In this document: piece after piece, positions 1 to 32,000 of the stretch | Position numbering within the stretch: the stretch's first letter is position 1 | How the letters are laid out: each line of letters begins with the position of its first letter | Assembly (NCBI GenBank): GCA_020632335.1 | Contig: JACKFV010000001.1 | Location: forward strand, 360,001-392,000 | Length of the DNA stretch: 32,000 bases | Direction of reading: 5' to 3' | Source of the DNA: Candidatus Saccharimonadota bacterium | GTDB lineage: Bacteria; Patescibacteriota; Gracilibacteria; UBA4473 | Notes under the pieces: generated by a model | What the model was told of the DNA's origin: nothing | Database searches by the model: none | Seen by the model: the letters and a program-made list of their open reading frames with translations, nothing else | Position numbers and translations under genes: made by a program

Positions 1-68
1 CAAAAAAGCCCGCCATGTGCGGGTTATTCAGCTGGATGAGATGTGGCACTATGTGGGTAAAAAAAACG
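1..68 (+). mobile_element. Truncated second copy of the IS1-family element (internal transposase segment, runs off the left window edge)
   Basis: nt 1-68 are the reverse complement of nt 424-491 of the adjacent complete IS (67/68 identical, mismatch at nt 49). They encode ..KKARHVRVIQLDEMWHYVGKK plus the same A8 run on the + strand. Homology stops abruptly at nt 68/69, where the terminal IR of the complete copy begins. Confidence 0.6.
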
Positions 69-419
69 GGCATTGGCACTAAAATATAGATAATACAGGG
101 GCGAAGAAAAAAGCCAGAGCGTGCTGGATACCATGGCAACACTCTTTGAGTAGCAGAGAGTTTTTCTATGGAATCGAGCGAGATAATGCCGCACTCTGCA
201 GTTGGCCGACTCGATGCGTTGGGTGTGTTTTTTCCCGATGAGGTGCTGGCTTGGGGGCAGGATTTTTCGGTACACTTTCCAACTATCAGTCGCATAAAAG
301 TCGCACTGGATGTGGCTTATTTGGTCTAGGAGTCTTCGGAGCGTCTTGCTTCCTCGGCTCCCAATTTCGAACCCGAGGACCTCTCCTGTGTCCGCGCAAA
401 GAGCAATCCAAATCCACAA
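24..419 (-). CDS. IS1 InsB-like DDE transposase core (-1 frame relative to InsA-like frame)
   Basis: WIWIALCADTGEVLGFEIGSRG..CDFYATDSWKVY..HTQRIESANCRVRHYLARFHRKTLCYSKSV is colinear with IS1 InsB (second Asp and Glu regions). The listed Met is an internal TTG. The frame is entered by a -1 shift on A8 and stays open through the terminal IR, with its stop at 24-26 outside the element. Confidence 0.8.
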   Translation of the reverse strand: MWIWIALCADTGEVLGFEIGSRGSKTLRRLLDQISHIQCDFYATDSWKVYRKILPPSQHLIGKKHTQRIESANCRVRHYLARFHRKTLCYSKSVAMVSSTLWLFSSPLYYLYFSANARFFYPHSATSHPAE

Positions 420-798
420 TTTTCGTTTTTTTTACCCACATAATGCCACATCTCATCCAGCTGAATAACCCGCACATGGCGGGCTTTTTTGTCAATCGGA
501 AACTGCTTTTGCATCTGACTCGCGTAGCGTTTTATCCACTGCTGCACGCTCTGATGGCTCACATTTAAGAGGGCTGCGATTCTCCTAAATCCGAGCCCAT
601 TCATATATAATACGCAGGCCAAAAGTTTGAGCACAGGCGGCACAAACCCTTTATAGGACTGCGTAAAGTGGCACCCACACTTCTTACATTCGTATCGTTG
701 TTTGTCTCGTATCTTCCCTGATTTTCTGTTTTCCGTTGCCGTACAGTTTGGACATTTCATACTCTCACTCTACTTCTCTATACTAAATTGCCAAGTCC
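69..798 (-). mobile_element. IS1-family insertion sequence, complete copy (730 bp)
   Basis: Ends were defined by comparison with the second copy at 8591-8960. Termini GGCATTGGCACTAAAATATAGATAAT (69-94) and the revcomp of 773-798 (GGACTTGGCAATTTAGTATAGAGAAG) match 18/26 as imperfect terminal inverted repeats. The interior carries InsA-like and InsB-like frames joined at an A8 run. Confidence 0.85.
326..760 (-). CDS. IS1 InsA-like protein (zinc finger + HTH), upstream frame of the transposase
   Basis: MKCPNCTATENRKSGKIRDKQRYECKKCGCHF is a CxxC...CxxC zinc finger. It is followed by an HTH-like segment (FRRIAALLNVSHQSVQQWIKRY) and the first catalytic Asp region QLDEMWHYVGKK. The frame leaves homology right after the A8 run (426-433). 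Confidence 0.8.
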   Translation of the reverse strand: MKCPNCTATENRKSGKIRDKQRYECKKCGCHFTQSYKGFVPPVLKLLACVLYMNGLGFRRIAALLNVSHQSVQQWIKRYASQMQKQFPIDKKARHVRVIQLDEMWHYVGKKNENCGFGLLFARTQERSSGSKLGAEEARRSEDS

Positions 799-998
799 AT
801 TTATTTATCACCTTTTAAAAATTTACTGTTTCTATTATATTCAATACAGTATTATTTCGTTAGGTTTTTTAGTTTTGATGTATTACTAGGTATCTTATCG
901 AGGAATCTGAAAATGTGATAACCTGTGATATGCGTACTACCAGAAATAGTAAACCAGAGACACAGCAAAACGTGCACTTTTTAGATTAGAAGCGCTCT

Positions 999-1628
999 CT
1001 AGGCGTCACGCTTACGCAGCACGGTGTCAATGATGCCGCTCTTCCCGTATGCCGCGGCCTCAGGCGCGGTGAGGTAGTTGTCGCGGTCCATATCGCGCAC
1101 TATCTTGTCATAGTCGTCCTCACCCGTGCGCTGCATCACTATCCGATAGAGTTTCTCACGGGTGCTGAGCAGGTGCCGCGTATGGATCTCTATATCGCTT
1201 GCCTGGCCACTCAGCCCCCCACCCCCTATAAGCGGCTGGTGGATGAGGATCTCGCTATTCGGCAGAGCGTAACGCTTCCCTGGGGCACCGCACATCAGCA
1301 ACATGCTCCCCATGCTGGCCGCTAGCCCCACGCAGATGGTCGCCACATCGGGCTTGATAAAGTCCATCACGTCAATGATCGCCATGCCCGCAGAGATACT
1401 CCCCCCAGGGGAATTAATATACAGTGTGATGTCCTTGCTGCTATCCACCGACTCGAGAAAGAGCAGCTGCGCAATGATGAGATTGGCCATGTCATCTCCC
1501 ACCGGCCCGGTAGCAAAGACAATTCGGTCCTTCAGCAGGCGGCTGAAAATATCATACGAGCGCTCTCCCAGGGGGGTTTTCTCCACCACCATGGGGACGA
1601 GCTGGTTCTGGAAAGGGTCTGTAGACAT
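999..1628 (-). CDS. clpP: ATP-dependent Clp protease proteolytic subunit
   Basis: [28 protein letters not shown], Ser motif [11 protein letters not shown], His motif ILIHQPL and Asp in MDRDNY. The ATG at 1628 is preferred over the GTG at 1667 because TATAGT lies 6 nt upstream of it. Confidence 0.9.
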
Positions 1629-1661
1629 GCCCCCACTATAGCAAATCTCGACCAGATGCAA
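1629..1661 (-). promoter_or_regulatory. Candidate clpP promoter, leaderless type
   Basis: Minus strand reads TTGCAT(1661-1656)-15 nt-TATAGT(1640-1635)-6 nt-ATG(1628). The spacer is short, so the -35 assignment is weak. Confidence 0.4.
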
Positions 1662-1703
1662 CACCACAAGCCCCTTGTAATACCCGTAAAATATGGCACT
1701 ATA

Positions 1704-3068
1704 CTAGTTTGCCCGGTACTGTATCTGCAGGTTTTTGCCGTTGTAGTCGCGGTCTATGCTCTCGGCCAGCAGCGGCTGGAGGTTGGGGGGGAGCATCTCC
1801 TGCAGCTGGAGGAGGAACTGGAGGGATTCTTCACTGGTGGGCAGCGCACGCAGCAGGTCGCTCATGGCTCGTATTTGCTCCAGCTGGAGGGGACTGGTGA
1901 GGATCTGCCCCACGGCCTGCTGCAGGTACTGCTGCTGCAGGTACTGGATGTCTGGCCACTGGCTCAAGCTCACCACCTGCTGCAACTGCCCCAGCACCAC
2001 ATAGGCGTCGTAGGGCCTCACGCCCGTCTCTTGGTAGGCCGCGGGCAGGCGCCGGAGCGACTGCAGGGTACTGAGCAGCGTACTGGTAGCGTGTACTGAC
2101 TGCGTAAGTCCCTCATTCTCAGCAGGAATAAACGAGAGCACCAGGTCACGCAGGGCTTCGTCATTCAGCAGTGCGGTGTCATACTGCACCACGCTCCGGC
2201 CCTGGAGGATACTGGCGATGGTCGCAAAACTCGCCCGCGCTGACTCTATCAGCGTTGCCCTCTCTACGGGGCTCAGCACCGAAAGCTGCGAGAGCAGCGC
2301 CAGGCTCTTAGACCGGGTGATGGTGAGTAGCTGCATGACCTGCTGCTGTATCTCCGGTGTGATCTCGCCGGTCATCTGCTCCCGCTGAGGGATCTCGGCA
2401 AAGCTGGTATCCTCTCGCAGCGTCAGGTACATGCCGGCCTCCAGCGGTACCTCTTGCCCAGCGGTGTCGCGTACCACAGCGCTGCCCTCTAGCACCCGGG
2501 TGATGATGTCTCCCGTCTCGCCCTCATTCATCCGCAGCTGCGCTTTGCTCGCGCTCACGGTACCCCGCTCAGTCTCTATCACTATAGGAGCCCGCACCAC
2601 CACCCCTAAGCTCCCCGACCGCAGCCGTACCTGCGTCTGACTCACCATAAGGAGCTCGCCCTGCTGGCTAATAGTATAGGTAGCCGCCGGAGTAACAATC
2701 TCGCTATAGCCCTCGGCCGTCACGCTCAGGCTATCTCCGCTCTGCACCGTGCCACTGTAGCGCCGTTCAGCCAGGCTCTGCCCATCACGCAGCACGATGA
2801 CGTCTCGCCCCGTGGCCGTGCCCACCGTTACCGGGCGAGGCGTCAGTAGCGGGTACACCAGTAGTATGGCCGCTATCGTCAGCGCCAGGTAGCCCATGGG
2901 CTTGCTGAAAATCGCATAGAAGAGCCGCTCAGCTCGCCGCTGGGTCGTCCGCAGGCGCACGGCCGTGTCTATCCGGTGCAGTACGCGGTCTTGCACGCGG
3001 GTGTCTGCCGCGATGGTCAGCGTGCTGTAATAGCTCTCTAGATGCCGCTCGAGGTCACTCAGTTGCAT
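1704..3068 (-). CDS. Membrane protein with one TM helix and a FecR-like extracytoplasmic domain (function unknown)
   Basis: The TM segment is PMGYLALTIAAILLVYPLLT. A beta-rich segment (GDSLSVTAEGYSEIV..LRSGSLGVVV..TERGTVSASKAQLRM..VLEGSAVVRD) resembles FecR/anti-sigma sensor domains, and the C-terminal half is Q/L-rich. The start is taken at ATG 3068, which overlaps the upstream stop as ATGcaacTGA. The longer ORF to 3164 would overlap the GT2 gene by 106 nt. Confidence 0.55.
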   Translation of the reverse strand: MQLSDLERHLESYYSTLTIAADTRVQDRVLHRIDTAVRLRTTQRRAERLFYAIFSKPMGYLALTIAAILLVYPLLTPRPVTVGTATGRDVIVLRDGQSLAERRYSGTVQSGDSLSVTAEGYSEIVTPAATYTISQQGELLMVSQTQVRLRSGSLGVVVRAPIVIETERGTVSASKAQLRMNEGETGDIITRVLEGSAVVRDTAGQEVPLEAGMYLTLREDTSFAEIPQREQMTGEITPEIQQQVMQLLTITRSKSLALLSQLSVLSPVERATLIESARASFATIASILQGRSVVQYDTALLNDEALRDLVLSFIPAENEGLTQSVHATSTLLSTLQSLRRLPAAYQETGVRPYDAYVVLGQLQQVVSLSQWPDIQYLQQQYLQQAVGQILTSPLQLEQIRAMSDLLRALPTSEESLQFLLQLQEMLPPNLQPLLAESIDRDYNGKNLQIQYRAN

Positions 3069-3865
3069 AGCTGGGGAGGGGTAATGGGAGGGTTGGGCTG
3101 GCCACGGTACTTCCAGAAGTACTTCAGCCCGCTCAGCACATGGTACCAGAATACCCGTTTCCACATCGCCGTAAAGATGCTATCGCGCCCCGTCAGCCGA
3201 TGCTCACCATGTGTGGCCCTGGCGCTGGGTACCTGCAGCACCTGCCCCCCCGCCTGCCAGCAACGTCGGCAGAGATCAATATCCTCGAAAAAGAGAAAAA
3301 ATTGCGGATCAAACCCCCCCAGGCTGATAAAGGTCTCCCTCCGCAGGAGCAAAAAACTCCCCTGAGCCCACCCCACCGAGGTAATAGGCACCTCCCCCTC
3401 CCGCGAGAAATGCGGGTACTGGCGCAGGACTCGGCGGCGTACTTTCTCCCAGAAGGTGGGCAGGCTATAGGCATTCTCGAGGGGTTTCCCATCAGCGTCG
3501 TCCAGCACCGGGCACACAATGGTATGGGGGAGGAGCGACCGCTCCAGCACCGCCATGAGCATGGGCAGCGTGCTCGTGTCCAGCTGGATGTCTGGATTCA
3601 CCAGCACGATGTACTCCCCCTCGGCCATCTGCACCCCGACGTTATTGGCCTGCCCAAAACCACAGTTACGCTGCAGCGGTATGCAGTGCGTGTGGGGCGC
3701 CATACTGGCAAAGTGCTGCACTGCGTGCTGCTCTCGCTCTGAGCTGTAGTTGTCGACGATGATCCACTCCCAGGAGTAGCCCTGGAGGTTCTGCAGACTC
3801 ACCCGGAGTTTCTCCAGCTGGTAGATCCGCGCGTAATTGACCGTGATAATGCTGAACTGTGGCAT
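3059..3865 (-). CDS. Family 2 glycosyltransferase
   Basis: FSIITVNY..WEWIIVDNYSS..GFGQANNVGVQMAEGEYIVLVNPD..FLFFEDIDLCRR is the GT-A/GT2 layout (DxD-like VNPD, ED motif). Start ATG 3865 (MPQFSIITVNY) is supported by the promoter just upstream. Confidence 0.8.
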   Translation of the reverse strand: MPQFSIITVNYARIYQLEKLRVSLQNLQGYSWEWIIVDNYSSEREQHAVQHFASMAPHTHCIPLQRNCGFGQANNVGVQMAEGEYIVLVNPDIQLDTSTLPMLMAVLERSLLPHTIVCPVLDDADGKPLENAYSLPTFWEKVRRRVLRQYPHFSREGEVPITSVGWAQGSFLLLRRETFISLGGFDPQFFLFFEDIDLCRRCWQAGGQVLQVPSARATHGEHRLTGRDSIFTAMWKRVFWYHVLSGLKYFWKYRGQPNPPITPPQLCN

Positions 3866-3901
3866 GCCCCCCCAGTGTAGAGACGCTCTGCCCAGTGGCA
3901 A
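3866..3901 (-). promoter_or_regulatory. Candidate promoter of GT2 / FecR-like gene pair
   Basis: Minus strand reads TTGCCA(3901-3896)-16 nt-TACACT(3879-3874)-8 nt-ATG(3865). Confidence 0.45.
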
Positions 3902-3922
3902 TACAAACCGCAAAGGGCTGCT

Positions 3923-4432
3923 CTAGTCGAGGGATGACAAGAGGAAGAGGGTGCCGTTGCGTGTGGTGATCTTCTCGGCGTCTTTCGGCACCACAGAGGG
4001 GTTCATGTGCTCAGCGATGAAGGCCTGTATCCCGGCTCTGGTACTGAGGTACCGGGTGCGATCCTCGGTGCTGAGGGCCGCCAGCGCTGCATTGGTAGGC
4101 ACGGTCAGCACGGTGTTGCTGTCTTGCTCCAGCTGCGTGAGGACCTCCGGGCTATACACCAGTAGCGCTGCAAAGCCGCTCGTGCTGGGCATATCCTGCA
4201 CCAGGGCCGCTAGAGTACGATTCTCGGATCGCAGAAATGCCGGCACCTCCCCCTGGGTGATGATCTGCGGGTTGCCCGCGGTGTCTTCTACCGGGTATTC
4301 TATGCCCTGCTCTGCGGAGGGAGTGGAGACATCCTGAGCTTCTGAGAGGGGGATATCAGCTTCTTTCTTCGTACAGCCCGTCACCAGTAGCACGAGCGAG
4401 AAGAGCAGTATTATACGTCGCAGCAGTATCAT
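3923..4432 (-). CDS. Lipoprotein with fasciclin (FAS1)-like domain
   Basis: Signal peptide with lipobox MILLRRIILLFSLVLLVTGC. TVLTVPTNAALAAL...IAEHMNP resembles the FAS1 H1/H2 pattern. It starts 8 nt after the VanW-like stop. Confidence 0.6.
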   Translation of the reverse strand: MILLRRIILLFSLVLLVTGCTKKEADIPLSEAQDVSTPSAEQGIEYPVEDTAGNPQIITQGEVPAFLRSENRTLAALVQDMPSTSGFAALLVYSPEVLTQLEQDSNTVLTVPTNAALAALSTEDRTRYLSTRAGIQAFIAEHMNPSVVPKDAEKITTRNGTLFLLSSLD

Positions 4433-4440
4433 AAGCGTGG

Positions 4441-5493
4441 TTAGAGGTAGTTCTGGCCCCGGTAGCGGCTGGTGAAGGTCTCGTCAGTTGCCTCGCCGTA
4501 GAAGGGCGTGACGGTGCGTCGCCAGCTGGTAGTCAACCCGTTCCACTTATTCCCAGACCGGCTCGTCCGCTCAGCCTGCACTACAGCAAAGGGCGTGCCA
4601 TATGCGAGGGTGTAGATCTGGTTCTCGCGCATCACCACCTGTAGCAGCACGGGGTTACCCGAGGTGTTGGTAAATACCATGTCGGGCGAGCCCGTGTAGG
4701 TAGTGGCGTCCATGCCGTCCAGGTAGTACTCGGGGTACCAGTAGGTGTGGTTGCGGCGCTCGTTTATCTGTAGCCCGGTGTTGAAGGCCACCTGGTAGGC
4801 CGCCGTGGAACTCTGGCAGACCCCCCCGCCTATGCCCCACTGCTCGGCGCTATTGAGGATAATCTTCGTGCGTTTGTAGCCCGTGCGCGCGCTCACTTCC
4901 CCGATGAGATGGTTATAACTCACCCGCTGCCCCGGCGCCACCCAGAGGCCGTCCAGCACCTGCATGGCCAGGGCGATATTGTCCTTGCGGTCGGGGCTCC
5001 AGTCGGTGAAGGTCTGGTAGCTCACCCCAATGAGCTCTTGTACGCCTGCTGCGCGTAGTGAGGGGTCACTCACCGAGTGGCTTACGGCCCCCAGTACATC
5101 GGGTAACGCCACATACTGCTCGTGCTGGTCTACATAGGTTTTAATGCTGTCCAGAAGCTCCACCGGCACGGTAAACCCTCGATAGTACTGCTGGCCATTA
5201 CTGGCGGTCTCCAGCACGGGGGGCTCAGGGGTAACGGGCACAGGAGGCGCCTGCGGCACCACTATGTGCGGTTTGGGCGCCACGATGGGGCTGGTGCTCC
5301 GCGGGACGGCCCGAGTACCAGACTTCCGCACAATGCGCAGCGGCGTACTGGCAGCCTGCGCCACCACGATATTTACATCGGCAAAGACGGGCATATAGCG
5401 TGCTGTGGGTACCTTAGCCATAGCCGAAGAGCTCCCCTCCAGCAAGAGGAGGAGCGCACCGAGCAGCGCGGTAGTAGTGTGGCGGAAGGTCAT
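4441..5493 (-). CDS. VanW-like secreted protein
   Basis: N-terminal signal peptide (ALLGALLLLLEGSSSAMA). The VanW core is GIGGGVCQSSTAAYQVAFNTGLQINERRNHTYWYPEYY..GMDATTY..DMVFTNTSGNPVLL. Confidence 0.8.
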   Translation of the reverse strand: MTFRHTTTALLGALLLLLEGSSSAMAKVPTARYMPVFADVNIVVAQAASTPLRIVRKSGTRAVPRSTSPIVAPKPHIVVPQAPPVPVTPEPPVLETASNGQQYYRGFTVPVELLDSIKTYVDQHEQYVALPDVLGAVSHSVSDPSLRAAGVQELIGVSYQTFTDWSPDRKDNIALAMQVLDGLWVAPGQRVSYNHLIGEVSARTGYKRTKIILNSAEQWGIGGGVCQSSTAAYQVAFNTGLQINERRNHTYWYPEYYLDGMDATTYTGSPDMVFTNTSGNPVLLQVVMRENQIYTLAYGTPFAVVQAERTSRSGNKWNGLTTSWRRTVTPFYGEATDETFTSRYRGQNYL

Positions 5494-5528
5494 CGTGCTA
5501 GTATGACATATTTTTTAGGGTATGTACA
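5494..5528 (-). promoter_or_regulatory. Candidate VanW-operon promoter, leaderless type
   Basis: Minus strand reads TGTACA(5528-5523)-17 nt-CATACT(5505-5500)-6 nt-ATG(5493). Confidence 0.4.
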
Positions 5529-5540
5529 GCAGACCTCCCC

Positions 5541-5575
5541 TTGTACTTTCTCTGCAAGAGCGGTATGATGAGGCT
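5541..5575 (+). promoter_or_regulatory. Candidate promoter of membrane-protein gene, leaderless type
   Basis: TTGTAC(5541-5546)-17 nt-TATGAT(5564-5569)-6 nt-ATG(5576). It is divergent from the VanW promoter. Confidence 0.45.
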
Positions 5576-6547
5576 ATGCTGCAGCGTCTCTTATACTCAG
5601 TGGTAGTGGCTTGTGGAGTTTTTTTTGCGGGATTTACAGTGAGCGCGCAGACGCCCCCACCCATCAACGCCACACATCTGCCACTCTATGGAGCGAAGAA
5701 TACGGAGATTACCCCTACCGGTGACGCCAAGATCGTGGTCTCCAACTGGGACCCGATCCTCACGCATAATATTCTGGCGCGGCAGATGTCGTGGTTTAAT
5801 ACTGAGGATCTGCTAACGGAAGACGCGCTCTTATCCAAAAATCTGATCGGTATTGTGAATATGATGATAGGTGTAGTGGGTATTTTATACCTCATGATCA
5901 TCGCGGCGCAGATGGTCTTCACCCTCGACCCAGACAGCAACACCGACTACCGCGAGCACTTCCTCTACGTCATCCTCGGGCTTATGCTGGTGAGTCTGGC
6001 GGAGGTACTGGTGTTCCGCGTGCTTGACCCCAGTACCCGAGATATCCTTCGCAGCGACGCGTCGTTTAACTTCCGCACCATCGTCAACGACCTGGTGACC
6101 TACCTGCAGTACGTGGTGGTGGGGTTCATTGTGGTGTCGGGGATTATCACTGGCTATACCATGCTGATGGGGACGGACACCGACACCGGGCAAGAGAAGC
6201 TCACGGGGTTTATTCGCTCGGTGGTCATCGGTGGCGGGGTCATTCTCTTTGCGGAGATCATTGTGGTGGCGCTGGGCATGCCAGATGTAACCGGCTCCAA
6301 CGCAGGCGCAGTAGCGCAGAGTACCTGGACGCGGCTGGTGACGCAGATCGTCGGGGTGACCAACTTCCTCCTGACCTTTATCACGCTCGCTGGGGTGGGG
6401 GTGACGATCCTCTCCGCCGTGTATTACCTCACCGCTGGGGCTGATGAGACCCGTAAGCAGATGGCGCTCCGGGTCATTCGTAATGCCATCATCGCGGTGG
6501 TGCTCTCGCTCAGTGCCTATGCCCTGGTGAATTTTCTATTTATCTAG
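5576..6547 (+). CDS. Polytopic membrane protein, unknown function
   Basis: Signal-like N-terminus MLQRLLYSVVVACGVFFAGFTVSAQ followed by at least five hydrophobic helices. No motif recognised. Start 5576 is preferred over 5522 on promoter geometry. Confidence 0.65.
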   Translation: MLQRLLYSVVVACGVFFAGFTVSAQTPPPINATHLPLYGAKNTEITPTGDAKIVVSNWDPILTHNILARQMSWFNTEDLLTEDALLSKNLIGIVNMMIGVVGILYLMIIAAQMVFTLDPDSNTDYREHFLYVILGLMLVSLAEVLVFRVLDPSTRDILRSDASFNFRTIVNDLVTYLQYVVVGFIVVSGIITGYTMLMGTDTDTGQEKLTGFIRSVVIGGGVILFAEIIVVALGMPDVTGSNAGAVAQSTWTRLVTQIVGVTNFLLTFITLAGVGVTILSAVYYLTAGADETRKQMALRVIRNAIIAVVLSLSAYALVNFLFI

Positions 6548-6561
6548 TTATCTCGGATTAT

Positions 6562-7918
<1,357 letters not shown>

Positions 7919-7953
7919 TAGGGACTGTGAACTTGGTATATAGAGCATTTCCA

Positions 7954-7981
7954 TTGACGTATAACATCCGATATTTATTGT
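7954..7981 (+). promoter_or_regulatory. Candidate promoter of CYTH gene
   Basis: TTGACG(7954-7959)-16 nt-TATTGT(7976-7981)-9 nt-ATG(7991). The -10 is weak. Confidence 0.3.
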
Positions 7982-7990
7982 ATCTGATAG

Positions 7991-8578
7991 ATGCATATAG
8001 AATTTGAAGCTGTTTTTAGTCCTATAGATGTTGTAGAGGTCCGCCATAAGCTTCGAGAAGCGCATGCTACCCTGGTACAGCCAGAGTTTTTGCAGTGTAG
8101 TCAGGTGTTTTTCCCTCCTGCCTCTGCACAGTTATCCAATAGTTGGATACGGGTACGAGAAGAGGCCAATCACATCACGCTGTCTTTGAAGGAAAAGCAA
8201 GAGGGTGAGCATATAGAAACCCAAAAAGAAATAGAAATCACCATCAATGATCGCACCAAAGGGAAGGCATTTTTAGAGAAAATAGGGTGTATCTGTAAAG
8301 CAGATCATCAGAAAAAAAGGGAAATCTGGCACCTCCGTGCCTGTGAAGTGGTTATAGACACTTGGCCATACCTGGAGCCATTTATAGAAATAGAAGGACC
8401 CGATGAAGCCTCTGTGAAAGAAGTAGCTCGGATTCTGGGGTTTTCTTGGTCTGATGCCAGATTCCATGCGGTAGATCAGCTCTATCATGAGTCCTACGGC
8501 ACCCCACACCAGGTCATTAACAACGAAACGCCCATCATTCACTTCGACGCCCCCAATCCCTTTCTCTCATCCTTATAG
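7991..8578 (+). CDS. CYTH-domain protein (CyaB / thiamine-triphosphatase-like fold)
   Basis: N-terminal HIEFEAVF (ExE of the ExExK signature, with the Lys position being Val). WIRVREE..ITLSLKEK..ETQKEIEITI..KKREIWHL..VVIDTWPYLEPFIEIEG is the typical CYTH strand pattern. The gene is visibly AT-richer than its neighbours. Confidence 0.7.
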   Translation: MHIEFEAVFSPIDVVEVRHKLREAHATLVQPEFLQCSQVFFPPASAQLSNSWIRVREEANHITLSLKEKQEGEHIETQKEIEITINDRTKGKAFLEKIGCICKADHQKKREIWHLRACEVVIDTWPYLEPFIEIEGPDEASVKEVARILGFSWSDARFHAVDQLYHESYGTPHQVINNETPIIHFDAPNPFLSSL

Positions 8579-8590
8579 AAAAAAGCATTC

Positions 8591-8960
8591 GGCATTGGCA
8601 CTAAAATATAGATAATACAGGGGCGAAGAAAAAAAGCCAGAGCGTGCTGGATACCATGGCAACACTCTTTGGGTAGCAGAGAGTTTTTCTCTAGAATCGA
8701 GCGAGATAATGCCGCACTCTGCAGTTGGCCGACTCGATGCGTTGGGTGTGTTTTTTCCCGATGAGGTGCTGGCTTGGGGGCAGGATTTTTTGGTACACTT
8801 TCCAGCTGTCAGTTGTAGAACTGCGTAAAGTGATACCCACACTTCTTACATTCGTATCGTTGTTTGCCTCGTATCTTCCCTGATTTTCTGTTTTCCGTTG
8901 CCGTGCAGTTTGGACATTTCATACTCCCACTCTACTTTTCTATACTAAATTGCCAATCCC
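8591..8960 (-). mobile_element. MITE-like internally deleted derivative of the IS1-family element
   Basis: 8591 to about 8814 is colinear with 69 to about 294 of the full copy, and about 8815-8960 with about 654-798. Roughly 360 bp of transposase interior is missing. Both terminal IRs are retained. It is flanked by the 8-bp direct repeat AAGCATTC (8583-8590 and 8961-8968). Confidence 0.8.
8809..8922 (-). pseudogene. Remnant 37-codon InsA zinc-finger ORF inside the MITE
   Basis: ATG at 8922. It translates to MKCPNCTATENRKSGKIRGKQRYECKKCGYHFTQFYN*, which is the intact CxxC..CxxC finger, then the deletion junction and a stop. Confidence 0.4.
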
Positions 8961-9096
8961 AAGCATTCTTCTGCCACCTGCAGGATTTCGTCTCCTCGGC
9001 GGAGCAGCACGTAGGCAGCGGGGATGAGTGTGAACTTCATGGAAGGGGAAAAGATATCTATAGCGTAGTGGCTGGAGTACTGAGCACAAGCGGCCT

Positions 9097-10170
9097 CTAC
9101 CACTCTAGCGCGCTGCCGTGCTGGTACTCGGTCACGCGGGTCTCGAAGAAGTTTTTCTCTTTGTTCAGGTCCATGATCTCGCTCATCCACGGGAAGGGAT
9201 TCTCCGCCCCGTACTGCGCTGGCAGATTAATGCGCTCTAGGCGGCGGTCAGCGATATGCTGCAGGTACTGGTAGATGACATCGCTGCGCAGCCCGAGGAT
9301 ACCCCGCGGCAGCGCGTCCTGGGCGTAGGCGTACTCCAGCTCCACCGCGTGCCGTATATGGGCGATCTGCTGGGCCTGAAACTCCGGGGTCCAGAGCTCG
9401 GGGTTCTCGGCCACAATCGCGTTGATGAGGTACTGCCCAAAGGCCAGATGCACGCTCTCGTCGCGCAGGGTGTACTGGAATTGCTCGGCCACCCCCACCA
9501 TCTTCTGCTGCCGCATGAGGCTCAGCATCATGGCAAAACCGGCGTAGAAGAAGATCCCCTCCATGATGACATAGAAGCCGATGAGGTCACTGACCAGGGT
9601 CTGCTTGCCCTCCAGAGTCTCTATGTCTATCTGGTGGGCTGGGTCCAGCAGGCTGCGGGTCATATTGATGACAAACTCGTCCTTGGCCGCGATGCTGGGG
9701 ATGGTCTCGTACATGCTGTAGACCTCGTCGGGGTCCAGGCTCAGGCTATCGCAGATGTAGACGAACATGTCGTTGTGCACGGCTTCTTCATAGGCCTGGC
9801 GGAGGAGGTACTGGCGGCACTCGGGGTTGGTGATGTACTTGTAGAGGGTCAGCACGATGTTGTTGGCGGTCAGGCTCTCGGCGGTGGAGAAGAAGCCCAG
9901 ATTCCACAGGATCATGCGGCGCTCGTCCTCGCTTAGCACTGTCTGAGAGCGCCACTGCTCGATGTCGCCCATCATGGCTACCTCCTCGGGGATCCAGTTA
10001 TTCGCGATGCCATCCTTATAACACTGCCGCGCCCAGGGGTAGGTAATGGGCAGGAATTTATTCGGGTCCACCAGGCTCTCGGGCGCGAGGATGCCCCGAC
10101 GGCGCTTTTTCTCGCTGGCGGCTCTCTTATCAGCAGAGAGGCGGAGTGCGGCATCATGAGAGGTAGTCAT
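9097..10170 (-). CDS. nrdB: Ribonucleotide reductase small subunit, class Ic-like (R2c)
   Basis: Ferritin-like R2 motifs GFFSTAES, EEAVHNDMFVYI, IMEGIFFYAGF and RDESVHLAFG, with the C-terminus FFETRVTEYQH. The ATG at 10170 is preferred; the listed start at 10197 is a TTG overlapping the -10 box. Confidence 0.9.
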   Translation of the reverse strand: MTTSHDAALRLSADKRAASEKKRRRGILAPESLVDPNKFLPITYPWARQCYKDGIANNWIPEEVAMMGDIEQWRSQTVLSEDERRMILWNLGFFSTAESLTANNIVLTLYKYITNPECRQYLLRQAYEEAVHNDMFVYICDSLSLDPDEVYSMYETIPSIAAKDEFVINMTRSLLDPAHQIDIETLEGKQTLVSDLIGFYVIMEGIFFYAGFAMMLSLMRQQKMVGVAEQFQYTLRDESVHLAFGQYLINAIVAENPELWTPEFQAQQIAHIRHAVELEYAYAQDALPRGILGLRSDVIYQYLQHIADRRLERINLPAQYGAENPFPWMSEIMDLNKEKNFFETRVTEYQHGSALEW

Positions 10171-10195
10171 GCTGTATATGGTAGTAGGCTGACGC

Positions 10196-10223
10196 AATGT
10201 ACTACTATATGTAGTGTTCGCAA
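10196..10223 (-). promoter_or_regulatory. Candidate nrdB promoter with NrdR-box-like palindrome as spacer
   Basis: Minus strand reads TTGCGA(10223-10218)-16 nt-TACATT(10201-10196). The 16-nt spacer ACACTACATATAGTAG (10217-10202) matches the NrdR-box consensus acaCwAtATaTwGtgt at 13/16. Confidence 0.4.
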
Positions 10224-10250
10224 GTAAATAGAGGGTAAAAATGAGGTACC

Positions 10251-10275
10251 AAAAAAGCCCCCCGAAGGGGGCTTT
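10251..10275 (-). terminator. Rho-independent terminator of the S-layer gene
   Basis: GCCCCC(10257-10262) / CGAA loop / GGGGGC(10267-10272), followed on the minus strand by T6 (10256-10251). It lies about 35 nt after the stop at 10309. Confidence 0.75.
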
Positions 10276-10308
10276 GATGGAGAACCGATCTTAGGAACGC
10301 AACAAGGA

Positions 10309-13300
10309 TTAGTTGTTGGTTTGTGGGATGGTGTCTACCTCGATTTGGTATCCGTTCATCCAGTCCATAGTGGTCCGGTCGGTTTGGATAGAAATGAGGT
10401 TAGCAGCCAGGTCAGACCAAACGATGTTGGCGGCGTAGTCTGCTGTAGCAGTACTTGCTGCTTGTGAAGCGATAGGATCCGCCCCCACGAAGAGTTGGAA
10501 GTCCTCGAGGTTCGGTGCAGAGTAGAGGCTATCGCGAACAATGTTCACGGTTACCCGTTCGTCTGCTTGTGTTGGGTTGGTATCTACTGTGTTAGCAATG
10601 AAAATCCCGTAGGTTTTCTTGCTGCTCAGGTATTCACCTCCTTCACATATTTCGCTTACAGAGTTGTGCTTACAGAAGTTCACCCGGAGGCGAGCTTGTG
10701 TCCAGCTTTCTCCTGTACCGTTACCGGCATCTACTACTCGTACGGTACCCACACTAAATGGTCGAGTACCCGGAGTGGTAGAACCGTTGATCTCTTCGAT
10801 CGTAACGATAGCAGGATTCCCAGCAGTACAGGTAGCACCTGCAGCACCAGGGTTAGTATCTACTACCGCAAAGTCACTGTCGTAGTGGTCTCCGGTAGCA
10901 AATGGACAGATAGTTTCAAAGCCATCCAGGGTGATGTCAAACGTCAGGCGTTTGATATTCACGGGGCCAGAAGCATCTGGAGTTACGGTGAAGTAGTACA
11001 CGGGTTTGTAGTTGCTGGCACCGGCTACCGCGCTGATAGGCGGTTGAACGGTATCATGCGATACGGCAAACTCTGTTTTGTGGACTACAAAGACTTCTCC
11101 GGTAGCAGAACCGTACCCAGAGATCAGGTTGCTTTCTGGTTGGAACTGGTTACCAGCGGCGTTCTCTACGGGATCGAGGTCGAGCCCGGTAGCAGACGTC
11201 ACGGCTTGCAGACCGTACATAGGATCACCAGATTGGGTGTCGGCACGGCGTTCGTCCAGTACCAGACGGAGCGCGTGACCGGTGTTCGCTACATTGTTGA
11301 TCGGATCAACCGTTACCTTCACGGTTACGGTCGTCATACCGTCTTTAGGGACGATGATACGAGAGGCGTTCCCGAGTTCGAAGTGCAGACGACCGTTGGT
11401 CATAGTATCGGTGTCGATCAGTTGACCAGCAGCGTTGTAGAGTTCGAATTTCAGCACGCTTCCGACAGCGTACTCGTTGATAACGATGTTACGGCTTGCC
11501 AGAGAGTCAGAACACTGACTTTCGTCTCCCAGAGAGTCGATGCCCTCAAAGGTAGTGACCGAACCGTCCGTAGATGGTCCAACACCGGCATTACCATACT
11601 GGTCTACATCTTTACACGCAAAGGTGGTAGAGTTGTAGACTCCCGCTGGGTAGTGAGGAGAGTAGAAGGGCGCTTGTGCACGCGTGAGCGTTGTACGAGC
11701 GTAGCCATCCAGATCCAGGTCGTTCATCAGGTAGATGTCGGTCACTTCTACTTTGTCATCGGTGGCAGCAAAGCGCAGCTCCAGTACTGGAACGCTGGTT
11801 TCGTTCTGCGTGATGATATCAGAGTAGATATTGGTGTTGATGTTCACCGTGAGGCGACCAGCATTGGTGAGTTGGAGCCATGCACCACAGAGGTAGTTGG
11901 TGGCATCCGTATCGGTCATGTTGTCGATCAGGTCACAGTCTTCTTCAGACGGTGCAGCGGTTTCGTCTACAGATGAACCGAAGAGAACATCGTTACCGTC
12001 AACGTCTACGCCTTCACAGATGGTCACATCCGTGCCGTTTTCAACGTTGTCGGCTTGGAAATCAGTCACGCGGAAGCGGATAACCGCACCGTTGATCGCT
12101 GATTTGATGATGGTGCCAGAAGCGAATCCGTAAGGAGCGGCTTCCGTACCATCATAGGTGAAGTTGGCACAGATAATGTTGTTGGTCGCAGACGTTACCG
12201 TAGCCGGTACAATAGCACCGGTAGCTTCGTCTTCAGTGAAGGTTACCCCCACACCAGAAGAGAAGTTGTGGCTGTTTTCTACGTCGAAACATGCGTTGAG
12301 CGTGCCAGCAAAGCCGAGACTCCAGCCGTTATTCACGTAGGTAATGCGACCCACGCGACCCACAACGTGCTTGGTAGAGCCACTGTAGGCGTGTGAGAAG
12401 TCGAAGGGCTCGTTGTAAGCCCCAGTACAGCTGGTTTCGGTAGGAGCTACTTCTACGTAGCCACCACCATAGGCAGGACACTCAAGGTTAGCGTCGGTGT
12501 CTACGTTAGCCGGAGCTACAGTAGGATCGAAGGTAGCAATCCCGTTCGTCGCATCAAAGGGTGCGGTTTCGTTCAGGATGTAGAGCTGATTAGCTGCCAG
12601 GATAGACATCCCACAGTAACCATCTTCGGTCGTAGCTACTGCAGTAGAACAGTCACCGCTGGTAGCACCTGCGGTGTCAGAACCGGTGATTTCATCGAAA
12701 GTCACGGTGAAGCCAGCGGCTGTCAGCAGTTGGTCGATGGTAGATACCCCATTACCAATAGCGAGGATACGGCGCTCTTCCCCTCCAGAAGACATCTCTG
12801 TCCCGTCAGGAGAGACCACCAGCGTGTCGCCTACTTTGAAGCAGGTAGCGCTGGTTACACGGAGTGTTTCGTCATCCTCAAACACGTTGTTGGTGAGGGT
12901 AGTCTTACAGTTATCCACCGTGACGGTCTGGGTAGTGGTGTTGCTTGCCAGGACTTCAGAAGTATCGACGATAAAGTCGAATTCTACTTGTTCTCCAGAA
13001 GGAATTACCACGCTCAGGTCACCAAAGGTGGCCCGACCAATACAGGTACCGTTACCAGTAGAAGAACCACTGATGGTGTCGAATGACTGTGGAGAGCCCA
13101 CTTGGGTACCGTTCACGAAGAAGGCACCAGTGATGTTCTCGAGCTGACAAGCAGACCCAGAAGCAACGGCTTCAACGGTAACAGACGTTACCACCGCGTC
13201 GCCAGAGTCGTTCAGCGTAGAGGTGAAGCTCAGGACATTGAGCCCGTCAGCCCCGGCTACGAAGCTGTCACCGTTGTTGTTCGGGTCAGACTTCGCGAGG

Positions 13301-15429
13301 GTGATCTTAGACTCTTGTACTTCTACGAATGAACCGGTACAGATACCAACGGTTTGGTCTTCTGCCAGACGATCACCGGTGGTGATGTATTCTGGAGATT
13401 CGAAATCATCAGCATTTGCTTTGAATTTGATCTGGTCATTCGTGTCAGCTTTGTCGTCGATGTTCATTACCAGTTTCATAGTAGACGTTCCCGTTACTTC
13501 GAAGGTGGTGTTGAAATCCAGACAGAAAGCTTCTACGCCGCTACCGCTACCGATAGCTGCGAGTTTGTCTTCACTATCTACGAGCGTGTCGTCGATGTAG
13601 AGACGGTAGTTAGAGAAAGCAGCGTTGAAGTCTGCCAGCTCATTAGCGGTACCGTTACCGTCTTTGTCAGCTACCTTAGAACCATCAGCCACACAGATGG
13701 TGATACCATCAGCTACGATAGGCTGTTGGGCTACGATACGACAGGTCTGGCCCACTGCATCGTCAGATCCAGGAGCGTACTCTTGGTTACCGAGTGATGA
13801 GGGGTCACGAGAGAGGGTAAGGTCACCAGCGTCCAGCGTGTAGACAGAACAGCTTGCGCGGCTGTCTTCGGCCAGACGACCTTCACTATCAACCACGCGT
13901 ACTCCGAATGAGGTACCGATTTCGATACCCACCATGTCTTCGGCGTTGTCGAGTTCGAATTTGATAGTGTCTCCTTGCTCAGCAGAGATCAGGTCTCCGC
14001 GGATAGAGAAGATGATGCTGTCCCCGTCTTCGAGGACAAGCCCGCCAGTCACGCCGTCATCCAGCAGGAAGCTCAGGTAGTCACCATCAACGATAGATTC
14101 TACAGAAACTTGCTCACCAGAAACGTAGAGAGCGGCGTTCGCCAGTACGTCTTCCAGGTCAGCGGTACCATCGTTTTTGAAGGTAACGGCTCGGAGGAGG
14201 ACGTCTTTGTTAGTGGCTGAGTCGTTCAGGAGTTTGAACTTCCCGATCTCAACGAATGAAGTACCAACACTCACGATGGTGTCAGCCCCCAGACAGTTGA
14301 ATTCTACTTCAGACACGGCGTATTCAGCGATACGCATTTCCTCCCCATCCACCGGGAAAGCCCCTACTACAGAAGTAGCGCTGCTCACGATGTCGTCAGG
14401 AGAAACGATAGCGAATCGAGAACTCTGACCGGCGTTATCTGGAGCCCCTTGCACATTAACGGCTTGGGCGTCATCCATAGAACACACCAGGTCACCCGTT
14501 ACGGTAGTACCAGCGGGTACCAGCATAGCGGGGTTGAAGCGTACGGTAGTAATGTCGTCAGTACTGACAGACGCTTCTTTAGAGATTTTGAAGCCTTCTA
14601 CTTCGAACCAACATTTGTCGAAGGCGTCGGCGTCACCCAGACCCAGACGAGTGAACGTCAGGCTTCCGATGTCGATGCTCGCGTCATCAGCAGCGGTGAA
14701 GGCTACTGTCGTGTACGGAACTGACACGGCGTTGAAGGGGATGTTGGTCCCCCGTGGAGTATCTGCTGAGAGCATGACCTCCAGCGTACCGGCTACAGGA
14801 CCGACAGGAACACTCCATTGGAGGAAGGCATTCCAGACGATAGCAGCGGTTTCTGCACGGGTAACTGGCAGTGCTGGACCAAAGGTACCATCACCGAAGC
14901 CATCCATGAGCTGGTAGTTGTACGCGGTTTCTACATAAGAGTAGAACCAGTCTGCAGACGTTACGTCTGAGAAGTGAGGCGCGCCAGTAGTGTCGGCGGG
15001 GAACTCAAAGGCGTTTACTACCATTTTAGCGATCTCAGCGCGGTTGATACCCACGCCTGGGCGGAACATCCCGTCAGGGTATCCGTTAATCCACCCGTAG
15101 TTGTACATTGTTTCGATATAATCGTAGTACCATTCACCTGGTTCTACATCGGGGAAATGTGGCCCCCCAGCGGTATCGAAAGGGATACCAGTGGCCAGTA
15201 CGATGATCTTCGCAACTTCAGCACGGTTCAGCTGTCGGTTAGGGGCAAACGAACCATCGTCGTTCCCAGAGAGAACGCCGAGATCCATCAGACCCTCGAT
15301 AGCTGGCTCAGCCCATGAAGGGATCGACAAATCGTCGGTGAACCCAAAGCTGGCTGCTGAAGCAACCGAGACGGTTGCTACCATTGCGAGGCTCATCACT
15401 GATGCCATTACTTTAGAAAAAGCAGTCAT
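10309..15429 (-). CDS. Giant (1706 aa) SLH-domain S-layer / surface protein
   Basis: Signal peptide MTAFSKVMASVMSLAMVATVSVASA. Three N-terminal SLH repeats lie at about 14815-15351 (WAEPAIEGLMDLGVLSGNDDGSFAPNRQLNRAEVAKII; WYYDYIETMYNYGWINGYPDGMFRPGVGINRAEIAKMV; WFYSYVETAYNYQLMDGFGDGTFGPALPVTRAETAAIV). The remaining approximately 1500 aa are T/D/N/G/V-rich and beta-type. Confidence 0.9.
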   Translation of the reverse strand: MTAFSKVMASVMSLAMVATVSVASAASFGFTDDLSIPSWAEPAIEGLMDLGVLSGNDDGSFAPNRQLNRAEVAKIIVLATGIPFDTAGGPHFPDVEPGEWYYDYIETMYNYGWINGYPDGMFRPGVGINRAEIAKMVVNAFEFPADTTGAPHFSDVTSADWFYSYVETAYNYQLMDGFGDGTFGPALPVTRAETAAIVWNAFLQWSVPVGPVAGTLEVMLSADTPRGTNIPFNAVSVPYTTVAFTAADDASIDIGSLTFTRLGLGDADAFDKCWFEVEGFKISKEASVSTDDITTVRFNPAMLVPAGTTVTGDLVCSMDDAQAVNVQGAPDNAGQSSRFAIVSPDDIVSSATSVVGAFPVDGEEMRIAEYAVSEVEFNCLGADTIVSVGTSFVEIGKFKLLNDSATNKDVLLRAVTFKNDGTADLEDVLANAALYVSGEQVSVESIVDGDYLSFLLDDGVTGGLVLEDGDSIIFSIRGDLISAEQGDTIKFELDNAEDMVGIEIGTSFGVRVVDSEGRLAEDSRASCSVYTLDAGDLTLSRDPSSLGNQEYAPGSDDAVGQTCRIVAQQPIVADGITICVADGSKVADKDGNGTANELADFNAAFSNYRLYIDDTLVDSEDKLAAIGSGSGVEAFCLDFNTTFEVTGTSTMKLVMNIDDKADTNDQIKFKANADDFESPEYITTGDRLAEDQTVGICTGSFVEVQESKITLAKSDPNNNGDSFVAGADGLNVLSFTSTLNDSGDAVVTSVTVEAVASGSACQLENITGAFFVNGTQVGSPQSFDTISGSSTGNGTCIGRATFGDLSVVIPSGEQVEFDFIVDTSEVLASNTTTQTVTVDNCKTTLTNNVFEDDETLRVTSATCFKVGDTLVVSPDGTEMSSGGEERRILAIGNGVSTIDQLLTAAGFTVTFDEITGSDTAGATSGDCSTAVATTEDGYCGMSILAANQLYILNETAPFDATNGIATFDPTVAPANVDTDANLECPAYGGGYVEVAPTETSCTGAYNEPFDFSHAYSGSTKHVVGRVGRITYVNNGWSLGFAGTLNACFDVENSHNFSSGVGVTFTEDEATGAIVPATVTSATNNIICANFTYDGTEAAPYGFASGTIIKSAINGAVIRFRVTDFQADNVENGTDVTICEGVDVDGNDVLFGSSVDETAAPSEEDCDLIDNMTDTDATNYLCGAWLQLTNAGRLTVNINTNIYSDIITQNETSVPVLELRFAATDDKVEVTDIYLMNDLDLDGYARTTLTRAQAPFYSPHYPAGVYNSTTFACKDVDQYGNAGVGPSTDGSVTTFEGIDSLGDESQCSDSLASRNIVINEYAVGSVLKFELYNAAGQLIDTDTMTNGRLHFELGNASRIIVPKDGMTTVTVKVTVDPINNVANTGHALRLVLDERRADTQSGDPMYGLQAVTSATGLDLDPVENAAGNQFQPESNLISGYGSATGEVFVVHKTEFAVSHDTVQPPISAVAGASNYKPVYYFTVTPDASGPVNIKRLTFDITLDGFETICPFATGDHYDSDFAVVDTNPGAAGATCTAGNPAIVTIEEINGSTTPGTRPFSVGTVRVVDAGNGTGESWTQARLRVNFCKHNSVSEICEGGEYLSSKKTYGIFIANTVDTNPTQADERVTVNIVRDSLYSAPNLEDFQLFVGADPIASQAASTATADYAANIVWSDLAANLISIQTDRTTMDWMNGYQIEVDTIPQTNN

Positions 15430-15709
15430 CTGTTTGATGAAAGGAAATAAAGAGGAGTCAGCTTATAGCGAAGCTGTACTCAAGCTCATAAGTGCGGGCG
15501 CCAGGAATAGCGGTCACACTCGGCCTGGTTATCAAAGATCGGCGCTTCTCTTCATTTCTCTACCACCAGAGGGCCAGGAGGGCATATATACATGTGCAAG
15601 TGTATGGCAATACACCTGACGAGTGCCTTTCTTCCGGCCGATAATGCTACAGAACGTGCTACTGCGGTGTGGGGGAATCATTCCCACTGCAGTGACAAAG
15701 AGCACTCGT

Positions 15710-15737
15710 ACTGTACGGGTTTTTAGCAGAACGTCAA
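15710..15737 (-). promoter_or_regulatory. Candidate distal promoter of the S-layer gene (long leader)
   Basis: Minus strand reads TTGACG(15737-15732)-16 nt-TACAGT(15715-15710). This predicts a 5' UTR of roughly 270-280 nt. A weaker alternative is TTGCCA-16-TATATG near 15580-15610. Confidence 0.35.
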
Positions 15738-15911
15738 CGGAGCGCTCTCTAGAGGCACATAAGAGAGTAAATGGCTCTGAGAGCTACTTGAAGGCACATA
15801 ATACTCTTGGGCGTCTCTAGAATTCTCTTGCAGTGTGATGTATGTGTGGTGAAATAGTGGTATTTCTGCGATTTCTCGGTGCTATGGCAGTGCAAGAAGC
15901 GGGATTTCTAT

Positions 15912-15939
15912 TTGACCTGGCGGCGATGCGGAGTACATA
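15912..15939 (+). promoter_or_regulatory. Candidate tRNA-Lys promoter
   Basis: TTGACC(15912-15917)-16 nt-TACATA(15934-15939). This places the start of transcription a few nt before the mature 5' end at 15950. Confidence 0.35.
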
Positions 15940-15949
15940 TGGGGGGCTC

Positions 15950-16024
15950 GAGTCGGTAGCTCAGGGGTAGAGCACTTGGCTTTTAACCAATTGGTCGTGG
16001 GTTCAAATCCCACCCGACTCACCA
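15950..16024 (+). tRNA. tRNA-Lys (anticodon UUU), CCA encoded
   Basis: Manual cloverleaf: acceptor GAGTCGG/CCGACTC, D arm GCTC-AGGGGTA-GAGC, anticodon arm CTTGG-CTTTTAA-CCAAT (loop CU-UUU-AA), variable TGGTC, T arm GTGGG-TTCAAAT-CCCAC, discriminator A plus CCA. Confidence 0.95.
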
Positions 16025-16071
16025 CAAGACATCTTCTCTACCGGCTCTCTCGGGCAGTGGCGTTTTTGGCG

Positions 16072-17172
16072 TTACTGGGGCATGAGACCAAAGTCCACCG
16101 CGAGGTTCACCTCCGTACCGGCGAAGGCCTCTACCCGGTAGCCAGTGGGGGATTTAGCAGCATTATTCCGCCAGGGGTTGGTCTTGACCGCATAGTGGGT
16201 ACTGCTGTGGCCCGCCGGAACCCGCAGCACCACCAGCGTAGTGGCAATGTCGGCTATGCCGGTGAACTGGTAATTCCCACTGGCATTGGTAGTCGTGGTT
16301 TGGAGGAGCGTGTCAGGGCTCGTCAGGCTATGGCTATTATCGGCGTCGCGGTATAGGTCTAGCACAGCGTCGCTGATGCCCGTGTCTGGTGGGTCAAAAA
16401 TACCGTTAGCATTCGCATCGAGGAACACGAGATCCCCCACTACCCCCTCGGCCGTACCGGGGAAGATAACCGGCGCCGCCAGAGCAGAGAGCTGCGCCAC
16501 CTCCAGCGTGGTAACGTGGTCATAGGAGCCCTCTGGCGCGGGAGCATCAGCTGGTGTATTCTCGGGCTCTTTCGGTTCTCTGGGCTGCACTGGTGCGGCG
16601 GAGAGGAGAGGTTCCTCATGTACTACGGGGGGAAGCGCTACCACAACAGCAGGTGCTGGAGCAGGCTCGGGCGCTGGAGATACTACCGGAACAGCTACTG
16701 CTATAGGGTCTGGAGTGGGAGGAACTGGGGCAGGAGACAGGACCACCACAATGGGAGGCTCCTGAGGGGTCTGTGGAGCTGCCGAGAGTGCTGGGGGAGT
16801 CACCACGGGCTCGGGGGTGGGCGTCGGCAGCGCTAGGGCCTCAGTGCGTGTAGGGCGCAGCGAGCGAGCCGGAGTACTCGCGTTATTACTGGTGGCTGTG
16901 ACCGTAGTCGTAGCCGGCTTCTCCGCAGTGCCGAGCAAGGGGGCCTCATATGGCCGAGCGACAACGGGCGTAGCTTTGCGCTCCCAGCGGATAGTCTGCA
17001 GGCGTATAGGAGTGAGCATAGGAGCTGGCAGTGCGGGAGTAGTAGCTGCTGGTGGCTGCATCACCGTGTCTTGCAGTGCGGGGGGGTGCACCACCGTGCC
17101 GGTATAAAAAGCGCCACAGAAGGCAGCTGCCCAGAGTAGTTGTCCGCCATATCGAGAGAAAAAAGCAAGCAT
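16072..17172 (-). CDS. N-terminally anchored Pro/Ala-rich surface protein with C-terminal SdrD-B-like domain
   Basis: The TM anchor is LLWAAAFCGAFYTGTVV, followed by about 170 aa of P/A/T/V-rich linker. Next comes GDLVFLDANANGIFDPPDTGISDAVLDLYRD..TTTTNASGNYQFTGI..LVVLRVPAG (SdrD B-repeat / Cna-B-type pattern). Confidence 0.7.
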   Translation of the reverse strand: MLAFFSRYGGQLLWAAAFCGAFYTGTVVHPPALQDTVMQPPAATTPALPAPMLTPIRLQTIRWERKATPVVARPYEAPLLGTAEKPATTTVTATSNNASTPARSLRPTRTEALALPTPTPEPVVTPPALSAAPQTPQEPPIVVVLSPAPVPPTPDPIAVAVPVVSPAPEPAPAPAVVVALPPVVHEEPLLSAAPVQPREPKEPENTPADAPAPEGSYDHVTTLEVAQLSALAAPVIFPGTAEGVVGDLVFLDANANGIFDPPDTGISDAVLDLYRDADNSHSLTSPDTLLQTTTTNASGNYQFTGIADIATTLVVLRVPAGHSSTHYAVKTNPWRNNAAKSPTGYRVEAFAGTEVNLAVDFGLMPQ

Positions 17173-17208
17173 CGGAGTATCTTAGCACAGCTTCTTTCCT
17201 CTTGACAA
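17173..17208 (-). promoter_or_regulatory. Candidate promoter of SdrD-B-like gene, leaderless type
   Basis: Minus strand reads TTGTCA(17208-17203)-18 nt-TAAGAT(17184-17179)-6 nt-ATG(17172). Confidence 0.45.
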
Positions 17209-17209
17209 G

Positions 17210-17243
17210 TAATACCCCTAGTGGAATTTCACTAGGGGTATTA
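17210..17243 (-). terminator. 14-bp perfect hairpin downstream of the adhesin gene (U-tract-less terminator or insulator)
   Basis: TAATACCCCTAGTG(17210-17223) / GAATTT loop / CACTAGGGGTATTA(17230-17243). It lies 24 nt after the stop at 17268. No T run follows on either strand. Confidence 0.4.
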
Positions 17244-17267
17244 GAGCCTCAGGAGCGATAGTCAGTA

Positions 17268-20105
17268 CTAGTTGATGCGTTCTGCCTTGAGGATATTCCG
17301 GTAGCGGACGTCTTTCGTACAGGTGAAGAGGATCGCGTCGGTGTCTCCTGCAGCGGCGATGAGACTGTCGATATCATCACCAGAGACGTTGATCACGTCC
17401 GTAATGCGGTACTCGATGACCTCTCCGCCACGGTCAAACTGGAAGGTGTCGCCGACCGTCACCTGGTCTATCAGCGGGCTGAAGACCGGACCGTAAGGAG
17501 TGGGGTCGCCTGGCCAGATGCTGCTGTGGGCAAAGATGATATCCGTGCCGGTGGTGACGTCTCGGTAGAATCCTGAGCCGGTATTTGTCAGCGCGTCCAG
17601 CCATACGCTGGGGGTAGCGATGAGCGTGTCTTGGCTGTAGACGTTCTGGATGGGGGTACCATTTACCGAGATCTGCGCGAACTGCACGTAGGCGTTGTCT
17701 CCGCTATCCAGCATGCGCAGGGTGCGGCGGAGCATTTCAAAGGCTTCTCCGCGGGTGACGATGTGCCCGGCGTCGGTGCCGATGAGCGCGTCTGGGAGGA
17801 GATTCATAGCTGCCATAGCGTCGATGTACGGGGCAGCCCAATTCTCACCATAAGTAGCTGCGTCAGCATGTGGCAGGTGCATGGTGCGCACGATGATCTT
17901 CGCGATCTCGCCAAAGCTGATGTTGTTCCCGGGCACGAACATACCGTCTATGTAGCCGTGCACTACGTCATCCGCTACCAGGTTCTCGGTGTAGTCGTAG
18001 TACCACTGGTCAGGGGTAACGTCTGGGAAAGTCTGGCCAAGGCAGTTGGTCTTCAGTCGCAGCTGGGCCGCGATGCTGATAATCTTGGTAACCTCGGCAC
18101 GGAGCAGGTTGGCGTCCAGCGCCATGATGCCGTCGTCACCGTAGCCGTCGATCACGCCCTGGTAGTAGAGGTCTACGGCTGCCTGGTAGTACTGGTGGTC
18201 GGCAGAGGTATCGGGGAAGATACTGAAGGCCTCGTAGTGAGTCCGCAGCCAGCCAGGCACCGAGCCCGTCAGGGGGATCACTTGTGCGAGCTCCAGGTTG
18301 TCAGGAGAGCGCACCAGCTGGACGTAGTCACATGCTGGGGGTTCTACCGCCGCGATAACTGGCGCAGGTGCTGGGGCTGGAGTGTTGGTCTGGTAAGGAG
18401 GAATGATGGCCTGTGCCGTCTGGTAGCTGAAGCTAGACGAACCGGAGAAGATACTCCCGCCGCCACCGGCCACGCTACCACCCCCTGCTGGAGGAGGCGT
18501 CACCGCTACATAGGGTGTCAGGTGCGTTACCGTGGGGTCGTCAGGGTTGCCGTCTGCATTTGAGTCGACATTCGTGGTATTCGCCGGGTCATCAGAGAGG
18601 TCTGACACACTGTACTCACTGCCGTCGGTGGCTTCTACCAGAGCTTGGTTGGTGACTTTTTTCGCGGTGATGTCAGCCGCCACAATGGTGTAGGTGGCCG
18701 TCCAGACAACACTCTCTCCCACCAGCAGGTCATCGCTCACGGTGTCGGCGTCCTCATCAGACCCACCAGAAGCGTAAGCCGGTACTGGCAGCGTGCCCGC
18801 TCCGGTGAAGGTCGCGGCGGTTTCGCTCACCACCACATTGTAGAGGGTTACGGTACCGGTGTTGGTCGCTGTGTAGGTATAGGTGATGGTCTCGCCCACT
18901 TGCGCGGTGCCGTTATTGTTCTGGTCGTTGAATACCGCGGTTTTTGTCAGGGCGATGAGCGCTGTAGTGAGCTCGGTCACTGTGGGGTCGTCGGGGTTGC
19001 CGTCGCCGTCAGGGTCGGTGTCTGTCACGTCAGCGGGGTCATCAGAGGCGTCGGTGACGTCTTCGTCGTCAGGGTCTGTACCGGTGACGAGCGCGCTATT
19101 GGTAACCGTGCCGGCCAGTACGTCAGCCGCGGTGAGCGCGTAGACCGCCGTGAAGGTGGTAGTATCGCTGTCGCCGGGGTTCATACTCGCGATGGGTCCG
19201 CCACTGACTGTCACCAGAGGATCGGTCACGGTGACGTCCGTCAGCACTACATTCCCGGTGTTTTCTACGGTGAAGGTGTAGGTGATGGTCTCGCCCACCT
19301 GCGCGTAGCCGTCGCCGTTCTCATCAGTGAAGGCAGCTTCCTTCAGCAGAGAAATAGAGGGGTCTGCCTCCAGCGAAGTTACGGTAGGGTCATCGGGTTC
19401 GCCATCGTCATTACTGTCGGTATTAGTGGTGTCGGTAGGGTCGTCTGAGGTATCGGTCACCACGGTATCATCAGCGTCTACGGCTTCTACCACGGCTTGG
19501 TTAGTGATCTGCCCCGCGGCGATGTCCTCGGCGGTGATGGTGTAGGTGGCCGTCCAGGTAACGCTCTGGCCTACTGCCAAGTCGTCATCTACGGTGTCGG
19601 CGTCCTGGTCAGATCCGCCAGAAACATACGCTGGCGCTGGCAGTATGCCCGTACCGGTGAAGGTAGCTTCGTCCTCCACAACTACTACGTTGTAGAGCAC
19701 TACATTCCCGGTGTTGGTCGCGGTGTAGGTGTAGGTGATGGTCTCGCCAGCCTCAGGGAGGGTGTCGGCGGTGAGGTCGTCGTTGAAGAGACCGGTTTTC
19801 TCCAGGCTGATGCTGGCTACTGCAAGTGCTGGAATGGTGATGACAGTGGGGTCATCGGGGTTGCCGTCTTCATTGGGGTCGGCCTCGGTGAGGTCAGCTG
19901 GGTCGTCAGAGAGGTCGCTGGCGGGCGTCCCTTCATCATCAGCGCCGGTGGCCAGGGCTTGGTTAGTGATGGTGCCCGCGGTGATGTCTTCCGCGGTGAG
20001 CGCGTAGTCTGCTGCCCAGGTAACCGTCTCACCGGTGAGGAGGTCGTCATTCACGGTGTCGGCGTCCTGGTCAGATCCGCCAGAGACGTAGGCTGGTACT
20101 GGCAA
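17268..20105 (-). CDS. Giant adhesin, C-terminal part: DUF11-type repeats + 3 SLH repeats + sortase-like domain (downstream frame of a frameshifted gene)
   Basis: It holds repeats of about 140-155 aa (LEKTxxFND..GETITYTYTxxNTGNVxLxxVxV..DDPTV with acidic DxDxDGxPDD loops), a G/P linker, SLH repeats at 17691-18218 and a sortase-like module at 17268-17690. The listed Met is a TTG. The frame continues upstream to the frameshift at 20121-20130. Confidence 0.85.
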   Translation of the reverse strand: MPVPAYVSGGSDQDADTVNDDLLTGETVTWAADYALTAEDITAGTITNQALATGADDEGTPASDLSDDPADLTEADPNEDGNPDDPTVITIPALAVASISLEKTGLFNDDLTADTLPEAGETITYTYTATNTGNVVLYNVVVVEDEATFTGTGILPAPAYVSGGSDQDADTVDDDLAVGQSVTWTATYTITAEDIAAGQITNQAVVEAVDADDTVVTDTSDDPTDTTNTDSNDDGEPDDPTVTSLEADPSISLLKEAAFTDENGDGYAQVGETITYTFTVENTGNVVLTDVTVTDPLVTVSGGPIASMNPGDSDTTTFTAVYALTAADVLAGTVTNSALVTGTDPDDEDVTDASDDPADVTDTDPDGDGNPDDPTVTELTTALIALTKTAVFNDQNNNGTAQVGETITYTYTATNTGTVTLYNVVVSETAATFTGAGTLPVPAYASGGSDEDADTVSDDLLVGESVVWTATYTIVAADITAKKVTNQALVEATDGSEYSVSDLSDDPANTTNVDSNADGNPDDPTVTHLTPYVAVTPPPAGGGSVAGGGGSIFSGSSSFSYQTAQAIIPPYQTNTPAPAPAPVIAAVEPPACDYVQLVRSPDNLELAQVIPLTGSVPGWLRTHYEAFSIFPDTSADHQYYQAAVDLYYQGVIDGYGDDGIMALDANLLRAEVTKIISIAAQLRLKTNCLGQTFPDVTPDQWYYDYTENLVADDVVHGYIDGMFVPGNNISFGEIAKIIVRTMHLPHADAATYGENWAAPYIDAMAAMNLLPDALIGTDAGHIVTRGEAFEMLRRTLRMLDSGDNAYVQFAQISVNGTPIQNVYSQDTLIATPSVWLDALTNTGSGFYRDVTTGTDIIFAHSSIWPGDPTPYGPVFSPLIDQVTVGDTFQFDRGGEVIEYRITDVINVSGDDIDSLIAAAGDTDAILFTCTKDVRYRNILKAERIN

Positions 20106-21912
20106 CGTGCCGGTACCCGTGAAGGAAGGAGCCGGCTTCTTCCGTCACCACCACGTTGTAGATGGTCGGCAGGGCGGTATTCTCCACCGTGTAGGTGTAG
20201 GTGATGGTTTCCCCTACAGAGGCCAGGCCGTCGCCGTTTTCGTCGTTGAAGACCGCGGTTTTCTCCAGGGTCATGGTAGCTACCCCACCGGCTACGACCG
20301 CAAAGCACTGAGCGGCATCATAGCCATTCATCGTGGCGTCATTTGCAGCGCCTACGCGGGTCATACCGCCATTTGGGTTGGTGACATCCAGGTAGTAGAG
20401 GCGGTCTGGGAAGCGCACGTAGAAGAGCCCATCAGTCCCGAAGAAAGCGGCCCCCGGGTAGCCGATGTTATTAGGCAGGTTGAGCGTCGGGAAGTAGGTA
20501 ACCGTCGCGGGGGTGGTGCTGGCGTCTATCTGCACCACGCGTCCGCGCCAATTGCCGGCATTAGTCCGCCAGACGTTGAAGCCGTAGATCATCCCGTCGT
20601 CATCGTTGTAGGCGTAGTCTTGTACGCTTTTGGGGTCTACCGTGGCCTGCTTGGCCGCGATGATGGTCATGTAGGTGGGGCTCAGTGGGTCGATATCTAT
20701 GAAGTGCAGGGTCTGGGGGTCTTGCCCGGTACCTACCAGATAGAGCTTCTGCACCGGGTCGATCACCCCATTGTTCACGCCTCCGGCCGCAGCGCCTGTG
20801 GGTAGACCCACGTTTTGCTCGAGGAGGATGGTGCCCGCGGCGTCAAAGACCACCACAGTATTAGGCCCATCATTAGTATTGCTGCCGCGAATAGAGTAGA
20901 AGAGGCCGTCTTCCGCATTCAGCGCCAGGGCATTGAGAATGTAGCCCCCACCGCCGATGTTCAGCAGATCGGTCACCACATTATCTGTAGAAATAGTGGC
21001 CAGCAGGGTGTCATTCCCCCCGGCGGTGTTGCGGTGGCTGAAGTACACGCTCGTGTCAGTATTACAGTCAATTACCTCGGTGGAGGTGGGCGGCTCTACG
21101 GCGAGCACGGGGTCTGCCACGCGGGCCACCAGCGCCAGAGGATCTATCGCCGGAGCGGCTTCTACTACGGGCTCTTCTACTGGTGGGACGAGCACGGCGT
21201 TGTCTACGCGTACCACGTCAGACTCCGTGAGTCGGAGCTTGATCTCGGCCAGTTTCAGCGCCTCGAGCTGTACATTAAGCGCGTCCAGCTCCGCAGCGTC
21301 GGTTTCTTCAAAGGTGAGATTCACCGCCTGCATGGCTTCCACGGTGGCCTTGATAGCCGCCTCGATGGTCTCAGCGGTGTACTCAGTGTAGTCCGTAGAC
21401 TCGGCCGGGTACCACGCGATGCCGTCCTCCACCGCGGGGGGCGTAGACGGTGTGTGCGCAGCAGCAGCCGCTGCAGCAGGTTCTTCACTGCCTGCTAGTG
21501 GGCTCACGATGTCTTCCGTCACTGGCGCCTCAGCAAGAAGGAGCTCCTCAGTAGGAGCTGTAACTTCTGTGGTAGTGTCTTCTGTGATTTCTGTGTCTGT
21601 GGTGGTGTCTGTATCAGGAGCTGTGACAGCAGCATCCTCAACAACAGCACTTCCCTCCTCTTCTACAGGAGTAGCAGAGGGGTCGGTACTCGGGGCTTCT
21701 CCTACCACTGCGGTGTCCTCTTCAACAGCAGCACTTTCCTCTGCCGAAGGGGCGCTCGAGTCTGGAGAAGGTGTAGGGTCCTCGGCAGGGGTCGAGTCAA
21801 CCACTACTTGGGCGGTAGCGGTGCCAGTGCTGAGCGCCGTAACCACCACCGCAGGGGTGACTATGTGCGACAAAAGCACTAGCAAGCTTGCTAGAGAAAA
21901 GTATTGCTTCAT
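20071..21912 (-). CDS. Giant adhesin, N-terminal part: signal peptide, acidic/coiled region, beta-propeller-like region, first DUF11-type repeat (upstream frame)
   Basis: Signal peptide MKQYFSLASLLVLLSHIVTPAVVVTALSTGTATAQ, then a D/E/T/A-rich segment. A region with recurring G-hydrophobic-Y/F strands follows (GLFYSIRG, KLYLVGTG, GMIYGFNV, GLFYVRFP). It ends in TLEKTAVFNDENGDGLASVGETITYTYTVENT..NVVVTEEAGSF and then runs out of frame to the stop at 20071. Confidence 0.85.
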   Translation of the reverse strand: MKQYFSLASLLVLLSHIVTPAVVVTALSTGTATAQVVVDSTPAEDPTPSPDSSAPSAEESAAVEEDTAVVGEAPSTDPSATPVEEEGSAVVEDAAVTAPDTDTTTDTEITEDTTTEVTAPTEELLLAEAPVTEDIVSPLAGSEEPAAAAAAAHTPSTPPAVEDGIAWYPAESTDYTEYTAETIEAAIKATVEAMQAVNLTFEETDAAELDALNVQLEALKLAEIKLRLTESDVVRVDNAVLVPPVEEPVVEAAPAIDPLALVARVADPVLAVEPPTSTEVIDCNTDTSVYFSHRNTAGGNDTLLATISTDNVVTDLLNIGGGGYILNALALNAEDGLFYSIRGSNTNDGPNTVVVFDAAGTILLEQNVGLPTGAAAGGVNNGVIDPVQKLYLVGTGQDPQTLHFIDIDPLSPTYMTIIAAKQATVDPKSVQDYAYNDDDGMIYGFNVWRTNAGNWRGRVVQIDASTTPATVTYFPTLNLPNNIGYPGAAFFGTDGLFYVRFPDRLYYLDVTNPNGGMTRVGAANDATMNGYDAAQCFAVVAGGVATMTLEKTAVFNDENGDGLASVGETITYTYTVENTALPTIYNVVVTEEAGSFLHGYRHVASTSLRLWRI

Positions 21913-21941
21913 ACAAAAGGGGGTTAAAAGAATACCCCGTT

Positions 21942-21969
21942 ACCGTACATAGAAATATATACTTGTCAA
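21942..21969 (-). promoter_or_regulatory. Candidate adhesin promoter
   Basis: Minus strand reads TTGACA(21969-21964)-16 nt-TACGGT(21947-21942), about 29 nt upstream of ATG 21912. Confidence 0.35.
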
Positions 21970-22048
21970 TATTTAATATCACTCTGTCTAGGTGATTTCC
22001 TTGGCGGCTTGTATAGCGAAACTATCGCTAGGGCACCACATGGAGGCA

Positions 22049-23038
22049 TTAGTTATCTGTGGGATCTTGCGGGATAATCTTCCACTGGACTTCCCTTTTG
22101 AGGCGGCTGTGGGGGATAGAGAACCCACTGGCCTTGACGTGCCCCCCGCCACCGTAGTCCTTAGCAAGGGCCTGGAGGTCTAGGTCGTCCCGACGGGTGC
22201 GCAGTGAGGCCTTCACATTACCCGCTTCGTCCTCGCTCAGCAGCACGCTGTAGTCGGCGTCTTGGATGCTCCCGAGCCAATTCTTGAGCACGCCGATGTC
22301 CTCTCTCTCGGCCCCCACGCTCTGGTAGTCCGCGGTGTAGACCCCCGCGATAGCTACGTTTTCGTCGGTTAGGGTGAGATTCTCGAGGATTTTCCCCCAG
22401 AATTTCAGCTGCGCAAAACTATAGCGCTGGAGGGATTTATCGTTGATCTGGCGGAGACGAGCACCCTTCTCCACCAGCCAGCTGGCCATAGCGAAGATCT
22501 CCGGCGTGGCCGCGTACTGGAAGTCCCCGGTGTCGGTATACATGCCCAGTAGCAGCGCGGTAGCGGCCTGAGGGGGCACGGGCAGGGCGCTGAGCTGCAG
22601 GAGCTCGGCCACGATTATGGCGGCGCTGGAGGCATTCTCGGGCACGATATTGAGCGTGGCCCAGTGGTCGTTACTCTTGTGGTGGTGGTCGATGTTGACG
22701 CTCTGCAGCTGCGCCAGCTGCGGATAGCGATGATGAAACCCCGTGCGCTCGTAGTCCGCACAGTCGGTCCAGATGACGAGCTCGTAGTCGCTCGGAGTGA
22801 AGTCCTGCACGTACTGCTCGGCTCTGGGGGACCACTGCCAGCGCGTGGGGAGAGGGTCTACGCACGCGGTGGTCACGGTCAGTCCGGCAGCGCGCAGGCT
22901 CTCAGCCAGGCCAAAGCTGGACCCAAAAGCGTCACCGTCGGGCGAGCTATGGGTGATGACGAGCGTGCGCGGCTTTGGCTCTATAGCAGCGCGGAAGGCC
23001 TCTACCTGCTCAGCAGTAACGAAGGTGTGGTGACGCAT
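22049..23038 (-). CDS. nrnA: DHH/DHHA1 phosphoesterase (NrnA-type oligoribonuclease / pAp phosphatase)
   Basis: ITHSSPDGDAFGSSFGL (motifs I-II), NIDHHHKSN (DHH) and GGGGHVKASGF (DHHA1 GGGH). Confidence 0.85.
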   Translation of the reverse strand: MRHHTFVTAEQVEAFRAAIEPKPRTLVITHSSPDGDAFGSSFGLAESLRAAGLTVTTACVDPLPTRWQWSPRAEQYVQDFTPSDYELVIWTDCADYERTGFHHRYPQLAQLQSVNIDHHHKSNDHWATLNIVPENASSAAIIVAELLQLSALPVPPQAATALLLGMYTDTGDFQYAATPEIFAMASWLVEKGARLRQINDKSLQRYSFAQLKFWGKILENLTLTDENVAIAGVYTADYQSVGAEREDIGVLKNWLGSIQDADYSVLLSEDEAGNVKASLRTRRDDLDLQALAKDYGGGGHVKASGFSIPHSRLKREVQWKIIPQDPTDN

Positions 23039-23046
23039 GTGCTTCT

Positions 23047-23091
23047 AGTATAGGGGACTTGAAAGTATATCGTCAACATATATTGTGTCAA
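23047..23091 (-). promoter_or_regulatory. Tandem candidate promoters of nrnA
   Basis: P1 is TTGACA(23091-23086)-16 nt-TATACT(23069-23064). P2 is TTGACG(23076-23071)-18 nt-TATACT(23052-23047)-8 nt-ATG(23038). Confidence 0.5.
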
Positions 23092-23134
23092 GTGCAAGCA
23101 TATGTAGCACCCCGAGGAGAGTACCAGAAAAGTA

Positions 23135-24373
23135 CTAGGACGCCGTGATGAGCTCGGTACGCAGGGCCTCGGCCTCGGCTTCTACTTGCTCGTTGGCGGC
23201 CACCAGCGCCTCCTCATTAAAGGCCTGAGACTGCAGCAGCTGCTGCATGGCTTGGCCAGATTCGTGCTGGCGGGTGAGGGCTTTTTGTCGCATATCGGTC
23301 AGCTCCTTATAGGCCTTCTCATAGACGGGCAGGTAGTCCTCGACCTCTTTATCCACCGTGGCGATCTCTGTAGCGTAGGCGTCGTAGCTGGCGCGGATGT
23401 CGCTCAGTTTGCCCTCCAGCGACTGCAGCACCGCGAGGTTCTGGCGCTTGCGGTCCACCTCGGCCTGCATGGATTTTTTCTCGAGGATTTCGTTCTTGTG
23501 CTCCAGGTCTTCCAGGCCCTTGTGAATGGCGTCGGCCACCGCGTAGGAGCTGTGGATCTGGTTATGGATGAGGTTCTCGAACACCAGCGTGCCCAGGTTC
23601 ATGGTGAATTTCATCTCGACTTTATCCAGCGCAAACTTGGCCTTGACGATGCGATTGAGGCCCATGATGATGCGCAGCACGCTCACACTGCTGACCTGCT
23701 TCATGGCATTGAGGCTGACCTGGTAGTCCTTCAAGAATGCCCGTGAGTCTTCGCTGAGCGCCGCTCCCTCGGGTGAAGCGAGCAGCTGGGTGAGGAAGCG
23801 GTCGAGGTACTCCAGGCGCACTACGTCCTCCGTCACGGCTGGCAAGTACTCTCGTATGAGGCTGACCACGCTCTGGATGTCGGCTTTCTCGGCCTTGATG
23901 ATGTTCTCCAGCACCTGCACCTTGCCCTTGAGGTCACGCATGCCGTAGAGGAAAATCTCGCTCTGGGAGCGGAATCCGTTACGGAAGAAAGCGAAAATAC
24001 GGCCAAAGAACTTGCTCGTGGCCTCGGCGGTGGAGGCGTCTATGGCATGGGTGATCTCCTGGATTTCCTCCATGGTGTCGTCCAGCGAGCCACCGATGTC
24101 TTGGGTTTTGCCCGCTTCGGTAGCTTTCTCGAGCAGAATCTGCAGGCGCTGCTGCATCTGGTCATACTGGAGGAAGTCGGCAAACTGCGCGTTGAGGTCA
24201 TCTACCAGAGAGAAATTCGCCACCGAGAGCTTCTCCTCCAGGAGTTTGCGCACACGGCTGGCCTGCTCCGTGCTGGCCTCTATGCCCTTCTCGGCCTGCT
24301 CGGCGAGCATCTCCTGCACGGGTACGGCGGCGAGGGTAGTCTGGAGCTGCGCTGTGGTGATGGTATCTGCCAT
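23135..24373 (-). CDS. Coiled-coil protein, unknown function (possibly TelA/toxic-anion-resistance-like)
   Basis: A 412-aa, E/Q/L/A-rich heptad-like sequence with no TM and no catalytic motif. The overall length and the central FFGRIF..SQSEIF..L..KVQVLENI segment are reminiscent of the TelA family, but I cannot confirm this by eye. Confidence 0.5.
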   Translation of the reverse strand: MADTITTAQLQTTLAAVPVQEMLAEQAEKGIEASTEQASRVRKLLEEKLSVANFSLVDDLNAQFADFLQYDQMQQRLQILLEKATEAGKTQDIGGSLDDTMEEIQEITHAIDASTAEATSKFFGRIFAFFRNGFRSQSEIFLYGMRDLKGKVQVLENIIKAEKADIQSVVSLIREYLPAVTEDVVRLEYLDRFLTQLLASPEGAALSEDSRAFLKDYQVSLNAMKQVSSVSVLRIIMGLNRIVKAKFALDKVEMKFTMNLGTLVFENLIHNQIHSSYAVADAIHKGLEDLEHKNEILEKKSMQAEVDRKRQNLAVLQSLEGKLSDIRASYDAYATEIATVDKEVEDYLPVYEKAYKELTDMRQKALTRQHESGQAMQQLLQSQAFNEEALVAANEQVEAEAEALRTELITAS

Positions 24374-24421
24374 GGGGGGAGTCTAGTACCCCCAGTCTAG
24401 GGCGCCTGGAGGAAGAGGCAA
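24374..24421 (-). promoter_or_regulatory. Two tandem TAGACT -10 boxes upstream of the coiled-coil gene
   Basis: Distal: TTGCCT(24421-24416)-16 nt-TAGACT(24399-24394). Proximal: TAGACT(24385-24380)-6 nt-ATG(24373). GGGGG(24393-24389) and CCCCC(C)(24379-24374) can pair around the proximal box. Confidence 0.4.
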
Positions 24422-24454
24422 GTCTCTGGGGAGGATTCCCAGAAGAGAGCGCTC

Positions 24455-25225
24455 TCAGGCCAGTACCTCGAACCTGCCCGTCTGCACGATGCCACAGTGC
24501 TCCCACTGTACCGCGTCGCAGCCGTTAGCCGTGACGGTCGTCCAGCCGTCGGAGAGGGTCTCTACCCGGGTGCGCTCGGCCAGAACTATGGGCTCTATAC
24601 AGAGCGCCATGCCCGCCTGCAGCACGGTGTCCTCGCCCCGCTGGCCGGTGAGATTCCAGACGTGGGGCTCTGCGTGCAGCTGCCGGCCGATGCCGTGCCC
24701 GGTGTACTCCGCGGCGACAGCGTAGGGCGTGGGGGCCAGGGTGCTCTCCACCGCAGCGGCGATGTCTCGGAGGGTATTGCCAGCGATAGCCACGGCCACA
24801 GCGGCCTCCAGCGCAGCACGCACGGTGGTCTGGAATTGCTCTCGGGCAGGGTGCATCATGGCGCCCCCCACCACGAGCGAGAACGCCGCGTCGGTGTGGA
24901 ATCCCTTGTACTGCACGCCACAGTCCACTGAGAGGAGGTCGCCCGCCTGGAGAGGGGTGTGGTCAGGGATGCCGTGGACTACCTGGTCATTGCGCATGCA
25001 GCAGAGCGTCGCGGGGAAGCCGTGAAACCCCTTAAAGCTAGGCAGGCCGCCCGCAGAGCGGATGATCTCCTCTGCCAGTGCATCGAGCGAGCGGCACGTC
25101 ACCCCGGGGGTAATAGCCGCGCGCAACGCCTCCTGCACTTGGCGGAGGATAGCCCCCGAGGCCCGCATGGTGGCCTGTTCGGCATTATTGAGAATGATAT
25201 ATTTTTCTCTTTTTCTCTTTTTCAT
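24455..25225 (-). CDS. map: Methionine aminopeptidase type I
   Basis: VHGIPD..GDLLSVDCGVQYKGFHTDAAFS..YTGHGIG..LHAEPHV..MALCIEP. The full set of metal-ligand motifs is present. Confidence 0.95.
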   Translation of the reverse strand: MKKRKREKYIILNNAEQATMRASGAILRQVQEALRAAITPGVTCRSLDALAEEIIRSAGGLPSFKGFHGFPATLCCMRNDQVVHGIPDHTPLQAGDLLSVDCGVQYKGFHTDAAFSLVVGGAMMHPAREQFQTTVRAALEAAVAVAIAGNTLRDIAAAVESTLAPTPYAVAAEYTGHGIGRQLHAEPHVWNLTGQRGEDTVLQAGMALCIEPIVLAERTRVETLSDGWTTVTANGCDAVQWEHCGIVQTGRFEVLA

Positions 25226-25240
25226 TTTTTTATTCTTTCG

Positions 25241-25537
25241 TTATGGAGTAGGAGAGCTTTTTCTCCGGAAGTACTGACCCCAGATATAGAGTGCTATTAT
25301 AATCACATTAGCCGTCAAATAGGCAGCAGTAGTGAGGATAAAGAGCGTGTCGTGCAGTTTAAAAATCCCGTAGAGCAGCGCCACCACCAAGCCGAAGGTC
25401 CAGACAGCATAGCTAGAGAGATTGATGCTCGGACGCCCACGCCAGAGGTCACGGATGGTAGGGAGGTAGCCGGCCAAGTTTACGAGGCTCATGCCCCCAT
25501 AGAGCCAGGAGAGGAAAGCGATGAAGATGTCTTGCAT
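25241..25537 (-). CDS. Small 3-TM membrane protein, SemiSWEET/PQ-loop-like
   Basis: A 98-aa protein with three hydrophobic helices. AGYLPTIRDLWRGRPS-INLSSYAVWTFGLVVALLYGI parallels the SemiSWEET pattern (S.LPQ....K....IS....F..G..LW..YG), with PT in place of PQ. Confidence 0.45.
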   Translation of the reverse strand: MQDIFIAFLSWLYGGMSLVNLAGYLPTIRDLWRGRPSINLSSYAVWTFGLVVALLYGIFKLHDTLFILTTAAYLTANVIIIALYIWGQYFRRKSSPTP

Positions 25538-25555
25538 AGGAAAAAATAACCGGAA

Positions 25556-26167
25556 CTAGAGCCCCAGGACGGCGCACACGGCCGCATCAACCGCGTCTAT
25601 AGAGGGGCGGGCGTCTATGGTGATGAGTCGGCCCTCGCGCTCATAGGCTTCTATTACGGGGTAGGTCTTCTCGTGGTAGCTCCTCAGGCGCTGTGCTATG
25701 GCCTCACGGGTCTTGTCATCCTCCCGTACACGCTCTCCTGCAGCAGCTGCCTGAGCGGCTCGCCCCAGTATACGAGCGAGAGAAATCTCCTCCGGGAGGT
25801 CAAAGAAGAGCACGCGGAAGTCGCGCCCTCGCTCGGCCATCACGCGGTCAAAGAGCTCTTTCTGCCCCAGAGTGCGCTGTACACCGTCGAAGATCACCCG
25901 CGTCTCTGGGGTAATGCCCGCCATGTAGGAGGTGAAAACGTCGGCTATTTGCGCATCGGAGACCAGATTCCCCGCGTCCATTATCTCCTGAAGCTGCGCC
26001 CCCAGCGCCGAGCCAGAGGCGATCTCGGCCCGCAGCATAGCGCCCATTTCACAGTAGGCCGCGCCGGTGATGTCTTGCAACAGCCGCGCCTGCGTGCCCT
26101 TGCCAGACCCCTGCGGCCCCAGAATGACCACGTCATAGGGGAGGAGTTTTGGAGTATTGGAGTTCAT
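25556..26167 (-). CDS. adk: Adenylate kinase (short, lid without Zn motif)
   Basis: P-loop VVILGPQGSGKGTQA, GNLVSD and IFDGVQRT. The start is taken at ATG 26167 (MNSNTPK..). The longer ORF to 26305 would run through the divergent promoter region. An in-frame GTG at 26197, 7 nt after the -10, is an alternative. Confidence 0.9.
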   Translation of the reverse strand: MNSNTPKLLPYDVVILGPQGSGKGTQARLLQDITGAAYCEMGAMLRAEIASGSALGAQLQEIMDAGNLVSDAQIADVFTSYMAGITPETRVIFDGVQRTLGQKELFDRVMAERGRDFRVLFFDLPEEISLARILGRAAQAAAAGERVREDDKTREAIAQRLRSYHEKTYPVIEAYEREGRLITIDARPSIDAVDAAVCAVLGL

Positions 26168-26204
26168 GAGAAAGGGAGAAAAAACGCAGAGAATCACAGC
26201 GGGG

Positions 26205-26233
26205 AGTCTACTCAGAACGGCGAATGCGGTCAA
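26205..26233 (-). promoter_or_regulatory. Candidate promoter of adk / SemiSWEET-like / map operon
   Basis: Minus strand reads TTGACC(26233-26228)-17 nt-TAGACT(26210-26205). Confidence 0.55.
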
Positions 26234-26237
26234 CGCT

Positions 26238-26265
26238 TTACAGCAGGGAAGTAGCGCGCTAGGCT
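26238..26265 (+). promoter_or_regulatory. Candidate promoter of methyltransferase gene, near-leaderless
   Basis: TTACAG(26238-26243)-16 nt-TAGGCT(26260-26265)-7 nt-ATG(26273). It sits back-to-back with the adk promoter. Confidence 0.4.
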
Positions 26266-26272
26266 GCCGAGC

Positions 26273-27781
26273 ATGACCATACAGATTTGTCGGATAGAGA
26301 CCCATGCCTATGGCGGCCAGGGCATCGCCTATGTGGAGGGGAAAGCGCTCTTCCTCCCTAATGCGGTACCGGGACAGCTGGTGGAGTACCGCATTGTGAA
26401 ACGGAGAAAAAACTCTCTGGAGGGAAAACTCTTAAATGTTTTGGAGCCCAGTCCTCACGAAACCGAGACACCCCCCTACCAGTCCTTCGGCGGGGCGCCC
26501 TATGCCCGCGTACCGCTAGAGACGCAGCAACAGTGGAAGCGCGAGCAGATCTTCGGGCTCTTTCTCAGCTGTGCAAAACTGCACTTAGAGCAGTACTACA
26601 AAGGAATACTCTCTATGCAAAACCCCTGGGAGTATCGCAATAAAATGGAGTATAGTTTTGGCAAAAGTGAACTAATTGTGCATAACTTGTGTGATAATAC
26701 TGAAGAAAATGACCCTATTTTTGATAATGTTGAAAACTCTGAAGCCCCGTCATGTTCAAAACCCACTCAAAAGCATACAAAACCACAAAAATATACCACC
26801 ATTGTTGATAACTCTTTCTGTTTAGGGTTCAAAAAACGTGGCCGATGGGACATTGTGGAAAACCTAGAATCTCCTACGGGACTCTTTCAGAATGCTTTTG
26901 AGGAGCGACTCCCGGAGATACGGCGATTCCTCGAGTCTACCGGGCTACCGACGTTTAACCCTGTGACCCGCCAGGGATACTTCCGCACCCTCACCGTGCG
27001 CTATAGCTTTCTCGAGCGGCAGTACCTCATCGAGCTCTCTACTACCGGAGAGCACAGCTATGACGTTTCTCTTTTTGCAAATTACTTGCAAAAGCTATTT
27101 CCTCAGCAAATAGCTGGTGTACTCCATACGATAAAAGATAGCGAGCAGAACATACGGCAGACAGGCACGTCAAGTCTGGTATGGGGGAGGGATTCCATCA
27201 CGGAGGGGATAGCGGGCTTGACATTTCAGGTACAGATACAGAGTTTTGCACAGCCGAACCCCGCCATGGCAGACCGGCTTTACCGACTGGTAGCAGATCT
27301 GGTACAAAAATACGACACTAGTGCAGCGCTCATTGGGGACTACTACTGCGGTACTGGGACGATTGCACAGGTTCTTGCAAGCCAGTTGCAACATCGCCAG
27401 ATATTCGGTGTAGAGCTGGTGCCAGAGGCGGTGGAGGATGCGCAATGCAATGCGGCTATCAATGGCCTTCACAACGTGCGCTTCCACTGCGCGGACGTGC
27501 GGAAGTTTCTCTACCATCACCCGGAGTACCAGGGTCAAGTGGGGACGGTGGTGGTGGATCCGCCGCGCTCTGGTATGGCAAAAAAGGCTCTGCTACGGCT
27601 GCTGGAGCAGGGCCCGGCATGCTTGGTGTACATCAGCTGCAATGCCGCCACCATGGCACGTGACACGGCGACAGTGCTGGAGAGCGGCTTCCGGATGCGG
27701 GAGTTCTGGCTGGTGGATCAGTTCCCCCACACGGCGCATATGGAGTGCGTGGCGGTCTTCACGAGAGAAAAAGAGAAATAG
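26273..27781 (+). CDS. RumA/TrmA-family RNA (uracil-5)-methyltransferase with N-terminal TRAM domain
   Basis: TRAM-like GQGIAYVEGKALFLPNAVPGQLVEYRIV, then YRNKMEYSFG, the SAM motif DYYCGTGTIAQ, VVDPPRSGM and the catalytic-Cys motif YISCNAATMARD. It carries an AT-rich insert of about 50 aa (see findings). Confidence 0.85.
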   Translation: MTIQICRIETHAYGGQGIAYVEGKALFLPNAVPGQLVEYRIVKRRKNSLEGKLLNVLEPSPHETETPPYQSFGGAPYARVPLETQQQWKREQIFGLFLSCAKLHLEQYYKGILSMQNPWEYRNKMEYSFGKSELIVHNLCDNTEENDPIFDNVENSEAPSCSKPTQKHTKPQKYTTIVDNSFCLGFKKRGRWDIVENLESPTGLFQNAFEERLPEIRRFLESTGLPTFNPVTRQGYFRTLTVRYSFLERQYLIELSTTGEHSYDVSLFANYLQKLFPQQIAGVLHTIKDSEQNIRQTGTSSLVWGRDSITEGIAGLTFQVQIQSFAQPNPAMADRLYRLVADLVQKYDTSAALIGDYYCGTGTIAQVLASQLQHRQIFGVELVPEAVEDAQCNAAINGLHNVRFHCADVRKFLYHHPEYQGQVGTVVVDPPRSGMAKKALLRLLEQGPACLVYISCNAATMARDTATVLESGFRMREFWLVDQFPHTAHMECVAVFTREKEK

Positions 27782-27794
27782 TGTTCTTTCTCCA

Positions 27795-28580
27795 TTAATA
27801 AGGGGTGCCCAGCATAGAGCGGAAAAGGAGGCTCTGCAGTGGTAATTTTTTCGGGGTATGTGTCGGGAGGGTCACTATCGGGCTCTGGAGGATCTCTCCG
27901 CCAATGCAGGCATGGGCTTGTAGGCTGTTATGCCACACATAGGCAAGTGCCAGGAAGGAATCTCTGCCTGTATAGTTCTTGCCACCGGCAGCATGGAGGG
28001 CAAAGTAGTCCTGGAAGTAGCGTACGATCTCCTCGCGGTCGGTCGTCTCGGGCAGGTCTGGCGGAGCGAGGTGGTGCGCCCAGACAACATAACGCGGCTG
28101 GAGTAGCGCTAGATTCTTGGCTACGGAAGGGTCAATACCGTCACGCGGTACCTTGGGCGCGGGCATGAAGACGATGTCTACGGTGCCAATCTCTTGGAGT
28201 TGGGCAGCGCGGAGCGTGTGGGGCATATCCGACAGGTGCAGGCATCGGTAGCCGTCTACCGTGAAGTGGTAGCCAATGCAGGCGTCGCCGCTCCACTCGT
28301 AGAGGAGGGTGCCGCGGAGGTCTAGCCCGGGGAATACCGGCTCGAAGGGACGGGTGGCCTTGGCTTGTTCGAGGAGGCCGCGGGGGACGCCAGCGTGATC
28401 TGCATCGGGCTCAGAGACCAGCAGGAGGTTGGCCCCCAGGGGCCTGCCGTCTGCCAGATGCGTGGGGAAACGCACCCCGAGGGTGTAGTCCTGGCTGTCG
28501 TCATAGGGGTCGAGTAAGATGCTGTGGCCGGTAGCGGACTCTATATGGAAGCAGGAGAGGCCCAAGAAAGTGATCTTCAT
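27795..28580 (-). CDS. MBL-fold metal-dependent hydrolase-like protein
   Basis: MKITFLGLSCFHIESATGHSILLDPY is a typical MBL/UPF0173 N-terminus. The HxHxDH position reads SEPDADH, so it is partly degenerate. Confidence 0.7.
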   Translation of the reverse strand: MKITFLGLSCFHIESATGHSILLDPYDDSQDYTLGVRFPTHLADGRPLGANLLLVSEPDADHAGVPRGLLEQAKATRPFEPVFPGLDLRGTLLYEWSGDACIGYHFTVDGYRCLHLSDMPHTLRAAQLQEIGTVDIVFMPAPKVPRDGIDPSVAKNLALLQPRYVVWAHHLAPPDLPETTDREEIVRYFQDYFALHAAGGKNYTGRDSFLALAYVWHNSLQAHACIGGEILQSPIVTLPTHTPKKLPLQSLLFRSMLGTPY

Positions 28581-28603
28581 AGGGGCGTTCTAGAGAAATA
28601 TCT

Positions 28604-29638
28604 CTAAAGAGATGTAGTGTTTTGGAGGTAATAGTAAGACTCCAGCGCTGCCATGGCCCCCTGCCCAGCGGCCACAATCACCTGCTTGTGCTTCTGGATG
28701 GTGCAGTCCCCCGCGGCAAAGCACCCCTCCACCGAGGTGTGGGTGTCGCGGTCAGTGATGATCTGCCCGTGGTCGTCCAGCGCTACAAAGCTCTGGAGGA
28801 AGCCCGTACTGGGGCTCTGGCCGATCTGCTCAAAGACCCCCTCACAGCCGAGCTCTTGCCGTGGGCCGCCGTCTTCCCTCAGCGCTATGCCCCGCACGCG
28901 GTCGTGCTCGTCCAGCAGTATGGCCTCGGTGTGGGTCTTATAGCGCACGGTGAAGGTCTGCGTCCGCTCGAGGATCTGGTCGATGAGAACCTGGTCGCCG
29001 ATGAGGCGGTCGATATCCGTACAGAGGGTGATGGTACCCGTGAATTTCTCCAGCTGCAGCGCCGTCTCCAGCGCGCTATTGCCCCCGCCGATGACCACTA
29101 CGTGCTTGCCCCGGTACAGCGCGGCGTCCATGGTACCGCTGAAACTGAGGGTCTTGGTGCGTCTGGCGGCCTCCTCACCAGGGATGCCCAGGCTGCGCGG
29201 GTGCTTACCCACGGCCAGTATGAGCGTGCGGGAGCGGTACTGCTGCCCGCCCTCGGTGGTGAGGGAGAAGTGCCCGTCTACCTGCTGCACGCCCCCGGGG
29301 GTCACGCGGTCGCCCTCCGCAAGCCAGAGGTCAAAGGTGTCTTGCTGCTTCCAGAGCAGCTGCACATGGTCATAGAAGAGCTGGCTGAGCACCGGACCCG
29401 TGCTGTGGGTGGTGCCGGTCCAGTTCTGGATGTCTGCACTCATGCGCATCTGCCCGCCGATGTCACCCGTGATGAGCAGCGTCTGCAGCCCGCGCCGCGC
29501 CGCGTAGACCGTGGCCGTGATGCCCGCCGGGCCCGCGCCGATGATGATGACGTCCAGCAGCGGCGGAATGGGAGGCTTGGTACCCCCGGCTACGCGCTGC
29601 GCACTCCAGTCTCGTTGGTTGTGGTGATTCTGCTGCAT
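28604..29638 (-). CDS. Thioredoxin-reductase-fold FAD-dependent oxidoreductase lacking the CxxC redox centre
   Basis: FAD motif DVIIIGAGPAGITATVYAARRG, second Rossmann motif VVVIGGGNSALETALQL and FAAGDCT. The TrxR CATCDG position reads SGTMDA (29129-29140). The start is taken at ATG 29638 (third codon of the listed ORF) because TAGCAT lies 6 nt upstream. Confidence 0.8.
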   Translation of the reverse strand: MQQNHHNQRDWSAQRVAGGTKPPIPPLLDVIIIGAGPAGITATVYAARRGLQTLLITGDIGGQMRMSADIQNWTGTTHSTGPVLSQLFYDHVQLLWKQQDTFDLWLAEGDRVTPGGVQQVDGHFSLTTEGGQQYRSRTLILAVGKHPRSLGIPGEEAARRTKTLSFSGTMDAALYRGKHVVVIGGGNSALETALQLEKFTGTITLCTDIDRLIGDQVLIDQILERTQTFTVRYKTHTEAILLDEHDRVRGIALREDGGPRQELGCEGVFEQIGQSPSTGFLQSFVALDDHGQIITDRDTHTSVEGCFAAGDCTIQKHKQVIVAAGQGAMAALESYYYLQNTTSL

Positions 29639-29674
29639 ACTCATATGCTAGCGCAAAAGTGGCCCCACGCGCAA
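29639..29674 (-). promoter_or_regulatory. Candidate promoter of TrxR-like gene, leaderless type
   Basis: Minus strand reads TTGCGC(29674-29669)-18 nt-TAGCAT(29650-29645)-6 nt-ATG(29638). Confidence 0.45.
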
Positions 29675-29676
29675 CG

Positions 29677-29741
29677 AAAACCCGTAGCAGAAGCGTGATA
29701 ATATAACTGTGAAATAATTACTACGTTCTGCTACGGGTTTT
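29677..29741 (-). terminator. Large perfect inverted repeat (16-bp arms), probable terminator after the small ORF / dnaA unit
   Basis: AAAACCCGTAGCAGAA(29677-29692) / 33-nt AT-rich loop / TTCTGCTACGGGTTTT(29726-29741). It begins 3 nt after the stop at 29745. The stem ends in T4 on both strands. Confidence 0.5.
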
Positions 29742-29744
29742 ATT

Positions 29745-30083
29745 CTACCCTCCTATTCTTGGAGGTTTTCTCAGTTTTGGAAGATTTTTCAACTTTGGAG
29801 ATTCTCTCAGTTTTGGATGATCTTTCACCCCTGGAGCTCGCTCATTCTTAAAAGGATAAAGGGAAGAGTTGAACCCCGCCCAGAACATAAATGCAAAAGC
29901 AAGCACAATACCCCCCGTCCAGGAAGTACCCGGAAGATTAAGGAACTCCAGTGGCCAACAACCTCCAAAAAAACACATGGCCAAAAATACAATGCCGTAC
30001 AGTAACGGCAACACTAGAGCATTCCCTAGCACTAATTTTTGTTTTTCCCTCGATAAGGAGAGAAATAATTTTATTGTTTTCAT
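29745..30083 (-). CDS. Small AT-rich ORF: 2-TM membrane protein with C-terminal PKLxxx repeats (hypothetical)
   Basis: A 112-aa protein with hydrophobic helices LVLPLLYGIVFLAMCFFGG and GGIVLAFAFMFWAGF. The basic tail is HPKLRESPKLKNLPKLRKPP. Composition is very different from the flanking genes. No homology recognised. Confidence 0.45.
   Translation of the reverse strand: MKTIKLFLSLSREKQKLVLGNALVLPLLYGIVFLAMCFFGGCWPLEFLNLPGTSWTGGIVLAFAFMFWAGFNSSLYPFKNERAPGVKDHPKLRESPKLKNLPKLRKPPRIGG
29766..29819. repeat. 3 x 18-bp imperfect tandem repeat (codes PKL(R/K)xx units)
   Basis: TTTTCTCAGTTTTGGAAG / ATTTTTCAACTTTGGAGA / TTCTCTCAGTTTTGGATG. Units 1 and 3 match 16/18. Confidence 0.6.
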
Positions 30084-30281
30084 ACAATAATCTTTTTAAA
30101 GTTATAAAAATATAGATTTCTGTCACCCTGGCCACGGTATGACTCCTCAGAGTCTTATAAGAGCCTTATGACCACAATGACAGAAACCTGCTTCTGCTAC
30201 GAGGTATAAAAGACGTAGCATGCCTACCGGTGGGGTGGCGTGCCACGATCTCATACAACCATAAATTTTCTCTCTTGTCAA

Positions 30282-31745
30282 TTATTTCACTCCCAGGTCG
30301 GCCTTGATGGCGTGCAGGTGCCGCGCGGTGTGGGCGTCGCTCTCCAGCTGCTGGTGGATCTTCTTCACCCCGTGCATGATGGTGGTGTGGTTCTTCCCGC
30401 CGAAATCCTCCCCGATCTGCTCATAGCTCATCCGCAGCACGTCGCGGCACAACACCCAGCACAGCTGCCGCGCGAAGACCACCTGCTGCTTGCGGCTGGT
30501 GCCCAGGATGTCAGTAGCGGGGATGCCGAAGTAGTCCGCGATGAAGGTGATGATATCGTCGGTATTACGCGCGATGCCGCGTTTGGCTTCATCGGCCGTC
30601 TGTAGCGGTGCACTGGGGTTGAGCTTACGCAGTATGCGGCTGACCGACTGCAGCGTGGGCGGCGTGTGGGTCAGCTCTACCTCCGCGCGGATCTGGTTCA
30701 CCAGGTTCTCTACCTCTCGCAGCGTCTTGCGTACGTTGGCCGCGAGGAACTGCTCTATATCTGCCGGAAGGAGAAGATCGGCCGCTTGGGCTTTTTGCTG
30801 TACTATGGCAATACGGGTCTCGAAGCTCGGCAACTGGACATCTACCGTCAGCCCCCAGCCCATACGACTGCGCAGCCGGTCTGCGATGCCGGTGAGCTCT
30901 GACGGGGGCCGGTCTGCCGCAAAGATGATCTGCTTCTGCCCCTCGAAGAGGTCGTTAAAGGTATTAAAGAGCTCGTCTTGCGCGTGCTCCTTCCCGTCAA
31001 AAAACTGCACATCGTCGATGATGAGGACGTCTGTACGGCGGTACTTCTTACGGAATTCGTCGGTCTTGCGCTGGCGGATAGCCTTCACCAGCTCGTTGAG
31101 GAACCTCTCCGCGGTGGTATAGACCACCACCGCCTCTCCATCGCGCCGCAGCACCTCATTGGCCGTGCCCTGCAGCAGGTGGGTTTTGCCCAGCCCCACC
31201 CCGCCATAGATGAAGAGCGGGTTGTACTTCTTCTCCTTACCGGCGGCCTCGGCCACGGCCATGCAGGCGGCGTGCGCCAGGCGGTTCTCCTCCCCCACGA
31301 TGAAATTTCGGAGCGTCAGGTGACTGCTGAGCACCCGGCTCTCCACCCCTTCTTGCAGCCGCACGGTGGGCTCGTGGCGGATTTTCTTGGCGCTCAGTTG
31401 CTTCTCAAACAACGCTGGGTAGGCCACCGGAGCGTTGCTGAGCGAGAGATCGGTATCGAAGTAGACCTGGTCTACCTGTGGGCTCACGGCCTGGAGGTTA
31501 CTGAGAATGATGCCCCGGTACTTGCTACTGAGCCAGTTGCGGTGCATGTCGGTGGGGGCCAGCACCATGGCGCCGCCGCCCTCTATGCGCGCCAGCTGTA
31601 CCTTGGGGAACCAGGTGTGGAACTCCATACGGCTGAGCTTCTCACTCAGGCGCGCCAGCACGGCCTCCCATATCTGCTCTGTGGTCATGGTCAGCCCCTC
31701 CCCGATGTTCTTCCCCGTGGTGGCGGTGCTCGGTTCAGGACTCAT
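30282..31745 (-). CDS. dnaA: Chromosomal replication initiator protein DnaA
   Basis: N-terminus EQIWEAVLARLSEKLS..FHTWF, Walker A GGVGLGKTHLLQ, Walker B LIIDDVQFF, and the domain IV motif GGKNHTTIMHGVKKI. Confidence 0.95.
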   Translation of the reverse strand: MSPEPSTATTGKNIGEGLTMTTEQIWEAVLARLSEKLSRMEFHTWFPKVQLARIEGGGAMVLAPTDMHRNWLSSKYRGIILSNLQAVSPQVDQVYFDTDLSLSNAPVAYPALFEKQLSAKKIRHEPTVRLQEGVESRVLSSHLTLRNFIVGEENRLAHAACMAVAEAAGKEKKYNPLFIYGGVGLGKTHLLQGTANEVLRRDGEAVVVYTTAERFLNELVKAIRQRKTDEFRKKYRRTDVLIIDDVQFFDGKEHAQDELFNTFNDLFEGQKQIIFAADRPPSELTGIADRLRSRMGWGLTVDVQLPSFETRIAIVQQKAQAADLLLPADIEQFLAANVRKTLREVENLVNQIRAEVELTHTPPTLQSVSRILRKLNPSAPLQTADEAKRGIARNTDDIITFIADYFGIPATDILGTSRKQQVVFARQLCWVLCRDVLRMSYEQIGEDFGGKNHTTIMHGVKKIHQQLESDAHTARHLHAIKADLGVK

Positions 31746-31779
31746 AGCCCCACTATAGCAGGGTTATCCACACGCGCAA
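31746..31779 (-). promoter_or_regulatory. Candidate dnaA promoter, leaderless type, with DnaA box in the spacer
   Basis: Minus strand reads TTGCGC(31779-31774)-16 nt-TATAGT(31757-31752)-6 nt-ATG(31745). Confidence 0.55.
31764..31772 (+). promoter_or_regulatory. Consensus DnaA box TTATCCACA
   Basis: A perfect 9/9 match to the canonical DnaA box, located inside the -35/-10 spacer of the dnaA promoter. A weak second box is GTGTTCACA (31791-31799, 6/9). Confidence 0.7.
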
Positions 31780-31816
31780 GTATATATTTTGTGTTCACAC
31801 GGTACTTCTCCAGTAC

Positions 31817-32000
31817 TCACTCCATCTGCTGAGCACGCACAAGAATACGCTCGGAGAGGTCGGTATTACAGGTGAAGAGGAGGGCGTCTGTCTCCGGCGA
31901 GCTATCCCGCAGGGCCTCAGCGTCGCGCTGGGAGATAGCGGTTTTCTCGATGATCACATAGTGCCGCGGCTGCCCATCCACCGTGAGGGTGAGGGTGTCG
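31817..32000 (-). CDS. 3' end of a gene encoding a sortase-like C-terminal domain (5' part outside window)
   Basis: The open frame from the window edge translates to ..DTLTLTVDGQPRHYVIIEKTAISQRDAEALRDSSPETDALLFTCNTDLSERILVRAQQME*, with the stop at 31817-31819. It is colinear with the adhesin C-terminus GDTFQFDRGGEVIEYRITDVINVSGDDIDSLIAAAGDTDAILFTCTKDVRYRNILKAERIN*. Confidence 0.65.
   Translation of the reverse strand, partial: DTLTLTVDGQPRHYVIIEKTAISQRDAEALRDSSPETDALLFTCNTDLSERILVRAQQME

Follow-up and report, generated by a model that had tools for sequence, protein, structure and literature searches.

What would a sortase do at the end of a surface protein, and what would be its substrate? 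The locus described here raises both questions. In the textbook view, sortase anchoring takes place at the membrane and has two components: a precursor is held back by its hydrophobic tail and processed by an enzyme that is itself membrane-anchored, with lipid II as the acceptor. The 32-kb stretch of DNA analyzed in this work (32,000 nucleotides, hereafter the window) comes from an uncultivated bacterium of the Peregrinibacteria group and encodes a giant surface protein, whose C terminus an earlier, sequence-only reading described as a sortase-like domain fused to an adhesin. The C-terminal sequence quoted in that reading is, on translation, the end of a 945-aa ORF (17268..20105, minus strand; stop codon 17268..17270), which carries repeats, a sorting motif, an SLH module and the sortase domain.

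The adhesin ends in a genuine sortase domain

The last ~142 residues of the ORF (aa 804-945; 17271..17696, minus strand) constitute a genuine sortase-fold domain. The triad is encoded by His860 (17526..17528), Cys929 (17319..17321) and Arg936 (17298..17300). The His and Cys codons had been correctly located, as had an arginine 5-7 residues after the cysteine: Arg934 and Arg936 stand 5 and 7 residues past Cys929, the latter being the one conserved in the family. With Pfam PF04203 (Sortase), the window domain passes narrowly, at 26.9-28.5 bits for a cut-off of 26.6 (a margin of less than 2 bits), and the 37 bits obtained with TIGR01076 (sortase_fam) fall slightly short of the required 39.35. Of the 38 family members, 31 match PF04203 (E<=0.001; lowest E, 2.6e-15). 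Searched against the PDB, the family profile has C. perfringens SrtD (4d70) as its best match (E=6e-9) and also retrieves S. aureus SrtA (2mlm, 1t2p, 1ija; E ~6e-8 to 1.5e-7); the profile alignment places the His, Thr-Cys and Arg of the family on the triad of 4d70.

An AF2 model of the last SLH helix and the sortase domain, built from a 38-sequence alignment, is confident (pLDDT 91.7, pTM 0.85), and its strand order and triad placement are sortase-like. The best 50 Foldseek matches in the PDB are all sortases (prob 1.0, TM 0.53-0.63), headed by class C enzymes (3o0p, 4g1j, 3g66, 2xwg; E 4e-8 to 1e-7, TM ~0.6). A model of the 330-aa cassette from the single sequence was unusable (pLDDT 41.7). 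Across the 38 relatives, the histidine is invariant, the cysteine is kept in 37 and the arginine in at least 90%, the only Cys to Ser change being found in P0025. The features proposed as checks of the sortase assignment (profile match, fold and triad conservation) are all present. Transpeptidase activity on an LPXTG-type signal is indirectly suggested by the xPxTG motif at the junction and by the LPxTG-ending genes beside short forms (see below).

The domain shares with canonical sortases (S. aureus SrtA, classes A-F, PF04203, MEROPS C60) the beta-barrel, a His after a beta-strand, a Cys at the end of a T-C strand and an Arg 7 residues further on. Class C and D sortases are the nearest solved structures, yet their identity to the family is just 16-22%, and the family domain has neither their lid segment nor their N-terminal membrane helix. 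None of the models for sortase classes A-F (NF033745-NF033748, NF058671, TIGR03784) came near its cut-off: the window domain scores 20-24 bits with class-specific NCBIfam models whose cut-offs are ~160 (class C, 160), and family members give weak, scattered matches to the C, D, F, E and GN models, so the family is left without a class assignment.

Architecture and reading frame of the gene

The sortase domain directly follows an SLH module (17697..18263, minus strand) composed of a conserved N-terminal extension, SVPGWLRTHYEA, and a predicted SLH triplet with LRAE, SFGE and TRGE helices. Pfam SLH (PF00395) matches the ORF at 3.7e-7. Of the three SLH repeats reported earlier, the second is significant when scored singly (E=1e-7, 32 bits), the first is marginal (E=0.12) and the third is undetected when scored alone against the profile; the ~60-aa periodicity and the three helices suggest that a third repeat is present. 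An SLH match was found in 9 of 10 homologues scanned. The module resembles those of SLH-anchored S-layer and S-layer-associated proteins of Bacillus, Paenibacillus and others (~190 aa, TRAE-like helices). Known SLH proteins are held non-covalently only; in the present protein, a sorting motif precedes the SLH module and a sortase follows it. Three SLH repeats score strongly in the adjacent S-layer protein of 1706 aa. No gene for a csaB-like pyruvyl transferase, as would go with SLH binding to a pyruvylated secondary cell-wall polymer, occurs within the 32-kb window.

Upstream, a Gly/Ser/Pro-rich linker (18315..18518, minus strand), noted before as G/P-rich and with comparable G/S-rich counterparts in homologues, connects the sorting signal to the passenger stalk. 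The stalk is a tandem array (18519..20277, minus strand) of five CLIPPER_2/DUF7507 (DUF11-type) repeats, whose ends are acidic (D-x-D-x-D-G-x-P-D-D-P-T-V). Profile scans of the ORF recover the four repeats originally counted (DUF7507, 1.6e-69 over 4 stretches; DUF11, 8.9e-12; TIGR01451 also matched), and a fifth DUF7507 repeat spans a frame change. I/LPxTG-type motifs and substrates built of isopeptide domains are typical of pilus sortases. CLIPPER_2/DUF7507 and DUF11-type families have been described as isopeptide-bond stalk domains (PMC12617251).

A 613-aa ORF in another frame (20071..21912, minus strand) makes up the 5' portion of this gene. It encodes, in order, a signal-peptide-like N-terminal segment recognized by eye, MKQYFSLASLLVLLSHIVTPAVVVTALSTGTATAQ, in agreement with the signal peptide previously placed in the upstream frame, an acidic low-complexity stretch, a globular region of ~250 aa and the beginning of CLIPPER_2 repeat 1, seen in the profile scan as a partial DUF7507 at aa 546-592. 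At the frameshift site (20121..20130, minus strand), 'tccttccttc' contains 4 extra nucleotides (CTTC/TTCC) relative to the 'acc ttc acc' of the paralogous repeats. Removal of 20121..20124 in silico fuses both frames into a single ORF of 1546 aa and completes DUF7507 across the junction (54.9 bits, model positions 3-104 of 105). This 4-nt frameshift may be a genuine mutation or an assembly error within the repeats; if it is real, it parts the signal peptide from the motif, SLH module and sortase, and the locus may be non-functional in this copy. An exact-product look-up with the 613-aa ORF gave no match, and Logan contigs break at the repeats.

The fusion of SLH module and sortase is confirmed in an independent assembly. 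A Logan contig (L007) is identical to window positions 15989..18548, and more than 30 homologues have the same architecture in single ORFs, which excludes the join of two genes by misassembly that the sequence-only reading had named as a possible refutation. The enzyme-on-adhesin fusion is, as that reading claimed, real; it is also recurrent and has an intact catalytic triad. Genetic code 25 (UGA = Gly), considered on account of matches to Gracilibacteria, was rejected: TGA ends the map gene and the P0004-like gene (see below) where their lengths predict a stop, and table 11 leaves the long ORFs intact.

A sorting motif at the passenger/cassette junction

Between the linker and the cassette stands VRSPDNLELAQV-IPLTG, which forms an extended sorting signal (18264..18314, minus strand; residues 598-614 of the ORF). 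IPLTG itself (18264..18278) is directly upstream of the SLH-sortase cassette, with a predicted scissile bond Thr613|Gly614, and the protein thus appears to carry its own anchoring enzyme. The earlier statement that no surface protein of the window ends in an LPXTG-type signal is literally true, but in substance the premise that a sorting signal is absent was mistaken, as it passes over this internal motif before the SLH module. The S-layer protein of the window ends in ...DTIPQTNN, and a homologue search with its C-terminal 300 aa, aimed at the conservation of this end, found none.

Of the 31 relatives whose sequence extends upstream beyond the cassette, 28 have [ILVFWY]PxTG at the same place and the remaining three have decayed motifs (IPQRL, IPFLQ and FPQLG). 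In a set of 29 sequences, the first position is [ILVFWY] in 29, Pro and Gly are each kept in 29 and Thr in 28. The motif is preceded by a conserved R-x2-[DN][DN]-hydrophobic element, whose positions are kept in 20/29 (R, -11), 25/29 ([DN], -8), 24/29 ([DN], -7) and 27/29 (hydrophobic, -6). The spacing between motif and cassette is short and constant in ~28 sequences. Family proteins contain 39 matches to the motif in 46,972 residues (0.0008 per residue), about two-thirds of which are the junction motifs. All motif-bearing long forms retain their own triad, and in P0025 the loss of the catalytic Cys coincides with a Thr to Leu change in the motif. This xPxTG at the junction, its absence from stand-alone short forms and the LPxTG-ending genes just upstream of three of them (see below) lend strong comparative support to the putative self-processing, which the earlier reading had suggested beside covalent locking to the wall or S-layer and polymerization. 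The idea that the motif is a structural part of the cassette was discarded, as short family members do without it, their signal peptide being joined right after the Gly position.

Fused and split members of the family

The family comprises dozens of homologues of 1100-4800 aa, each intact in a single ORF, along with short relatives consisting of a signal peptide, SLH module and sortase and devoid of the junction motif. These homologues came from an exhaustive profile search. A word-indexed search returned P0001 alone, in which HsdM_N is joined to an SLH tail and sortase on a chimeric-looking 2-kb contig with coverage of ~1; the same type of search with the family alignment returned nothing. 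A scan of genome contigs with 7 sequences gave 3 loci, and a scan of metagenome contigs gave the P0017 contigs again and no others. The enzyme has no N-terminal membrane anchor in either form, as the domain of long forms is C-terminal, after the SLH module, and short forms have a signal-peptide-like N terminus. A hydrophobic (TM-like) N-terminal segment does occur in P0013 and P0015, where it precedes the motif or decayed motif.

A second family member lies at the end of the window itself. The last 60 codons and TGA stop of a short, stand-alone SLH-sortase, P0004 (31817..32000, minus strand), are included, and the gene runs past the window end, just upstream of dnaA; contig L009 overlaps this end with 0 mismatches over 6512 nt. 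P0004 has 351 aa and is recorded at NCBI as MCB9809708.1, 'sortase [Candidatus Peribacteria bacterium]'. Six loci of short forms were inspected, and in three of them the next gene upstream ends in LPxTG. That of P0004 encodes a protein of 127 aa that has a hydrophobic (TM-like) stretch at its N terminus and ends in ...REANNLELLSV-LPLTG-VLR, that of P0017 ends in ...LPTTG-K, and that of P0018 encodes a 649-aa secreted protein with a canonical signal of LPTTG, hydrophobic segment and KQ. The split substrates of P0004 and P0017 therefore stop 1-3 residues past the Gly. A six-frame scan of the loci collected up to then found only these two neighbors (L009/L010 and L011) to end with a motif at most 8 residues before the stop; it predates the P0018 loci, and the P0018 neighbor has a long hydrophobic tail past its motif. 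In P0013 (476 aa), the equivalents of the 127-aa protein and P0004 are fused. As part of the cis-acting reading developed below, we tentatively read the family as a stepwise series, which may lead from a canonical substrate adjoining an SLH-sortase, through substrates with minimal tails, to full fusions.

Proposed mechanism

Based on the above comparisons, we propose that the protein is probably a self-sorting surface protein with the order passenger, motif, SLH, sortase, in which the tethered sortase would cut T|G and move the CLIPPER_2 stalk to a wall amine. Frameshift aside, the gene would encode a 1546-aa secreted fibrillar adhesin with a C-terminal kit of recognition element and IPLTG, SLH module and sortase. 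The precursor would be exported by Sec, and its SLH module would dock non-covalently on a wall polymer. The tethered sortase would then cut Thr613|Gly614 in its own chain or in a neighboring molecule; own-chain cleavage is considered because the distance between motif and cassette is short and constant. Attack would leave a thioacyl intermediate on Cys929, from which an amine nucleophile could take over the stalk. A stem peptide of peptidoglycan is the most plausible nucleophile, and the result would be the covalent fixation of a load-bearing adhesin. The freed Gly-SVPGWLR...SLH-sortase fragment could stay in the wall as a free enzyme. This fragment is 1 residue longer than the predicted mature short form (signal peptidase cleavage after GLAEA in P0004, by eye). 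Catalysis, its cis or trans mode and the identity of the nucleophile are what we infer from these data.

A more specific version, to which we give a little less than even weight, is that the cassette is a natural, membrane-independent, cis-acting module for autoprocessing and ligation, each precursor being its own substrate. Under this version, the C-terminal sortase might cut the adjacent xPxTG of its own chain once docked on the wall and ligate the passenger to peptidoglycan that is already mature, to an S-layer protein or to some partner protein, with no part for lipid II or a membrane enzyme, and the sortase might persist as a free, wall-resident enzyme. Engineered sortase-LPXTG fusions self-cleave, which illustrates the feasibility of cleavage within a single chain (PMC2901362).

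The strongest competitor to self-sorting is processing in trans only. In that case the P0004 paralogue or an unseen membrane sortase would cut the junction motif, other substrates would be left to the fused sortase, and the fusion would merely bring enzyme and adhesin together to the wall. The stand-alone P0004 is encoded ~12 kb away and could do all the processing, one genome (MAG-8) holds two long forms and one short form, and short forms adjoin separate LPxTG substrates, which means that trans action exists in the family. However, a trans substrate would have no need of the constant, short motif-cassette spacing, each motif-bearing long form keeps its own triad, and in P0025 the catalytic Cys and the motif Thr are lost together; we therefore regard an exclusively trans mode as unlikely, at perhaps one chance in several.

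A protease for shedding is a good deal less probable. Here the sortase would hydrolyze Thr|Gly and the stalk would leave its SLH anchor for the environment or a host cell, a reading which draws on the same motif and triad and on the slow hydrolysis of the acyl intermediate by sortases when an amine nucleophile is absent. Against it, the isopeptide-type stalk domains of which the passenger is made are typical of adhesins and pilins that bear load and are attached to the wall, the canonical cell-wall sorting signal of the P0018 neighbor implies wall anchoring, and SLH anchoring followed by cutting off calls for an extra rationale. Lastly, a degenerate pseudo-sortase with a structural or binding role, or a fusion created by assembly or gene calling, as the borderline curated-model scores of the window copy, its frameshift and the chimeric-looking contig of the first homologue, P0001, might suggest, is highly improbable and already largely refuted by the conserved triad, the confident sortase-fold model with its Foldseek matches, the identical L007 and the dozens of intact single-ORF homologues.

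Comparison with known systems and implications

The proposed self-sorting arrangement resembles canonical sorting in having an [I/L]PxTG motif N-terminal to a retention segment, and the P0018 neighbor has the full canonical LPTTG tail. It departs from it in that enzyme and substrate are one polypeptide, an SLH tether takes the place of the membrane anchor, and the motif is preceded by a conserved R-x2-[DN][DN]-hydrophobic element. The retention segment differs as well: where a canonical signal has its hydrophobic helix and charged tail, the long forms, the window protein included, continue with SLH module and sortase. No description of the passenger-motif-SLH-sortase arrangement was found in the literature, nor of an SLH protein carrying a sortase in the literature retrieved. 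Engineered fusion tags such as those of the BISOP method also combine a sortase and an LPXTG site in one chain and self-cleave (PMC2901362); they are artificial and made for protein purification, whereas the family described here is natural and has the order passenger-motif-SLH-sortase.

The C-terminal domain of Hedgehog/Hint proteins forms a thioester with the N-terminal passenger, gives it to a nucleophile and remains as a fragment. The logic of the proposed cassette would be similar by analogy, without homology, as fold and chemistry are unrelated: Hedgehog/Hint proteins use an N-S acyl shift, whereas the sortase Cys attacks a Thr-Gly bond.

If the proposed mechanism is true, covalent surface display can be organized inside the wall with one enzyme per cargo, and the retention element is a wall-binding SLH module and the enzyme a part of its substrate, in departure from the textbook scheme. 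CPR bacteria of the Peribacteria/Peregrinibacteria kind are ultra-small and live attached to other cells, and the mechanism would help to explain how very long adhesins are fixed to their thin envelope. The extended element R-x2-[DN][DN]-hydrophobic-x5-[I/L]PxTG may confer specificity, and a compact natural cassette for self-cleavage and ligation could serve protein engineering. The architecture also offers an annotation rule for pipelines, an example being P0012, which is now named just "DUF2341 domain-containing protein".

Identification of the sortase domain

The C-terminal sequence of the adhesin ORF (17268..20105, minus strand; 945 aa) is as quoted in the sequence-only reading, which proposed a sortase there and gave the correct codons for His860 (17526..17528) and Cys929 (17319..17321); the arginine that it expected after the cysteine is also present, the conserved one being Arg936 (17298..17300). 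The Pfam Sortase model matches aa 838-943 with 26.9 bits (28.5 bits for the isolated domain), above its gathering cut-off of 26.6 bits, and the NCBIfam model TIGR01076 (sortase_fam) scores 37 bits, just under its cut-off of 39.35. Pfam also recognizes DUF7507 in four stretches (1.6e-69), DUF11 and one significant SLH repeat: of the three SLH repeats claimed, the second is clear (E=1e-7 alone), the first marginal (E=0.12) and the third undetected on its own.

When 1.84 billion representatives were searched exhaustively with the profile, 90 matched, 37 of them with E <1e-10. Aligned with the window sequence, these 37 (38 sequences in all) show that the triad is conserved among relatives, with an invariant His, Cys in 37/38 and Arg in at least 90%, and 31 of the 38 match Pfam Sortase. 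The solved structures matched by the profile of this alignment are sortases only, including C. perfringens SrtD (4d70, E=6e-9) and S. aureus SrtA (~6e-8 to 1.5e-7), and the printed alignment with 4d70 holds His, Thr-Cys and Arg in register. In the AlphaFold2 model built on the alignment (pLDDT 91.7, pTM 0.85), the His follows a strand, the Cys sits at the end of the penultimate strand and the Arg at the start of the last one; every one of the 50 best Foldseek matches in the PDB is a sortase, from class C, A or D (prob 1.0, TM 0.53-0.63). The C-terminal domain of the adhesin is thus a real sortase domain and part of a real family, whose predicted fold carries an intact, conserved triad. The family does not come near any class-specific NCBIfam model (classes C to F, GN), and we therefore place it in no sortase class.

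A C-terminal cassette with variable passengers

In most profile matches the sortase domain occupies the extreme C-terminus of proteins of ~330 to 4811 aa. Ten members were scanned over their full length and carry SLH (9/10) and Sortase (8/10; E<=0.01) at the C-terminal end, while their N-terminal passengers vary (DUF11, GEVED, DUF4114, FctA-like). The fusion is not an assembly join of two genes, as an independent Logan contig (L007, run SRR12358676) is identical to window positions 15989..18548, a stretch that takes in the linker, the junction motif described below, the SLH module, the sortase domain and the next gene. Intact single-ORF homologues are also present in MAGs labelled Candidatus Gracilibacteria (loci L002, 1698 aa, and L004). 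One of these genomes (MAG-8, JAHDHX01; loci L002 and L003) encodes at least three family members: the long forms P0003 (1698 aa, IPSTG) and P0020 (4811 aa, LPRTG) on one 204-kb contig, and the short form P0005. The coexistence of two long forms and one short form suggests that the SLH-sortase cassette is a C-terminal module reusable within one genome.

The adhesin gene of the window is split in two: the signal-peptide-bearing ORF (20071..21912) overlaps the adhesin ORF in another frame. Relative to the paralogous repeats, the first CLIPPER_2 repeat contains a 4-nt insertion resembling a tandem duplication ('tccttccttc', 20121..20130, minus strand), and deletion of four nucleotides there restores a single 1546-aa ORF with a complete DUF7507 across the junction (54.9 bits vs 20.6 bits truncated). 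No independent assembly crosses this site; the insertion could be a real change, either pseudogenizing or phase-variable, or a consensus error in repeats.

A sorting motif precedes the cassette

The sequence-only reading saw no sorting signal at the ends of the surface proteins and overlooked one inside the adhesin: IPLTG (18264..18278, minus strand; aa 610-614). In essentially all members with an upstream region, an [ILVFWY]PxTG pentapeptide directly precedes the cassette start, VPxWLRxxYxAxSxFxD. We counted residues around the motif in 29 sequences, of which 27 are family proteins and the others the window sequence and the 127-aa protein described below. Position 0 is [ILVFWY], +1 Pro and +4 Gly in 29/29 each, and +3 is Thr in 28/29 (one Ser); upstream, Arg occupies -11 in 20, Asp/Asn -8 in 25 and -7 in 24, and a hydrophobic residue -6 in 27. 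Family proteins totalling 46,972 residues contain 39 copies of the motif (0.0008 per residue), roughly two in three of them at the junction. The family thus has a conserved sortase-type motif ahead of the cassette, with a fixed spacing between the two. The motif has decayed in three members: P0008 (IPQRL) and P0015 (IPFLQ), which have short N-terminal extensions only, and P0025 (FPQLG), the sole member with Ser in place of the catalytic Cys. The short forms P0004, P0005, P0017, P0021 and P0024 lack it, their signal peptide abutting the cassette, as does P0018, whose called start is uncertain. With the signal-peptidase cut read by eye after GLAEA, mature P0004 would start one residue past the position of the motif Gly.

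The 1706-aa SLH-bearing S-layer protein (10309..15429, minus strand) ends in ...IEVDT-IPQTN-N, its sortase-motif-like pentapeptide (10312..10329, minus strand) lying two residues before the stop, which recalls the minimal-tail substrates found beside short forms. Asn takes the place of the invariant Gly, and no R/DN/hydrophobic element precedes the pentapeptide; as we found no homologues in which to check its conservation, it may be due to chance.

Short forms and their upstream neighbours

A profile scan of the six frames of the window revealed a second family member, P0004, whose gene is cut by the window end: its last 60 codons lie at 31817..32000 (minus strand), and it continues at 9642..10697 of L009, a 17-kb Logan contig overlapping the window end without mismatch. 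P0004 is a 351-aa stand-alone SLH-sortase directly upstream of dnaA (NCBI MCB9809708.1, 'sortase [Candidatus Peribacteria bacterium]'). Upstream of it, just beyond the window, L009 encodes a 127-aa protein whose N-terminal segment is hydrophobic (TM-like) and whose C-terminus reads ...TREANNLELLSV-LPLTG-VLR; the two genes share a frame and are separated by one TAG and 9 nt, P0004 having its own signal peptide. Their fused counterpart is P0013 (476 aa). The gene immediately upstream of P0017 ends in ...LPTTG-K, and that upstream of P0018 encodes a 649-aa secreted Ig-like protein with a canonical LPTTG, hydrophobic and KQ end. No upstream neighbour of the LPxTG kind was seen at the P0005, P0021 and P0024 loci. 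A six-frame scan of the loci other than those of P0018, covering 546 segments no shorter than 80 aa, found the motif no more than 8 residues from the stop only in the ORFs upstream of P0004 and P0017.

At three of these six loci a family enzyme is thus paired with an LPxTG substrate. With the fusions included, the family spans three arrangements: a canonical substrate with an adjoining SLH-sortase, a minimal-tail substrate with an adjoining SLH-sortase, and substrate and enzyme fully fused.

Proposed mechanism

We propose that the precursor would be exported by Sec and dock on the wall through its SLH module, whereupon Cys929 would attack the predicted scissile bond, Thr613-Gly614, in cis or between neighbouring molecules; the fixed and short spacing between motif and cassette favours attack in cis. 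The CLIPPER_2 stalk would then be handed to an amine, and an SLH-sortase fragment starting with Gly, equivalent to the short forms, would be set free. Peptidoglycan is the most plausible acceptor, both because the stalk domains are isopeptide-stabilized, load-bearing modules (PMC12617251) and because one family enzyme, P0018, adjoins a canonical wall-sorting substrate.

Processing of the motif exclusively in trans, by a paralogue, is unlikely though worth keeping in mind: a stand-alone paralogue, P0004, is encoded at the window edge, and the fixed, short spacing speaks for cis attack. Hydrolytic shedding of the adhesin, in which the stalk would be released, seems very improbable beside transfer to peptidoglycan, for which the load-bearing stalk argues. 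A pseudo-enzyme or an artefact is largely excluded, given the conserved triad and the identical independent contig.

Directly downstream of the adhesin lies a gene (16072..17172, minus strand) whose 366-aa product carries a hydrophobic anchor at its N-terminus, a long spacer rich in Pro and Ala, and an SdrD_B domain (CnaB-type, isopeptide family) at its C-terminus. This protein could be a partner or acceptor in the sortase reaction. After the adhesin stop comes an inverted repeat ('taatacccctagtg...cactaggggtatta'); positions 17208..17179 hold a promoter-like site.

Relation to known sortases

The chemistry of the adhesin sortase is presumably the known one; the organization of substrate, SLH module and sortase in one protein is new. 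Sortases are reported to be frequent in CPR genomes (PMC6744442, PMC4736985). In our literature search no paper described a natural sortase that is tethered by SLH or joined to its substrate in one chain, and the self-cleaving sortase fusions that it turned up were engineered ones only (PMC2901362). Database names are 'sortase' for a short form and just 'DUF2341 domain-containing protein' for one long form. A separate group (P0046, P0048, P0052, P0058 and P0066; ~300-460 aa) combines SLH, matched strongly by P0066 and weakly by the rest, with a high-scoring Sortase domain of canonical kind (59-76 bits, 'LILYTCWPPD' type), so that SLH tethering of sortases extends beyond the adhesin family; P0046 and P0047 have signal-peptide-like N-terminal segments.

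Other features of the window

A VanW-like protein is encoded in the window (4441..5493, minus strand) and, on an unrelated metagenome contig (L011, 1678..3063), two genes downstream of P0017, which could be a coincidence or a shared wall-related neighbourhood. Between the DHH phosphoesterase and map genes, 23135..24373 (minus strand) encodes a 412-aa protein in which Glu, Leu and Gln abound and which matches no Pfam model. The window belongs to a bacterium of the Peribacteria/Peregrinibacteria group. Its code is standard, TGA ending both map and the P0004-like gene, which is notable because the sister lineages Gracilibacteria and Absconditabacteria reassign UGA. Despite a G+C content of 57%, TGA is rare among the stop codons of 21 window ORFs, with 2 cases (one in the frameshifted ORF) against 12 of TAG and 7 of TAA. 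The window also carries CPR-typical genes, such as that for a T4SS-type pilin.
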